Source: Candidatus Bruticola sp. (lineage in GTDB: Bacteria; Vulcanimicrobiota; Xenobia; Xenobiales; Xenobiaceae). Taken from it: DNA of 64,000 nucleotides. The stretch lies in NCBI GenBank assembly GCA_051874735.1, contig JBJEGD010000042.1, positions 22,003 to 86,002 of the forward strand, given 5' to 3'. The notes under the pieces are model-generated. The model had not been told where the DNA came from and ran no database searches. It saw only the letters and a list, made by a program, of their open reading frames with translations. The translations under genes and the position numbers were made by a program. Below, piece after piece: positions 1-64,000 of this stretch (positions within the stretch are counted from its first letter, which is position 1; every line of letters begins with the position of its first letter).

Positions 1-30
1 AATTATCTTGAGTATAAAGCGAGAGATAGC

Positions 31-831
31 ATGAATTTTCGCCTAAGACACATATTAACAATCTGTCTGCCTATTTTGGCTGTCGCTGTACTCTTTTGGC
101 TTTTTACCGATGCAGCCAATGCTCAGAATCCATTTCCTCAGCTAAATATGCCGAATATCAGCATTAATGGAGCTAAGGCCAACGAAAAACAAACTTTTTC
201 CACCACTCTGCTGCTGCTGGGAGGATTGAGTCTGCTGTCACTAGCTCCCTATATTTTAGCTATGTGTACAGCTTTTATACGCATAGTTATGACTCTGAGC
301 TTCCTAAGATCGGCTATGGGAACCCAGCAAGTTCCTCCAACTCAGGTTTTGATGGGTTTAGCCCTGTTTCTTACCATGTTTGTTATGGCTCCCGTAGGCG
401 AATCGATTAATAAAGATGCCTTACAGCCTTATCTGGCGGGAAAGATTTCTCAAAGCGCCTTCTTTGCTAAAGCTTACAAGCCCATCCAGTCTTTTATGCT
501 CTATCAAACCAGAGAGAAAGACATTCAACTTTTCTTTGATATCGGTCGCGTCAAAAATATTACTAAACGCGAGGATATACCTTTCTATATTCTGCTGCCT
601 TCGTTCGTGCTGTCAGAAATTAAAACTTCATTTCAAATAGGCTTCCTGCTTTACGTACCTTTCCTAGTCATCGATATGGTAGTAGCCTCAGTACTCATGT
701 CGATGGGTATGTTTATGCTCTCGCCAATGTCCATTTCTCTACCTTTTAAGCTGCTGCTTTTCGTATTGATAGATGGTTGGCATTTAATTATTAAAGGTGT
801 AGTGGAGAGTTTCAATTATCCACGCTCTTAG
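31..831 (+). CDS. fliP: Type III export gate protein FliP/SctR with N-terminal signal peptide
   Basis: Motifs LSLAP..AMCTAFIRI..LSFLRSAMGTQQVPP.QVL.GLALFLT, LLPSFVLSEIK.SFQIGF, DMVVASVLMSMGMFMLSP..ISLPFKLLLFVLIDGW; hydrophobic N-terminus ending AANA-Q. Confidence 0.95.
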   Translation: MNFRLRHILTICLPILAVAVLFWLFTDAANAQNPFPQLNMPNISINGAKANEKQTFSTTLLLLGGLSLLSLAPYILAMCTAFIRIVMTLSFLRSAMGTQQVPPTQVLMGLALFLTMFVMAPVGESINKDALQPYLAGKISQSAFFAKAYKPIQSFMLYQTREKDIQLFFDIGRVKNITKREDIPFYILLPSFVLSEIKTSFQIGFLLYVPFLVIDMVVASVLMSMGMFMLSPMSISLPFKLLLFVLIDGWHLIIKGVVESFNYPRS

Positions 832-880
832 CCTAGACAATAAGTTATAGTGTAGTAATAAAAGGATTATAGGAGGAAAG

Positions 881-1177
881 ATGTTCGTACTGGGGGCAGA
901 AGTTTTCGACGACGGCTTCGTGCTAGCTCTCTGCACAAAGGCTCTTTATCTGGTGCTGGTTCTCTCAGCCCCAATGCTAATGTCCGCCCTGTCTGTAGGT
1001 CTTATGGTCAGTATCGTCCAGGCGACCACTCAGGTTCAGGAGCAGACGCTCTCGTTTGTACCCAAAATTATAGCTACTTTTATGGCTATAGTTTTGTGCG
1101 GAAACTGGATGTTCAATATGCTTTCCAGTTTTACTATATCCACTTTTGCCGATATCGCCCGCTTGGGGCCCAAATAA
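881..1177 (+). CDS. fliQ: Type III export gate protein FliQ/SctS
   Basis: VGLMVSIVQATTQVQEQTLSFVPKI motif; AGGAGG RBS; position between fliP and fliR. Confidence 0.95.
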   Translation: MFVLGAEVFDDGFVLALCTKALYLVLVLSAPMLMSALSVGLMVSIVQATTQVQEQTLSFVPKIIATFMAIVLCGNWMFNMLSSFTISTFADIARLGPK

Positions 1178-1183
1178 AGTAGC

Positions 1184-1969
1184 ATGACTGGAATGATGAG
1201 CGATCCGGCCCTGCAGCTGCTGGGTGTAGGAATGCTTGCCTTCGTAAGAATGGCTCTTATATTTGTGCAGGCGCCGATTTTTGGAAGTAACCACATTCCC
1301 AATACCGTACTGGTGGGGACTGCGGCAGCTTTCACGATGGTGTTGTATCCTACTCTGCCCGTTCCTAACGATATGCCTACCGATCTGTTCCCTTTTTTGG
1401 GAGCTTTGCTCACTCAAGCATGCGTCGGGTTAGTAATAGGTTTCGTCTCGTTTATCGTCATCGCTGCAGCTCAGTTCGGCGGTGAAATGCTCGATATTCA
1501 AATGGGCCTATCTTCGGCAGCTTCCTTCGATCCTGCCAGCCATGGTGCTATCAACCTGCTGCGCAAAGTGCTATTTTACACATCTATGAATCTATACTTG
1601 GTTCTTGGTGGTCACCATCAACTTTTGGCCGCCGTCTACAAGAGCTATCAAGTAGTACCTCTGACCTATTTTCATATGTCAGAAAATTTAGCTATGACTC
1701 TTCTGCGTATGAGCAGCGATCTTCTAGTTATAGGTACGCAGATTGCTGCGCCAGCCTTAGCAGCTTTATTCATAGCCCAGTGCGCTTTGGGTTTATTGGC
1801 CCGCGTGGCTCCTCAAATGAACATTTTCATGTTGAGTTTCCCACTCAACATTGCTATCGGATTGGTACTCCTGCGCCTCTCTTATCCTCTGGTAATGAGA
1901 GTGCTGGGCAATCAATTTGAAATAAACCTCGATATTTTGCTACAATGTATAGGAATGATGAAGCCATAA
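1184..1969 (+). CDS. fliR: Type III export gate protein FliR/SctT
   Basis: Multi-TM protein; G..LDIQMGLS.A..FDP and GLLARVAPQMNIFMLSFPL motifs. Confidence 0.93.
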   Translation: MTGMMSDPALQLLGVGMLAFVRMALIFVQAPIFGSNHIPNTVLVGTAAAFTMVLYPTLPVPNDMPTDLFPFLGALLTQACVGLVIGFVSFIVIAAAQFGGEMLDIQMGLSSAASFDPASHGAINLLRKVLFYTSMNLYLVLGGHHQLLAAVYKSYQVVPLTYFHMSENLAMTLLRMSSDLLVIGTQIAAPALAALFIAQCALGLLARVAPQMNIFMLSFPLNIAIGLVLLRLSYPLVMRVLGNQFEINLDILLQCIGMMKP

Positions 1970-1983
1970 GGAGGTGAAATTAG

Positions 1984-3186
1984 ATGGGTGGTCAGGATAG
2001 CGACAAAACTGAAGAACCAACTGAACATAAGTTACAAGAAGCCCGCAAAAAAGGCCAGGTAATGAAAAGTCAGGAGGTGATATCCACCTGCCTGCTTTTG
2101 GCTACGGCCGGTGCCATGTACGGAGCCGGCGGCGGTATGTTGTCGAGAATACGTGAACTAACCATCTATGTATGGAGCTTAATACCGACCTATAATATGA
2201 ATGCTCGCAGTCTTAACGGGGATATTTTCCACGTTATGATTACCATTTTGTTAGTGTTGGCGCCGCTTTTAGCGGCAGGCTTCATGATGGCCATTGTGGC
2301 CAATATAGCTCAAGTACAGTTCATATTCTCAACTGAAACTCTTAAACCAAGTCTAAACAAGATAAATCCTTTAGAAGGCTTTAAAAAGATATTCAGTGTC
2401 AAATCAGCAGTTGAGCTACTTAAGCAGCTTGCTAAATTAGGTGTTATAGGTTACATATGCTATAAGGTTGTAGGGGAAGTTCTGCCCCAGCTGCAGACAG
2501 CTCCAGCTATTCCTCTTATGGCTACTTTGGAACTCGTTGGTCTAACTGTTAAGAGCCTCGTTATGAAGGTTTTAGTTGGCATGGTGGTGATTGCCGGCCT
2601 CGACTACATCTTCCAGAAGAAGCAGTTTATGAAACAGATGCGCATGAGCATGCAAGACCTGAAAGACGAATACAAAGAGACTGAAGGAAACCCACAAGTA
2701 AAGGGTAAGCTCCGTCAGCTTATGCGCCAAAGCTCTCAAGGCGGTGGAGGCGGAGGTAACATGATGGCTGAAGTTCCTGATGCTTCGGCTGTAGTTACTA
2801 ACCCGACCCATTTGGCAGTAGCTCTCCGCTATAAACAAGGTGAAGATCCTGTGCCTATTGTTGTAGCTAAAGGCGAAAACATGACGGCCGTCCAGATAAA
2901 AATTATGGCTGAAGATCACGATGTGCCTATTGTCGAAAACGTCGAACTAGCTAGAGCCTTGTTTAAGACCTGTGAACTTTCCGGTCCGGTACCTACCGAA
3001 ATGTACAAAGCTGTCGCTGAAGTGCTGGCTTATGTTATTAAACTTAAAAGAAAGCGCGAATTGCTGCGCAGGCGCCGTTTGGCCCGTAATGGCCCTCCAC
3101 GTCGGACAGCTCGTGCCGCTGTAGCCTCACCTTCTATGCCGAAAACTCAATTTACGGCTAGGAGCATGGCTTCAGGAAGACGTTAA
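1984..3186 (+). CDS. flhB: Export switch protein FlhB/SctU
   Basis: DKTEEPTEHKLQEARKKGQV, KINPLEGFKKIFS, KDEYKETEGNP, NPTH autocleavage motif; AAGGAGGTG RBS. Confidence 0.95.
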   Translation: MGGQDSDKTEEPTEHKLQEARKKGQVMKSQEVISTCLLLATAGAMYGAGGGMLSRIRELTIYVWSLIPTYNMNARSLNGDIFHVMITILLVLAPLLAAGFMMAIVANIAQVQFIFSTETLKPSLNKINPLEGFKKIFSVKSAVELLKQLAKLGVIGYICYKVVGEVLPQLQTAPAIPLMATLELVGLTVKSLVMKVLVGMVVIAGLDYIFQKKQFMKQMRMSMQDLKDEYKETEGNPQVKGKLRQLMRQSSQGGGGGGNMMAEVPDASAVVTNPTHLAVALRYKQGEDPVPIVVAKGENMTAVQIKIMAEDHDVPIVENVELARALFKTCELSGPVPTEMYKAVAEVLAYVIKLKRKRELLRRRRLARNGPPRRTARAAVASPSMPKTQFTARSMASGRR

Positions 3187-3333
3187 TCAACATTGACTGC
3201 TTTTCAGTCAGCTTTTTTCCAAGACTCGCACTTTTACCAAACGCGCAGTTCTTCCAGCAGCGCCAGGTTAATGTGTGAGTCTGTTGGTATTTAAATTATA
3301 TTTAATTTTAATATACTGGAGAAGTCGAATAAT

Positions 3334-5469
3334 ATGGGTGCCCAGCCCGGTGCAGAAGTATTAGACAAACTTATGAAATGCTCCGATATCGGCAGTGCTG
3401 TTGCTATTGTCGGTATTGTAGGCATGTTGATTGTTCCTCTCCCGCCAGACATGCTCGATGTGCTTCTGGCCTTCAATTTGGCCTGCGCCATCATTACAGT
3501 ACTCATTTCAATTTACATTGAAGAGCCTCTGCAATTTGCTGTATTCCCTACAGTCTTGCTAGTAGCAACTTTGTTCCGTCTGGCTCTGGACGTCTCAGCT
3601 ACGCGTATGATTCTGCTCCACGGCAATGAAATTGACGTAGTAACCAAGATGCCCACCGGTGCCGGCCACCTAATTCCTACATTCGGAAAGGTGGCTGTAG
3701 GAGGCAACTTAATCGTAGGCTTCATTATGTTTATCATTCTGATTATCATTCAGATTATGGTAATCACCAATGGTGCCGAACGTATAGCTCAGGTAGCGGC
3801 CCGTTTTAACTTAGACGCTATGCCTGGTAAGCAAATGGCTATCGACGCCGACCTCCATGCCGGCAATATCGATGCCGAAACAGCTAGAAAAAAACGCAAA
3901 GACATTGAGCGCGAATCTGACTTCTATGGTTCTATGGACGGTGCCGGCAAATTCGTAAAAGGTGACGCTATGGCTTCTATCGTCATTATGTTGGTCAACG
4001 TCATCGGCGGTATCGGCATAGGCGTACTATACCACGGTATGGACATCGCTCACGCTCTTAACACCTACGCCATTTTATCTATAGGCAACGGACTTATGAC
4101 AACTTTGCCGGCCTTCTTAATGTCCACAGCTATGGGCTTGGTAGTTTCTCGTGCAGCCTCCGAATCTAACCTCGGACGCGACGTTGTCGAGCAGGTTTCC
4201 GGTCAGCCTGGCGCTTTAAAAATGGCTGGCGCCTTCATGCTCACCTTGGCCCTACTCTCCCTTTTAGCTGGTCTTCCTAAATTTATGGCCTTTACTTTGG
4301 CCTGCATCGGCGGCGCTCTCTTCTTCATGGGACATCAATTGGAAAAGAAAAACCAAGAAGTGGCTGCTGCAGTTACCGGAGGCACCACTACGGCCCAGGA
4401 GCAAAAGAAAAAGACGGAACAGAAAAAACCGGAGAGTGTCGTCCAGCTCATGCAGGTCGATCCCATCTCTTTGGAAGTTGGCCGCGGCTTGCTCTCTTTA
4501 GTAGACCCCAATCAAGGGGCCAAACTGCTCGATCGTGTAACCTCAATTCGCCGTCACATTGCTTTAGAGCTGGGTATTGTAGTACCAGGCGTGCGCTTCC
4601 GTGACAATTTGCAACTTAAGCCGAACGCTTATGTTATCAAGATAAAAGAAATAGAAGTCGCTCAGGGTGAAGTTCAAGTTAACCAATTCTTAGCGATAGG
4701 CCCTGAAGAGAAGCTTAAAAACTTACGCGGTACCAAAACTGTTGACCCGACTTACGGTATGCCAGGCGTATGGATTTCCCCAGAACAACGCGGCGATGCC
4801 GAACGTTTAGGATGCATGATCTTTGACCCTGTAAGCGTTATTGCAACTCAGCTGACCGAGGTTGTCAGAACTCATGCTTCTGAAATGCTGGGACGCCAGG
4901 AAGTTCAGGCTCTCATCGACACGGTCAAAAAGACCCATCCAGCAGTTGTCAAAGAAATCTTCCCCGACGCCTTGGGATTGGGCGAAATTCAGAAAGTGCT
5001 GCAGAATTTGGTCAAAGAGCGCGTGTCTGTGCGCGACTTAGTTTCTATTTTAGAAACTATGGGCGACAACGTACATATTACCAAAGATCCTGAAATGCTT
5101 ACAGAATTCTGCCGTGTCAGCCTTTCTCGGGTCATTTGCAAGGACTACTGCAACAATGATGGTACGATCAACGTGATTACGCTCGATCCTAAAATTGAGC
5201 AAATGATTCAAGGCGCCATCCAGCGCAGTGAACTGGGCTCTTTCTTAACTCTCGATCCGAACTTAGGCCAGGAGATTTTGCAGGCTATATCTCAGCAAGC
5301 CAATGCTTTGCAAGAGCGAGGTCTTCAACCGATACTTTTGGTAGCTCCGCAGATTCGCCCAGCTGTACGTAAATTGACAGAGCGATCTTTCCCGAACTTG
5401 GTAGTTCTCTCTTGGAATGAGATAGCTCCTAAAATTAACGTAAACTCCGTGGGTATGGTCTCCTTCTAA
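3334..5469 (+). CDS. flhA: Major export apparatus protein FlhA/SctV
   Basis: FPTVLL.ATLFRLAL, ERIAQVAARFNLDAMPGKQMAIDADL, FYGSMDGAGKFVKGDA, VLQNLVKERVSVRDL motifs. Confidence 0.96.
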   Translation: MGAQPGAEVLDKLMKCSDIGSAVAIVGIVGMLIVPLPPDMLDVLLAFNLACAIITVLISIYIEEPLQFAVFPTVLLVATLFRLALDVSATRMILLHGNEIDVVTKMPTGAGHLIPTFGKVAVGGNLIVGFIMFIILIIIQIMVITNGAERIAQVAARFNLDAMPGKQMAIDADLHAGNIDAETARKKRKDIERESDFYGSMDGAGKFVKGDAMASIVIMLVNVIGGIGIGVLYHGMDIAHALNTYAILSIGNGLMTTLPAFLMSTAMGLVVSRAASESNLGRDVVEQVSGQPGALKMAGAFMLTLALLSLLAGLPKFMAFTLACIGGALFFMGHQLEKKNQEVAAAVTGGTTTAQEQKKKTEQKKPESVVQLMQVDPISLEVGRGLLSLVDPNQGAKLLDRVTSIRRHIALELGIVVPGVRFRDNLQLKPNAYVIKIKEIEVAQGEVQVNQFLAIGPEEKLKNLRGTKTVDPTYGMPGVWISPEQRGDAERLGCMIFDPVSVIATQLTEVVRTHASEMLGRQEVQALIDTVKKTHPAVVKEIFPDALGLGEIQKVLQNLVKERVSVRDLVSILETMGDNVHITKDPEMLTEFCRVSLSRVICKDYCNNDGTINVITLDPKIEQMIQGAIQRSELGSFLTLDPNLGQEILQAISQQANALQERGLQPILLVAPQIRPAVRKLTERSFPNLVVLSWNEIAPKINVNSVGMVSF

Positions 5470-5545
5470 ATTACAACATTTCTCAAGCAGTAAACGTTTA
5501 GCAATTTTGCCGCTCCAAAAGCGAGAACGGATGGTATAAAAGGCT

Positions 5546-5863
5546 ATGGAAATGGAACCTAGAGTAGGTTTAACTCCTGAAGAAATGATTACTAATTTTA
5601 ACCGTATGTATCAAGATTCTTGGGAGCGCAGCCGCGAACAGATAGACTGGCAAGCCATTAAGAGACCTAACGCAGATCTCTCAAAATGGGTTCTGGAAGT
5701 ATTAGAAATAGTGATGGCTGCTTCCAGAGATGCCATGACTTTTACCATAATGGAAAATAATAAGCGTATTGCTGAACAGATGGTGGAACAAGGGCTGCCA
5801 GTTCACATGGAAGAGGTACAAGATGACGGCTCTTCGGAATTAGATTTCGATCGCATGGCTTAA
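5546..5863 (+). CDS. Small acidic helical hypothetical protein, last gene before the export-operon terminator
   Basis: 105-aa ORF co-oriented with flhA and followed directly by a strong hairpin terminator. Confidence 0.75.
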   Translation: MEMEPRVGLTPEEMITNFNRMYQDSWERSREQIDWQAIKRPNADLSKWVLEVLEIVMAASRDAMTFTIMENNKRIAEQMVEQGLPVHMEEVQDDGSSELDFDRMA

Positions 5864-5872
5864 TTCTTGTAC

Positions 5873-5921
5873 AAAAAAAATACGCCTTACCGAATGTTAT
5901 TCGGTAAGGCGTATTTTTTTT
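5873..5921 (+). terminator. Rho-independent terminator
   Basis: AAAAAAAATACGCCTTACCGAAT-GTT-ATTCGGTAAGGCGTATTTTTTTTT: perfect inverted repeat with T-tract. Confidence 0.9.
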
Positions 5922-6060
5922 GTAATAAAGCGATAAATAAACAGCAAAGCTTTAGATTACAAGTTGTCAATACTCTTTTTTTACACTGCAGTCATAAACA
6001 GGCGGAATCAGTTCTCTTGCAGAGCAAGCCCCTGAAATGCTAACAAGCGAGGTAAAAAAT

Positions 6061-6339
6061 ATGAGTATACTTTCTAATGTATTCAGCAGTTTAGGCAACG
6101 CTTTTTTTCAAAATAGCCAGCAGGCCCATATGCTGCAAATGTACACTAACGATATACAAAATGCCCAAACTATTTATGCCTCTATTGAAGCTCAAGCTCA
6201 AAAGAGCCAAATGGAACGCTGGAAGATAGCCAACGATACCCAAACTAAAATATTTGAAATTCAGCAAGACGTCACAGTCAATCGTGCTAAAACACAAGAC
6301 AAAATGTTTAATAAATGGAGCGATTACATTCGCTCTTAA
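6061..6339 (+). CDS. 92-aa helical protein; minimal member of a three-gene paralog family (candidate T3SS filament/needle-like subunit)
   Basis: GAGGT RBS before ATG 6061; C-terminal 63 aa align without gaps to the C-termini of 6404..7213 and 7633..8376. Confidence 0.8.
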   Translation: MSILSNVFSSLGNAFFQNSQQAHMLQMYTNDIQNAQTIYASIEAQAQKSQMERWKIANDTQTKIFEIQQDVTVNRAKTQDKMFNKWSDYIRS

Positions 6340-6403
6340 TTAAGCGGCTTTCTTAAATTAATTTCCTTCCAGACTTATCCTTAAAGAAAGAGGTACATTA
6401 AGT

Positions 6404-7213
6404 ATGGTGATTTCCGAAAGCCGCCTGTCTAATCCAACAGCTACGGCTACAATACATCCTCTCAATTCCTCCCCTATCTCAGACAGTCAAAATCCGTCAA
6501 GCTCATCCCAACCCACCGATACTTTTATAACTCAACAGCCAAGCACATATATCCCTACTATAAACAGATTTCCTTCAACAAGCTCACCATCAGATTCTTT
6601 AAGTACTTCAGAAGACAGTGAACTAACGGATACAAATACAACTATAAGTTCAAACGATTCTGATCCAGAAGCCATCTCATCAGACTCAAACTCTAATACC
6701 TGCACTTCAGAAACTGAAAGGAATTGCTGCCATGAAGAGATCCCCCCCCCAGCCGCCCCCACCTTCATTTTTCAAGAAAATTTTTTCCAGCCTCTATCGT
6801 CAGCTACTCCAGCTGAAGCCAATAGCTCTCAACAAGAAGTTTCATCAATACCTGAAACTGTACAAGCTGCATCTGAAGATACTCAAAACTCTCAAGACCA
6901 GACAAACGCCACTTTGCCAGCAGCCTATTACCCAGAAGCCAAAAAAGCGGATCCAACTCCAGAGCCCCCTCTGAGCCAAGCGGAAGAAAGAGCTCTAGCT
7001 GAAGAAAAAGAGCAGCAAGAGAAACTTCGCGTCCAGGCTATCTACGATCGTATGGAAGCCGAAAAAATCATTGCTGAAAATAAACGCCAGGCGATATGGG
7101 CCGATTTGCAAACTGAACTACAGCGCATCTGGAGAGAAGTCATGATTCGGCGCAAAAAATCAGAAGACGATTATATGAAAAACTGGCAAAAAGTATTCCT
7201 TAATGTAGGTTAA
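6404..7213 (+). CDS. Ser/Thr/Pro-rich disordered protein with the shared C-terminal helical domain
   Basis: GAGGT RBS; low-complexity N-terminal ~200 aa; C-terminal IYDRMEA...IWADLQ...I...R...D.....W. Confidence 0.8.
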   Translation: MVISESRLSNPTATATIHPLNSSPISDSQNPSSSSQPTDTFITQQPSTYIPTINRFPSTSSPSDSLSTSEDSELTDTNTTISSNDSDPEAISSDSNSNTCTSETERNCCHEEIPPPAAPTFIFQENFFQPLSSATPAEANSSQQEVSSIPETVQAASEDTQNSQDQTNATLPAAYYPEAKKADPTPEPPLSQAEERALAEEKEQQEKLRVQAIYDRMEAEKIIAENKRQAIWADLQTELQRIWREVMIRRKKSEDDYMKNWQKVFLNVG

Positions 7214-7632
7214 TGTCTTATATTTTGCGTCCTATAAGCCGGCTGTATATCAATTGTAAATTTATAAAAAAGCCGAACTACAGCCGGCCTAAAAAGTTGA
7301 CATAAAAATATTTAATCGACGAACATTTAATACGATCTAGCTAATTTCCTATTGAGACAGCAATAGAAATTTATCAATATCTATACAGCGATATAAAAAA
7401 GACTCGCACTATATGTATAAAGTTAAGCATACAATAGACGAACAAACATGATTTTTTTCGACAAAATCATGATCGCCAACAGCTATAAAATTCCAACAAT
7501 GGGGCTAAATTTCACAAATAAGCAACAAGACAACCTTTTTTTTAACAGGCTTAACAATTATAATGGTAGGGAAAATAAATGCATTATAGCCAGAGAGTTC
7601 TGGCCTTTAGCCTTGCAAGGAGGCCTGTATAA

Positions 7633-8376
7633 ATGGTTGCCCCTATCGGAATCAATACTAATGCCTATTCGCAGACCAATGCTGTCCGCAATATGCAGCA
7701 AGTTGGCGGTCAGAGCCAAGTAACCCGCCAATCCGACGTAGCTCCATCTCAGAGCGAAAATCAGCATACTGCTGCAGCTGACAATGTTCAGCTTTCCGAA
7801 GGTGTTTCGTTTGCTCAAGATGCCCAGGAAAATGCCACTCATATAGGTGCTGCTCAGAACCAATTTGAAAGTGAAATCGGTGACGCTTTTGAAAGTGCCG
7901 CAGAATCTGAAGTTGGTGCCTCTCAAGCTGGTGCGGCCGGTACTTCCGAAGAAGCAGCCGCTCCCCGTGAGCCTCAAACTGATGAGTATGGTTTCATTTT
8001 GATGGATGAACAGGGCAATCCTATTGGCGGAAGCGTTCCTCCAGAGGATGGCGGCTCCGGTGCTCCTCCTATTGACGGTGGTGGCAATGCTGGTCAAGCT
8101 GGTGAAGTACCCCCTGAGGATGGTGGTGCTGGGGAAACTCAAGAAAGCGAAGCTTCCAGAGCTTCTCGTCTTCAGTCGATGGAGCAAGATCGTGAAGAGG
8201 CCATGAAGATCTACACTCAAATGATGGCAGATCGTCAAAAGTGGTTTGCTGAACTGATGAAGATCCTTGCCGATACTCAGGCGTCAATTTTCGACATTAT
8301 CCAACAGACCATGACCAACCGTGCTATGGCTTTCGATAGAGCTATGGCTGGATGGTCCAGAGCCTTCAACGGATAA
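7633..8376 (+). CDS. Gly/Ala/Glu-rich disordered protein with the shared C-terminal helical domain
   Basis: AAGGAGG RBS; C-terminal IYTQMMA.RQK...KILADTQ..IFDIIQ...NRA..D.....WS. Confidence 0.82.
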   Translation: MVAPIGINTNAYSQTNAVRNMQQVGGQSQVTRQSDVAPSQSENQHTAAADNVQLSEGVSFAQDAQENATHIGAAQNQFESEIGDAFESAAESEVGASQAGAAGTSEEAAAPREPQTDEYGFILMDEQGNPIGGSVPPEDGGSGAPPIDGGGNAGQAGEVPPEDGGAGETQESEASRASRLQSMEQDREEAMKIYTQMMADRQKWFAELMKILADTQASIFDIIQQTMTNRAMAFDRAMAGWSRAFNG

Positions 8377-8535
8377 ATAAACACTTCCTAAGTATTTCAA
8401 ATAACAACTAGAGGTGCGGAGCTTGCCGTTTTTCGCTCGTAAATAGTGATGCGGCAGGCTTTTTGTCTTAAATGCAAGATAAATAGCGAAGTTTTTTTCC
8501 AATACTTTTTGCAGAACATGTTTTCTTATAGTCTT

Positions 8536-8576
8536 AAAAATAGGGCCGCTCCCTTAAGGGAGCGGCCCTATTTTTT
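8536..8576. terminator. Bidirectional Rho-independent terminator between convergent genes
   Basis: AAAAATAGGGCCGCTCCCTTAAGGGAGCGGCCCTATTTTTT perfect palindrome. Confidence 0.9.
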
Positions 8577-8604
8577 GACTATATCCTTTTATAGAACAAC
8601 AAAC

Positions 8605-9528
8605 CTATTGCTGAACACAACGCCAATCGGCGGTAAAATCGTTATGAGCGCCTGCTTTAGCTTTTTCTATCAAAAGATCGGCCATTTTATTGACAGCCCA
8701 AGGGAAGTGAGCATCACGCAGAGAGCGATAATCGAAGTCGCAAACATAATTAGTAATATCAATGGCGTAGAGAACATGATCTTTGATTGCAAACTCCAAA
8801 GCATTCATATCATAGCCAATCGCCCTATTAAATTTAATAGTATATTCCTCTGCCTTAGCTAAATCGCTGGGATCGAGCACACCACGATCCTGAACATACT
8901 CACCATTGCCCATAGGACGAGGTATATAGCGAATAGCACGAGCATTATCACGACCGATACTTAAGCAGCGAATATAATCTTCCCAAGCGATAAACTCCTG
9001 CAAAGTCATGGTCAAACAGCCAGATTCATTGTAAGCCTGGATAGCATCTTCTTTACTGTAAATTTTATACACGTTCTTCCAGCCGCCGCCAAAAGCCGGC
9101 TTCATTATACAAGGCAGACCAACTTCAGCCAAACGGGCATCCCAATCTATAGGCCACATATTGCGCAGAGAACCAGACGTAATATCAGCGGTATAAGACA
9201 AATTGGGCAAGACCACGGTTTTAGGGACCGGAATACCCAAACGCTTAGCTAAAGAATACCCAAAAAACTTATCATCAACGTTCATCCAGAAGGGATTATT
9301 GACCACATAAGTTCCCTGCATTGAGGCTTGTTTTAGATACACTTGGTAATATGGAACTTCATGGGAGATGCGATCTAAAATAGCGCTGTAAGGGCATTCT
9401 TCTCCGCAGCTCGTGCCACCTAAATGAATGTATTCAGCATGAACACCACAGTCACGGCGATTAATTTCGGCAATCACGCCATCCGGGAAACTATCTTCAC
9501 GACCACGCAGAACACCAACCTTCAACAT
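8605..9528 (-). CDS. ATP-grasp (RimK/glutathione synthetase-like) ligase
   Basis: DRISH, NNPFW..DDKFF, IPVPKTVVLP, MKPAFGGGWKNVYK, LQEFI, D.N..EFAI...YAID; GAGGAGG RBS favours ATG 9528. Confidence 0.85.
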   Translation of the reverse strand: MLKVGVLRGREDSFPDGVIAEINRRDCGVHAEYIHLGGTSCGEECPYSAILDRISHEVPYYQVYLKQASMQGTYVVNNPFWMNVDDKFFGYSLAKRLGIPVPKTVVLPNLSYTADITSGSLRNMWPIDWDARLAEVGLPCIMKPAFGGGWKNVYKIYSKEDAIQAYNESGCLTMTLQEFIAWEDYIRCLSIGRDNARAIRYIPRPMGNGEYVQDRGVLDPSDLAKAEEYTIKFNRAIGYDMNALEFAIKDHVLYAIDITNYVCDFDYRSLRDAHFPWAVNKMADLLIEKAKAGAHNDFTADWRCVQQ

Positions 9529-9607
9529 ATTAAACAACCCTCCTCAGCATAATAAATAGCTCCAAACAACCACTCTGAAAAAAATGGCGCGAACTGAAAA
9601 ATAGGGA

Positions 9608-10591
9608 CTAATTAAGCTTACTCACATAGCTCAACGCCCAATTGCGCACACCCAAGTCTTTATCATGTAAAGCCTTGCGCAAGAACTCATAATCCTCTGT
9701 TTCCGCAGCTAAAGCATAAGCACGACGACGCACCGCAGCATCCCCATAATTTATACAGAGCTCATAAATACCTAAACTATTGACTCCCTGATTCTGCAAA
9801 TCTAAACGTTCTTGAGGCTCCATGGAAACCATTAAGTCGAGCATACCATGCAGAATAGCTCTAGTATCAGGCCAACAAGTGAAATTCTTTACAATATGAC
9901 GGATAACTTTGGAAGCATCCTCGCCAGTACCGACTAAACAAGTAATCGCTTTGCGAGCTAAAAATGTGGGAGCAAGAAGGGGCCTTTCCTGGGTGGGTTT
10001 TAAAAAACCTACGGAAATATCTTTCTCTACATCGAGTCCCATAGCCCACTGGCAGATAGTGCGCCTATTGCTGTTATCAAAACACCGCATATCTAAAGAA
10101 CGTTCTACAATAGCAGAGCGTCCTTCTTCACTTAGACAATTACTCATCAACAAACAAATCAGCAGACAAACTCTGTCATTTTTACTAACTTCTGCCTTAC
10201 TCAGAATAGCTTCACAACAGTAGAGACTGTCATCTTTGTCCAGCGGTTCCAAAGAAGCCTCTCTGGTGAGATTCATATTTGTATCCGGATCAGCAAGTTC
10301 ACAGGCATAACTAATAATTTTATCAACAGTAATAGTTTCACTAGCATTGCTGCAAAGCCAAGCCAGTGCCAAAAGTCCGCCGGGAGAGACCTGCACAAGT
10401 TGACTAAAAGCACGCTGACGTATATTTTGGTCTAAGCGAGCTCTAAATAATTCTCTAGCCCAAGCATCGCGACAATCTTGCTCAGTTAAAGCCACTTGCT
10501 CATTTAGTCCACGCCTAGCACAGCGACGCAAACGCTGACGGGCACGCCTCTTTATATTCTGTAAGGCTGCGCTACTGAAAACCTCGTCCAA
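9608..10591 (-). CDS. Hypothetical helical protein with C-terminal HEAT-like repeats
   Basis: 327-aa ORF; DAAVRRRA and ALHDKDLGVRNWAL resemble HEAT repeats; GGGAGG RBS. Confidence 0.6.
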   Translation of the reverse strand: MDEVFSSAALQNIKRRARQRLRRCARRGLNEQVALTEQDCRDAWARELFRARLDQNIRQRAFSQLVQVSPGGLLALAWLCSNASETITVDKIISYACELADPDTNMNLTREASLEPLDKDDSLYCCEAILSKAEVSKNDRVCLLICLLMSNCLSEEGRSAIVERSLDMRCFDNSNRRTICQWAMGLDVEKDISVGFLKPTQERPLLAPTFLARKAITCLVGTGEDASKVIRHIVKNFTCWPDTRAILHGMLDLMVSMEPQERLDLQNQGVNSLGIYELCINYGDAAVRRRAYALAAETEDYEFLRKALHDKDLGVRNWALSYVSKLN

Positions 10592-10836
10592 AAGAAAATC
10601 CTCCCAATAAGAGCCTGGGACATCGCTCTTCCCCTACTCCATTACCTTACTTATATATCCTGATCACTTTAGCAAAATAGGGAAAAAAACCTGCTCAGCC
10701 TCAGTGAGAGAAGAAGAAAAAGGCGAATACGCCCTCATGTAAGCAATAAGAACGCTCCGCCTTCCATATACAGAAACATAGAAAGGCGGAGTTTATGAAA
10801 CTTACTGTTCCATAAATTCCGCCCTCAATTAACCAC

Positions 10837-13800
10837 CTATAAGCCCAAAGGATCGCTTCCTAAGCTGATGGCTAAATTATCTTCGGGAGTCAACGAGCCA
10901 TCAAAGACCGAAGAGGCTTCATGGTTGTTGTTCTTATAAATTCTAGCACCGTGCAGACCGACATGAACTTGACGGTACTGTTCCATGCCTGTACCAGCAG
11001 GGATCAACTTGCCGATAATAACGTTTTCCTTCAAACCACGCAAATGATCGACTTTACCGTTGATAGCAGCTTCTGTCAAAACTTTAGTAGTTTCTTGGAA
11101 GGAAGCAGCCGACAAGAACGAGTCTGTCGCTAAAGACGCTTTAGTTACACCTAAGAGAACAGGCTCAAATTCGGCAAAGGCTTTGAGATGCTCGAGCGCC
11201 GCTTCTTTGCCCATTTCTGCAATCAGCTTATTGTTCTCAGCGCGAATCATATTATTCTGATTTTCCACGAAGAGTACATCTTGGAGACTGCCAGGCAACA
11301 TATTCGTATCGCCAGCATCAGTAATGCGCACTTTGCGCAGCATCTGACGGACAATGACCTCAACATGCTTATCGCTGATATCTACACCCTGATCGCGGTA
11401 TACAGTCTGAACTTGGTCAACGATATAACGCTGCACTTCTTCTAATCCTTTAATGCGCAATACATCATGAGGATTCATGAAGCCATCTACCAGCACATCG
11501 CCAGCGACAACCTTACTATGATCTGAAACATTAAGCTTAGCCTTGTAAGGTACCAGCATGGAGAACTCTTCTTCAATAGTATCGTCGGCACGGTAACGAG
11601 TAATCGTAACCTTATGCTGTCCCTTCTCTTCGCTCAGAGTAACTTCACCGCTTATTTCGGCTAAGAAGCCCAAATTCTTAGGCTTACGGGCCTCAAAGAG
11701 CTCTTCTACACGTGGCAAACCTTGGACGATATCTTCCTGAGCGACACCACCAGTGTGGAAAGTACGTAAGGTCAGCTGAGTACCGGGTTCACCAATAGAC
11801 TGGGCAGCCACAATACCCACCGTCTCGCCGATTTCCACAGGCTTGCCAGTAGCCAAGTTGCGTCCGTAGCACTTAGCACAAACACCATGTTCCGCATGAC
11901 AAGTCATCACAGAACGAATTCTGAAGCCCGGACGGTGCCAAGTGTGGCGATCGTTAGGATCGGGCTTAATAAAACCGTCAATATCAGCATCACGAGAGAG
12001 CCAACGCTCGATATCAGCCGCCTGCTCTTCTTCAATAAGATCGCCAGAGCTGATATGGCAAGCGTTGCCATTCTTGTCCTCGTAATCAAGATCTTGAGCT
12101 GCGTAGCGACCAGTTAAACGCTCAGACAAGCGCATCTTAACGTCGTTGCCATTAACTGCCGGCTCAACTAAAATACCGTGACTGGTACCGCAGTCATCCT
12201 CGCGCACGATAATATCTTGAGAGACATCGATCAAGCGGCGAGTGAGATATCCAGAGTCAGCTGTACGCAAAGCAGTGTCAGCCAAACCTTTACGAGCGCC
12301 GTGAGTGCCGATAAAGTACTCTAACACCGTCAAACCTTCGCGCAAGTTAGAACGGATAGGCATAGGAATAATTTTACCAGTCGGGTCAGCCATCAATCCG
12401 CGCATACCGGCCAGCTGCTTAACCTGAGATGGGTTACCACGAGCACCAGAGGTGGCCATCATAAACACCGGGTTCAAGCGATCTAAGTGGCGCATCATCG
12501 CTGAACCGACTTCCTCAGTAGCACTAGCCCAAATTTTATTGAGCTGCAGATAATGTTCGTTTTCGGTTAAGAAACCTCTAGCCAAGAACCGATCGGCCTC
12601 AGCGACTTTAGCGTCAGCCCGTCCTAAAATGTGAGCCTTTTCAGGGGGGATCTTAATATCATTCACGCTGATAGACGTACCGGAGCGAGTGGCGAACTTA
12701 TAACCTAAAGCCTTAAGGTTGTCGAGGAAAGCCGCTGTTTTGGTATTGCCATGCGCAGAGTGAGTGCGCTTAACCAAAGCAACAATATCTTTCTTTCCAA
12801 AAGGATGGTTAAACTCAGCGAAGACCATACGTCCCTTGCCAAGTTTGCGACCATCGCCAGGTAAAATAGAATCCTCGCGTATATTATCAGGTACAGCTCC
12901 CCACATGAGCAAGCGTCCGACCGTAGTGGAAACACGCTCGCCGAAGAGACTTACAAATATAGGAGCCTGAATCTCGACTGCACCAGATTCATAAGCTAAA
13001 ACAGCTTCGTTTATAGAACCGAAGCACTTGCCTTCACCCTTAGAGTCATGTTTCTCAATAGTGAGATAATACATGCCCAATACCATATCTTGAGTAGGTA
13101 CGGTTGCAGGCGAGCCATAAGCCGGCAGCAAAATGTTATGGGCTGACAGCATGAGGATACGAGCTTCAGCCTGAGCACCAGCAGACAAAGGCAGGTGTAC
13201 AGCCATCTGGTCGCCATCAAAGTCGGCGTTATAGGGAGTACAGACCAACGGATGGAGCTGCAAAGCTTTACCTTCTACCAACACAGGTTCGAAAGCCTGA
13301 ATACCTAAACGGTGCAGAGTTGGGGCACGGTTAAGCAATACCGGATGGTCGACAATAACTTCCTCTAAAGCATCCCAAACTTCAGCGCGAGACTTTTCAA
13401 CCATGCGTTTGGCAGCTTTGATATTGAGAGCCTTGCCATTATCAACCAAGTTCTTCATAACAAAAGGTTTGAAGAGCTCTAAGGCCATCTCTTTAGGCAA
13501 ACCGCACTGATGCAGCTTAAGTTTAGGGCCAACTACGATTACTGAACGTCCGGAATAGTCTACACGCTTACCCAACAAGTTCTGGCGGAAGCGTCCCTGT
13601 TTGCCTTTCAGCATATCTGACAAGCTCTTCAGGGGGCGACTGTTAGGACCAGTCACGGGGCGACCACGGCGTCCGTTGTCGATCAAAGCGTCAACAGCTT
13701 CCTGAAGCATGCGCTTTTCATTTTTAACAATAATGTCGGGAGCCCCTAAGTCTTGGAGGCGGCGCAAACGGTTATTGCGGTTAATAACGCGGCGATATAA

Positions 13801-14574
13801 GTCGTTTAAATCGGAAGTTGCAAACCGAGCACCGTCGAGCTGAACCATAGGACGCAAATCCGGAGGAATAACGGGAATAACCGTCAGAACCATCCATTCC
13901 GGACGATTGCCAGATTTACGGAAAGCCTCGACAACTTCAAGACGCTTAATAGCTTTGGCCTTGCGCTGTCCGCTCTGCTCGGCGATTTCTGCACGCAGCT
14001 GCTCATAAAGCTGATCGAGATCGAGTTCTCTAAGAAGCTCCTGAATGGCCTCAGCTCCCATACCAGCACGGAACTGACCGAAGGCGAACTTTTCTTTGAG
14101 CCCGCGGTACTCTTGTTCAGAAAGAAGCTGATACTTTTTCAGTCCGGTTTTCTCATCACCGGGATCGATCACAATATAGCTACTGAAATAAATAACTTTT
14201 TCTAAGTTGCGGGGAGAAAGCTCGAGAAGCAGACCGATACGAGAAGGTACGCCTTTAAAATACCAGATATGCGTTACAGGAGAGGCCAAATTGATATGGC
14301 CCATACGCTCGCGGCGCACCTTAGCGCGGGTAACTTCTACACCGCATTTTTCACAAATTAAGCCCTTGTGACGAACGCGTTTGTATTTTCCGCAATGGCA
14401 TTCCCAGTCTTTTACCGGACCGAAAATACGCTCGCAAAAAAGTCCATCTCGCTCAGGCTTAAGAGTTCTATAGTTAATAGTTTCGGGCTTCTTGACTTCG
14501 CCGGACGACCACTTGCGAATTTGTTCTGGAGAGGCCAGACCAATCTGCATAGCCTCAAAATTATTGACATCCAT
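10837..14574 (-). CDS. rpoC: DNA-directed RNA polymerase subunit beta'
   Basis: [36 protein letters not shown] catalytic motif, [25 protein letters not shown]. Confidence 0.99.
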
Positions 14575-14672
14575 ATTAACTTGAGTCCTCCTGGTGGAGA
14601 GGCAGAGCCTGCCGATTCACTAATACGAGACAACTCTGCCCACTGCAGTAAGAGCTTTAAACCTAATAGTCT

Positions 14673-17600
14673 TTAGAGTTTAGCAGCTAGATCGTTATTG
14701 GGGAGCTCAAACATCTCATGAGCCATGCTACTGTGCACAGGCTCTTGATCTTCCATTGAGAGCATATCAATCTCACGCCCCTCAGAATTCAAAATTTTGA
14801 CATCTAAAGCCAAACTCTGCAATTCTTTGATCAGCACCTTAAATGACTCAGGGACACCAGGTTCGAGGACATTTTCACCTTTAACAATGGCCTCATAAGT
14901 TTTGACTCTGCCTAAAACATCGTCTGACTTTACGGTGAGCAACTCTTGAAGCGTATAAGCAGCACCATAAGCCTCAAGAGCCCAAACTTCCATTTCTCCA
15001 AAGCGCTGACCACCGAACTGAGCTTTACCACCTAAAGGCTGCTGAGTAATTAAGCTGTAAGGTCCAGTAGAGCGTGCGTGGATCTTGTCATCGACCAAGT
15101 GGGCCAGCTTGAGCATATAAATTTGACCAACAGTCACGCGACCATCATAGGGCTCACCAGTGCGTCCATCGTAGAGAACGGTTTTGCCGTCGACTACAAC
15201 ATGTCTGCGGTAAAGTTCTATATAAGTGGCGATCTCGCGGATCTGTTCTAGGCTATAGTGCTTGCGGTGGCCGATTAAAACTTCTCCCAAGCGATCTTCC
15301 AAGCTGCGCTCGCGCAAGACTTGATTAATCTCGTTAATATCAACACCGTAGCCAACTAACTCTTTGCTGATAGCTGAAGCCAGCTGATTTGCAGGCGTTT
15401 CATCAACAATTTTCTTGAGCTCTTGGGTCGTATAAATGAGCTTAGTCTTGTTTTTAATAAACTCTTGCAAGCGCGAAATTAAGCTGGGCTCATCGAGAAC
15501 ATAAACCAACTCTTCAGTATTGAGATAAACTCCCTTACGCTGCAAATCCGCCTGTAAATTAGCGGTATTCATAACGTAACGCAATTCCTGCTCAGAAGCA
15601 GAGTCGAAAACGGGAACTTCAACACGGAAGCGAGGCTGGCCAGGCTCTGAAAGCATAGCCATAGCTAATCCTAAATGAGTTTCCAAAATTTGGCCGATGT
15701 TCATACGGGAAGGCACACCCAAAGGATTAAGCACAATCTGAACAGGGGTGCCGTCGGGCAGATAAGGCATATCTTCAATAGGCATAACCCTGGAAACTAC
15801 ACCCTTATTTCCGTGACGGCCGGCCATTTTGTCGCCCTGCATAATTTTACGCTTCTGAGCCACGTAAACACGCACCAGCTTATTAACGCCAGGCTTCAAC
15901 TCATTCTTTTTGCCGCTGCCCTCTTCGTCTTCACGGTTGAAAACTTTGACGTCGATGACTTTGCCCTTTTGACCGTGAGGCACCTTCAAAGATGTATCGC
16001 GGACGTCGCGGGCCTTCTCACCAAAGATAGCTCTAAGCAGACGCTCCTCAGCTGTAAGCTCCGTCTCACCCTTAGGAGTGACTTTACCCACCAAAATATC
16101 TTCAGTATTAACCTCAGCGCCAATGCGTACAATACCGTCTTCATCGAGATCTTTGAGGGCATCCTCACCCACGCTGGGAATATCACGAGTAATCTCTTCC
16201 GCTCCCAACTTGGTGTCTCGAGCTTCGCACTCATGCTCTTCAATGTGAATAGAAGTGAATACGTCGTCACGAGCAACCTCTTCGCTAAGCAGGATAGCGT
16301 CTTCGTAGTTATAGCCTTCCCAAGGCATAAACGCTACCAGAACGTTACGTCCTAAAGCCAGCTCACCGTTGACAGAAGACGCACCGTCAGCCAAAACGCT
16401 GCGCACGTCAACACGCTGTCCTAAATTGACTGCAGGGCGCTGGTTAATACAAGTTCCCGCATTGGATCGTTTGAACTTGCGCAGAGGATAAACGTGTTCC
16501 TGTCCCTGTTCATCAGTGACTGTAACGGAAGTAGCGCAAACAGCACTCACATAGCCTTTGTGTTTGGAAACTACCAAAGCTCCGGAGTCTGTAGCCGCTC
16601 TATACTCCATACCAGTACCGACAATAGGTGCCTGAGGAGAAAGCAGGGGAACGGCCTGACGCTGCATGTTAGCTCCCATGAGAGCTCGGTTGGCGTCGTC
16701 ATGCTCCAAGAAGGGAATCAGAGCTGTAGCTACAGAGACAATCTGCTTAGGAGTTACATCCATGAAGTCAACTTCTTCACGAGAAACTACTGTCGTCTCT
16801 TTTTTACCGCGTTTGCGGCGCACAACTACGCGATCGTCGATAATATTGCTGCGCTCATCAAGGCGCGTATTGGCCTGGCAAATAACAAATTCATCTTCAA
16901 CATCGGCATCTTGGTACTGAATGTTATCTGTAACGTGAACTCGCACAGAAGGTTTTATATCATGAGCGACAAGATCGTCGTAATCTTTGCGTTCAAGTAC
17001 CTCACCGCTGTGGAAAACAGTTCCTGTCACGGGATGAACGACATCTCGAGAAAGAATAAGATCGACCTTGCGATACGGAGCTTCAATAAATCCGAAGGAA
17101 TTTACCCGACCATACGTAGCTAAAGAACCGATCAAACCGATATTGGGGCCTTCAGGAGTCTCAATAGGACAGATACGACCATAGTGAGAGTCATGGACAT
17201 CGCGGACTTCGAAACCGGCACGCTCACGGGAAAGACCGCCGGGGCCCAAAGCAGACAGACGGCGCTTGTGTGTGAGTTCAGCCAGCATATTAGTCTGGTC
17301 CATAAACTGGGACAACTGAGAAGAGCCAAAGAACTCTTTAATAGCGGCCGTTACTGGACGAGTGTTAATGAGTAGCTGCGGAGTAATAGTTTCTATATCC
17401 TGCACAGACATACGCTCGCGGACTACGCGCTCCAAACGAAGCAGTCCAACTCGGAACTGATTCTGAAGCAATTCACCCACGCCGCGGATACGACGGTTGC
17501 CTAAGTGGTCTATGTCGTCGTGTTTAACTAAAACGTCAAAGCTGCCTTCACCACAAGCTTTTAATTTGAAGACTCCATTTTCAAGGTAAAGGGGCAGTCC

Positions 17601-18668
17601 TTCATTTAAGCTAATGGAAGCTGATTTATCATCTTTCTTACTACCCTCTTCTTGACGGCGATAGGCATCGGCCTTCATAAGAGCAAGAACGTAGCGAACA
17701 ACAGCAACCACATCGTCTTTTCTCAGAATGGACGGATATTCTAAATGTTGACCGCACTCGCAGCACTCTTCTTTATCGGGCATATTGTAAGCACCGCAGT
17801 TGGTACAAACTATTTTTTGTCCGAGCTTGCGAGCTAAACGATAACTGCCGACCCTAGCTAAATCGTAGCGTTTGCGCTCAAAGAATAAATTATTTAAGAG
17901 CGTGCGGGCACTCTCTTGAGAGGGCTGCTCGCCTGGGCGCTGTTTTTTATAAATTTCTAAGAGAGCGTCTTCAACACTTTCTACAGTATCTTTTTCAAGA
18001 GTTTTTTCCAGCAGAGGCTCATAATTGAAGAGAGCCCTGATATCGTCATTGCTTTCATACTCTAAAGCGCGCAGCAGTACGGTGGCAGGCAGCTTGCGGG
18101 CCTTATCGATACGCACATAAATAACGCCCGAGGTATCAGTTTCAAACTCCATCCAGGCACCGCGGTTGGGAATGACTACAGCAGACCAGGTAGAACGGCC
18201 GGTATCAGGATCTTCATGGTGTTGATAATAAATGCCTGGAGAGCGCACCAACTGGCTGACAATAACTCGCTCAGCACCATTAATAATAAAAGTTCCGCGA
18301 TCAGTCATAGCAGGGAAATCGCCAATAAAGATCTCCTGCTCTCTAGCTTCGCGCACTTCACCGTTCTCTTTAGTAGTCAAACGAACCTTGACTTTTAAAG
18401 GATAAGCGTAAGTGGCATCTTTATCACGGCATTTCTCAACCGACTGGGGCGGTTCGTCTAATTTATGCTCAAGGAATTCCAGCACTAAGTTGCCGGTAAA
18501 ATCCTCAATTGGAGATATATCTTTAAAGGTATCGTCCATACCTTTTTTTAGAAAGCGGTCGTAAGACGAGCACTGGAGTTCAATTAAATAAGGAAGCTCC
18601 ATTACCGGCGGAATTTTTTGAAAAGATATACGCCCTGTGGCCTCGTTCTTGTGTCGAAGAAACGACAT
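14673..18668 (-). CDS. rpoB: DNA-directed RNA polymerase subunit beta
   Basis: [50 protein letters not shown]; GAGGAGG RBS favours ATG 18668. Confidence 0.99.
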
Positions 18669-18915
18669 TCGAGAAGATCCTCCTCTGCGCAATTAGCTGA
18701 CATATTCCCCACGCCCGGCAAAGGCGGAGGATTCTTAGATATTAACGAGCTCAGCCGCAAAAACAAATCGGACAGGCTCTCTCTAAATAGATGATGCCCC
18801 ATCTATGCTAACTTTCAGCACCAGCGCTGTGCGATTAAGTCTGCAATTAGGCAGAGCCAGAGACAGCGCCTTGGTTGAAGCATGAAAACAGCAGAAACCG
18901 CTGCTAAGTCCAATC

Positions 18916-18964
18916 AAAGAACAAAAAGAGCGCACACCAACCAGCAGTCGGCGCGTAAGCTCTT
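18916..18964 (-). terminator. Terminator/attenuator-like hairpin in the rpoB leader
   Basis: Minus strand AAGAGC-TTACGCGCCGAC-TGCTG-GTTGGTGTGC-GCTCTT followed by TTTGTTCTTT. Confidence 0.55.
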
Positions 18965-19110
18965 CTTATCCTAATTTATAGATATATATCAAGCAAAACT
19001 TGTTCCGAGCTTTTTATCGATACTCAACCCATACAGATCGGCCTGCAATGCCAACCCCGCGGAGGCTTAACAGCCTCATGAAGGTATCTTATCCTTCTAT
19101 CGCGCATGAT

Positions 19111-19139
19111 ATACTACAACAATAAAAATTTAAAGTCAA
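19111..19139 (-). promoter_or_regulatory. Putative sigma70 promoter for rpoBC
   Basis: TTGACT-17 bp-TAGTAT on the minus strand. Confidence 0.55.
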
Positions 19140-19333
19140 GTTCGGTCAACAGCTAATAGTTCCATGGTTTTTCGCCCAAACAAATCTCAACTTTTAGTTG
19201 AAATAATTGTCTAAATATAATTCCAGCTAGTTTATCTGCCTTTTTTTTGTTATAATTCCCCGGCATCGTTTAGGGGGAAAGCAGAGGATATGAATTCTCG
19301 GCGCAGCCTCTGCAATTTTTTGGAGGGAAAAGA

Positions 19334-19618
19334 ATGGAAGAAAACCGCACGAATTTGGAGCACTTAGAAGGAACAGATGCTAAGCTGGCCGCTATTGTCG
19401 AGCGGATAGAAGCTTTGGAAGAAGAAAAAGCTGGTATTGCTCAAGACATTAAAGATGTTTATGCTGAAGCAAAAATTGAAGGCTTCGACGTCAAAGTTCT
19501 GCGCCGCATTATCAGCCTACGCAAAATGGAGCCTCAAGAAAGGGAAGAGCAAGAGAGCCTCCTATCTCTGTACATGCAGGCTTTAGGCATGTATGCCAAT
19601 CAGCAGCAGTCGAACTAA
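19334..19618 (+). CDS. gapR: GapR-like (DUF2312/UPF0335) DNA-binding protein
   Basis: [42 protein letters not shown]...[15 protein letters not shown]; GGAGG RBS. Confidence 0.9.
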
Positions 19619-19771
19619 TATACTTATAGAAGAGGACTAGAGCTTACATGGTTAAATGATTTGCTTATCCTTTACTTCAGCTAATTAAGCTAAGTGCAGC
19701 CGCAGCTGTTTTACACTTATAGTTAAGTATAAGTGTCCTAGAATTGCCGTGACCGCCACATTGTAAAAACG

Positions 19772-19799
19772 TTGACATTTTTAATGATATTGATATAAT
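19772..19799 (+). promoter_or_regulatory. Consensus sigma70 promoter of tRNA-Pro
   Basis: TTGACA-16 bp-TATAAT ending 18 bp upstream of the tRNA. Confidence 0.85.
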
Positions 19800-19817
19800 G
19801 AGCGTGCTTGTTTATGT

Positions 19818-19894
19818 CGAGGCGTAGCGCAGCCTGGCAGCGCGCAACGTTCGGGACGTTGAGGTCGGAGGTTCAAATCCTCTCGCCTCGACCA
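19818..19894 (+). tRNA. tRNA-Pro (anticodon CGG)
   Basis: CGAGGCG acceptor stem pairs with CGCCTCG-ACCA; anticodon arm CAACG-TTCGGGA-CGTTG; T-loop GGTTCAAATCC; 77 nt. Confidence 0.97.
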
Positions 19895-19904
19895 CACAGC
19901 GGAT

Positions 19905-19949
19905 AGAAGCGGAGCGATCAGATTGTTTTCTGGTTCCTCTGCTTTTTTT
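19905..19949 (+). terminator. Terminator after tRNA-Pro
   Basis: AGAAGCGGAG...CTCTGCTTTTTTT imperfect hairpin plus T-tract. Confidence 0.55.
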
Positions 19950-20069
19950 GTTTAAATATGCGCACACAAAAAAATTTTCCAGCCTCAAAATCAGCTTTTC
20001 CCAAGCGATTTGTCAGCTGGAAAATTTGCAGCAGCTCAAACAAAGCGGCGCCCCTAAGATTGCACTTGA

Positions 20070-20975
20070 TTACACTTGAATATCAATAACCTCTTCAGGA
20101 TCTACCGTTTCGAAATTTCTATGCTTAGCCGGTAAAATTTCCATTAACCGCTTCATAATAGGCAAACGAAAGGCGGACGTGTCCTCTATAATTCTGTGTT
20201 CAAAAGGCCGAACTGCCGTTCTTATATAAGGTTTTATAATTTCCTCAATCTGACTGAAACGCACGACCACATTTTCAGCTTCCCCAGCTGGAAAACGTCC
20301 GAAAATAAGTTTTCCCGGTTTGCTCAAAACTACGGCATCAACATCGGGCAAGACCGTAGGTTCCATTTCAGTCCAAAATATAGAGCGGAATATTTGCTGA
20401 CGAGATAGTTTATTTCGCAGCAGAACTATACGCGGCACATAAATATTGCGGCCGTTGTAGCGCTTAGTCAACTGAGAGCGAGCGTTAGCGTACGCCCACA
20501 TGGCATCCATCTGTTCAGGAGGGAAATAGTGCGGTAGTTCATCGTCGCCCATAGACATACGGTGAATAGTTCGCTTGTTTTGTTCATTCCAGAGAACCTG
20601 CAGCTGAGCTCCATCCGGCTTTTCTATAACCTGACCATTAGGCGCATATATCCAATATTTGGTATTTTTGCAGAACTGAGCCAGTATGGGAAGACTTTCG
20701 CGAGCGATAAAACTAGGGCAGACACAAGGCACGCTCACACTCAGGCCGGTTTCATAAGCACAGAAGTTAATTACTCCAGCCCCAGGAGCTTTGCAGACGA
20801 AATCAAAAGAAACTAAAGTTTCCGGATTAATGTATTCGGCACTCCATAAGGCTCCACGAGCTCCGCCTTCAGAGAACTCGATATTAGGAGAAAGGGCGGC
20901 GACCTGCTGCTTAAGTTCTTCTGGGGTGGGACGCTTCTCCGACGTTGATACTAAAATATCCAAATCGAAACCCAA
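20070..20975 (-). CDS. Hypothetical protein
   Basis: 301-aa ORF with GGAGG upstream; no recognised motif. Confidence 0.6.
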   Translation of the reverse strand: MGFDLDILVSTSEKRPTPEELKQQVAALSPNIEFSEGGARGALWSAEYINPETLVSFDFVCKAPGAGVINFCAYETGLSVSVPCVCPSFIARESLPILAQFCKNTKYWIYAPNGQVIEKPDGAQLQVLWNEQNKRTIHRMSMGDDELPHYFPPEQMDAMWAYANARSQLTKRYNGRNIYVPRIVLLRNKLSRQQIFRSIFWTEMEPTVLPDVDAVVLSKPGKLIFGRFPAGEAENVVVRFSQIEEIIKPYIRTAVRPFEHRIIEDTSAFRLPIMKRLMEILPAKHRNFETVDPEEVIDIQV

Positions 20976-21190
20976 AATTCATACCTCCAGAATAAAACTT
21001 TCCTTAAACTTCTACTTTTGTTTTTTATTAGGTTAAACCTCCCGCCCAAAGAAATCATATTCAAAAATGCTTTTACGGCTAAACGTCCTTACAGTTATAA
21101 ACATTCAAAAAGAAGGGCCTAGGACAGCCAGACAAGAAGAGTTCCCTTCCAAATAACTATAGAGGCGTCTGTAAGAGGTAGATACAGTTT

Positions 21191-22372
21191 ATGACCGCTT
21201 TCAATTTCAAACAGTACTTATCTATTGCCGGAACTTTAGCAGTGCTTTCTTGTACTGCTCCCTTTATATCTCCGGTACAAGCTGAAAATGCCGGGGATAG
21301 CGGAAGTATAACTATATACAAAGCTTCAGAAACTGAATCGCAGCCTAACGATGATGCGCATAAATTGGGTATTGACGAATCTTCCGCCTCCTCCACTACA
21401 GAAGCATCACCTGCTCAAAAGACTTCGGAACCTGAGAACCATGAAAAAATGGGGGAAACATCTCCAGACTATACAAACGACGAGCAGCCAATTTTTGATA
21501 TGCGCGGCGACGACGGCGTACTCATGGACTTCCGCCCCAGCGGCATCTCTTTTCTTAGCCAGAATAGACTCTTAGTATGCGACGAAAATAGTCAGCAGAT
21601 GCATATATTTGACACTGAAGGACGACGCTTCCGCCGTTTAGAAGTGCCACGTGTCTTTTCTCAGCCCCGCTATACAGGTTTATGCAACTTAGAAGATAAT
21701 AAGTTCTTTGTTATAGGCAGTCATCACCACATAAATAACAATACTCGCTTTCTTTGGGCTCGAGGTGTGCTGCATTATTATGAACTGCGCGGAGAACGCT
21801 TTACCGATAACTCTTCAGTGAACAATTACGATCCAGATACAGCTTGGAGAAACACTGGCTTTTTTGGTGAGAGTGCTAAACAACGCTTAAAAGTAGAAGG
21901 CATCGCTTGCAATCCCGTAGACGATGCACTTTATTTTGCCCTTTCCCAACCAGTTAACCCGGATGAGAGCGTAATTGTTTATAAAACTTCTCTCAACCAA
22001 GTTATCGAAAAAAAGAAAAAGATCAGTTTTGAAGTTCTTAAAACTAACTTAAAACCTGGTCTAGACGCTTCTTTAAATGAGCCCTTTATTTTAACGGATA
22101 TATACTATTTGCAGGACAAGGGACTCCTCTTCCTGCTCTCTTCTAGAACTACCGACGAAAGATTCAGCGGTACCAGCCAAATTTGGTACCAACCCGACGG
22201 CTCAGAAGAGGCCCGCCTCGTCGCCGATGAAATAGCTCCGGGCAACTTCGGTTCTGGTTTAGCCGCTTTCAAAATAGGCAACGCCTATAACATAGGCATA
22301 GTATTTGATAACAATCCATCCCAGAATGACACACCATCGCGCTTCATGCTTTTAGAAAACGTCGACATTTAA
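21191..22372 (+). CDS. Secreted beta-propeller-like protein
   Basis: Signal peptide ending VQA-E, acidic linker, propeller-like blades (PSGISF..LLVCDE, VEGIAC..LYFAL). Confidence 0.65.
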   Translation: MTAFNFKQYLSIAGTLAVLSCTAPFISPVQAENAGDSGSITIYKASETESQPNDDAHKLGIDESSASSTTEASPAQKTSEPENHEKMGETSPDYTNDEQPIFDMRGDDGVLMDFRPSGISFLSQNRLLVCDENSQQMHIFDTEGRRFRRLEVPRVFSQPRYTGLCNLEDNKFFVIGSHHHINNNTRFLWARGVLHYYELRGERFTDNSSVNNYDPDTAWRNTGFFGESAKQRLKVEGIACNPVDDALYFALSQPVNPDESVIVYKTSLNQVIEKKKKISFEVLKTNLKPGLDASLNEPFILTDIYYLQDKGLLFLLSSRTTDERFSGTSQIWYQPDGSEEARLVADEIAPGNFGSGLAAFKIGNAYNIGIVFDNNPSQNDTPSRFMLLENVDI

Positions 22373-22397
22373 AGCGCATTTGAGGAATAAAATTATT

Positions 22398-22952
22398 ATG
22401 ACAGATGCCCAAGTATCATCTATTGAGCAGGTTGCTACCCCCGATAATAATCAGCGTGAGTGGTATGCTGACGGCTTGAAGTTTACCTGCCAGCGATGCG
22501 GACGATGTTGTTCTGGCCCTTCTGGAATAGTGCAGTGTACTCGCGAAGAAGCTGAAGCGATGCTCAAAGAACTAAATATGGATTGGTCTGAATTCCTCAA
22601 TTCCGTAGCTTGCGAATATGAAGGGCAGCTTTATATAAGAGAAGTACGCTGCAAATACGGCTTTGACTGCGTACTTTTAGAACGCAACAAAAACGATCGA
22701 CGCGCTCCTACCGGCTGTATGGTCAGGAATTCGCGTCCAATGCAATGCAGAACTTGGCCTTTCTGGTCAGAGGTGATTTACTCTCCCAAAACTTGGAAGT
22801 TAGCCTCAAAACGCTGTCCCGGAATAGGCGTGGGCGAGCTTCATTCTGCGGAGGAGATAAAACGCAAAGCGCAAGAAACTTCAGATCCAGTCGGCGCTCC
22901 CCCAGAAGAGATGAGCCGCGCTGCCCGTCTGCAGCGCGGCTCATCGAAATAG
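22398..22952 (+). CDS. YkgJ family (CxxCxxCC) cysteine-cluster protein
   Basis: WYADGLKFTCQRCGRCC...DCVLL...GCMV..SRPMQCRTWPFW...CPGIG. Confidence 0.88.
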   Translation: MTDAQVSSIEQVATPDNNQREWYADGLKFTCQRCGRCCSGPSGIVQCTREEAEAMLKELNMDWSEFLNSVACEYEGQLYIREVRCKYGFDCVLLERNKNDRRAPTGCMVRNSRPMQCRTWPFWSEVIYSPKTWKLASKRCPGIGVGELHSAEEIKRKAQETSDPVGAPPEEMSRAARLQRGSSK

Positions 22953-23010
22953 AGCTAAACGGTAAATTCTGAGAGCAATTAGGCAATCTAATTCAGCCCT
23001 TGATGCTTTT

Positions 23011-23382
23011 TTAGTACCAAATTTTCCTAGCATCAATAGATCTATCCCAATCCCGTCCTCCGTGTACCTTGATCACAACTCCTTTCTTGATTTCTCCAAA
23101 AAATTCAGACCAGTTGACCTTATCGCAGCGGAACTGACTTTCATCTGTATCAGAATGAGTGAGCTTCATCATTTCTGTGTTATGCTTGATATACACCCAG
23201 TTCTGCACCCTGTTAGGGTCAGCATCGAGTTCGGCAATACCTAAGCGCTGCTGAGCTTTATCAATAACTACAACCCTGTAATCACCGGTAGTTAGAACAA
23301 TTTGAGCGTTTGCTTCCTGAAGACCGCAAGCTAAAAATACTAATGCGGCTAAAAATACGAAATATTTCGCGATTTTTTCCAT
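23011..23382 (-). CDS. Small exported hypothetical protein (OB-fold-like, beta-rich)
   Basis: Signal peptide ending EANA-Q; AGGAG RBS. Confidence 0.65.
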   Translation of the reverse strand: MEKIAKYFVFLAALVFLACGLQEANAQIVLTTGDYRVVVIDKAQQRLGIAELDADPNRVQNWVYIKHNTEMMKLTHSDTDESQFRCDKVNWSEFFGEIKKGVVIKVHGGRDWDRSIDARKIWY

Positions 23383-23726
23383 GAGGTTCTCTCCTACCTA
23401 TACCCATTATTTACATGTAGTGAAATATATTTCGCTCTTCTTTGTTTGCAATCTAAATTTCTCAAAATGAACGAGAAAAAAACAGCCGACTTTTCGGCAG
23501 CCGTTTATCCTTATCCCTCTTAAGCAGGATTTAATAACTAAGGCTCGCAGATATACAGACGGCAGTATTGCCGCGACATAAAATATAAAATAAGAGAGCG
23601 GGGTGGCTCTCAGCTTTTTCAGAAAAATACTAGTACACAAAAATTACGGCTAGGCGGATGATAAGGCTTTATCAGACTGCCAAACTACTAGTAACATAGT
23701 AAGTTTTTATTAGGCGGTGCGTTTTT

Positions 23727-24200
23727 ATGGCAAATTATCCCTGCGCAGAATGCGGTTCTATGGTAGAAACTGCCGGCCTTGGCGCTTGTAAAAAATGCGG
23801 AAGCAAGAAACCCTTTAAGTGCAGCAAGTGTGGCAAACAAGTGGGTCTGGATTATGTTTACAAACCAGATAAGTTAACTTTCAGCGGCAAGCCTCTGTAT
23901 TGTCTTGATTGCGGAGCCGATGTAGAGCAAGTGCCCTGCGCTCGCTGCGGCAAAACCTTAATACGTTCAACAGGTGTAGAGCGTCCAGTTGACGGCGTAA
24001 TTAAGGTCTATCACAAAGAGTGTATTGAACAGCAGAGCAAAATATACAAATATGTTATGCCTATTATCGTAATAGTTGGAGCTATTACCATAGGTTATGC
24101 TGCTTATATGATTCTCCATAGCCTGGGAGGAGCAGTACTTGGCGCCCTCATTGGCGCTACATTGGGTAAAGTTGGAGCAGATAAATATCTGCCTAACTAA
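23727..24200 (+). CDS. Multi-zinc-finger protein with two C-terminal TM helices
   Basis: CAEC, CKKC, CSKC, CLDC, CARC, HKEC, then a hydrophobic hairpin. Confidence 0.75.
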   Translation: MANYPCAECGSMVETAGLGACKKCGSKKPFKCSKCGKQVGLDYVYKPDKLTFSGKPLYCLDCGADVEQVPCARCGKTLIRSTGVERPVDGVIKVYHKECIEQQSKIYKYVMPIIVIVGAITIGYAAYMILHSLGGAVLGALIGATLGKVGADKYLPN

Positions 24201-24213
24201 ATAGGCAAAAATA

Positions 24214-24259
24214 AAAAAAAGCAGCCCCCTTCCTAAAGTCGGAATAGGGGGCTATTTTG
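24214..24259. terminator. Bidirectional terminator
   Basis: A-tract-AGCCCCCTTCC...GGAATAGGGGGCT-ATTTT between convergent genes. Confidence 0.75.
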
Positions 24260-24278
24260 TATTTAGAGAAATTATGAT

Positions 24279-24587
24279 TTATTCAGAAAGCTCTTTGGGA
24301 ACAACACCCAAACAATGCAGACGCGCCATCGACTCTATAAAATATTCTTTACTACCCGGCTCAAGTTCTTCCCAAATGTAGGTAAATACCTTATCGGCAG
24401 CTCCTAAAGCACGACGCACTCGACGGCTCTGATTAAAATAACTGTTCAGCCTCCTGTTCAAGCCTACATCAGGGCATTCAACTTTTATACCTTCTTCATC
24501 GCTGAAACTAACAGTCCCTAAGGGGAACTCCCCCAGTTTACGTCCATCGCGAGCCATAACTAAAGGATACAAGGCATATTCCATCAT
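24279..24587 (-). CDS. Hypothetical protein
   Basis: 102-aa ORF with GAGAGG RBS, 13 bp after the stop of the upstream gene. Confidence 0.65.
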   Translation of the reverse strand: MMEYALYPLVMARDGRKLGEFPLGTVSFSDEEGIKVECPDVGLNRRLNSYFNQSRRVRRALGAADKVFTYIWEELEPGSKEYFIESMARLHCLGVVPKELSE

Positions 24588-24600
24588 TTATGAACCTCTC

Positions 24601-26112
24601 CTAAGCCTGCTTACCGCTTTTTAAATGCAAGTACTCTAGGTAGTCGTACATAAGCCGGTCAAAGTCATAGAGATCTTCCCGACTCCATAACGCCTCGGTA
24701 CAATCGTTAGCTGAGAAATAAGCTTCCACCGCTTGGGCGAAATAGTTAACAGGATCAGCGCATGACATAGGATCGGGAGCGCAATGGCCTTCTAAAGCCG
24801 TTTGGCAAGCCTGAGCGTTGGCCTTAATTACTGGAGACTGCAAACTAGCGAAACTTCCTTCACCTAATGCATGATCCCAAGCCATACCGAAATAGTACAA
24901 AGCTGGATGAAAACCATACAGAGCTTCAGAAGCTTCTTCAAGAAAAATATCCTCAGCTATCAAACAAATGCGTTCTTCAGGAAGATAAGCCCCATAACCT
25001 ATATTTTTTTCCTTAAGATCTGAATCTGCTTGACATACCCGGCGAACTAATTCTTGATGGGATAGCAACTCCACTTTAAGCCCGTCGCGCATGCAAGCAT
25101 CTAAGACCCCCTTGCCAAAACGGCTCAGCAAAATGCGCAGAGATTCTCCCGCCTCAGGGGTAGAACGACAAACGATAAGCTGATCGAGAACCTTTTCCAG
25201 CTCATGGGGAACTTTCAATGTCTCTGTTTCGCGCTTCATTTTTGAAGTGCGTCCGGAAATCTCTACTACTTCAGGCACAGCTTCATGGAAGATAAATCCC
25301 TCAGAATTATCTAGCAGCGATGATATAAAACTGCTACCAGCAGCAGCTCCCGCCCCTTTATCAGTCTTGGCCCTGGAATTAGAAAGATCGACATCTTCGC
25401 CAGCAGGAACCACCGTTTCTTGAGCAGAGACAGAAACTTTAACAGCTCGCTCCGCAGACTGCTCGGAATCTTGTTCAGCAGTCACAGTAACCGTTGGCAC
25501 TGCCTTGTCGATAGCAGTTTCTTCGTTGTTTGTTTCTTCATCGCGGGCTAAAGCTGCAGAGAGAGCCGCTTCTCGTCCGCCTTCCAAATCTATTACAGCA
25601 TCATTACCTAAATGATCACTATGCTGAATTTCTTTTACTGGCTGTTCAGCAGTTGGCAGCTGAGGCTCTTCATTAACTTCGGGAAGCAGCGGCTCAGCCT
25701 GAGCAACCAAGTTAGAACCATCTGAAGAATTAGCGCTGCCCGGATCGGACTCGGCTATAGCGTCTATTAAGCTGGCACCTTGACCATCATCGAAAAGAGT
25801 ATTCGCCGAGCGCATGGCTGCTTTTCTGTCTTCTTCTTCGACATCTTCTTCCCACATTTTGCGAAAGAGAGCCGCCCCACCTCCACCGCCTCCACCACCG
25901 ACTAAATCGTCCATACCGCCAAGCATATCTTCGCCCATATCAGAAAGGTCTGAACTAAATTCAGCGGTATCGTCTATATAATGGCTCTTGCGTACACCGG
26001 CTTTTTCTTTACGTTCGCGCATCATATTGGTACGCAAACCATCACTAGAGCGCTGCGTATTTTCCAGCATACGCTGATTCTGCGAATTCATTATAAAGAT
26101 AGGATCCATCAT
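24601..26112 (-). CDS. Acidic disordered protein with a C-terminal anthrax lethal factor (ATLF)-like zincin domain lacking Zn ligands
   Basis: GAYLPEE..CLI, ALYYFGMAWDH (cf. HExGHAxD), NYFAQAVEAYF (cf. EyFAEaf..Y), LYDFDRLMYDYL. Confidence 0.6.
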   Translation of the reverse strand: MMDPIFIMNSQNQRMLENTQRSSDGLRTNMMRERKEKAGVRKSHYIDDTAEFSSDLSDMGEDMLGGMDDLVGGGGGGGGAALFRKMWEEDVEEEDRKAAMRSANTLFDDGQGASLIDAIAESDPGSANSSDGSNLVAQAEPLLPEVNEEPQLPTAEQPVKEIQHSDHLGNDAVIDLEGGREAALSAALARDEETNNEETAIDKAVPTVTVTAEQDSEQSAERAVKVSVSAQETVVPAGEDVDLSNSRAKTDKGAGAAAGSSFISSLLDNSEGFIFHEAVPEVVEISGRTSKMKRETETLKVPHELEKVLDQLIVCRSTPEAGESLRILLSRFGKGVLDACMRDGLKVELLSHQELVRRVCQADSDLKEKNIGYGAYLPEERICLIAEDIFLEEASEALYGFHPALYYFGMAWDHALGEGSFASLQSPVIKANAQACQTALEGHCAPDPMSCADPVNYFAQAVEAYFSANDCTEALWSREDLYDFDRLMYDYLEYLHLKSGKQA

Positions 26113-26188
26113 ATCGCTCTTACCTTCGCTTCATAAAGGTAATTCCTTCATACCTTTAGTTTACGCTTATGTAGCGATCTGACAAATC

Positions 26189-26246
26189 AAAAAAAAGCTG
26201 CAGCACCGGATTTAGTATCATAAATTCCGGACTCGCTGCAGCTTTA
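26189..26246 (-). terminator. Terminator downstream of trpB
   Basis: AAAGCTGCAGC...GCTGCAGCTTT inverted repeat with an A8 tract on + (T-tract on -). Confidence 0.7.
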
Positions 26247-26288
26247 CGTATCTCAAATTACAGCACTAACTGGCCACAACTTTAGCGC

Positions 26289-27524
26289 TTACTTAATAAG
26301 ATAATCTTCACCATAACCGTAATTTTCAATAATATAATCCATGTCTTTGTCACCACGGCCAGAAAGATTGACCAAAATAGAGCCATGAGCCTTATTTCTA
26401 GCCAGCTTCATAGCGTAAGCTAGAGCGTGAGAACTCTCTAAAGCCGGAATAATTCCCTCGTACCGTGAAAGGTTATAAAAAGCTTCTAAAGCTTCTTTGT
26501 CACTTACCTTATCGTAGACAACACGACCTAAGCTGTGCAGAAAAGCATGCTCTGGACCGACTGAAGGGTAATCCAAACCAGAAGCGACAGAATAGACGGG
26601 AGCGGGGTTACCTTTTTCATCTTTTAACATTAAGCTGTTAAATCCGTGCATAACGCCAGGAGTGCCGTAAGTAATACTGGCGGCATGGTCGCCCATAGAA
26701 TCTCCACGTCCCAAAGGCTCAACTCCGTAAATTTTGACTGGATCGTTCAAGAAGGCGCCGAAAAGTCCCATAGAATTGCTGCCGCCACCGACACAAGCCA
26801 CCACAGCGTCAGGTAGAAAGCCCATCATGTCCAAAAACTGCTCACGAGCTTCAATCCCTACAACCATTTGAAAATCACGGACAATTAAAGGAAATGGATG
26901 GGGGCCAACAGCAGAACCGATACAATATATAGCCGTCTCGTATTCCTTCAAATAGGCTTCAAAAGCGGCATCGACAGCTTCTTTCAATGTTTTTAAACCG
27001 TGAGAAACAGGGACAACTCTGGCCCCTAAAAGCTTCATGCGCGACACGTTAGGGGCCTGCTTCTTAATATCTACTTCTCCCATATAAATGTCGCACTCTA
27101 AGCCAAAATAAGCGGCGGCAGTGGCTAAAGCCACACCATGCTGACCAGCGCCAGTTTCAGCTATCAGCTTCTTTTTGCCCATAAATTTAGCTAAAAGTCC
27201 CTCGCCCATACAATGATTGAGTTTATGCGCTCCAGTATGGTTAAGATCTTCACGCTTTAAATAAATTTGCGTATGGCCTAATAAGTTCGAGAGACGCTCA
27301 CAATGGTAAACCGGAGTCGGACGCCCTTGAAACTCCCGGCGAATACGGCGCAGCTCTGTAACGAACTTAGAAGAATGGCATATAGTACGATAAGCCTCAG
27401 TAATTTCTTCAAAAGCAGGAACGAGCTGTTCAGGCAGATAGGCACCTCCAAAGGGGCCAAACATGCCTTTTGAGTCGGGATAATCTTTTAAATATGTGTC
27501 AAAATCTACATTGTTCTTAATCAT
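26289..27524 (-). CDS. trpB: Tryptophan synthase beta chain (stand-alone)
   Basis: [18 protein letters not shown]-lysine motif, [40 protein letters not shown]. Confidence 0.96.
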
Positions 27525-27764
27525 TAAAAATAACTCCCAACTAACCGATCGAAACAAAAGAACCGGCAGAAACTAAAATACTGACTGCTGACGCATGAGC
27601 CCAGTTTAGCACTTGAAAGAGAATTAAGAAAATAAAAAAGTTCAATTAATAAGAAATATTTATATTTTTTTTATGTTTTAATATTAAAAAGGGAATATTT
27701 ATATTTTTTATCCTAAGATAAAAACAATAAACAGGCATAAAAAGTTGCTTTATCGGTTCCAAAA

Positions 27765-30700
27765 TTAATTTACAAAACAATTTTCTCCCAAAAGTCGGCT
27801 CAATTCAAAACGAAGTTCACTGGAATCAGCAACACAATAACTGCGACTTAAGCGGATTACCGTAGTACGTTCAGTATCGTGAACATGTACAAAAACGAAG
27901 CTATCGCCACGATAACGCAGCAAAATTTCTCTAAAATTCCCTACAAGATGGCGCTGATTAGAAGATATACTAATATTGAGGCCTTTTAAACTTTTAGCTA
28001 CAGAGTCATCAAATTTTTTGTCAGCTTTATTGCCAGAAGCTAAAATAAAATTGACGTCGGTAACCTCAATAGTATTAATGCGGTATTTTTCTTCTTCAGG
28101 CTCAGACGACTCATTGGTTAAAATTTCTTCCTCATCACTGTCTTCATCATTATCTTCAAAGACAGGCTGAGGCGCAGGGTTGAAACCGTGATCAATTTCT
28201 ACAGCACCCCGCACAATAATAACTTGGCCCTCCCCACATTTTTCTATATTGGCCTCAAAATCGCGAGGTTTTAAAGAGAAATCTACTGTACCTGTAAAAT
28301 CTTGCACCGTGACAAAGGCCATTTTCTCTTTGCGTTTAGTTACCACCGTGCGACAAGCCGTCACTAATCCCCCGATTTTAACAACGCTGCCCACCGCTGA
28401 TCCTAAATTATCGATGGTATGAGTAACGTTTTCTTTTAAAACCTCTTTGTAATCTTCCAAAGGTGACCCTGAAAGATACACACCTAACATATCTTTTTCA
28501 AAATCGAGTAGTTCACGCCGACTAAATTCCTCTTCATGCTGGCGAATCACACAACTAACGTCATCTTGATCGCCATCGTCATCTGTACTGCCGAAAAGAC
28601 CGCCCTGAAATTCAGCGGCTTCACGCTGGCGCATCTTCATATATTCTGAAATATGGTCTAAATTACTCAGTAAAGTAGCTCTGTTAATACCAAAGATATC
28701 GGTCGCTCCAGACTTAATAAGTCCTTCCCACACTTTTTTGTTTACATAGCGCGGATCTACTCTAGAGCAGAAATCGACCAAATTTTTATAAGGGCCATTA
28801 GCTTTGCGCTCATTTACAATAACATTGACAGCGCCAACTCCCACGCCTCGCAAAGCAGCCATTCCCCAACGCACAGCCCCATTACTTACAGAGAAACTGG
28901 CTAAGGATTCGTTGATATCAGGCCCCAGCACCTCCAAACCGGAACTGCGACACTCGTGAATAAAAAATGATACTTTTTTTATATCATTCATAACGCTGGT
29001 CATTAAGGCAGCCATATATTCCGGCCGATAATAAGTTTTTAACCACGCAGTCTGGAAAGTGACCATCGCGTAAGCTGCTGAATGGGATTTATTGAAACCG
29101 TATTCAGCGAAATTAGCCATAGTTTGGAAAATATCTTCAGCACACTGTCTATCTACGCCGCGTTCTTCAGCTCCATTAACAAAGTAAACACGATGTTCAG
29201 CCATGACGTCTTTTTTCTTTTTACCCATGGCCTTGCGCAGTTTATCAGCTTTAGCCATAGTATATCCAGCTAAAGTAGTGGCCGTCAGCATGACCTGTTC
29301 TTGATAAAGGAAAAAGCCGTAAGTATCAGCTAAAATGTGTTCCAATTTAGGGTGAGGGTAGACTACTCCTCCGCCGCGACCGTGACGGCGAGCAATAAAA
29401 TCATCGACAACGCCTCCTTTGATAGGACCAGGACGATAGAGAGCTAAAAAAGCGACAATATCGGTAAAACGATCTGGTTTCAGCTGCTTTAAATAGCGCT
29501 TCATACCGTCAGATTCAAGCTGAAAAACTCCGTTGGTATCGGCGGCGGAAAGCAGAGCATAAACATTCGGATCTTCATAGTTTATATCTTTATTAAGATC
29601 GATCTTTTTGCCCCTAGAGTACTCGATAATTTTTAAACAATTATCAATTACTGTTAAGTTACGCAAACCCAAAAAGTCCATTTTGACCATGCCAACTTCA
29701 GCAGAATCATTCATATCATACTGTACTACCACATCATCGCCGTTTTTTTGCAAAGGAACCAACTGGCCCAGCGGCAGACTGGAAATAATAACGCCTGCTG
29801 CATGCATACCTGTATTTCGGGCCATTCCCTCGCAGCGTCTGGCTTCATCTACTAATTGTCGGTACGTGTCATTACTCTCATACAATTTTTTAAAATCAGG
29901 ACTGTTGAGAGCCGTCTTTAAATTAATTTTCGGTTCATCGGGAATAGCTTTACAGAGTTTACCGACGTCGCTTAAAGGCACGTCCATTACTCGTCCCACA
30001 TCGCGAACGGCATTTTTAGCTTTCATGCGCCCATAAGTAGCGATCTGTGAAACGCGATCTTCACCATAACGTTCACGGCAATACTGAATAACTTCGCCTC
30101 GTCTATCAACACAAAAATCAGTATCAATATCAGGTAATTCTGTTCGTTCAGGATTTAAAAAGCGTTCAAAAAGCAGATCGTATTTGAGCGGGTCTAATTG
30201 AGTTATCCCTATTAAATAGGCTACTAATGAACCGGCAGCCGAACCACGCCCCGGCCCCACGGGAATGCCGTGTTTGCGCGACCAGTTAATAAAGTCCCAA
30301 ACCAGCAGGAAATAGTCAGGGAAACCTTTACCAATAATAACATCGAGCTCAGTTTCTAACCTGTCAAGATATTGCTGTCCAGGTTCAAGCGTGCCAAAAC
30401 GTTCAAGCAGTCCTTTGCGGCAGAGGTCTTTAAGGTAATCGGTGCTGTTAGTTCCCTCAGGAACCGGAAACTTAGGCAAGTAAGTAGTACTAAAATCCAT
30501 TTCAAAGCAACACCGCTGAGCCACAAGCAAAGTGTTGTCCACTGCTTCAGGGCAGAAAGAAAAAGCTTCCAGCATTTCCTCCCGCGTTTTTAAGTAACAC
30601 TCCGGGCAGGAATGTAAACGCTTCGATTCACTTAAAAGTTTGCCGGAGCCGACACAGATAAGCGTGTCCTGTACATCGGTATCTTCTCTGTTCAAAAAGT

Positions 30701-31319
30701 GAGCGTCGTTTGTAGCCACCACTTTCAAGCCATGCTCTCGAGCCAATTTTATAAGCAGTGGATTAGTCTTTTGCTGCTCTTCCAAGCCATGGTTCATCAG
30801 TTCCACAAAGAGATCGTCTGAACCAAAACATTTTTTCAAAAAGGCCAGACGCTGACTAGCTAATTCATAATTATCATTTAAAAGAGCGTCGTTAACTTCG
30901 CCGCGCAAACATCCGGTCAAAGCCACTAAGCCCTTGGCGTGCTTTTCCAAAAGTTCATGATCAGCACGCGGTTTATAGTAAAAACCATGCAGATAGGCTT
31001 CAGACACTATCTGACACAAATTAGAGTATCCTTCGCGATCCTTAGCTATTAAAGTTAAATGAAAGTAGTGCTTATCTAAGTCGACTTCACGATCAAACCG
31101 CGTGCGGGGAGCTACATATATTTCGCAGCCTATAAGGGGCTTAATGCCAGCATTTACACAAGCATGATAAAATTTTACACACCCTCCCATAACACCATGA
31201 TCGGTAATAGCCAGGGCCGGCATGCCGCAACTTTTAGCTTTACTTACAATATCGCTAATGCGGTTAGCCCCATCCAGCAAGCTATACTCGGTGTGAACAT
31301 GTAAATGAACAAACGACAT
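27765..31319 (-). CDS. dnaE: DNA polymerase III alpha subunit
   Basis: PHP domain [53 protein letters not shown]. Confidence 0.98.
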   Translation of the reverse strand: [1184 protein letters not shown]

Positions 31320-31377
31320 AACAGAAATAGGCTCCCCTTATTTGTAAATCAAGAAAAAATTCTTATGCAGATTAAAT

Positions 31378-31944
31378 TTAAATGCAGATACAGTTGTTCA
31401 GCAATTTTATAATCTCAGAGAGAGTAACCCCTACAGAAATATCCCCGTTTATATGATGGAAACAAAAATTGTCATTTATAGCTGCCACTTTAGGGCGCGG
31501 CTGAAACTGCCAGACTCGATGCAGATACTGTTCCAACAAGGAATCTCCAGGAACTGTAACAGCAATTAAAACCTCAGCGGCAGCCATTCCCTGCAATTCA
31601 ACCTCTCGAAAACACCATTTCCAGGACACAGGGTCAAATTGAGTAATTTCTAACAAATAAGCAGTTAACGAACTCATCAGCTGACCGCTGACAAAATTAA
31701 TAGTAATTTTTTGTTTGCGGGCCCAATCGAGACACGACCAAACTGAGAGCAACGATACCAGGGCATTGTCATTCATACGCCAGAACTCCATTTCTAAATT
31801 AAGACGTTCTGCATAGACTTTATCAAGACGAGATTTATTAAAACGCTGAATTATGCCACCCCGACAGAGCTTATCAAGAAACTGCAGATTTGATTTTCCG
31901 TCAGGTGCTGTAAAAAGCAGCGGTTCGTTCTCAGTTATATGCAT
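31378..31944 (-). CDS. Degenerate DnaE palm-region paralog (no catalytic aspartates)
   Basis: Aligns by eye to approximately residues 280-430 of the neighbouring DnaE; GGGGAG RBS before ATG 31944. Confidence 0.65.
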   Translation of the reverse strand: MHITENEPLLFTAPDGKSNLQFLDKLCRGGIIQRFNKSRLDKVYAERLNLEMEFWRMNDNALVSLLSVWSCLDWARKQKITINFVSGQLMSSLTAYLLEITQFDPVSWKWCFREVELQGMAAAEVLIAVTVPGDSLLEQYLHRVWQFQPRPKVAAINDNFCFHHINGDISVGVTLSEIIKLLNNCICI

Positions 31945-31972
31945 TTTCTCTCCCCAGGCCGAACGCAATAGC

Positions 31973-33094
31973 TTAGCCAATAATCATATTGTCGCAGTGC
32001 ACCACATCAGCATAGGCAGGATGGCCTAAAATAGACGCAGCTTCAGAATTGGGCCGCCCAGCGATTAAATTCAACTCACCGCTGCTGTAATTACTCAGTC
32101 CGCGAGCGAAAGGAACTCCTTCCCGCCCCTGCACAACAATAGTAACTAAATCACCCGCTTGAAAATGACCGCTGCAGCCTATACACCCCACAGCTAACAA
32201 GCTGCTGCCTCCACCAGCCAGTGCTTCTGCCGCTCCTTTATCGATAATTACAGTGCCTTCCGAACGGGCAGCTTCTGCTAGCCAACGCTGCCTACTGTTG
32301 AGACGATTTTCCGCACCTTCAAAAAGAGTACCTAAAGACTCTCCAGAGGCCAAACGCAATAATACGTTTTCTTCACTCGCTGAAGCTATGACCATGGCCC
32401 CACCGTAGCGCATCACCATTTTAGCGGCTCTCAGCTTAGAAGCTAAGCCACCAGTGCCTCCCTTTGTAGTTGTACCGCGATCGAGACTCTCAATTTCTGG
32501 AGTAATTTCGCTAATATGCTCAATCACGTGTTCCTCCGCCCCTACTCCAGCCAAAATGCCAGGTACCGAAGTTAAATTCACCACGACGTCGGAATTTACT
32601 ATTGAGCCTACCATAGCCGCTAAGCTATCATTATCGCCGAAACGTATTTCTCCAGTTGATACTGAATCGTTTTCATTAATAATTGGCAGAATGCCGTAAT
32701 CTAGAAGCGCATTTAAAGCGTTGCGAGCGTTCAAATAACGATCGCGGGCGGCGATATCATCACGAGTTAGTAGCACTTGCCCGACTTTTATGCCTAACAT
32801 AGCAAAAAGATTTTTATAACTGTTCATAATTTCTACTTGCCCCATAGCTGCTAAGGCCTGCTTTAAGGGCAAATTTTCGCCACATCCCTCAAGCCGCATA
32901 AGCTCACGCCCCATGCCGATGGCCCCAGAGCTTACCAAACAAATTTTACTCCCTTGCTCACGCAGTTTCTGAATTTGAGTGGCTAAACCAAGCATAATTT
33001 TGCCGTTTAAACGACCGTAACCATCAACACAAACTCTGGTTCCTACTTTGATAATCCAAATTTTAGCATTTCTAAGTGTATCTCGCATAAGCAA
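31973..33094 (-). CDS. proB: Glutamate 5-kinase with PUA domain
   Basis: IIKVGT, LVSSGAI, PIINENDSV, FGDNDSL, GTGGLASKL, C-terminal PUA domain. Confidence 0.96.
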   Translation of the reverse strand: MLMRDTLRNAKIWIIKVGTRVCVDGYGRLNGKIMLGLATQIQKLREQGSKICLVSSGAIGMGRELMRLEGCGENLPLKQALAAMGQVEIMNSYKNLFAMLGIKVGQVLLTRDDIAARDRYLNARNALNALLDYGILPIINENDSVSTGEIRFGDNDSLAAMVGSIVNSDVVVNLTSVPGILAGVGAEEHVIEHISEITPEIESLDRGTTTKGGTGGLASKLRAAKMVMRYGGAMVIASASEENVLLRLASGESLGTLFEGAENRLNSRQRWLAEAARSEGTVIIDKGAAEALAGGGSSLLAVGCIGCSGHFQAGDLVTIVVQGREGVPFARGLSNYSSGELNLIAGRPNSEAASILGHPAYADVVHCDNMIIG

Positions 33095-33203
33095 ACTCTT
33101 ACCTCATCAGCGGGGAAAATAAAGAAAGCCTCCTTACTTATTAGCAGGAGGCCGCTCCTAAACATTATTAGTTATATAAATTTACGCAGAAGAAAATAAG
33201 CAA

Positions 33204-34838
33204 CTATTTTTTTTCTGCAGAATCTGTTTTGTTATCGGCCTTACTCAAAGACTGCAGCAACTCGCCAGCCTCAGGCATCCCCATCAAAGCTGCTTCACTC
33301 AGAAGCTGCCGACCCCGCTCCTGATTTACTTCCACTCCCCGGCCTTCTAAATAACATGTGGCTAAAGCAAAAAGAGCCGGCGGATATTTCATTTGGGCAG
33401 CCTTGGAAAGCCAATGGACTTCCTGCTCCACATTTTGCTGCACTCCTTTTCCATCGCGGTAGCAGGCTGCCAGAATAAAAGCGGCCATTTCTGAGCCATG
33501 TTCTGCAGCTTCACTTAACCAACGAACTCCTTCTGCCTCGTTTTTAGGAACGCCATCGCCCCCTAAATAACATATACCGAGCCTATACTGAGCCAAAGTG
33601 ACCCCAGACTTAGCTGCTAAGGTATAGTAATGAACGGCCTGCTGAACATTTTTTTCTACTCCCTCGCCGTTGTGATAGCACTGAGCCAGATTGAACTGGG
33701 CTCCAGAATATCCGCTGTCTGCAGCCAATTTGTAGTAACGAACCGCTTTTTGCAAATCGCGTTTTACACCAATACCACGATGATAATAGGTGCCAACCGT
33801 ACTACAGGCAGCAGCGTTTCCGTTTTGAGCACAGCGCAGATAATAATTCAAAGCTTTATTATAATCTTGAGGCACTCCGCTGCCGCGTTCGTAGCAATCG
33901 GCTAAGAAATAAGCGGCCTTGTTGTCCCCCTGGTCAGCAGCCTTTAAAAACCACTTAGCCGATTCGTTGGGATCAGCCCCCACTCCATACCCCCGCCGAT
34001 AATAAATGCCTAAATTAGTCTGAGCTTTATCGTAACCTTGCTCAGCGGCTTGCAGCAAATACTTAAATGATTCAGAAGGGGAAGCTTTTACTCCGGTGCC
34101 GTTAGCTAAACAGACAGAATATTCATACTGAGCTTCAGCTAATCCCATATGCGCAGCTTTGGCATACAGTTCTGCTGCCTGAGCATGTTGCCCCGATTCA
34201 GTCAAGTTTACAGCTTTAACAAAGATATCATAACCAGGCTGAGCCGTGATATCACGCTTGTTATTTCGATCTGAACTAGCTGCAGATGAAGACATTTTTC
34301 CTGCCTCCTCAGCTTCTTTACTGGAAGCAATTTGACTCCTGGCCCCCTGACTGAGAGCAGAAACAGCCGGATTATCTTTGCCCATAACTTTGGGTGGACC
34401 GGCTGGACGAGCTGCGGGATAATCGGCAGCTTTAAAAGCAGATTTTCTGATAGATTTAGACGAAGCGTTGGAGTTTAATTTTTCGGATGGAGCTTTAGAG
34501 ACAGGTGCAGTCGCAACAGCACTGCGGGATAAAGTTTGCTTCTGGCCTACTTGAGAAGCAGCACTAATTTGACTATCAGCCTTAGAAGAAGGATTTTTTA
34601 CAGAGGAAAACGACTCCGTAACCGGAGCGGGCTCATCTTTTCCAGTTGAAACTTTAGCACCAGTCTTTTTAGTACTAGAGGTTGTCTTCTGCTGGGGAGA
34701 TGAAGAGACAACCTGCCGACCAACAGGGGCATTTCCAAGTTCCGTCTGCCTATCCGGCTGTTTAGTACAGGCGCACATAGAAAACACGAACGTGCTGCAT
34801 CCCAGAAGCACTACCAATCTACGCCAATTGAGCGCCAT
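33204..34838 (-). CDS. Sel1-repeat lipoprotein
   Basis: Lipobox-like MCAC, Ser/Lys-rich linker, about 9 repeats of AQ..LG..Y..G.GV..D...A..W...AA..G. Confidence 0.9.
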   Translation of the reverse strand: MALNWRRLVVLLGCSTFVFSMCACTKQPDRQTELGNAPVGRQVVSSSPQQKTTSSTKKTGAKVSTGKDEPAPVTESFSSVKNPSSKADSQISAASQVGQKQTLSRSAVATAPVSKAPSEKLNSNASSKSIRKSAFKAADYPAARPAGPPKVMGKDNPAVSALSQGARSQIASSKEAEEAGKMSSSAASSDRNNKRDITAQPGYDIFVKAVNLTESGQHAQAAELYAKAAHMGLAEAQYEYSVCLANGTGVKASPSESFKYLLQAAEQGYDKAQTNLGIYYRRGYGVGADPNESAKWFLKAADQGDNKAAYFLADCYERGSGVPQDYNKALNYYLRCAQNGNAAACSTVGTYYHRGIGVKRDLQKAVRYYKLAADSGYSGAQFNLAQCYHNGEGVEKNVQQAVHYYTLAAKSGVTLAQYRLGICYLGGDGVPKNEAEGVRWLSEAAEHGSEMAAFILAACYRDGKGVQQNVEQEVHWLSKAAQMKYPPALFALATCYLEGRGVEVNQERGRQLLSEAALMGMPEAGELLQSLSKADNKTDSAEKK

Positions 34839-34948
34839 AAACATTCCTCCCAAAAAAAACCAACCCAATTCAATGAGAACCGCAAAGAACTTTTATCAGT
34901 TCTTAGGCAGCTCCTGCCAAATATTACATAGCGACTAGGACAAAATCT

Positions 34949-36172
34949 TCAAGATAAAACCTGCTTATTTTCTGCCAATTCAACAGCAGCCGTAAACAGT
35001 ACATCAGTAGAAGAATTCAAGGCCGTTTCGCAAGAATCTTGGATTACACCTATAACAAAACCTATGCCAACTACTTGCATCGCTATATCGCTGGGAATAC
35101 CGAACAACTCACAAGCTAAGGGAATAAGCAACAGAGAGCCGCCAGCAACTCCTGAAGTGCCGCAGGCACTGATCGCAGCTGTAATACAAAGCAGCAAAGC
35201 AGTAATAAAATTGATCTGAATATCGAAAGTATTAGCCGCTGCCAGAGTCAGAATAGATATAGTACAGGCGGCTCCTCCCATATTTATAGTAGCACCTAAA
35301 GGTATAGAAACAGAATAAGTGCTTTTATCCAACTTAAGTTCTTCGCATATGCTCATATTGACAGGGATATTAGCTGCCGAACTGCGCGTAAAAAAAGCTG
35401 GAATGCCGCTATCACGCAAACATTTGAAAACTAAAGGATAAGGATTATGGTGAAGTTTGCACCATACAATAAACGGGTTGACAATTAAAGCTATGACAAT
35501 CATGGAGCCAACTAAAACTAAAATCAGCTTACCATAAACAGTTAAAGCCTCTAAACCACATTCGGAAATGGCTTTAAAAACTAATCCCATAATTCCCAAA
35601 GGGGCACAGCTAATTACATAAGTTATAATCTTAGTAAGAGCCTCAGCCAGTTCAGATAAAAATAACTTCGATGTGTCAGACGCTGAGCGCATCACTAAAC
35701 CAAGAGCTACAGCCCAGACAAGTATCCCCATATAGTTGGCTGAACTGACGGCAGCGACTGGATTATCTACAAGACTTACAATCATATGACCCAGCACGTC
35801 CGATAAGCTGGTAGGGCGAAGACTCTCACTTTCAAAGCCAGTTCCCAAAACTAAAGTAGGATGAAAAATAAAGTTCATGCCAACAGAAACGGCTCCAGCC
35901 AGCAGCATACCGATAACATACAAAACAACTATTTTACCAATATTGCTCTTTGATTCCTGACTATGTTGGGCTAACGAAGAAGATACCAGAACAAATACTA
36001 AAATAGGAGCAATAGCTTTCAAGGCTCCTATGAAAAGTTGCCCTAAAATCGATAATAAAGTTAGCTGAGGAAAAACTAGAGCCAAAATAATTCCCAAGAT
36101 TAATCCGATAATTATTTTCGTTATAAAACTCAGCTGAATCAGTCTACTAAAGATAGACTTCATAATTTGCAT
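34949..36172 (-). CDS. sstT: Serine/threonine transporter SstT (DAACS family)
   Basis: AFFTRSSAANIPVN, SIPLGATINMGGAA, GTSGVAGGSLLLIPLAC, QDSCETALNSSTD. Confidence 0.93.
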   Translation of the reverse strand: MQIMKSIFSRLIQLSFITKIIIGLILGIILALVFPQLTLLSILGQLFIGALKAIAPILVFVLVSSSLAQHSQESKSNIGKIVVLYVIGMLLAGAVSVGMNFIFHPTLVLGTGFESESLRPTSLSDVLGHMIVSLVDNPVAAVSSANYMGILVWAVALGLVMRSASDTSKLFLSELAEALTKIITYVISCAPLGIMGLVFKAISECGLEALTVYGKLILVLVGSMIVIALIVNPFIVWCKLHHNPYPLVFKCLRDSGIPAFFTRSSAANIPVNMSICEELKLDKSTYSVSIPLGATINMGGAACTISILTLAAANTFDIQINFITALLLCITAAISACGTSGVAGGSLLLIPLACELFGIPSDIAMQVVGIGFVIGVIQDSCETALNSSTDVLFTAAVELAENKQVLS

Positions 36173-36382
36173 ATTACAAGACTCCCCTTCCGCGCAGTAA
36201 TACTTCAAAGAAATTATCCTTTAAGAAGCTGCCGCCTGCCTGAAAGCGAAGTTTTTGACTCATTTATTTCCAACGGTTCTTCTAAAATATATTAAAAAAG
36301 GTTTTTTTAAGGTGAATTTGAATAAAAAGACCGGTGCGGTGTCTGGCCATATCCTGCCATTTCTGCAAGCTGAGGGCAAACT

Positions 36383-37168
36383 ATGAGTACAACTATTTTA
36401 GGAAAATTACTTAAGAAACTCCGCGTAGAACACAGCGAAACTATTAACGATATGGCCAAAAAACTAGAAATTACTCCTTCCTATCTATCCTCTATAGGCG
36501 TAGGCAAGCGTTCTTTGCCAGCCAAGCAGCTAGAAATGATAAAAAAGCACTACCACCCTAGCCGCAAACTGATGCGTCAAATTTTCTGGGCAGCTGAGTT
36601 TTCCAAATTAGGCGTCAAGGTTAATTACGCTAAGCTAAATGAGCCCCAGCGTCAGTTGACGGCCGTATTCGCCCGCAACATAGCGAAACTAGACGCAGAA
36701 GCCATTGCCAAGTGCTATCAAGCTCTTAATATCCCCCATCAGGAACTGAGGGGCTGGTGTGCTTTATTTAAGCAGAATCAGTGCTCATACAAACCTTTTC
36801 AACATATTCTCGAGTATATCCAGAGCGAACAGCATCATGACAAAACTTTACAGCTCCTTCTGCATAAATCTGGCCTGGATTCTTCAGCTTCTGCCAAATC
36901 TAAGCTCAATGCTCTGCAAGAGCAGCTGAGAATTCTTCAAGAATCACTGCCCTCTAACGAAGCAAATTTACAGAATTTAGCTTTCAGCCTGAAAAATTCC
37001 CTGCAACAGTTAAGCATAGAGATCACAGCTTTAGCCGCCCTGCTCAACCGTGAAAATGAAACTAATAATTTATCCCTAAAAACTGATCCAGCTTCAGCAA
37101 ACAGCGAGGCTGAAGATCCAGAAGATATGTACGATACCGGTCCAGGACAGGAATTGCTAGATTTTTAA
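36383..37168 (+). CDS. XRE-family HTH regulator with C-terminal coiled coil
   Basis: LGKLLKKLRVEHSETINDMAKKLEITPSYLSSIGVGKRSLP. Confidence 0.8.
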   Translation: MSTTILGKLLKKLRVEHSETINDMAKKLEITPSYLSSIGVGKRSLPAKQLEMIKKHYHPSRKLMRQIFWAAEFSKLGVKVNYAKLNEPQRQLTAVFARNIAKLDAEAIAKCYQALNIPHQELRGWCALFKQNQCSYKPFQHILEYIQSEQHHDKTLQLLLHKSGLDSSASAKSKLNALQEQLRILQESLPSNEANLQNLAFSLKNSLQQLSIEITALAALLNRENETNNLSLKTDPASANSEAEDPEDMYDTGPGQELLDF

Positions 37169-37248
37169 ACTGACCGAAATTATTATCCGTTTGTCCCTTC
37201 TATTTGACGATTAACATATACAATACAGATGTTATTAAAAAAACATAA

Positions 37249-37289
37249 AAGAAGCCCCGATTGGCGTTTGCCAATCGGGGCTTCTCTTT
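37249..37289. terminator. Bidirectional terminator
   Basis: AAGAAGCCCCGATTGGC-GTTT-GCCAATCGGGGCTTCTCTTT. Confidence 0.85.
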
Positions 37290-37358
37290 GCTTTTATCAA
37301 ACAACTCTGCCCGTCAGAGACTAGGCAGAGCGAAAGCAATCGTTATCAGGTCAAAGCA

Positions 37359-40268
37359 CTAACGGATGTCAGCAGCAGCTCCCTGACCATTGCGCTTCTC
37401 ACGCACAGCAGCCTGAGCAGCGGCCAAACGGGCGATAGGCACACGGTAAGGAGAGCAAGACACATAAGTGAGGCCTATTTCATGGCAGAAAGCTACCGAA
37501 GAGGGCTCACCGCCATGTTCGCCGCAGATACCGATTTCCATATCTTCACCGCGAGTAGCGCGTCCTTCTTTGACAGCCAGCTTCATTAAGCGGCCCACAC
37601 CTACCTGATCCAGTACCTGGAAAGGATCAGCTTTCAAGATATGCTGATCTAAGTAAATAGGCACGAAGGTCTTGGCTGCGTCGTCACGAGAGTAGCCGAA
37701 AGTGGTCTGAGAGAGGTCGTTAGTACCGAAACTGAAGAATTCAGCTTCAGTAGCGATGTCGCCGGCAGTCAAAGCAGCTCTGGGAATCTCAACCATGGTA
37801 CCGACCTTATACTTAACGGTTACACCCATTTCGGCCATAACCTTTTCAGCCATCTCAGTAACCATACGGCGGTTCCAGCGCATCTCCTCAACGGTACCTA
37901 CACCGGGGATCATAATTTCGGGCTTAGCATCGATGCCCTCTTTAACCAAACCGCAAGCAGCTTCCATAATACCACGGACCTGCATTTTGACGATTTCAGG
38001 GAAAACGATACCTAAACGGCAGACGCGCAGACCGAGCATGGGGTTGCACTCGCTCATCTTCTCCACACGGCCCAACAAGCTGACTAAGCTCTCCAAGGTC
38101 ACATCGGCGCCGCGCTTGCTGCGAATTTCACTCAAAGCAGCCTCATAAGCCTCAGTGCTAACCTCTTTAAGAGTTCTGAGACGAACTACATCTTCGAAAA
38201 GAGGACCATGCTTAGGAAGGAACTCATGTAAAGGCGGGTCAATCAGACGAATAATTGTCCAGCAGCCCTTCATAGCTTCCAAAATACCGCGGAAGTCGCC
38301 GCGCTGGAACTCAAGCAACTTGCCTAAAAGTTCCTGATAGCGATTCCAAACAGGCATGTGCTCTTTATCGAACTCAACCAGTTTAGCTTCCAAAGCTTCT
38401 TTGTGGCGTCCGTTAGCCTCAGCCAGCTCTTTTACAATGCTCTGTCTGGCACGATTGCCATTTTCAGCCTCACCAGCGATCAGGATCATATCCTGCACGT
38501 AAGGCAAGCGCTCAGTTTCCATGAACATGTGCTCCGTACGGCACAGACCGATACCGGCAGCACCGAAAGCTCTAGCTCTAGCGGCGTCTTTGGGATTGTC
38601 AGCGTTGGCATAAACTCTCAAACGCTTAACTTCATCGGCCCATCCTAAAAGTTCTTTAGTTTCAGGAGTGAGATCTTTGGGCTCTTCCAGAGGAAGTTCG
38701 CCGAGCATAACTTCACCGGTAGAACCATCAATAGTGAGGAAGTCGCCATCTTTGAAAGACTTGTTACCTACGGTAACAGTCTTGTTCTCAATGTCGATGT
38801 GCAAAGCTTCGCAGCCTACCACGCAAGGGATCCCCCAGCCACGGGCGACCAAAGCAGCGTGAGATGAAGGTCCGCCGGTAGAAGTCAGGATACCTTTAGC
38901 CACCAACATACCAGCGGCATCTTCGGGAGTAGTATCTATACGAACCAAAATGACGGGAGTCTCACCATGGAGGCGTACAGCTTCGTTCTTGTCGAATACT
39001 ACGCGTCCGCAAGCAGCACCGGGAGAAGCAGCAGTACCTTTGGCCAACATGCTACCATCAGCTTTAGCCTGCTTCTTAACCTTATCGGGTATGAAGGGGT
39101 GAAGCAAACGATCGAGCTGATCGGGAGCTACACGCATAACGGCCTCTTCTTTGGTTATAAGACCTTCGTGAACCATATCGACAGCGATCTTGACAGCAGC
39201 GGCAGCAGTTCTCTTACCATTGCGGGTCTGCAGCATGAACAGACGGCCCTTTTCAATAGTGAACTCCATGTCCTGAAGATCTTTATAATGAAGCTCTAAG
39301 TTGCTGGCGATGTCGGAAAGAGCTTTGTAACTTTCCGGCATAATTCTCTTGAGCTCGTCGATAGGAGAAACTTTGCGGATACCGGCTACGACGTCTTCGC
39401 CCTGAGCGTTCAAAAGGAAGTCGCCGACCAAGCCCTTAGTACCATCGTTGTAGTCGCGGCTGAAGGCTACGCCCGTACCAGAATTCTCACCCATGTTACC
39501 GAAGCACATAGCCTGAACGTTTACTGCAGTACCAAGGTTGTGAGGGATCTTCTCGTGGTTACGGTAAATAATAGCGCGCTCGTTCATCCAGGAACGGAAT
39601 ACTGCCAGAACGGCCTCTTTGAGCTGCTGATGGACGTCTTGAGGGAAATCAAAACCTTTTTCATCTTTGAAGAGCTTTTTATAGAGCTCGACAACTTCTT
39701 TCAAAGCTTCAGCAGAAAGCTTGGAGTCTTCTTTGACGCCTTCGGCATCTTTTTTAGCGCGCAGAATTTTTTCAAATTCGGACTTAGGGAGCTCCATAAC
39801 GACATCGGAGAACATCATAATGAAGCGGCGGTAAGCGTCATAAGCAAAACGCTCATCGTTGGATTGCTCAGCCAGACCTTTGACAGTTTCATCATTAAGA
39901 CCGAGGTTGAGGATGGTGTCCATCATACCAGGCATAGAGAATTTAGCACCGGAACGAACCGAAACTAAGAGAGGATTCTTCGGGCAGCCGAAGCCCTTGT
40001 CCATCTTCTTAGCCAAAACAGCCATCTGCTCTTCAATTTCTTCATCGAGGCCGGGAGGCATAATTTTGCCCAGCTCATAATACATATTGCAGACTTCAGT
40101 CGTTACAGTAAAGCCGGGAGGTACGGGGATTCCCATACGAGTCATCTCAGCTAAGTTGGCGCCTTTGCCGCCCAAGATAGCGCGCATTTCGGCGTTACCT
40201 TCTTCAAATTGGTAAGTAGCTTTCTCATTGGTCAGCTTTTTACGCCAACTCTCACAACTACACGTCAT
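37359..40268 (-). CDS. ppdK: Pyruvate, phosphate dikinase
   Basis: LGGKGANLAEM, SVRSGAKFSMPGMMDT, GGPSSHAA phospho-His, GIGLCRTEHMF, FFSFGTNDL, GICGEHGG. Confidence 0.98.
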   Translation of the reverse strand: MTCSCESWRKKLTNEKATYQFEEGNAEMRAILGGKGANLAEMTRMGIPVPPGFTVTTEVCNMYYELGKIMPPGLDEEIEEQMAVLAKKMDKGFGCPKNPLLVSVRSGAKFSMPGMMDTILNLGLNDETVKGLAEQSNDERFAYDAYRRFIMMFSDVVMELPKSEFEKILRAKKDAEGVKEDSKLSAEALKEVVELYKKLFKDEKGFDFPQDVHQQLKEAVLAVFRSWMNERAIIYRNHEKIPHNLGTAVNVQAMCFGNMGENSGTGVAFSRDYNDGTKGLVGDFLLNAQGEDVVAGIRKVSPIDELKRIMPESYKALSDIASNLELHYKDLQDMEFTIEKGRLFMLQTRNGKRTAAAAVKIAVDMVHEGLITKEEAVMRVAPDQLDRLLHPFIPDKVKKQAKADGSMLAKGTAASPGAACGRVVFDKNEAVRLHGETPVILVRIDTTPEDAAGMLVAKGILTSTGGPSSHAALVARGWGIPCVVGCEALHIDIENKTVTVGNKSFKDGDFLTIDGSTGEVMLGELPLEEPKDLTPETKELLGWADEVKRLRVYANADNPKDAARARAFGAAGIGLCRTEHMFMETERLPYVQDMILIAGEAENGNRARQSIVKELAEANGRHKEALEAKLVEFDKEHMPVWNRYQELLGKLLEFQRGDFRGILEAMKGCWTIIRLIDPPLHEFLPKHGPLFEDVVRLRTLKEVSTEAYEAALSEIRSKRGADVTLESLVSLLGRVEKMSECNPMLGLRVCRLGIVFPEIVKMQVRGIMEAACGLVKEGIDAKPEIMIPGVGTVEEMRWNRRMVTEMAEKVMAEMGVTVKYKVGTMVEIPRAALTAGDIATEAEFFSFGTNDLSQTTFGYSRDDAAKTFVPIYLDQHILKADPFQVLDQVGVGRLMKLAVKEGRATRGEDMEIGICGEHGGEPSSVAFCHEIGLTYVSCSPYRVPIARLAAAQAAVREKRNGQGAAADIR

Positions 40269-40467
40269 TTATTGCCATTCCCTTCCAACGCCGCAGCAGA
40301 CAAATTTCCCGCTGCATGCGGTTTATGATTTTATTAATAAGCTTCGGCTTCCATCTCTGAAAGCTCACTAATTCTTAACAAAACTAAAGCCAAGCCGTCG
40401 TAAGCAACGCCCAAACAGCCCGCTCGCATGTGTTTTTTATCTATATAAAAAAGTTTATTTCCACTAG

Positions 40468-40980
40468 TTATACACTTTTTTGCGCTAAAGCCAGCATTTC
40501 TTCTGTACTAGCCTGCAGCATGGTATAAGACTTCCAATTCAGGACTATAGCCTTATTAAGCATTTTCGTACCGCTCTCAGCAGCTTGAAGGGCCAAATCA
40601 CGCAAATAGCTATCGCCGCTTTCAGCATACTGGCCGATCAGCTCTAAAGAACGAATCAGGTTTTCCAATCCCATTCTTCCGACCTGAAGTTCTTCACTAA
40701 TTTCAGTGCGCACATCATCGGGGACTTCCATAGAGCAGACGCCGGAGAGGGTTGATTTATAAAAAGACTTGCGCTTTTCTAAACGTTCGCACAACTCTTC
40801 CTTAGAGATCTTACCTCCATCCCAATCAAATAAAATAGAGGTTACTTCTACTAAAGGACCGTTCTGATAAGGCGGAAGCGCCTTTCGGGAAGGAAGAGGC
40901 GCTTTACAGTACTCGCATACATCTGTTGAATCGGTAATTTTACCACAAGACACACACAACATATCGGACGTATCTTTCAC
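40468..40980 (-). CDS. Zinc-ribbon plus helical-bundle protein (paralog of 55128..55634)
   Basis: CVSCG...CEYC N-terminus; SMEVPDD...EELQVG and YAESGD..L motifs shared with 55128..55634. Confidence 0.75.
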   Translation of the reverse strand: MKDTSDMLCVSCGKITDSTDVCEYCKAPLPSRKALPPYQNGPLVEVTSILFDWDGGKISKEELCERLEKRKSFYKSTLSGVCSMEVPDDVRTEISEELQVGRMGLENLIRSLELIGQYAESGDSYLRDLALQAAESGTKMLNKAIVLNWKSYTMLQASTEEMLALAQKSV

Positions 40981-41037
40981 TCAAAAGAAGTCATTCCCTC
41001 CTGTCGCATACCGACTAATTGCCATTTGTTTTGAAGT

Positions 41038-42276
41038 TCACTTATTTACCGGCTTAAAAGAGGCCACAAAACAAGGGCGCTTAGGATCAGTATTACTACC
41101 ATTCACCAATCGTACTTCTTTGAAACCAGCCATATTCATTACGTAACGCACGCGTTCAATAGGAGGATCGCCTCCATCATCTATTAGTAACAGTCCACCT
41201 GGTTTCAAAGCTTTTTTTATACTGCTAAGCAAAGGCAACCAATCGCGCTTAAGCAACTCTTCAGGGCCGTCACCTATATGAATTAAACCGGCATGCACAA
41301 TATCGACACTATTCTCCAGCATACAGCAGTTTCGGTAAGTTCCGTCTATATATTTCACCGTTCCCCAATTTACGCAGCCTGAAGACTGCAAATCTTGGAC
41401 GAAACGCTTACAGGAGCCATCTATTTCTACGGCCCAAATAATTCCCTGACTACCTAATTCATTTCTTAAAGAAGAAAAGATTTTTCCGCTTCCGTAACCA
41501 ATTTCGCACCAGTTAACTCCCGAAAAGCTACTTCCTGCGGGAAGAAGTTTCTTAAGCTCCTCCATTTGCTTTTGGCCTCCTTCACTGCCGGCGTAAGTGT
41601 AAAGCTGGCGAAAAGCCTCTAGAGGCCACTGAGGAGCAGGTCCTAAACCTATTTCATTATGAAGTTTCTGCATAGAGTCGTAATCGCGGTTGCGCACAGC
41701 TAACAAAATTTCCAAGGAGCGGATTAAAGGGAAATCTTTATTTTTATCCTTGTAATAAGCTTGGTATACGGCCTCTTCAAAACTCTGGAACTGCCAATTC
41801 GGCTTTTTTACCTGCCAATGACCAGCTGTATCGGCATAATAAGCAGCATTCTCCTTCAAGGTTTCCAACTTAGGATCGAGTGCTACCAAATTTTCCAGAG
41901 CTGAGCGCAAAGGATACTTATACATGTAAAGCATAGGAAAATCGGCGTTAGGCGGCAGTTGACGCGCTCCGTTAAGCACTTGAGCTAATTGCTGCGCCGT
42001 AGGAGCAATTCCTGAGCGTTTAGTACTCTTAAGCAAAGTCAAATAGTCGACTACAGCTTTTTTAAGTTCAGCCTCTCCCACTATAGACGGAATGTCAGGC
42101 AGTCCATTAACTTTAATAGCAGGCTCAGCTTCAACCGCCTTTTTCTCTGGAGTTACAGATGTTTTTACACTATTTTTATCCTGAATTTTATCGTAATTTA
42201 AGCTAAACCAAACTCCAGCTCCTACCGACAGCCCTATACAAAAAAATAAAGCCCTGGACTTCCAACTTCGCCTCAT
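41038..42276 (-). CDS. Membrane-anchored class I SAM-dependent methyltransferase
   Basis: N-terminal TM; EIGYGSG motif I, IWAVEID, ALKPGGLLLIDD. Confidence 0.8.
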   Translation of the reverse strand: MRRSWKSRALFFCIGLSVGAGVWFSLNYDKIQDKNSVKTSVTPEKKAVEAEPAIKVNGLPDIPSIVGEAELKKAVVDYLTLLKSTKRSGIAPTAQQLAQVLNGARQLPPNADFPMLYMYKYPLRSALENLVALDPKLETLKENAAYYADTAGHWQVKKPNWQFQSFEEAVYQAYYKDKNKDFPLIRSLEILLAVRNRDYDSMQKLHNEIGLGPAPQWPLEAFRQLYTYAGSEGGQKQMEELKKLLPAGSSFSGVNWCEIGYGSGKIFSSLRNELGSQGIIWAVEIDGSCKRFVQDLQSSGCVNWGTVKYIDGTYRNCCMLENSVDIVHAGLIHIGDGPEELLKRDWLPLLSSIKKALKPGGLLLIDDGGDPPIERVRYVMNMAGFKEVRLVNGSNTDPKRPCFVASFKPVNK

Positions 42277-42355
42277 ATATTCTCCTCTGCCGTACTCCTC
42301 AAAAACAACGCTTCAGACTGCACTGTTCCAGCAAACGTTCAATCTGCGCCTTACT

Positions 42356-44347
42356 TTATTGTTCATCAGCCATCTGCTCCCAGATAGCCATCAATTCGTT
42401 GTTTTCTTGCTGTTTTCTGTCGTATTCCTCTCGTAACTTTTTCAACTTATCAGGATTACTATACAGCTCAGGATCAGCTAAACGCTCACCTAAACTTTGC
42501 ATTTCCTCTTCCAAAGTGCAGATACGCTTTTCTAAAGCCGAAAACTTCCACTTAAATTTTGACGCGGACGACGAAGTCCCTGACGATTTGACAGCTTCCG
42601 CTTCTTTGAGGCGTTTTTCTTCTTGATAAGCTTGCAAAGCAGCTTTGCGGTTTTTGGCTTGCTGTGTTTTGGTAAGAGCGGGACGTCCCTGTCGCTCTTT
42701 TTCTACAGCTTCACGCTGCACTTCCTTACGCCTAGCCTCAAAATAATCGTCGTAGTTGCCGACATAACGGTAAGCCTGCCCCTGCCTAATTTCGACAATC
42801 ACATCGGCCAATTCGTTCATAAAAAAGCGATCATGAGTAACGATCAGAACCGTGCCGGGATAATCCTGCAAAGCATTAAGCAAAGCCTGACGTGACTCAA
42901 TATCCAAATGATTAGTCGGTTCATCTAACAGCAAAAGATTCGAAGGCTGCAAAATGCATCGGGCCAAGGCCACCCGGCTTTTTTCTCCTCCGCTTAGCAC
43001 CGAAATTTCTTTATTAACATCGTCACCTTCAAAAAGCAAACACCCTAAAATTGTGCGAACTTTAGTCTGATCGACTTCAAAACCACAGACGGAGTACACT
43101 TCATCTAGGATAGTACTGTTCATATTGAGAGATTCGGCCTGGTGTTGAGCATAATAAACTGGCTCAAGTTTGTAACCGGCCTTAATTTTACCCTTGTCAG
43201 GCTCTTCTAAACCGGCTAGGAGGCGCAGCAGCGTAGATTTTCCGACCCCATTGCCACCGACTAAAGCCATGCGCTCACCACGCTGAACTTCTAAACTCAA
43301 TCCTGTCAAAACTTGACGTTCCCCGTAAGCTTTGCAGACATTTTTCACCGACAGCACTGATAGGCCAGAAGCAGAAGCAGCAGCGAACTGAGCTTTTAAA
43401 GCCCGCTGATCTTTATCGGGAGCTTCAATAAGTTCACGCTTCTCTATTAATTTTAATCGACTTTGCACTCGAGTAGCTAAAGTAGCCTTGTAACGGAAGC
43501 GCTCAATAAAGCGCATCTCCTGTTTTAACCGTTTCTGCTGGTTGAGATAAGCGGCCTCCTGCTGTTCGCGGCGGCGCTCCCGTTCCTCAACATAAAAACT
43601 ATAGTTACCAGCATAATCATAAATTTTAGACTGGCGCAACTCTAAAACTCTGCTCACGCAGCGATCCATAAAATATCGATCGTGAGAAACCAAAATAACT
43701 GTGGCAGAACTTTTGCGTATATAATCTTCCAGCCATTCTGCGGCATAAATATCCAAATGGTTGGTCGGCTCATCTAATAAAAGTAGATCGGGTTCCCGCA
43801 ACAGCAGCTTGGCCATAGAGCCGCGCATTTGCCAGCCACCGCTAAATTCAGAGGTCAGGCGATCCATGTCGCCATCTGTGAACCCCAAACCATGCAAAGT
43901 ACTGCGAATTTTGGCATCGATAAGCTCTGGCTCACTGTGCTCTAAACGAGAACGGCAACGACCGTAGCGGTTAAGGATAGACTGCAGTTTTTCGTCATCT
44001 TCAGGCCTATCCGAATTCCCTAATATTTCCATCTGCTCTTCTAAAGAGCGCACTTCCGCTTCTAACAGCTTGATGTCAGCGAAAACCTGTTCCATTTCCT
44101 GATACAGAGTCAAACTGTGATTAAGCTGCCCTTCCTGCCCCAAATAGCCAATCTGACAAGATGGACCGGGAATCACCGCCCCACTGTCATACGGTTCGGT
44201 ACCACAAATAATATGCAAAAGAGTAGTTTTACCACAACCGTTGCGACCAACCAAAGCAACTTTTTCACCAGGCGCCACAGAAAAAGTCACCTCATCTAAA
44301 ATTACATGAGCGCCAAAAGATTTATTTAAATTTACTACATGAATCAC
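42356..44347 (-). CDS. ABC-F family ATP-binding protein (Uup/YheS-like)
   Basis: Two ABC domains (GRNGCGKT, FSGGW, LLDEPTNHLD; GGNGVGKS, LSGGE), no TM segments, C-terminal coiled coil. Confidence 0.95.
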   Translation of the reverse strand: MIHVVNLNKSFGAHVILDEVTFSVAPGEKVALVGRNGCGKTTLLHIICGTEPYDSGAVIPGPSCQIGYLGQEGQLNHSLTLYQEMEQVFADIKLLEAEVRSLEEQMEILGNSDRPEDDEKLQSILNRYGRCRSRLEHSEPELIDAKIRSTLHGLGFTDGDMDRLTSEFSGGWQMRGSMAKLLLREPDLLLLDEPTNHLDIYAAEWLEDYIRKSSATVILVSHDRYFMDRCVSRVLELRQSKIYDYAGNYSFYVEERERRREQQEAAYLNQQKRLKQEMRFIERFRYKATLATRVQSRLKLIEKRELIEAPDKDQRALKAQFAAASASGLSVLSVKNVCKAYGERQVLTGLSLEVQRGERMALVGGNGVGKSTLLRLLAGLEEPDKGKIKAGYKLEPVYYAQHQAESLNMNSTILDEVYSVCGFEVDQTKVRTILGCLLFEGDDVNKEISVLSGGEKSRVALARCILQPSNLLLLDEPTNHLDIESRQALLNALQDYPGTVLIVTHDRFFMNELADVIVEIRQGQAYRYVGNYDDYFEARRKEVQREAVEKERQGRPALTKTQQAKNRKAALQAYQEEKRLKEAEAVKSSGTSSSASKFKWKFSALEKRICTLEEEMQSLGERLADPELYSNPDKLKKLREEYDRKQQENNELMAIWEQMADEQ

Positions 44348-44549
44348 GCCGTAGATAATAACACAAACTTAACTTATAACAAATAATTGGCTATTTTCAG
44401 ATTACAAACCTAAAAATGGGTTGACATTTATAGCAGCAGGAAGAATAAGAATACAGCTAAACTAAATCAATCTAATCGTTCTGCTCAGCCTCTTCCCAAT
44501 TAGGAATAGCGTCGGCAGATATTTTGTTGTTTGAGGATCGATTGCTGAA

Positions 44550-45791
44550 ATGGAAACTGTACGCGATTTAGCTGTAAGAGCTCAGAAAGCTTCTTTTACT
44601 TTGGCTAATTTAAAAACAGGAGAAAAAAATAGAGCTCTGGCAGAAATTGCCAAGCAGCTTCGCTTGGATCAAGAGCTTATTCTAGAAGCGAACCAGCGCG
44701 ATCTGTGTAGAGCCAAAGCAGACGGCGCCTCCCCAGCCTTTTTAGACAGACTAAGTCTCACTACCGAGCGTATTGCAGCTCTGTCAGATAGTGTATTGAA
44801 GGTAGCGCAGCTGGCAGATCCAGTCGGACGTGAAGAAGGATGGAGTAGGCCTAACGGTTTGTCTATACGCAAAGTGCAGGTTCCTTTGGGAGTGATCGCC
44901 ATGATTTACGAGGCGCGCCCTAACGTTACAGTCGATTCTGCCGTTCTGTGTCTCAAGTCAGGCAATGCCTGCTTGCTGCGCGGTTCTTCTCACGCTGCTG
45001 AATCGAATAAAGTTCTGGCGGCCAGTATGCGCCGAGCTTTGCAAAATGCCAATTTAAATCCTGATTTTATTATTCAAGTTGAACAAGAAGGACGCGAAGT
45101 CGTCGATGGGCTAGCTAAATTAAACGGACTGATAGATTGTATTATCCCCCGCGGCGGCCGCAATTTAATTCGCCGGGTTAAAGAAATTTCTTCAGTTCCA
45201 GTTATAGAAACAGGCGCTGGCAACTGCCATTTATATGTGCATACCCAAGCAGACTTAGATATGGCCCTGCGTATTTTAATTAATGGAAAGACTCAGCGTC
45301 CTGGGGTCTGTAATGCTTTGGAAACCTTGCTTATCGATGATTCCGTAGCAGCCAATTTCCTTAATAAAATTGAGCAAAGCCAGGAAATGGCCCAAGTTAT
45401 TTTGCACGGTTCCCCCGAGGTGTGCGCTCTGTGTCCGCGCTCTGTGGTCGCTACAGAAGAAGACTGGGACAAAGAATATCTGAGCCTCGATATTGCCGTC
45501 AAAATTGTGAAAAATCTGGACGAAGCAGTAGAGCACATTAACAAATATTCATCAGGTCATTCAGAAGCTATTGTAACTGAAGATTGGACAGCCGCTAAAC
45601 AGTTTCAACAGCGCGTGCTGTCTTGTGCCGTTTATGTAAATGCTTCGACTCGCTTTACAGACGGCGGTGAGTTCGGTTTTGGAGCAGAAATAGGTATATC
45701 TACTCAAAAGCTACACGCCCGCGGTCCACTCGGTTTGGAAGCTTTAACGACTAATAAATATTTGATCGAAGGAGAAGGGCAGATCAGATAG
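44550..45791 (+). CDS. proA: Gamma-glutamyl phosphate reductase
   Basis: PLGVIAMIYEARPNVT, RPGVCNALETLL, NASTRFTDGGEFGFGAEIGISTQKLHARGP. Confidence 0.97.
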   Translation: METVRDLAVRAQKASFTLANLKTGEKNRALAEIAKQLRLDQELILEANQRDLCRAKADGASPAFLDRLSLTTERIAALSDSVLKVAQLADPVGREEGWSRPNGLSIRKVQVPLGVIAMIYEARPNVTVDSAVLCLKSGNACLLRGSSHAAESNKVLAASMRRALQNANLNPDFIIQVEQEGREVVDGLAKLNGLIDCIIPRGGRNLIRRVKEISSVPVIETGAGNCHLYVHTQADLDMALRILINGKTQRPGVCNALETLLIDDSVAANFLNKIEQSQEMAQVILHGSPEVCALCPRSVVATEEDWDKEYLSLDIAVKIVKNLDEAVEHINKYSSGHSEAIVTEDWTAAKQFQQRVLSCAVYVNASTRFTDGGEFGFGAEIGISTQKLHARGPLGLEALTTNKYLIEGEGQIR

Positions 45792-45793
45792 AT

Positions 45794-46252
45794 ATGCACG
45801 TTTCCCAATCGACCTCTGCGCAGTTAGAAACCTGCCAACCAGATTCTGCAGCTCCCCTTTCAGTAGAAAAGGAAAGAGAACTGCTAGATAAAGCTGCAGA
45901 TCTGTTACATTATTCTTATACTCACAACGAAGGCTGGGGCACAAAGGAAGGCAGCTTATCGCTCCTGCGGAAACATTTCATGGAGCAACTCCAAGAAGGA
46001 GCTTTGGAACTTTCAGAAGAGGATCACTGTTCATCAACGCCCTGGCTGCTTCAGCGACAGGCGAAACTGCTCTCTATGTATACGACTGAACTTAACAACT
46101 TCGCTCAGCTCAGCCAGAAACATAATCAAAATCTATATCTTAACCAAGAAGCAGTTATTAGCGCTCATCGCCTGCTTATGGCCCGGGAACGCAGCCAAGA
46201 ATTGACTTCTCTGATTGAGCAGACTGCTGACAAATTGAATATTAAAGTATGA
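45794..46252 (+). CDS. Hypothetical protein
   Basis: 152-aa ORF starting 2 bp after the proA stop. Confidence 0.55.
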   Translation: MHVSQSTSAQLETCQPDSAAPLSVEKERELLDKAADLLHYSYTHNEGWGTKEGSLSLLRKHFMEQLQEGALELSEEDHCSSTPWLLQRQAKLLSMYTTELNNFAQLSQKHNQNLYLNQEAVISAHRLLMARERSQELTSLIEQTADKLNIKV

Positions 46253-46300
46253 AGTAAGCAGCTCTCTGAAATTTTTAGTTGCGGCCGCGAAGAAAGGGCA

Positions 46301-47023
46301 GTGAAATTGGTTTGGATTGCCTTAGAAAATATGTTCTGGATTTTCAAGCAAACATTAAAGGAATTCATACTTTATGGTCGTTTGAGCTGGTGGTATAAGA
46401 CTCGTTTTTCTTTAATGCTGAGCTGGCTGGGAAGTTCACCAAATTTGGCAGTTTTGCGCTTTTTGCGCAAAAATTCTCCCCAGCTGCTACAACAAGGCAG
46501 CCTACCTGATGATTGCGGAGGGCTCACTTACGGTGAAACCCTGCCCGGAACCGCTTATAGACTGCTAAAGCTAGCTTCCGCCTCAAATCGGACTAAAGTG
46601 ATCGATTTGGGCTGTGGACGAGGTATTGTACCCATAATAGCAGCTTTAGCTTTTCAAGCTCCTGCACTGGGTATAGACATAGTTGCAGAATATATCTGCA
46701 GAGGTCAGAAGGCTGTGCGCTTCTTGGGGCTGACGGAACAAATTGGCTTCCAAGAACTAGATTTTTGCCGGGACAATATTCCTGCCGCCGATATTTACTT
46801 CTTGACTGGACTCTGCCTGGAAGATAAAACATGGCGAAAGTTACAGAAAAAGCTGGCTACTCAGATACCTCAACACGCTGTTGTAATAAGTGTAAGCAGA
46901 TTAATGAACGGGCGCGATTGGGAACTGCAGTCCCGCCAAACAGAAGTATTTACCTGGGGAGCCGCTGAAGTTTACCTTTACAAAAAGAAGCTCAATCCGG
47001 CTCCTCCTATATCGGCTAAGTAA
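46301..47023 (+). CDS. Class I SAM-dependent methyltransferase, DOT1-like
   Basis: TYGET upstream of VIDLGCGRG, GIDI, DF, ADIYF, C-terminal FTWG..VYLY. Confidence 0.75.
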   Translation: MKLVWIALENMFWIFKQTLKEFILYGRLSWWYKTRFSLMLSWLGSSPNLAVLRFLRKNSPQLLQQGSLPDDCGGLTYGETLPGTAYRLLKLASASNRTKVIDLGCGRGIVPIIAALAFQAPALGIDIVAEYICRGQKAVRFLGLTEQIGFQELDFCRDNIPAADIYFLTGLCLEDKTWRKLQKKLATQIPQHAVVISVSRLMNGRDWELQSRQTEVFTWGAAEVYLYKKKLNPAPPISAK

Positions 47024-47142
47024 CACAATATTCAGATATAAAAGAGGCAGTCGTACCCATTTTTTTGCAGCCATTGCTATTTTTGGTTTATGTTATATGT
47101 ACAAAATAAGCTGTACGAGCGCAGTCATATACAACTATACTG

Positions 47143-49311
47143 TTAAATACTAAGTTCCGACAGTTTTTTATTGATACGCGCAAACTCTTTTTCAAAATGA
47201 GTTACTAACCTAGGATTAAAGAAGCGGCCTGAATGCTGCTTAATATCGGCTAAAGCCTGCTCCGGGGAAAGAACTCCCTGCGCTCCACCCTTAGTAAGCA
47301 AACGTTCATAATAATCGGCCAACCCAACTATCTGGGCAGACAAAGGGATATTGTCTTCTTTAAGGCCGGAAGGGAAGCCACTGCCATCCCACAATTCATG
47401 ATGATACTGAATGGCATCGAGCACCCCATCGGGGAAGGGCATAGAAGAAAAATTTTCATAGCCTAGCAAAGTATGCTGTTCGTAAAGCGTGTTACATTCT
47501 TTGACATTATCTCCGTCGCCAGAGACATAATACATGGCGACGTCAGGCAAAGCCATTTTTCCAGAATCGTGCAAACATGCTCCGACGTGAATACCGCTCT
47601 TCATTTCATCGTCTATTTTTAACTTCTCCGCCAAAATATCGGAGATTGCAGTCACGCGCTGTGAATGCGATTGACAATAAGCATCGCGCAAATCGGTCAT
47701 GGCAGACAGCGATCCCATAAACTGGAACAGGCTATTTTCCACATTAGCTCCATAGTCGCTCTCTTCTAAAACATTTCTGTAAAGACGTATCGACTTAGTG
47801 CCGAAAAACTGCAGCATAGATACTTCAAAGAAATCGCTCTTGCGTACTGGCAAATCGCGGGAAGCAGCTTTTTCTAAATCGTTTAAGGCAGCCTCTGTAT
47901 CGCCTTGCTGCAAATGCTCGGCGCTGCTGCTATATACGGTCTGCTCAGCTTCAGCACTGTTTTTCATAACCTTTAGCAGCATTTCTTCCGCTTCTTTTAG
48001 ACGTCCTAAAGAGCGCAAGCAAAGTCCGATATAATAATGAGAACGTATGTCTGCAGGAGCAAATTTCGCATAGGCTTGCAGCTCCTCTATAGCATCTTTA
48101 TAGGAACCACTCTTGTAGAAAATAACTCCAATTTCGTATCTGGCCTCTTGAGATTGAGGATTCAACTCAAGAGCCATATTAAGTGCTTTGACGGCTTTAT
48201 CGTAGTAGTTAAGCTTAGCATAAGCTGTTCCTAAGCTGTAAAAGGCATAACCGTTTCGCGAGTCAAGCTTAACAGCTCTTTCAAGTTCGGGCACAGCTTC
48301 GGAATAGCGTTCCAAAGCGCAAAGCGTGCTCCCCAAACAGTAGCGCATATCCCCATCGTCGCCACGCAGAGCAACAGCTCGACGAAAATACATTAGGGCC
48401 TTGTCAGGCTGTTTAAGACTCCTGAAAGCTTTGCCGGCAGCCGCCTGATACTCAGAGAATTCGGGAGCTCTATCAGCAGCTTTAGCAATATATTTAACGG
48501 CCTCTTCAGTGCGGTACTGCTTCTCTAAACACTTTCCTAAACCGAAATAAGCATCGATACAAGAAGGATGCTTTTCCAAAAGACTGCGCAAAATAGACTC
48601 TACATGAGTATACTGCTCAGCGATCATATAAGCCTGGGCCAGGCGCAGACTGGCCTTCATATGGCCGGGAACAGCCTCTACGGCCAAACGATATGCCTCA
48701 ATAGCTTTAGCCGTCTCTTTGAGACTGAAGTGAGCTAGACCTAAAACGTAAAATCCGTAAGCATCTTGGGGAACATTATGGCAATAAGTAGCAGCGGATT
48801 CACAGGCGTCTTCATAGTTACCCAATCTCAGCAACGCCAAACTGCGCCAAAGCGGCAGTTGAGGCATAAGATTGTCTTGACGTCCTAAATCGTCTAGTGA
48901 AGCCAGAGCCTCAGAGAAGCAATTCAATACCAAAAAAGCGGCCGCCGCCTTCGCAGCCCTTATAAGATCGGTATTTTGCTCCATAGCAGCTTTTAAATTA
49001 TTAATGGCCGGTGCAGTAAGTTTTTTATTAGCCAAAGGGAAAAGGCCTAAATCGAGATCACCATCGGAATCGGTCACTTCCATAAGACAAGAGATGGCCC
49101 CATCGATATTCCCGCCCAACAGATAAACTAAGCCTAAATTAAATTTCACCGGCCCACGGTTATCAGAGTCGATGTTAATACGCCTAAAAGCGGTAGCTGC
49201 TTCGGGGAGACGTCCTTCGGCAAGGCAACGCTCGCCATAAGTAAACAGGTCTTCACTATTATCGGATCCGGAGACGGCTCCGGCCTGGCTATATGTTTTT
49301 TCTTGTATCAT
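47143..49311 (-). CDS. TPR-repeat protein with C-terminal HD-GYP-like phosphodiesterase domain
   Basis: About a dozen TPRs; HSQRV, LHDSGK, QHT..G, HHELWDGSGFP.GL...IPLSAQIVGLAD. Confidence 0.88.
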   Translation of the reverse strand: MIQEKTYSQAGAVSGSDNSEDLFTYGERCLAEGRLPEAATAFRRINIDSDNRGPVKFNLGLVYLLGGNIDGAISCLMEVTDSDGDLDLGLFPLANKKLTAPAINNLKAAMEQNTDLIRAAKAAAAFLVLNCFSEALASLDDLGRQDNLMPQLPLWRSLALLRLGNYEDACESAATYCHNVPQDAYGFYVLGLAHFSLKETAKAIEAYRLAVEAVPGHMKASLRLAQAYMIAEQYTHVESILRSLLEKHPSCIDAYFGLGKCLEKQYRTEEAVKYIAKAADRAPEFSEYQAAAGKAFRSLKQPDKALMYFRRAVALRGDDGDMRYCLGSTLCALERYSEAVPELERAVKLDSRNGYAFYSLGTAYAKLNYYDKAVKALNMALELNPQSQEARYEIGVIFYKSGSYKDAIEELQAYAKFAPADIRSHYYIGLCLRSLGRLKEAEEMLLKVMKNSAEAEQTVYSSSAEHLQQGDTEAALNDLEKAASRDLPVRKSDFFEVSMLQFFGTKSIRLYRNVLEESDYGANVENSLFQFMGSLSAMTDLRDAYCQSHSQRVTAISDILAEKLKIDDEMKSGIHVGACLHDSGKMALPDVAMYYVSGDGDNVKECNTLYEQHTLLGYENFSSMPFPDGVLDAIQYHHELWDGSGFPSGLKEDNIPLSAQIVGLADYYERLLTKGGAQGVLSPEQALADIKQHSGRFFNPRLVTHFEKEFARINKKLSELSI

Positions 49312-49631
49312 GCTCACTTTAAATATTATACACACAAACGCCGAATTGTGAACATTTTAGAACCGCACTACTATCAAGTAAAATAAAAAAAATTAATCAA
49401 ATTAGATTGCGGTCACAATACTTAATTGCAGCTAAAGTCCTTAAACATGTTTTTAATGCAGATGCAACATAAAAAAAACTTTTTTTATAAAATTGCAAGC
49501 AGGGGACTTTAACTAAAACAAAAAAAACACCGCGGAAGTATTAGTAAAATATTTAAAATTGTTCCTTTATCTCTTAGACGCATACTTGTACATACTGTTA
49601 TGCGAAGTTAAGAGAGTGTAGATATATCTTT

Positions 49632-49790
49632 GGAGTGCCGTTTCCCCGGTTACTTGACAAAAATGCACAACTTCCAGCTTAGTTCTTGATCCGGTAGCTG
49701 TGCAATATTTGTAAGTGTAATACGGAGCGCGTACAGATCTGTGCAGGACAAATAAGCGGTAATATACATCCGCTTGTGCAACGGTACTCC
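49632..49790 (+). ncRNA. Candidate multi-branched structured RNA upstream of the nitroreductase gene
   Basis: GGAGTGCCGTT pairs with AACGGTACTCC and encloses three hairpins; G-U pairs favour the + strand. Confidence 0.35.
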
Positions 49791-49854
49791 GCTTTGAAAC
49801 GAAAAACTTCCTAATAGTTAGCACACAGGAAGTCCCGATAGCAGAAGAGGTTGT

Positions 49855-50883
49855 ATGGTAACAAAGTTAAAATCCAGGAATATCACAGAAAATGATTTTC
49901 CTGCAGATGCCGATGATCTAACTAAAGTATCGTTTATACTCCATTATGCCATTTTAGCTCCGTCCTCTTGGAACGCTCAGCCCTGGATGTTTAAACTGTA
50001 TGGCAACACTATTAAAATTTTTCACGACACTGAACGTCTGCAATCTCACCGCGATCCTTTAGGACGAGAGAATATTATTTCTTGCGGAGCAGCTCTGTGC
50101 AACCTGCGCATAGCCCTCAACCGTTTTGGTTTTATTGAAGACACTGTCATTATGCCGCCCAATTCGGAAGAAAATTTGGTAGCAGAAATAACTTGGAAAA
50201 ACAGCGGTGAAGCGGGTAAAGAGAATAGGCTTTTCAAAGCTATCCAACAGCGCCATTGTTACCGCAAACCATTCAGTGACAAAATTGTTGATCCCGAATT
50301 GATTGAGTTTTTTGTAAGCGCAGCCCAAAGATACGACTGCGAATTTGTGCCTATTACAACTAGCAGCACTCAGATGGCTCTGGCCGGCATGATAAGTGAA
50401 GGCGACAAAGATCTGGGCTCAGATTTAGCCACCCGCAAAGAATACGCCTCTTGGGTACGCAGCAGCGGACGTTCCGAAGACGGAGTACCCGGTTACGCTA
50501 TGGGCAACATGAGTACTGTAGCCAGCATTTTAGCCCCTCTAACTCACCGTGTCTTCAATTATACTGATGAATTTGCCAGAGGCGATCAGGCCCTGACTTG
50601 CGCTACTACTCTTCTAGGAGTGATAACTTCTCACACCGATACGCCTAGTGATTGGGTGCAAAGTGGCCAAGCCTTAGAACGGATATTACTCAGTGCGGCA
50701 GCTAACGGATTGCAAGCTTCCTTCCTAAATCAGCCCATCGCTGTAGAAGAGTTGCGCAAGCGATTACAAAGTCTTTTAGGCCTGACCGAATGGCCTCAGC
50801 TACTTCTGCGTATAGGTTATCCTACAGAGCCTCCCAAAATTACTGCCAGGCGCAAACTAGAAGATGTCCTTTTAATAGGTTAG
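49855..50883 (+). CDS. Acg-type FMN-binding nitroreductase family protein
   Basis: APSSWNAQPW, DP.GRE..ISCGAAL.NL, GQALERILL.A...GL.ASFLNQP, PQLLLRIGY. Confidence 0.88.
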   Translation: MVTKLKSRNITENDFPADADDLTKVSFILHYAILAPSSWNAQPWMFKLYGNTIKIFHDTERLQSHRDPLGRENIISCGAALCNLRIALNRFGFIEDTVIMPPNSEENLVAEITWKNSGEAGKENRLFKAIQQRHCYRKPFSDKIVDPELIEFFVSAAQRYDCEFVPITTSSTQMALAGMISEGDKDLGSDLATRKEYASWVRSSGRSEDGVPGYAMGNMSTVASILAPLTHRVFNYTDEFARGDQALTCATTLLGVITSHTDTPSDWVQSGQALERILLSAAANGLQASFLNQPIAVEELRKRLQSLLGLTEWPQLLLRIGYPTEPPKITARRKLEDVLLIG

Positions 50884-50916
50884 CTGAAGAAAAACTAAAA
50901 TAAATTGCGAAGGGTC

Positions 50917-50981
50917 AAGCCCCCTTACTGCTGAAGGCCACCTTAACAACAGGTCTTAAGAAGAAGGGGGCTTGTTATTTT
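50917..50981 (+). terminator. Terminator-like hairpin
   Basis: CAAGCCCCCTT...AAGGGGGCTTG-TTATTTT. Confidence 0.6.
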
Positions 50982-50999
50982 CAGCCGGGAAGAAAATTT

Positions 51000-53336
51000 A
51001 TGAGAATACTGCGTTCTTTATTAAATATCGGCACCTTCACATTGATAGTTGTTGTGCCTTTAATAGCTTGGACAGGTTTTTATGATGGAGTAGAAGAGCC
51101 CAAAATGGCAGTTACTCTCTGGGCTGCCATATTAGTAATATGCGCCTGGCTGACAGGATGCTTGTCTGGCAAGCTGCACTTCTGGCCGCAAAGTTCTCAT
51201 ATAAAAGTTGGGGCTTCCGCCTATATACTGCTGGCAGCTAGCGGATGCTGGGCGGGTCTAAAGATCCATCTATTAGAATATACAATATTTTACGGAATCA
51301 GCACTCTATTACTGTTGGCCTGGGACAATATTCTTAATTCTCCCTTAATGGAAAGTTTACTGACAAACTCACCAGATGAATCTGAGCAAGATGGCCTAGC
51401 GAATCAGCATAAAAAAGAAGACCAATCAGTAGAATTATCCCATCTGCCGCAGGAGCGAACAGAAAACAATTATCAGAATATAGTTACCCCCCAAAACTCT
51501 CCGAATAATTATGAAAACCGGCAGATGGCGGCAGGAAACTATATTTGGACCTTAATAGGCTGGCTAAGTCTAGCAGCTCTACTGGCTGGACTTTACTCGT
51601 GCCTGCAAAAAATAACTCCTTTGCAGCTGAGTATTTTTGGGCTGACTATAGGCGATCCTATGGGCTGGAATTATCCTCATTTATCTCAAGGACGGACTAT
51701 ATCCACTTTTGGTAACCCCAACTACTCGGGTGTCTGGTTCGCTGCTGTTCTCCCCCTCTCCTTATCTTGGTTGCTCACCCGCCTCACTCACAAATGGGCC
51801 AAGGCCGCTTCTTTTATAGCTTGGCTGCTCTGCGCTGTAGTTATCATTATCACCCAAACTAGGGCAGCTTGGCTTGGGTTCGGAGTCGGCATGATTGTCT
51901 GGTTCCTGACTATGATAGTAGCTTATGCTAACAAAAAAGCTGTTATAAAAGTAGGATTATCGGCTCTTCTAGGACTAACCGTTCTTAGTGCTCTTTATAT
52001 AGCGTATGCTGAACGAAATTTAGGTAGCAACAATATAAATCAATATACTACAACTGAAAGGATCCAAAGTTTTAAAGATCTTAATGATCCCAGCCTGCAA
52101 GCTAGACTATGGTTTTGGCAATCAGCTTGGCATACAGCCCTAGCCTTTCCCTTTACTGGGGTAGGACCTTATGGACAAGTTAACGCTAATTTGTTAGATC
52201 GCAGCTCTGAACCGATGGTCACACGCCCGCACGGCCAGCTTCCGACCTCAACTCACAGCCAATTTTTCCATATCTTGGCTACCGCCGGCTGGCCAGCTTT
52301 TATACTTTACTTAATCAGTGTGGCTTTAACCTTAAATTCAGCCAGACAAATAGAAAATATTTCTCTGCGGGCAGCCTGCTTAGGTGCCACTGTTAGCCTT
52401 TGGATAGCTCATATATTCACCAGCTTTACAGTATCTTCCGAATTGCTTTGGTTCTTTGTTACAGCTTCTGTCAGTGCAGTCTCTTCAGCCACCCATAAAA
52501 AGTCAGAACCCGATCTAGATTTAAATATCCCTTTAATGGAAATGGGCGGACGTACACGCTTAGCAGCTATTATAGGGACTATCATTATATTTGCCGCCAC
52601 TCTAGCCGTTCTCATGGACTTCGCCAGCCTGCGTTTAGGAAGTATGGGGAACAAATATTATCAAGAAGCTCAGCAGCTTAGGAAAAACCACAACGCCTCT
52701 ATAGCAGAGATTTTGCTGACTTATGATCAGGCCAACGCCTGTTATGAAGTCGCCTCTGCTTTAAGTCCGGCCTGGATGACTTGGCAATACAATTTAGAAA
52801 TAAGCCGGGTTTTTACAGAAATTAACTATCAAGTTTTACCTGTGCCAGACGACAAAATGTTATTTAAAGCCGTTGAATACGGCTCTATTGCCGCAGCTTA
52901 CGCTCCGGACAAGACGTTGCCATTAACGAATTTAGCCTATATTTTCTCCAGAGATCCTAAAAATTTGCCCCAAGCCCTTAAAGTTCTTAATCAAGCTCTC
53001 TATATCGATCCGCGCAATCCTAAAATTCTTATTCTAAAAGCCAACTGCTTCATTGAGATGAATCAATTTTCAGAAGCTCTAAAAATTTTAGACTACATAG
53101 ATTACATTACTCCCAATCTACCAGCTTCATTATACGATCGCCTGGTAGTATATACTTATTTAAACAAAATAAAAGAAGCAGATCTCCTTATGGAACAGCT
53201 GGCACAGCTAGATCAACAGGCTTATCAAGCAGCCTTGTCGTTTAAACAGCGCAGAAATGAGGCCCTTCAATCCTCCCTATCTCCAAAAACTAGGGAAAAA
53301 GGAAAGTATGAGGAACTTCAGCAGCAATCTAATTGA
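51000..53336 (+). CDS. O-antigen ligase (Wzy_C) family membrane protein with C-terminal TPRs
   Basis: RTISTFGNPN, TQTRAAWLG, R...W..A....P.TGVG, THSQFF; TPR tail. Confidence 0.85.
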   Translation: MRILRSLLNIGTFTLIVVVPLIAWTGFYDGVEEPKMAVTLWAAILVICAWLTGCLSGKLHFWPQSSHIKVGASAYILLAASGCWAGLKIHLLEYTIFYGISTLLLLAWDNILNSPLMESLLTNSPDESEQDGLANQHKKEDQSVELSHLPQERTENNYQNIVTPQNSPNNYENRQMAAGNYIWTLIGWLSLAALLAGLYSCLQKITPLQLSIFGLTIGDPMGWNYPHLSQGRTISTFGNPNYSGVWFAAVLPLSLSWLLTRLTHKWAKAASFIAWLLCAVVIIITQTRAAWLGFGVGMIVWFLTMIVAYANKKAVIKVGLSALLGLTVLSALYIAYAERNLGSNNINQYTTTERIQSFKDLNDPSLQARLWFWQSAWHTALAFPFTGVGPYGQVNANLLDRSSEPMVTRPHGQLPTSTHSQFFHILATAGWPAFILYLISVALTLNSARQIENISLRAACLGATVSLWIAHIFTSFTVSSELLWFFVTASVSAVSSATHKKSEPDLDLNIPLMEMGGRTRLAAIIGTIIIFAATLAVLMDFASLRLGSMGNKYYQEAQQLRKNHNASIAEILLTYDQANACYEVASALSPAWMTWQYNLEISRVFTEINYQVLPVPDDKMLFKAVEYGSIAAAYAPDKTLPLTNLAYIFSRDPKNLPQALKVLNQALYIDPRNPKILILKANCFIEMNQFSEALKILDYIDYITPNLPASLYDRLVVYTYLNKIKEADLLMEQLAQLDQQAYQAALSFKQRRNEALQSSLSPKTREKGKYEELQQQSN

Positions 53337-53348
53337 GGAGCGAGCGTA

Positions 53349-54965
53349 GTGATCGATAATTCATCACGAAATGTTGCCAATGCTGTCGGCAGTACCAGAG
53401 GCTTTGATAATCCGCAGGCTTTGAGCCTCAGTATACCTCGAGAGTTCAATATAGCAGATCATCTGCTGCAACAAGCTGTTTCTAAAAATGGAGAGAGCAT
53501 TGCGATTGTTTCGCCCAGGCAAATAGTGACCTTCAATAAGTTGGCTGCGCTAGTTAATCAAACTGGCAATTTCCTTCTTAATCACAAAGTTGGCATAGAG
53601 CGGCGTGTACTCCTTATGGTAAAAGATGGTATAAGATTCGCTTCTCTGTTTTTAGCAGCCATTAAAATTGGAGCTATACCAGTAGCTTTGCCCGCTCAGC
53701 TGCAGAGACACGAGTTGCGTTATCTGCTCGATGAATCAAGAGCTGCAGTAGCTATTATAGACCCTGACGACTTCTTAACCGTACGTGAACTCTGCCGAGA
53801 GCTACCCTGGAAAACTGAAGTTATTTCTTCTGTATCAACTGAAGCCTCGGGCGGTTCTTCTATGGAAGAAGAGAGACAAGAACTTAGCACAAATTTAGTT
53901 CCAGCTCCTACAACTTGCGATGACACAGCTTTTTGGGTTTACACTCAAGGATTGGCCGGATTTCCTAAAGCTACTATGCATATGCATCGTTCTCCGCTAT
54001 ATGCTAGTGCTAGTTACGCCCATGAAGTACTGAACATGGATGAAAACGACATTATTCTCAGCACCTCTCCGCTTTACAGCTGCCAAGGGATAATGGAGCG
54101 CATATTTTTTCCTCTCTATAGCCGCTCTTCTATAGTTATGCTTGAAAATGAATTATCTGGTAGCGAACTGCTTGATAAAATGCGCACTCATAAAGCCACG
54201 ATTCTTTTTTCCTCTCCTGACATATACGCCAAAATTTTGAAAAGTGCAGAAAATCAGCATGAATCGGTAAGTCTGCCCAATCTGCGTGCTTGCATCTCTA
54301 CGAATCAGATCTTGACTTTAGCTACTCAAATCAATTGGCGCAAAAAATTCGACATCGATATTATCAACGCTTTGAGCAGCACGGAAGAACTCTACGCTTA
54401 CATAACTAACCGGCCTAACTGCGTAAGGGCTGGGTCTTTGGGACAAGCGGCTCCAGGTTATACCATTCGTTTGGAAGACAAAAACGGGCTACAGATAGCT
54501 CCTGGTCAGATAGGCAACCTAATGGTATACGGTGGTTCTACCATGATCGGCTTCTGGAATAAGCAAAAAAAGACTAACAAGGTTTTGATAGGCCCTTGGC
54601 TTGATACCAGCGATAAATGCATAATGGATGAAGACGGCTTTTATTACTTTGCCGGTAAACGCGAAGATATGATGTTTATTGAAGATCACTGGGTCTCACC
54701 AGGAGATGTAGAGCAAAATTTACTCAATCAACCAGAGATAGCTCAAGCTGCAGTAGTCAGTACTGTTGATAAAAACGACAAAATGAGGCTGCGCGCTTAC
54801 GTTGTTCTTCGTCCGAATTTAGAACCAAGTGGTGAGATGGCTACGAGCTTACGCCTTAAAGCTAACCAGAATCAGCCTCTGCATATGCAAATTAAGTGGA
54901 TCGATTTTGTGCCAGATCTGCCGCGTTCCAACACCGGCAAAGTACAGCGCTACAAGCTGCGTTAA
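53349..54965 (+). CDS. Benzoate-CoA-ligase-like ANL-family protein with degenerate ATP-binding motifs
   Basis: FNIADHLL, AIKIGAIPV, CDDTAFWVY, GSLGQ..PGY, WVSP.DVE, LPRSNTGKVQRYKLR; P-loop reads YTQGLAGFPK. Confidence 0.8.
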   Translation: MIDNSSRNVANAVGSTRGFDNPQALSLSIPREFNIADHLLQQAVSKNGESIAIVSPRQIVTFNKLAALVNQTGNFLLNHKVGIERRVLLMVKDGIRFASLFLAAIKIGAIPVALPAQLQRHELRYLLDESRAAVAIIDPDDFLTVRELCRELPWKTEVISSVSTEASGGSSMEEERQELSTNLVPAPTTCDDTAFWVYTQGLAGFPKATMHMHRSPLYASASYAHEVLNMDENDIILSTSPLYSCQGIMERIFFPLYSRSSIVMLENELSGSELLDKMRTHKATILFSSPDIYAKILKSAENQHESVSLPNLRACISTNQILTLATQINWRKKFDIDIINALSSTEELYAYITNRPNCVRAGSLGQAAPGYTIRLEDKNGLQIAPGQIGNLMVYGGSTMIGFWNKQKKTNKVLIGPWLDTSDKCIMDEDGFYYFAGKREDMMFIEDHWVSPGDVEQNLLNQPEIAQAAVVSTVDKNDKMRLRAYVVLRPNLEPSGEMATSLRLKANQNQPLHMQIKWIDFVPDLPRSNTGKVQRYKLR

Positions 54966-55127
54966 TAAACTACGAAAGTAAGCGTATTGCTGCTGGAGTT
55001 TTTTCTAAAACAGGCTGAAAAAATTTTTTTCAGAAGCTTAATCCTATAACCCACAGCCAAAAGCAGCGGAAGGCGACTCACCAACGAAGCGCCATAGCTG
55101 CTTCCTGTTTTCATAAAATTAGCATTG

Positions 55128-55634
55128 CTATAGGAAAGGACCGCCGATAGATTCTTCAAGCTTACTGCGGTTTTCACGATTTATACGCATAGCCTCGTTT
55201 ATGCGTTCGTTACCGCGACGCACTAACTCCAGACCTTCCTCCAGTAAGGCAGGATCTTCACTCTCTACATAAACAAAAAAGACCTGCATGCCTTGGTTGT
55301 AAAGCTTAATACCCTCAAAACCTACTTCGAGTTCTTCTTTAAAATCTTCGGCAGCTTCTTCAGGAATCTCAATAGAGCGTATGCCTTGCTCTTTGTCTGC
55401 TAAAACAGCAGCAGTCTCTTCTAAAAAGCCGGCGAAATCTTCGGTACTCCATTCTCCAGAACTGACCTTTTCAACAGCCTGCTCAAAAATCTGCAGTCGT
55501 TCATTTATTATGGGCGACTCAACTTTAACTTCCTCTACTTCAGCTTCAGCCACATAACGCGGCAGAGCCGCCCCGCATTTTTTGCAGATCCTGGAATCCT
55601 GCTCGTTATCAAAACCACACTTTATGCAGAGCAC
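55128..55634 (-). CDS. Zinc-ribbon plus acidic helical-bundle protein (paralog of 40468..40980)
   Basis: CIKCG..N....ICKKCGAAL; GGAGG RBS. Confidence 0.78.
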   Translation of the reverse strand: MLCIKCGFDNEQDSRICKKCGAALPRYVAEAEVEEVKVESPIINERLQIFEQAVEKVSSGEWSTEDFAGFLEETAAVLADKEQGIRSIEIPEEAAEDFKEELEVGFEGIKLYNQGMQVFFVYVESEDPALLEEGLELVRRGNERINEAMRINRENRSKLEESIGGPFL

Positions 55635-55851
55635 AGAAATCGACCTCCAAGTTCAGTTGGCAAACAAATTAGTTTATCATTTACAATAAGCAAAGCCTGT
55701 AATTTGTGTTTTCGTATGAACTACCTTCCTTCCCTTCTGCCCATGTTTTTAAAGAAAAATTAAGCTTATCTGTGTAAAAAAGGAACGCCCTATAATTTCT
55801 AAAATTTAAGAGAAATAGCAGATCAACAAAAAAAAGGCCAGGTACATAAAA

Positions 55852-56640
55852 TTGTCAAAAGCTAAATCATTTATTTCTATTAGCTTAACCGCTGTTGCCT
55901 TAGTAATAATCAGCTTGGGAACTGTTTGGGCAGCTAAGCCAGATCAGGCACGTCAGTTAATAGAATCTCTTTATGCTCCCCAAGGAGTCATGCCCATACG
56001 TGACTTAGTTCTAGAATTAGAATGCTACGATCTCTCTAGCGAAAGCAATGCCTTTGTGCTCAGCTCCAACGATAAAATTTATTTCAAGGCTCCTAATAAA
56101 TTGCGCATTGACGCTGTGATCAACGATCCTGGCGGTCCTATGGACAAAAAAGAAGCTATTATCATTAGAGACGGCATAAACGTATGGCACTATATAAGCA
56201 TGGGACAATATCCAGTGAAAAAAGCCCTGGATCAACCTAGCGGCACCCTTAATTTACCCTTCAATATTCAGAGATACCCTATCGATGCCAATAAAAAGTA
56301 CACTATTAAGGGTAAAAAAACTATTGATGGAGTAGATACTACTGAAATACTCATTGAAAACCCTCAAGATGAAAACGATACAAAGACGGTTTATATAGAC
56401 GCCAAAAGATTAGTGCCTTTAAGATTAGATGCGATCAGAATCAGCGACAAGCAAAAGATCTTAGTCCGTGCTGAATATAAAGATATTGAAAAATTGGCCG
56501 ATGGTCGTTACTTTCCTAAAAAAATCGAAATTTACGAAAATGACGTCCATAAAAAGATGCGCGTATACAAAGGTTTAGAAGTAAACTGCGGACTTGATGA
56601 TTCTATGTTCAACCAAATGCGCGGTTTTGTAAATCCTTAA
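55852..56640 (+). CDS. LolA-like / outer-membrane lipoprotein-sorting family protein
   Basis: Signal peptide (VWA-A), IYFKAPNKLRID, IRDG..VWHY, VYIDAK..VPLR, EVNCGLDDSMF. Confidence 0.75.
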   Translation: MSKAKSFISISLTAVALVIISLGTVWAAKPDQARQLIESLYAPQGVMPIRDLVLELECYDLSSESNAFVLSSNDKIYFKAPNKLRIDAVINDPGGPMDKKEAIIIRDGINVWHYISMGQYPVKKALDQPSGTLNLPFNIQRYPIDANKKYTIKGKKTIDGVDTTEILIENPQDENDTKTVYIDAKRLVPLRLDAIRISDKQKILVRAEYKDIEKLADGRYFPKKIEIYENDVHKKMRVYKGLEVNCGLDDSMFNQMRGFVNP

Positions 56641-56703
56641 AAAAATAGATTATAGCAGCTCTACTGCAAATTATTTTTCACTCAGCTAAGTAAACAAAGA
56701 AAT

Positions 56704-56742
56704 AAAAAAAGCGGCCGAGAAACCGGCCGCTTTCTTATTTTT
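56704..56742. terminator. Bidirectional terminator
   Basis: AAAAAAAGCGGCCG-AGAAAC-CGGCCGCTTTCTTATTTT. Confidence 0.8.
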
Positions 56743-56813
56743 ATATATGCCGAATAATTTCAGCAACATTGAAGCTCAAAAGCTACAATTAACGATAAGG
56801 CATAACTGTCAGG

Positions 56814-58163
56814 TTAAAAATCCATATCCATACAAAGCTTTTCATCGAGATAGCTGCGCAAATCGGCAATTTTTACGCGTTCCTGCTGCATAGTATCGCG
56901 ATCGCGAACTGTTACAGTATCATCTTCTAAAGTATCGAAATCTACAGTTAAGCAGCAAGGAGTGCCGATCTCATCGTAGCGGCGATAACGCTTACCAATT
57001 TGACCGCGTTCGTCATAGTCTACCAAATAGTGACGGCGCAATTTGCCTTCCAGTTCTTTGGCTTTCTCAACTAACTGAGGCTTATTCTTTAAGAGAGGCA
57101 ATACGGCTACCTGAACGGGAGCTAAGCGAGGGTGCAGATGGAGAACCACGCGCACTTCTTCCTGTCCCTTAGCAGATATAGCGGTATCTTCATCGTAAGC
57201 ATCAGCGATAAATGCAAACGTAGCTCGATCAACGCCACCAGAAGGCTCGATAACCCAAGGCATGATATGCTCATTAGTATCAGGGTCGAAATAGCTCAAA
57301 CTCTTGCCAGAATATTCAGAATGACGATTCAAGTCGAAGTCGCTGCGGTTAGCAATACCTTCCAACTCACCCCAACCCCATGGGAAGAAGTATTCGACGT
57401 CGAAGCAACCTTTAGCATAATGAGCCAATTCATCTGGTTCATGCTGGCGCAAGCGCAGCTTATCTTCTTTTATGCCCAGTTTCTTATACCAAGCATAGCG
57501 GCTATCAACCCAGCTCTTAAAAGCCTGATCGGCATCTTCGGGACGAACAAAATATTCGATCTCCATCTGTTCAAATTCACGCATTCTGAAAGTAAAACGG
57601 CGCGGCGTAATTTCATTGCGGAATGACTTGCCGATTTGAGCTATACCAAAAGGCAACTTGCGGCGAGTAGAGGTCTGCACGTTAGCGAAATTTACGAAAA
57701 TACCTTGAGCGGTCTCCGGACGCAAAAATACGCGCGAAGTTTCATTCTGAACGACGCCCATTTGAGTTTCAAACATTAAGTTGAACTGGCGAACTTCAGT
57801 AAGTTCATGAGCTCCACCAGCTGGACACTCTGCATCAGGCGTGAGCTCATCAGCACGGAAGCGCTGCTTACACTTACGACAGTCAACTAAAGGATCGGAG
57901 AAAGCCTGAGTATGGCCTGAAGCTTCCCAAGTGCGCGGATGCATAAAAATGGCGGCATCGATGCCAACCATATCGTTCCTTTCCTGAACATTGGTGCGCC
58001 ACCAAATATCTTTAACATTTTTCTTCATTTGGGCACCTAATGGTCCGTAATCCCAACAGTTGGCCAAACCGCCGTAAATATCAGAACCAGGGTAAACGAA
58101 ACCGCGTCTCTTACAAAGAGAAACTATTTTATCGAACAGGTCTTCCTGAACTGGCTTTTTCAT
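56814..58163 (-). CDS. glyQS: Glycine--tRNA ligase, homodimeric (alpha2) type
   Basis: LCKRRGF, DYGPLG, LRPETAQGIF, GKSFRNEITP..F.FR.REFEQME, ELEGIANR, VIEPS.GVDR. Confidence 0.97.
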   Translation of the reverse strand: MKKPVQEDLFDKIVSLCKRRGFVYPGSDIYGGLANCWDYGPLGAQMKKNVKDIWWRTNVQERNDMVGIDAAIFMHPRTWEASGHTQAFSDPLVDCRKCKQRFRADELTPDAECPAGGAHELTEVRQFNLMFETQMGVVQNETSRVFLRPETAQGIFVNFANVQTSTRRKLPFGIAQIGKSFRNEITPRRFTFRMREFEQMEIEYFVRPEDADQAFKSWVDSRYAWYKKLGIKEDKLRLRQHEPDELAHYAKGCFDVEYFFPWGWGELEGIANRSDFDLNRHSEYSGKSLSYFDPDTNEHIMPWVIEPSGGVDRATFAFIADAYDEDTAISAKGQEEVRVVLHLHPRLAPVQVAVLPLLKNKPQLVEKAKELEGKLRRHYLVDYDERGQIGKRYRRYDEIGTPCCLTVDFDTLEDDTVTVRDRDTMQQERVKIADLRSYLDEKLCMDMDF

Positions 58164-58295
58164 AATAGCTCCAAATTACAAAAAAATAAAGCCGAGCCGA
58201 ACTTACAATCAGCGGCAAGTCCGGCCTCTGCTAAAAAAAGGGAATAACCGTTTCAGAATTTGTCCTGAAACATGCCGAACAAAAGGCTTAATAAT

Positions 58296-58571
58296 TTAAA
58301 CGTGCACCTCGGCGTCGCTGAAAATTCTGACAATACGATCGGAAAGAATCATCATTTCGACAGCTTTGGGAGTAAGATCGGCAGAGAAAGCGTTAATTAT
58401 ATAAAGATCGTCTTTGACTGTTCCACCTAAACTGGATACTAAACGACGATCTTCATCCTTCAGACCATCTTTAGTTTGAACTATCACATGCAAAACTTCA
58501 CTACCTCCGCGTGATACTGCACTGCGAAGTTCTCCATCGAGCTTCTGGTTTATTAATTTGGCTTGATCCAT
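58296..58571 (-). CDS. Stand-alone subtilisin propeptide / I9-inhibitor-like protein
   Basis: KLD..L...VIVQ...VSSLGGTVKDDLYIINAFSADLT...V..M....RI..I..D.EV matches the AprX/S8 propeptide pattern; no protease domain follows. Confidence 0.65.
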   Translation of the reverse strand: MDQAKLINQKLDGELRSAVSRGGSEVLHVIVQTKDGLKDEDRRLVSSLGGTVKDDLYIINAFSADLTPKAVEMMILSDRIVRIFSDAEVHV

Positions 58572-58778
58572 GCTTGTTTCGGCGCTCTCCTATCTGTTGA
58601 CTAGCTTCCCCAGCATAAAAACGGGGAGCGGTGTAAGACGAAATATACAAACAGCCGCTGCAGATATATTTTTTCACTGCAGTCGAAGCCTTTTTTACAA
58701 TAAAATCTGCAAGTTATGATCTGTAAAATAATCTAACAACTGCCGTCAGTATAACATAAACTCATACAGCTCTGCAGA

Positions 58779-60695
58779 TCAGATATTTTTATCAGTAGCT
58801 TTTTCTCCTTTAGAGATAAATGCCTCATCACCGGAACGTGCATACATTCCCTCAATTAGATCGTTGAAATGAAGATTAACTATGCGTCTCTTAATTTTTA
58901 AAGTTGGCGTTATTTCACCTTCATCAGCCTTAAACTCGCGCTCAAGAATGACTATGCGACGCACCTTCTCGTAAGAAGAAAAGCTCTGGCAATATTTTTC
59001 TATCTCTTTAAGTATGATTTTTTCCACTCTCAGATCTTTTGTCAATTCGCTGCGGCTAAGATTGATCTGCTGCTCTGAGGCCCAGCTTTCAAGCTTGGAA
59101 AAATTGGGTACAATTAAAGCTCCGACAAAACTGCGGTTATTGCCCACAACTACAGCCTGTTCAATCCAATCGCTACTTTTTATGGCATTTTCTAAAGGCG
59201 CCGGGGCCACATTTTTACCATTGGAAAGAACAAGTATCTCTTTCTTACGATCAGTTATGGTATAACACTTGCTGCTTTCATTGTATTCACCGACGTCACC
59301 AGTATGGAAATACCCTTCTTCATCGAAAACTTCCGCGGTTTCTTTAGGCAGCTTAAAATAACCGCGCATAATATTGGGGCCCTTAGCACAGATTTCTCCA
59401 TCTTCAGCAACTTTTATAGTAATTCCCTTTACCGCTTCTCCTACTGTGCCGGGATTTATATTGTTAGGCAGGTTCAAACAGAGAACGGGGCTCGTTTCCG
59501 TCAAACCATAACCTTCTAAGATACATAAGTTGACATCTAGGAAAAAATTAAGCACATCTGTGCGTGCCGGCGCCCCTCCAGAAACGAAAAATCGGACACG
59601 TCCTCCAGTTGCCTGACGGATTTTAGCAAAAACAGTACTATTAAATAATGAGAATTCAGCCTTGAGAAGGAAAGGTACACTTCCTTTTCTTTGAGCTTCA
59701 CGATAAGCTCGCCCCACTTTCATTGCTCTGTGGAAAAGGCGATCTTTCAAACCTCCGCCAGAATTAGCCACAACTTTAGCAAATATTTTTTCAAATAAGC
59801 GAGGTACACTAGGTACAACCGTAGGACGCAAAATTTTTAAATCAGCTGGCAGGCACTTTATACTTCTAGTATATCCTATAGAACTGCCGCTGTAAGTTAA
59901 AGCATAGTAGCAAATGCGCTCAAAAACGTGAGAGAGAGGCAGGAAGGACAGCTCTACGTCGTCTTGACAGAGACTTACCGCCTCGGCTAAAGACTCCATT
60001 TGAGAGACAAAATTACCATGCATAAGCATGGCTCCCTTGGGGTTACCAGTAGTTCCGGAGGTATAAACAAAGCTGCAAATATCGTCAGCTTTGGTTTCCT
60101 GACAAATTTTATCTATTTCCGGTTTATTAATTTCTAAAGTATCGCGCCCCAAAGATAAAAATTCGTTCCAATTCCAAAAACGAACTTCTTTTTTTAACTC
60201 ATTTTCTCCGACTTCAAAGTGATCCATAGCCACTAAATGGAGCACATTAGCCAGCAAACCACTATTGATGGCCTCTATAACCTTCTTAATCTGCTCTTTG
60301 CAGGAAGCAATAATTATTTTCGCTTCACTGTCATTGACAATATAGGCCATTTCCTCAGTACTCAGAGTAGGATACATAGAAACATGGATAGTTCCAGCAA
60401 AAACAGAGCCAAAATCAACAACCGGCCATTCAGGTCTGTTGACAGAAAAATTGGCTACACGTTGGAAACGCTCTATGCCTAATTCCAAAAGGGCTGAAGC
60501 AAAGTAAAGAACTTCCTGATAAACTTCGCCATAAGTTTTAAAATTGAAGCACTTGCCATCACAACATCCTAAATAAGGACGCGAGCTACATTCTTTGGCA
60601 ACCTTGTTGAATACTTGAGGCAAAGTAGTAATTTCAGCCTTTTGGGCCCAATTCAACAAACTCTGATTTACAGGGTAATCACCTAAAATGTCCAT
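58779..60695 (-). CDS. Long-chain fatty acid--CoA ligase (AMP-forming)
   Basis: YTSGTTGNPKG, SFLPLSHVFER, EGYGLTETSP, YFHTGDVG, ITDRKKE..VLSNGKNVAP, TPTLKIKR. Confidence 0.93.
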   Translation of the reverse strand: MDILGDYPVNQSLLNWAQKAEITTLPQVFNKVAKECSSRPYLGCCDGKCFNFKTYGEVYQEVLYFASALLELGIERFQRVANFSVNRPEWPVVDFGSVFAGTIHVSMYPTLSTEEMAYIVNDSEAKIIIASCKEQIKKVIEAINSGLLANVLHLVAMDHFEVGENELKKEVRFWNWNEFLSLGRDTLEINKPEIDKICQETKADDICSFVYTSGTTGNPKGAMLMHGNFVSQMESLAEAVSLCQDDVELSFLPLSHVFERICYYALTYSGSSIGYTRSIKCLPADLKILRPTVVPSVPRLFEKIFAKVVANSGGGLKDRLFHRAMKVGRAYREAQRKGSVPFLLKAEFSLFNSTVFAKIRQATGGRVRFFVSGGAPARTDVLNFFLDVNLCILEGYGLTETSPVLCLNLPNNINPGTVGEAVKGITIKVAEDGEICAKGPNIMRGYFKLPKETAEVFDEEGYFHTGDVGEYNESSKCYTITDRKKEILVLSNGKNVAPAPLENAIKSSDWIEQAVVVGNNRSFVGALIVPNFSKLESWASEQQINLSRSELTKDLRVEKIILKEIEKYCQSFSSYEKVRRIVILEREFKADEGEITPTLKIKRRIVNLHFNDLIEGMYARSGDEAFISKGEKATDKNI

Positions 60696-60709
60696 ATGCC
60701 TAGAAGCCC

Positions 60710-61510
60710 CTACTTTTTATTTAAAATGCCGACAATAAACCGAACCGCTCCCAAACGAAGACGATCGCCACTGTTGAGGAAGCGCTCTACGCCTGGCATC
60801 AGCCGTTCATCGTTAATATAAGTTCCGTTGCCGCTCCCTATATCTTCGATGGCAAGTCCTGTTGAATCCCGCCGCAGATAAGCATGTTTTTTTGATACAG
60901 TTGACCCGCCACGCAGCCCTTCAAAATCGAGTTTAACTCCTTCGCCAGGCAGAGCAGGGCCGCGTCCTAAAAGAATTGTGTCAGCTGAAATTTGAAAAAC
61001 TTGACCACTATACTCATCTTTTAGAGAAGCATATCCGCACATGTTCTGAGAACGGCCTGTAGATGTCAAGGAGGCAGGAGTGTTATAAGCGGGCACAGGC
61101 GCGCTAAGAACGCTGTAAACGGGCGCAGCAGGCACACTAGGGGCACTGTAAGCGGGTGCAGGCGCGCTAGGGGCACTGTAAGCGGGCGCGGCAGGCGCGC
61201 TAGGGGCACTGTAAGCGGGCGCGACAGGCGCGCTAGGGGTACTGTAAGCGGACGCGGCAGACGAGCTAGGGGTACTGTAAGCGGGCGCGGCAGGCGCGCT
61301 AGGGGTACTGTAAGCGGGCGCGGCAGGCGCGCTAGGGGTACTGTAAGCGGGCGCCGAAGGCCTGGCAGGAAAGAGGGGAATCGGCGGCGGCGCCGGCTCT
61401 AAGCGAGCAACTGTGTAGTTTTGGGAAGAGCTTGTTTTTAAATTGGCGCCACAATTGTCACAAAATTGAGCACCCATAAGATTATCTTGGCCGCAGAAGG
61501 AGCATTTCAA
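60710..61510 (-). CDS. Zinc-ribbon / Pro-Ala-Ser-Tyr repeat / FHA domain protein
   Basis: CSFCG..N....FCDNCG; repeats PSAPAAPAYST; FHA motifs LGR, VSKKH, D.GSGNGT. Confidence 0.88.
   Translation of the reverse strand: MKCSFCGQDNLMGAQFCDNCGANLKTSSSQNYTVARLEPAPPPIPLFPARPSAPAYSTPSAPAAPAYSTPSAPAAPAYSTPSSSAASAYSTPSAPVAPAYSAPSAPAAPAYSAPSAPAPAYSAPSVPAAPVYSVLSAPVPAYNTPASLTSTGRSQNMCGYASLKDEYSGQVFQISADTILLGRGPALPGEGVKLDFEGLRGGSTVSKKHAYLRRDSTGLAIEDIGSGNGTYINDERLMPGVERFLNSGDRLRLGAVRFIVGILNKK
61087..61354. repeat. Coding tandem repeat, about 8 copies of a 33-bp unit (some 27 bp)
   Basis: Unit GCGCTAGGGGTACTGTAAGCGGGCGCGGCAGGC repeated, degenerate at the left edge. Confidence 0.92.
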
Positions 61511-61708
61511 GGTATTGATACCGCCTTAAATTCTAATTACAGAAAAAACACAACTTTTTCCAACTGAGAACTCAAGTTCAGAAGAAAACTTTTTACAGCG
61601 AATTTTCCCATTATGGTGGCAAACTTAACTCGCTAAGGTTCATTACTGAGAGTTTTTTTTCCTACTTTTATCTTCCTTATTTAAGGCCATTCGTGCTAAT
61701 ATTCTAGT

Positions 61709-62452
61709 ATGTTTACCCAAGATGTAATAAAATGCCTGGTTATAGAAACCAGACTCGATCCTAAACTTATTGAACATGAGATCTTTTGTTTAGAGCGTGC
61801 TTCCGGACTAAAAAAAAAGCAATTTGTTGTCTGTAACGCTCTGAAAACAGCTTTAGAAACAGGGATAGAAAAAGGTTTTCAAGCTGTAATTATCGGTGGA
61901 ACTGGCGACTTTTCCGTTGTTAACGATCGCCCCACGTTTTATGAGCCACTACTTCAGTTAGTGCGTTATCTCTGCGAGCAATCATTTCCAGTACTGGGGC
62001 TATGTTACGGCCATCAAATTATAGCTCAAGCTATGGGCGGACGAGTTATTACCGAGAGTCACGATCGCAGCGAAACAGGTACTTATTTAATGAATCTTAC
62101 AGCAGCTGGACGCGCCGATGAAGTTTTAGCCGATTCTCCGTCAAGTTTCTGGGCCCAGCAGGGGCATCATGATGCGGTTACAGCTATGCCCGATTCTTTT
62201 ATAAGATTAGCTTACAGCGATCGCTGCACTTGGCAGGCTATGCGATTAAAAGGCAAACCAACTTATAGTTTTCAATTTCATCCAGAGCTTATCCGTCAAG
62301 ATTTGATCACTCGAATGACAGCTTATGCGGACGTATACGCCTCCGAACCAGGAAAATTGGAAAAGATTATCGGAGCTATAAAGGAAACGGATAATCAAAT
62401 TATTATCCGCAACTTCATAAATAAGATTGTTATCCCCCACTGGAACAGCTAA
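61709..62452 (+). CDS. Type 1 glutamine amidotransferase (GMP-synthase-GAT-like)
   Basis: PVLGLCYGHQIIA nucleophile elbow, HHDAV, FQFHPE catalytic His-Glu. Confidence 0.9.
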   Translation: MFTQDVIKCLVIETRLDPKLIEHEIFCLERASGLKKKQFVVCNALKTALETGIEKGFQAVIIGGTGDFSVVNDRPTFYEPLLQLVRYLCEQSFPVLGLCYGHQIIAQAMGGRVITESHDRSETGTYLMNLTAAGRADEVLADSPSSFWAQQGHHDAVTAMPDSFIRLAYSDRCTWQAMRLKGKPTYSFQFHPELIRQDLITRMTAYADVYASEPGKLEKIIGAIKETDNQIIIRNFINKIVIPHWNS

Positions 62453-62502
62453 GTTATAGCTGCTTTACTCAACAAAATATATCTTAGAAAGGCAGTTCAC
62501 CA

Positions 62503-63162
62503 ATGATCTGTAAAAATTGTCACAGTGAAATAAGTGATGGTTCCATTACTTGTTCCGTATGCGGCAAGCAGCTGGTAGTCAGCTCAGACGAAGCTGGCGA
62601 TATTTTAGAATGGACAGTAAAAAATGCTACTCCAGCCTCAGCAGAAGTAGTTGGTGAACTGCTCTCCACCACAGCTGAGGCAGCTTTAGAGCTTCAAGAT
62701 TATCTATCAATTAAGCAGCAGCTAAAAAATTTTGCTGCTATTCAGGCCATGCCTGCGCTGAAAGCACTTAACACTATCAACAATTTACCTACAGACGCTA
62801 AGCTACCCGGAGAATCATTACTGGTCAGTACCTCAGTCATGTATGGAGCCACCTCTTCTTACATGCAAAACGCCAAATTAGAGCTTACACCACGCCGTCT
62901 TTTATTCTATGAACATATCAACACAAGCTCAGGCCTACTCAATATTGCTACAGCTTTAATGACTCCACGCTTCAGTTTCAGCTTGGCTCTGAAACAAATT
63001 GTGGAAGTAAAAAACTACGAAGTTAACTATAATCCCGGCCACTTGTTGAAATTAGTCAACGATGAGCAACTTCTATTACAAGCAGCCGATTTTCCGCGCT
63101 TTGACAAAGCTCTGCGTGCAGCCATCGATACCATAAAAACAAATCCCAATCGGGTAATGTAA
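62503..63162 (+). CDS. Zinc-ribbon protein with C-terminal PH/GRAM-like domain
   Basis: CKNC....CSVCG; KLELTPRRLLFY...L..IVEV pattern. Confidence 0.6.
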   Translation: MICKNCHSEISDGSITCSVCGKQLVVSSDEAGDILEWTVKNATPASAEVVGELLSTTAEAALELQDYLSIKQQLKNFAAIQAMPALKALNTINNLPTDAKLPGESLLVSTSVMYGATSSYMQNAKLELTPRRLLFYEHINTSSGLLNIATALMTPRFSFSLALKQIVEVKNYEVNYNPGHLLKLVNDEQLLLQAADFPRFDKALRAAIDTIKTNPNRVM

Positions 63163-63176
63163 GGTTCCTGCTTTAT

Positions 63177-63800
63177 ATGAAATTGTTGCGTTTTTATACT
63201 GCCTACGGACTAGCAGTTATGATAGGCGCCAGTATTTTTCTTAGCGAGCTTAAACCAGCCCAAGCAGAGCTGGTTCCGCCTCCAGCGAAAGACTTCAGTA
63301 AAAAAAATACTTGTACTTCCATTTCTCGCAAAGGAACAATAAAAGAAAATTCCTCACTTTACGCTAATCCGCTGTCCCCTTTGATCAGTGCTCGAATTGG
63401 GAAGTACAAAAAGAAAGTAACTATTAAGGCCTCTTATAAAGCGGCCAACGGAGAACGCTGGCTAAAAATAGTACTCGACGACGGACGCCAAGGATGGACT
63501 CCACAAAGCAGCCTTATGGGGGCTGTAGATTCTAGAACTTTTACTTTACGCCATAGGAGAGCCATAAAAAATATAGCAGGAGTGTTGAAAAAATTTGACG
63601 CCAACCGTCCAGTTATCTTTTGGACCTTCCCCAACTCCGGTGAGATTTACGCTCAAACTAATATTGATCCGCAACTGGGCCTAAACTATGATCAAATTTG
63701 CATAGATAACAAAAAACGCAAATGGGGACATATTCCTTACTATCGCTCTATGCGCGATATTTGGGTGTGTTTAAATTTGCCACATGAAACCTCATTATAA
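63177..63800 (+). CDS. Secreted protein with SH3b-like domain(s)
   Basis: Signal peptide (AQA-E); NGERWLKIV.DDGRQGW; second weak repeat KWGHI...IWV. Confidence 0.65.
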   Translation: MKLLRFYTAYGLAVMIGASIFLSELKPAQAELVPPPAKDFSKKNTCTSISRKGTIKENSSLYANPLSPLISARIGKYKKKVTIKASYKAANGERWLKIVLDDGRQGWTPQSSLMGAVDSRTFTLRHRRAIKNIAGVLKKFDANRPVIFWTFPNSGEIYAQTNIDPQLGLNYDQICIDNKKRKWGHIPYYRSMRDIWVCLNLPHETSL

Positions 63801-64000
63801 ATACACCTAAACTCAGATTTTGCTATTTTTTTGCAAGGGGGTTTGTAGTTTTTTTCTTTACTTCTTTGATTATTGGCCGCCCCAAAAACACACTCGAAAA
63901 GCAAAAAAAAGAACGCTCTGCTTAACTGGCAGGACGTCCTTTTTCTTATTGAAAAACTTTGAACAGCAACTTCTAAACCAGACGCTTTATTACGTGTAAG

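What the first reader, a model, noticed from the sequence alone, without database searches (positions are those of the whole stretch)
6061..8376. Three tandem genes next to a T3SS export gate share an unnamed, ungapped ~63-aa C-terminal domain: candidate new filament/needle or substrate family
Seen: the C-termini align without gaps. P1 (6148-6336) NDIQNAQTIYASIEAQAQKSQMERWKIANDTQTKIFEIQQDVTVNRAKTQDKMFNKWSDYIRS; P3 (8185-8373) QDREEAMKIYTQMMADRQKWFAELMKILADTQASIFDIIQQTMTNRAMAFDRAMAGWSRAFNG; P2 (7016-7210) QEKLRVQAIYDRMEAEKIIAENKRQAIWADLQTELQRIWREVMIRRKKSEDDYMKNWQKVFLNVG. Hand count: P1/P3 23/63 identical, P1/P2 16/63, and 10 columns invariant in all three (IY, A, I, D, Q, I, R, D, W). P1 is essentially the bare domain (92 aa); P2 and P3 carry ~185-200 aa of disordered N-terminus. 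None has a Sec signal. Known: T3SS axial subunits (SctF needle, SctI rod, HrpA pilin, flagellar D0 helices) are small helical proteins exported without a signal peptide that polymerise through conserved C-terminal helices. Inference: P1 is a major polymer subunit and P2/P3 are minor, decorated or cargo subunits that co-assemble through the same helix, i.e. a non-canonical appendage built by a flagellar-type export gate.
Basis: partly seen in the sequence, partly recalled or inferred. Interest (0 to 1): 0.88.

Follow-up and report, generated by a model that had tools for sequence, protein, structure and literature searches.

The report
Unnamed helical family beside flagellar gate
Three neighbouring genes next to a flagellum-type protein-export machine share an unnamed helical end-domain found only in one little-known bacterial phylum, and they are the best candidates for what this machine, which has no flagellin and no motor, exports or builds.

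Summary
P1, P2 and P3 share an ungapped C-terminal domain of about 63 aa (23/63, 16/63 and 16/63 identities, 10 invariant columns; 0 of 100,000 shuffles reach these counts).

The domain ("FAM") has no Pfam, NCBIfam or PDB relative. Every locus found lies in Eremiobacterota (Xenobia/UBP9 and allies): 52 of 301 genomes sampled.

In at least 32 of those 52 genomes a copy lies within 6.5 kb downstream of flhA. It usually follows a conserved small helical gene, orf105.

That flhA belongs to an old paralogous flagellar-type system ("B"). In this genome system B has rods, FliE/F/G/H/I/J/K/M/N/O/P/Q/R and FlhA/B. No flagellin, FliD, FliS, FlgD, FlgH/I, FlgM or MotB was found.

P1 is one of four short copies under extreme purifying selection (19 synonymous and 0 non-synonymous differences over 65 codons between two copies).

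About 8% of relatives carry Sec-type signal peptides, so the domain acts outside the cytoplasm in at least some proteins.

Export and polymerisation are not shown. There is no detectable homology to flagellin, FlgM, MxiH or MxiI. Only weak leads point to Hrp pilins.

Best reading (about 0.4): these are dedicated late substrates of system B, with the short form as the abundant self-assembling subunit.

The parts
31..831 (+). fliP (export gate)
   Evidence: Pfam FliP E=7e-78
881..1177 (+). fliQ-like, 98-aa membrane ORF between fliP and fliR
   Evidence: Position and hydrophobic sequence. Not scanned against Pfam by me.
1184..1969 (+). fliR-like, 261-aa membrane ORF
   Evidence: Position between fliQ and flhB. 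Not scanned by me.
1984..3186 (+). flhB
   Evidence: Pfam Bac_export_2 E=3e-118
3334..5469 (+). flhA of the paralogous 'system B' clade
   Evidence: Pfam FHIPEP E=1e-251. Sits in a clade with SH-aLRT 100 with the other FAM-linked FlhAs. 40-44% identical to flagellar FlhA against 34-36% to SctV.
5546..5863 (+). orf105: conserved acidic helical-hairpin protein of unknown family; candidate partner or chaperone of the FAM proteins
   Evidence: Lies directly upstream of a short FAM gene in 11 of 21 loci examined. AF2 pLDDT 83.7, helices 11-32 and 45-81. No Pfam hit and no PDB fold match.
5876..5918 (+). terminator-like hairpin (20-bp stem plus T run) that separates the flhA-orf105 unit from P1
   Evidence: sequence
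6061..6339 (+). P1: 92-aa short FAM protein (essentially the bare domain)
   Evidence: FAM domain at 6148-6336.
6404..7213 (+). P2: 269 aa, S/T/P-rich N-part plus a divergent FAM domain (7016-7210)
   Evidence: P2-like orthologues in G003 and G070.
7633..8376 (+). P3: 247 aa, invariant N-terminus MVAPIGINTN.., A/G/Q/E-rich middle, FAM domain (8185-8373)

Best explanation
P1, P2 and P3 belong to one module of an old, paralogous, flagellum-derived type III export system ('system B') of Eremiobacterota. In this genome system B keeps the basal body, rods, C-ring proteins, ATPase complex, FliK ruler and export gate, but has no flagellin, cap, hook cap, L/P rings, FlgM or stator.

The FAM-domain proteins are its dedicated late substrates. 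They have no signal peptide, pass through the FlhA/FlhB gate and act outside the cytoplasm. The short form (P1 plus three further copies on another contig) is the abundant subunit. It self-associates through its long conserved helix into a homopolymer or coiled-coil fibre. P2 and P3, and longer relatives elsewhere, dock onto or co-assemble with it through the same C-terminal domain. They carry variable N-terminal parts. orf105 is a candidate cytoplasmic partner.

Shown: homology of the three proteins, phylum restriction, conserved linkage to flhA, missing canonical late components, strong purifying selection, and extracytoplasmic location of some relatives.

Inferred: export by this gate, polymerisation, and the roles of P2, P3 and orf105.
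For: - Linkage: in 32 of the 52 FAM-positive genomes, the listed coordinates put a FAM copy within 6.5 kb of a FHIPEP gene on the same contig. This spans families f1, f2, f3, f4, f6, f7, f14, f18 and f19. Both lists were truncated, so it is a lower bound.
- Gene order flhA-(aminotransferase)-orf105-short FAM-long FAM recurs. A very divergent short-plus-two-long triad sits at the same place in genus g8.
- The FAM-linked FlhAs form one clade (SH-aLRT 100), apart from the second FlhA of the same genomes.
- Not found in the own genome (92% complete): Flagellin_N/C, FliD_C, FliS, FlgD, FlgI, FlgH, and no hit with a phylum flagellin profile. The only MotA/ExbB homologue is ExbB with two ExbD. MotB_plug 0 of 10 in the genus and 2 of 19 in the family. 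FlgM 0 of 19 in the family. Flagellin 0 of 19 in the family.
- Rods, FliE, FliH, FliJ, FliK, an FlgE/F/G-like protein and FliO are present.
- No N-terminal hydrophobic stretch in P1-P3 or in 0 of 54 short members.
- Four short copies. Copy 1 against copy 2: 19 synonymous and 0 non-synonymous differences in 65 codons. Copy 1 against copy 3: dN/dS 0.008.
- Near-consensus sigma-70-type promoters (CTTTAC-N17-TGnGATAAT) and GGAGG sites in front of the short genes in many lineages.
- The domain sits at the extreme C-terminus in 141 of 150 representative relatives, and about 9 of 150 have Sec- or lipoprotein-like signals.
- ESM Atlas: the nearest named clusters are HrpA_pilin (0.90), HrpE-like (0.89) and a cluster with T3SS_needle_F on 13% of members (0.82). 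Recognition is low, so this is a lead only.
- The paralogue P0014 hits Pfam HrpA_pilin at E=4e-4, 21.5 bits, below the cut-off of 25.
Against: - There is no direct evidence of export or polymerisation.
- AF2 of P1 gives a single helix 3-91 with pTM 0.37 and no hairpin. Foldseek finds nothing.
- No profile similarity to phylum flagellin (probability 0.07%), MxiH (0.27%) or MxiI (0.10%).
- Only 1 of 38 members touches HrpA_pilin, below threshold, in an A/Q-rich stretch that may be compositional.
- Promoters look sigma-70-like, not sigma-28-like, so a place in a flagellar hierarchy is not evident.
- No L/P ring genes were found, and neither of the two secretin genes lies on the contigs that carry the system-B genes, in an organism that has BamA. 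How a fibre would cross the outer membrane is unexplained.
- The three extra short copies sit far from any T3SS gene, next to BamB-like and BamA genes.
- G004 has a B-clade FlhA and an orf105 homologue but no FAM hit. The six g8 genomes have only a very divergent candidate.
- 11 of 52 FAM-positive genomes also have flagellin, together with a second FlhA.
- Relatives with Sec signals or with enzyme or spike domains show that the domain is not tied to one export route.
Confidence: 0.4

Rival explanations
1. The proteins are exported through system B but do not polymerise. FAM is a C-terminal recognition module (binding a chaperone such as orf105, or the gate) that marks a set of secreted proteins or effectors. 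The bare-domain proteins act as competitors, plugs or escorts.
For: The N-terminal parts in front of a constant C-terminal domain vary, with lengths of 57-608 aa. One relative carries Trypsin_2+TIR_2+TPR and another Phage_base_V+Gp5_trimer_C. The orf105-FAM gene pair is conserved. In flagellar systems chaperones bind C-terminal helices of late substrates (recalled knowledge).
Against: 8 of the 10 long relatives scanned have no enzymatic domain. The bare domain is the commonest and most constrained form and is multi-copy behind strong promoters, which fits a bulk product better than a signal. Only one orf105 serves six FAM genes in this genome.
Confidence: 0.2
2. FAM is a general coiled-coil oligomerisation or anchoring module of the cell envelope or cytoplasm that is not exported by the T3SS. 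Its position next to flhA reflects co-regulation or history only.
For: AF2 predicts one long helix. Some relatives have Sec or lipoprotein signals, a multi-TM protein or a trimeric gp5-like spike in front of the domain. The three extra copies lie beside BamB-like and BamA genes. FAM was not found in G004, which has a B-clade FlhA.
Against: Linkage within 6.5 kb of flhA holds in at least 32 of 52 genomes across about 9 families. The signal-less majority (0 of 54 short members with a hydrophobic N-terminus) would have no route to the compartment where the signal-bearing relatives act. FAM was found in 0 of 229 genomes of families f15 and f20.
Confidence: 0.2
3. The proteins are secretion-coupled regulators. 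P3-like long forms (and perhaps the short ones) replace FlgM as anti-sigma factors for the FliA-like sigma factor encoded beside flgF/flgG, and are removed by export.
For: The family f1 genomes have a group-3 sigma factor next to flgF/flgG/rod-binding genes but FlgM in 0 of 19. By eye, P3-like N-termini (M..PIG.N.N.., then an (E/D)xVxLS-like motif about 50-60 aa in) recall the layout of phylum FlgM proteins.
Against: hhalign of the P3 family against phylum FlgM gives probability 0.08%, and FAM against FlgM 1.0%. No long form hits Pfam FlgM at E<=1. Four near-identical, highly constrained short copies behind strong sigma-70-type promoters are unlike any anti-sigma factor.
Confidence: 0.1
4. The similarity is chance, low complexity or a non-coding artefact.
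For: Q/A/T-rich helical sequences can align by composition.
Against: 0 of 100,000 shuffles reach the observed identities. There are 158 database relatives of P1 and 553 representative clusters. Between paralogues there are 19 synonymous against 0 non-synonymous changes.
Confidence: 0.01

Closest known systems
Injectisome needle (SctF/MxiH), inner rod (SctI/MxiI) and tip proteins
   Same: Small helical proteins of about 80-100 aa without Sec signal, encoded beside a T3SS gate. In that system, larger minor components are said to dock through a related C-terminal helix (recalled knowledge). Here a FliK/SctP-type ruler is present in the system.
   Different: No sequence or profile similarity (hhalign 0.27% and 0.10%). 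No Pro-containing turn or predicted hairpin. The host machine is flagellar in gene content (FlgB/C/F/G, FliE/G/M), and neither secretin gene lies on the contigs that carry the system-B genes. FAM is multi-copy and far more constrained.
Hrp pilins HrpA (PF09589) and HrpE-like (PF28047)
   Same: Nearest named clusters by language-model features (0.90 and 0.89). One paralogue scores 21.5 bits on HrpA_pilin. Both are small, helical, Cys-free, T3SS-exported pilus subunits.
   Different: The score is below Pfam's cut-off and only 1 of 38 members hits. Hrp pilins are fast-evolving (recalled), whereas FAM is hyper-conserved. The export machines are of different types.
Flagellar late substrates (flagellin, FlgM, FlgK/L, FliD)
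   Same: Signal-less proteins encoded near flagellar genes and exported after a FliK/FlhB switch. Flagellins are often in tandem multi-copy arrays. The long forms have a conserved N-terminus, a variable middle and a conserved C-terminal helix.
   Different: No Pfam or profile similarity to flagellin or FlgM. At about 78 aa the short form is far below any flagellin I know of (recalled). No cap, junction or FliS was found.
Flagellar T3SS kept without flagellin: Lysobacter enzymogenes OH11 and Buchnera aphidicola
   Same: Flagellar export and basal-body genes are kept in organisms without flagellin and are proposed to export other proteins (abstract of PMC7688988 read; start of the abstract of PMC8109811 seen in the listing).
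   Different: From what I read, those look like remnants of an ordinary flagellar gene set in a species or a symbiont (my reading of those abstracts). Here it is a separate paralogous clade conserved across a phylum, co-existing with a canonical flagellum in some genomes. It also has its own conserved candidate substrates.

Membership tests
T3SS needle SctF (Pfam T3SS_needle_F) / inner rod SctI | Sequence or profile similarity to the family | tested here: not met
   hhalign of the FAM profile against MxiH gives probability 0.27% and against MxiI 0.10%. PF09392 is not among the 25 of 72 families shown for the 38 members at E<=10. It appears only on 13% of one Atlas cluster at score 0.82.
T3SS needle SctF | Helix-turn-helix hairpin of about 80 aa | tested here: not met
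   The AF2 monomer is one helix from 3 to 91 (pLDDT 77.5, pTM 0.37). P1 has 0 Pro. A monomer model cannot exclude a hairpin in an assembly.
HrpA pilin (PF09589) | Score above Pfam's gathering cut-off | tested here: not met
   Best 21.5 bits against a cut-off of 25, E=4e-4, in 1 of 38 members. Atlas feature score 0.90 with 176-183 shared features, but low recognition.
Flagellin | Flagellin_N / Flagellin_C domains | tested here: not met
   No Pfam hit on P1-P3. hhalign against phylum flagellins gives probability 0.07%.
FlgM anti-sigma-28 factor | FlgM domain (PF04316) or profile similarity | tested here: not met
   No hit on P1-P3 or on 7 long forms at E<=1. hhalign 0.08% and 1.0%.
Substrate of a flagellar-type T3SS (functional class) | No Sec signal, and gene linked to the export apparatus | tested here: met
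Substrate of a flagellar-type T3SS (functional class) | Export that depends on FlhA/FliI | not testable with these tools
   Needs secretion assays or exoproteomics.
Substrate of a flagellar-type T3SS (functional class) | Dedicated cytoplasmic chaperone | tested here: inconclusive
   The orf105 gene is a conserved neighbour. It has no fold match to any PDB chain at E<=0.001 and no Pfam hit.
Flagellar-type (not injectisome-type) apparatus | Rod proteins FlgB/C/F/G, FliE, FliK, FliO, and FlhA closer to FlhA than to SctV | tested here: met
   FliF, FliG, FliI, FliM and FliN were named by position and sequence only and were not scanned.
Canonical motile flagellum | Flagellin, FliD cap, FliS, FlgD, L/P rings, MotAB stator | tested here: not met
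   None found in the 92.4%-complete genome. Absence from an incomplete MAG is not proof.

The most novel reading that the evidence does not exclude
Eremiobacterota carry a second, independent conversion of the flagellum into a non-rotating secretion or appendage machine. Its fibre is built from a new subunit of about 78 aa (FAM) that is unrelated in sequence to flagellin, needle or Hrp pilin. Longer FAM-tailed proteins (disordered, protease-TIR, spike-like) are displayed on the fibre or delivered through it.
Probability: 0.3. Interest if true: 0.9.

Novelty: new variant of a known kind. Interest (0 to 1): 0.72.

Why it matters
By the usual account (recalled), the injectisome arose from the flagellum, and I know of no other well-documented conversion of that kind. 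A phylum-wide flagellar paralogue without stator or flagellin, but with its own hyper-conserved, multi-copy, signal-less small helical proteins, would be a second natural experiment in turning a flagellum into something else.

It would also name a family of at least 553 sequence clusters, and would explain why many Xenobia/UBP9 genomes from guts, sludge and oceans keep 'flagellar' genes without flagellin.

Annotation pipelines would probably call these organisms 'flagellated' from the gene set, although no flagellin or stator genes were found in them.

Tried and rejected
- Complex prediction of P1 (alignment A1) with orf105 (A4): no answer, score 0.00. This is neither for nor against binding.
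- The look-up of sequencing runs for window 3300-10600, kind rna: no RNA holder listed.
- Foldseek of the orf105 model against PDB: 0 matches at E<=0.001. The best were PRORP chains at E about 1, and no FliS, FliT or FlgN chain appeared among the rows shown, up to rank 50.
- Foldseek of the single-helix P1 model: 0 matches.
- PDB sequence search with the FAM profile: only two myosin-chimera coiled coils at E 0.34-0.63.
- ESM Atlas for orf105: nothing above 0.77.
- FlgM idea: rejected by hhalign.
- Flagellin D0 idea: rejected.
- Sigma-28 promoter idea: the upstream regions show a sigma-70-like -35/-10 pair instead. The simple scanner found nothing convincing upstream of P1-P3 in the window itself.
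- Idea that FAM is more conserved than FlhA: over the whole length it is not (48-84% against 70-89% identity). Only the C-terminal ~40 aa of the main subfamily are near-invariant.
- The search for homologous proteins for orf105 found only 2 relatives because of the word index, so I built the alignment from loci.
- The careful tree search did not finish, so the quick IQ-TREE tree is reported. It has two long-branch warnings on the non-B side.
- Literature searches: 'Eremiobacterota'+'flagell', 'Xenobia'+'Eremiobacter', 'UBP9'+'flagell', 'Bruticola', 'Vulcanimicrobiota'+'flagell'. The listings of these five searches, and the passages I read, showed no description of this family or of a flagellin-less system in this phylum.
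- PMC9758169 (passages read) reports no flagella and no flagellin gene in Vulcanimicrobium alpinus.
- PMC8397712 is not held.

The 20 loci were picked by me. 15 were chosen because the lists showed FAM near flhA, and 5 were chosen as B-like flhA without a listed FAM nearby. Their synteny counts are therefore illustrative. The count over all 52 positive genomes is the 32 of 52.

The phylum tallies (and presumably 30) include unpublished genomes G177, G212, G230, G232, G245, G247, G263 and G275. All are f15 or f20 and FAM-negative. No locus or sequence used here comes from them.
Full report
[quoted passage not shown] Next come a 105-aa ORF (5546-5863) and a strong terminator-like hairpin (5876-5918). 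Then follow P1 (6061-6339, 92 aa), P2 (6404-7213, 269 aa) and P3 (7633-8376, 247 aa).

P1/P3 is 23/63, P1/P2 16/63 and P2/P3 16/63, with ten columns invariant in all three. None of 100,000 fixed-register shuffles reaches any of these values. BLASTP gives ungapped alignments with E=3e-8 (P1/P3) and 3e-5 (P1/P2); P2/P3 is weak (0.08). None of the three has a hydrophobic N-terminal stretch. None hits Pfam or NCBIfam at curated thresholds.

**The family.**
- P1 has 158 database relatives of 55-175 aa. Most are about 78 aa, with a near-invariant core around ..RWKILQDTQTKIFEIQQDVTVN.AKTQDKMF.KW.EYIR..
- Where the sources give a phylum-level name, it is often Candidatus Bruticola, Xenobium or Eremiobacterota; other MAG labels also occur.
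- A scan of GTDB species genomes gave 79 loci, in MAGs titled Eremiobacteraeota, Vulcanimicrobiota, Xenobia or UBP9, or otherwise labelled. Several of the latter have the contig lengths of genomes that the phylum search returned.
- In a sample of 301 genomes of the phylum, 52 have the family. That is all 19 of the window's family f1, and none of 207 (f15) or 22 (f20).
- A broader profile that includes P2- and P3-type domains (A3) finds 553 representative clusters at E<=1e-3 and 273 at E<=1e-10 among 1.84 billion proteins.
- In the best 150 of these, the domain sits at the extreme C-terminus in 141. Lengths run from 57 to 608 aa.
- No solved structure is related by sequence.
- I call the domain FAM. 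It is unnamed in the libraries I could search.

**This genome.**
- There are exactly six FAM genes: P1, P2, P3 and three short tandem copies on contig C26 (114705-116067, minus strand).
- Copies 1 and 2 differ by 19 synonymous and 0 non-synonymous changes over the last 65 codons. Copies 1 and 3 differ by 25 and 3, giving dN/dS 0.008. These are therefore old duplicates held identical by selection, not by recent conversion.
- Short FAM genes in many lineages sit behind CTTTAC-N17-(TG)nGATAAT promoter-like sites and GGAGG ribosome sites. This fits a highly expressed product.

**Linkage to the export gate.** I read the coordinates listed by the phylum searches for FAM and FHIPEP. In 32 of the 52 FAM-positive genomes, a FAM copy lies within 6.5 kb of a FHIPEP gene on the same contig. 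These genomes fall in families f1, f2, f3, f4, f6, f7, f14, f18 and f19. Both lists were truncated and many contigs are short, so this is a lower bound.

I also fetched 20 loci downstream of such flhA genes. I chose them myself, so they are not an unbiased sample. With the window they make 21 loci:
- FAM genes occur in 16 of the 21, plus L034, where my ORF filter had hidden two copies that one search found.
- A homologue of the 105-aa ORF lies directly upstream of the short FAM gene in 11.
- A class-III aminotransferase lies between flhA and that ORF in 9.
- Long forms with a C-terminal FAM domain follow in many.
- In genus g8, which the profiles score as negative, the same position holds a very divergent 81-aa FAM-like gene. 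It is followed by 199-aa and 280-aa proteins with similar N-termini and helical, W-containing C-termini. The short-plus-two-long triad of the window is therefore old.
- G004 has a B-clade FlhA and an orf105 homologue but no FAM nearby.

**The machine.** Upstream on the same contig lie:
- flgB, flgC and fliE;
- fliF, fliG and fliI (named by position and sequence only);
- fliH and fliJ;
- an SLT transglycosylase;
- fliK;
- a 272-aa FlgE/F/G-like protein;
- fliM and two fliN-like genes (by position);
- fliO.

C26 carries a second FliK-like gene, a FlhB-C-like gene, flgF, flgG, a rod-binding protein and a group-3 sigma factor.

Not found in the 92.4%-complete genome:
- Flagellin_N and Flagellin_C, FliD_C, FliS, FlgD, FlgI, FlgH.
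- Any hit with a profile of the phylum's own flagellins.

Further points:
- The only MotA/ExbB homologue is an ExbB followed by two ExbD.
- MotB_plug is found in 0 of 10 genomes of the genus and 2 of 19 of the family. Both positives are MAGs with 3-7% contamination.
- Flagellin is found in 0 of 19 genomes of the family and FlgM in 0 of 19.
- The organism has BamA and two secretins elsewhere.
- FlhA is 40-44% identical to flagellar FlhAs and 34-36% to SctV proteins.

In a quick ML tree of 34 FlhAs of the phylum, the FAM-linked ones form one clade (SH-aLRT 100, stem 1.49). It is separate from the second FlhA of the same genomes (G002, G004, G007, G014, G026, G060, G108). The 11 FAM-positive genomes that do have flagellin (G007, G014, G020, G026, G040, G052, G058, G060, G066, G102, G108) have at least two FHIPEP loci. 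In G014, G020 and G060 one of these lies near the flagellin gene.

So system B is an old paralogous, flagellar-type system. Where it stands alone, it has no known late substrates and no stator.

**What the FAM proteins look like.**
- AlphaFold2 with 54 sequences gives P1 as one helix from 3 to 91 (pLDDT 77.5, pTM 0.37). Foldseek finds nothing.
- The family is Q/A/T/K-rich, with about 0.1% each of Cys, Pro and His.
- Profile comparisons with phylum flagellins, phylum FlgM, MxiH and MxiI are all negative (probability at most 1%).
- Two weak leads point the same way. The ESM Atlas places P1 nearest to clusters of HrpA pilin (0.90, 176-183 of 256 features), HrpE-like (0.89) and a Myxococcota cluster with T3SS_needle_F on 13% of members (0.82), but recognition is low at 1590.
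- The own paralogue P0014 scores 21.5 bits (E=4e-4) on Pfam HrpA_pilin, below the cut-off of 25. It is the only one of 38 members to do so. Shared composition could explain both leads.

**Relatives with other front ends.** Of ten long representatives, eight have no Pfam domain. One has Trypsin_2+TIR_2+TPR before the FAM domain. One N-truncated protein has Phage_base_V+Gp5_trimer_C. Twelve of the 150 representatives were flagged for an N-terminal hydrophobic stretch, and about nine of these look like Sec or lipoprotein signals. P0278 has a clear signal and the domain near its N-terminus. The domain therefore works outside the cytoplasm in at least some proteins. The signal-less majority then needs another way out, and the neighbouring gate is the obvious candidate.

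**orf105.** AF2 gives a confident helical hairpin (pLDDT 83.7). It has no fold match, no Pfam hit and no Atlas lead. Its role as a partner or chaperone rests on gene order alone.

**Verdict.** His interpretation is partly supported. The link to a flagellar-type gate is real, old and phylum-wide. The system has an empty slot where flagellin should be. The short form has the marks of an abundant, tightly constrained product.

Export and polymerisation remain inferences, there is no homology to any known axial protein, and the Sec-signal and enzyme-fused relatives keep a docking-module reading open.

My confidences:
- about 0.8 that FAM belongs functionally to system B;
- about 0.55 that it is exported by it;
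- about 0.4 for the full reading, with the short form as a self-assembling major subunit and P2 and P3 as co-assembling minor ones.

Noticed in passing
L032, L037, L039, L040, L041, L050 (strict repeat); looser variants in L031, L034, L049; upstream of short FAM genes: A direct repeat GTTAACA-N4-5-GTTAACA lies just upstream of the -35 of the FAM promoters in several lineages; L031, L034 and L049 show only a single or looser copy. It is not seen in the window's own genus. It looks like a binding site for an unknown regulator.
   Followed up: no
L034, L035, L039-L043, L049, L050: A class-III aminotransferase gene of about 450 aa is conserved between flhA-B and orf105 in 9 loci. It is absent at that place in the window. 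This is an odd companion for a T3SS gate.
   Followed up: partly
G000:C26:114705-121430 (locus L029): The three extra short FAM copies lie next to a BamB-like (PQQ_2) gene and the BamA (Omp85) gene, that is, beside outer-membrane biogenesis genes and far from any T3SS gene.
   Followed up: partly
proteins P0163 and P0142: P0163 is a FAM-tailed protein with Trypsin_2+TIR_2+TPR. P0142 is a FAM-tailed gp5/VgrG-like spike fragment.
   Followed up: no
window 14673-18692 (-): The rpoB product (1339 aa) contains a CxxC...CxxC stretch (..[21 protein letters not shown]..) that looks like an inserted zinc ribbon.
   Followed up: no
window 8605-10591 (-): A RimK-like ATP-grasp gene (NCBIfam rimK_fam 5e-8, below cut-off) and a 327-aa HEAT-like protein lie between P3 and rpoC.
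   Followed up: no
phylum genomes of families f15 and f20: Many genomes have a single FHIPEP gene scoring only about 1e-190 to 1e-215 and no flagellin at the curated cut-off, for example most of genus g32 and all of f20. This may be a third T3SS type in the phylum. These tallies include unpublished genomes.
   Followed up: no
G000:C42:16971-17921 and G000:C26:82624-84033: There are two FliK-like ruler proteins (316 and 469 aa; Flg_hook 4e-14 and 3e-6) in a genome with one export gate.
   Followed up: no
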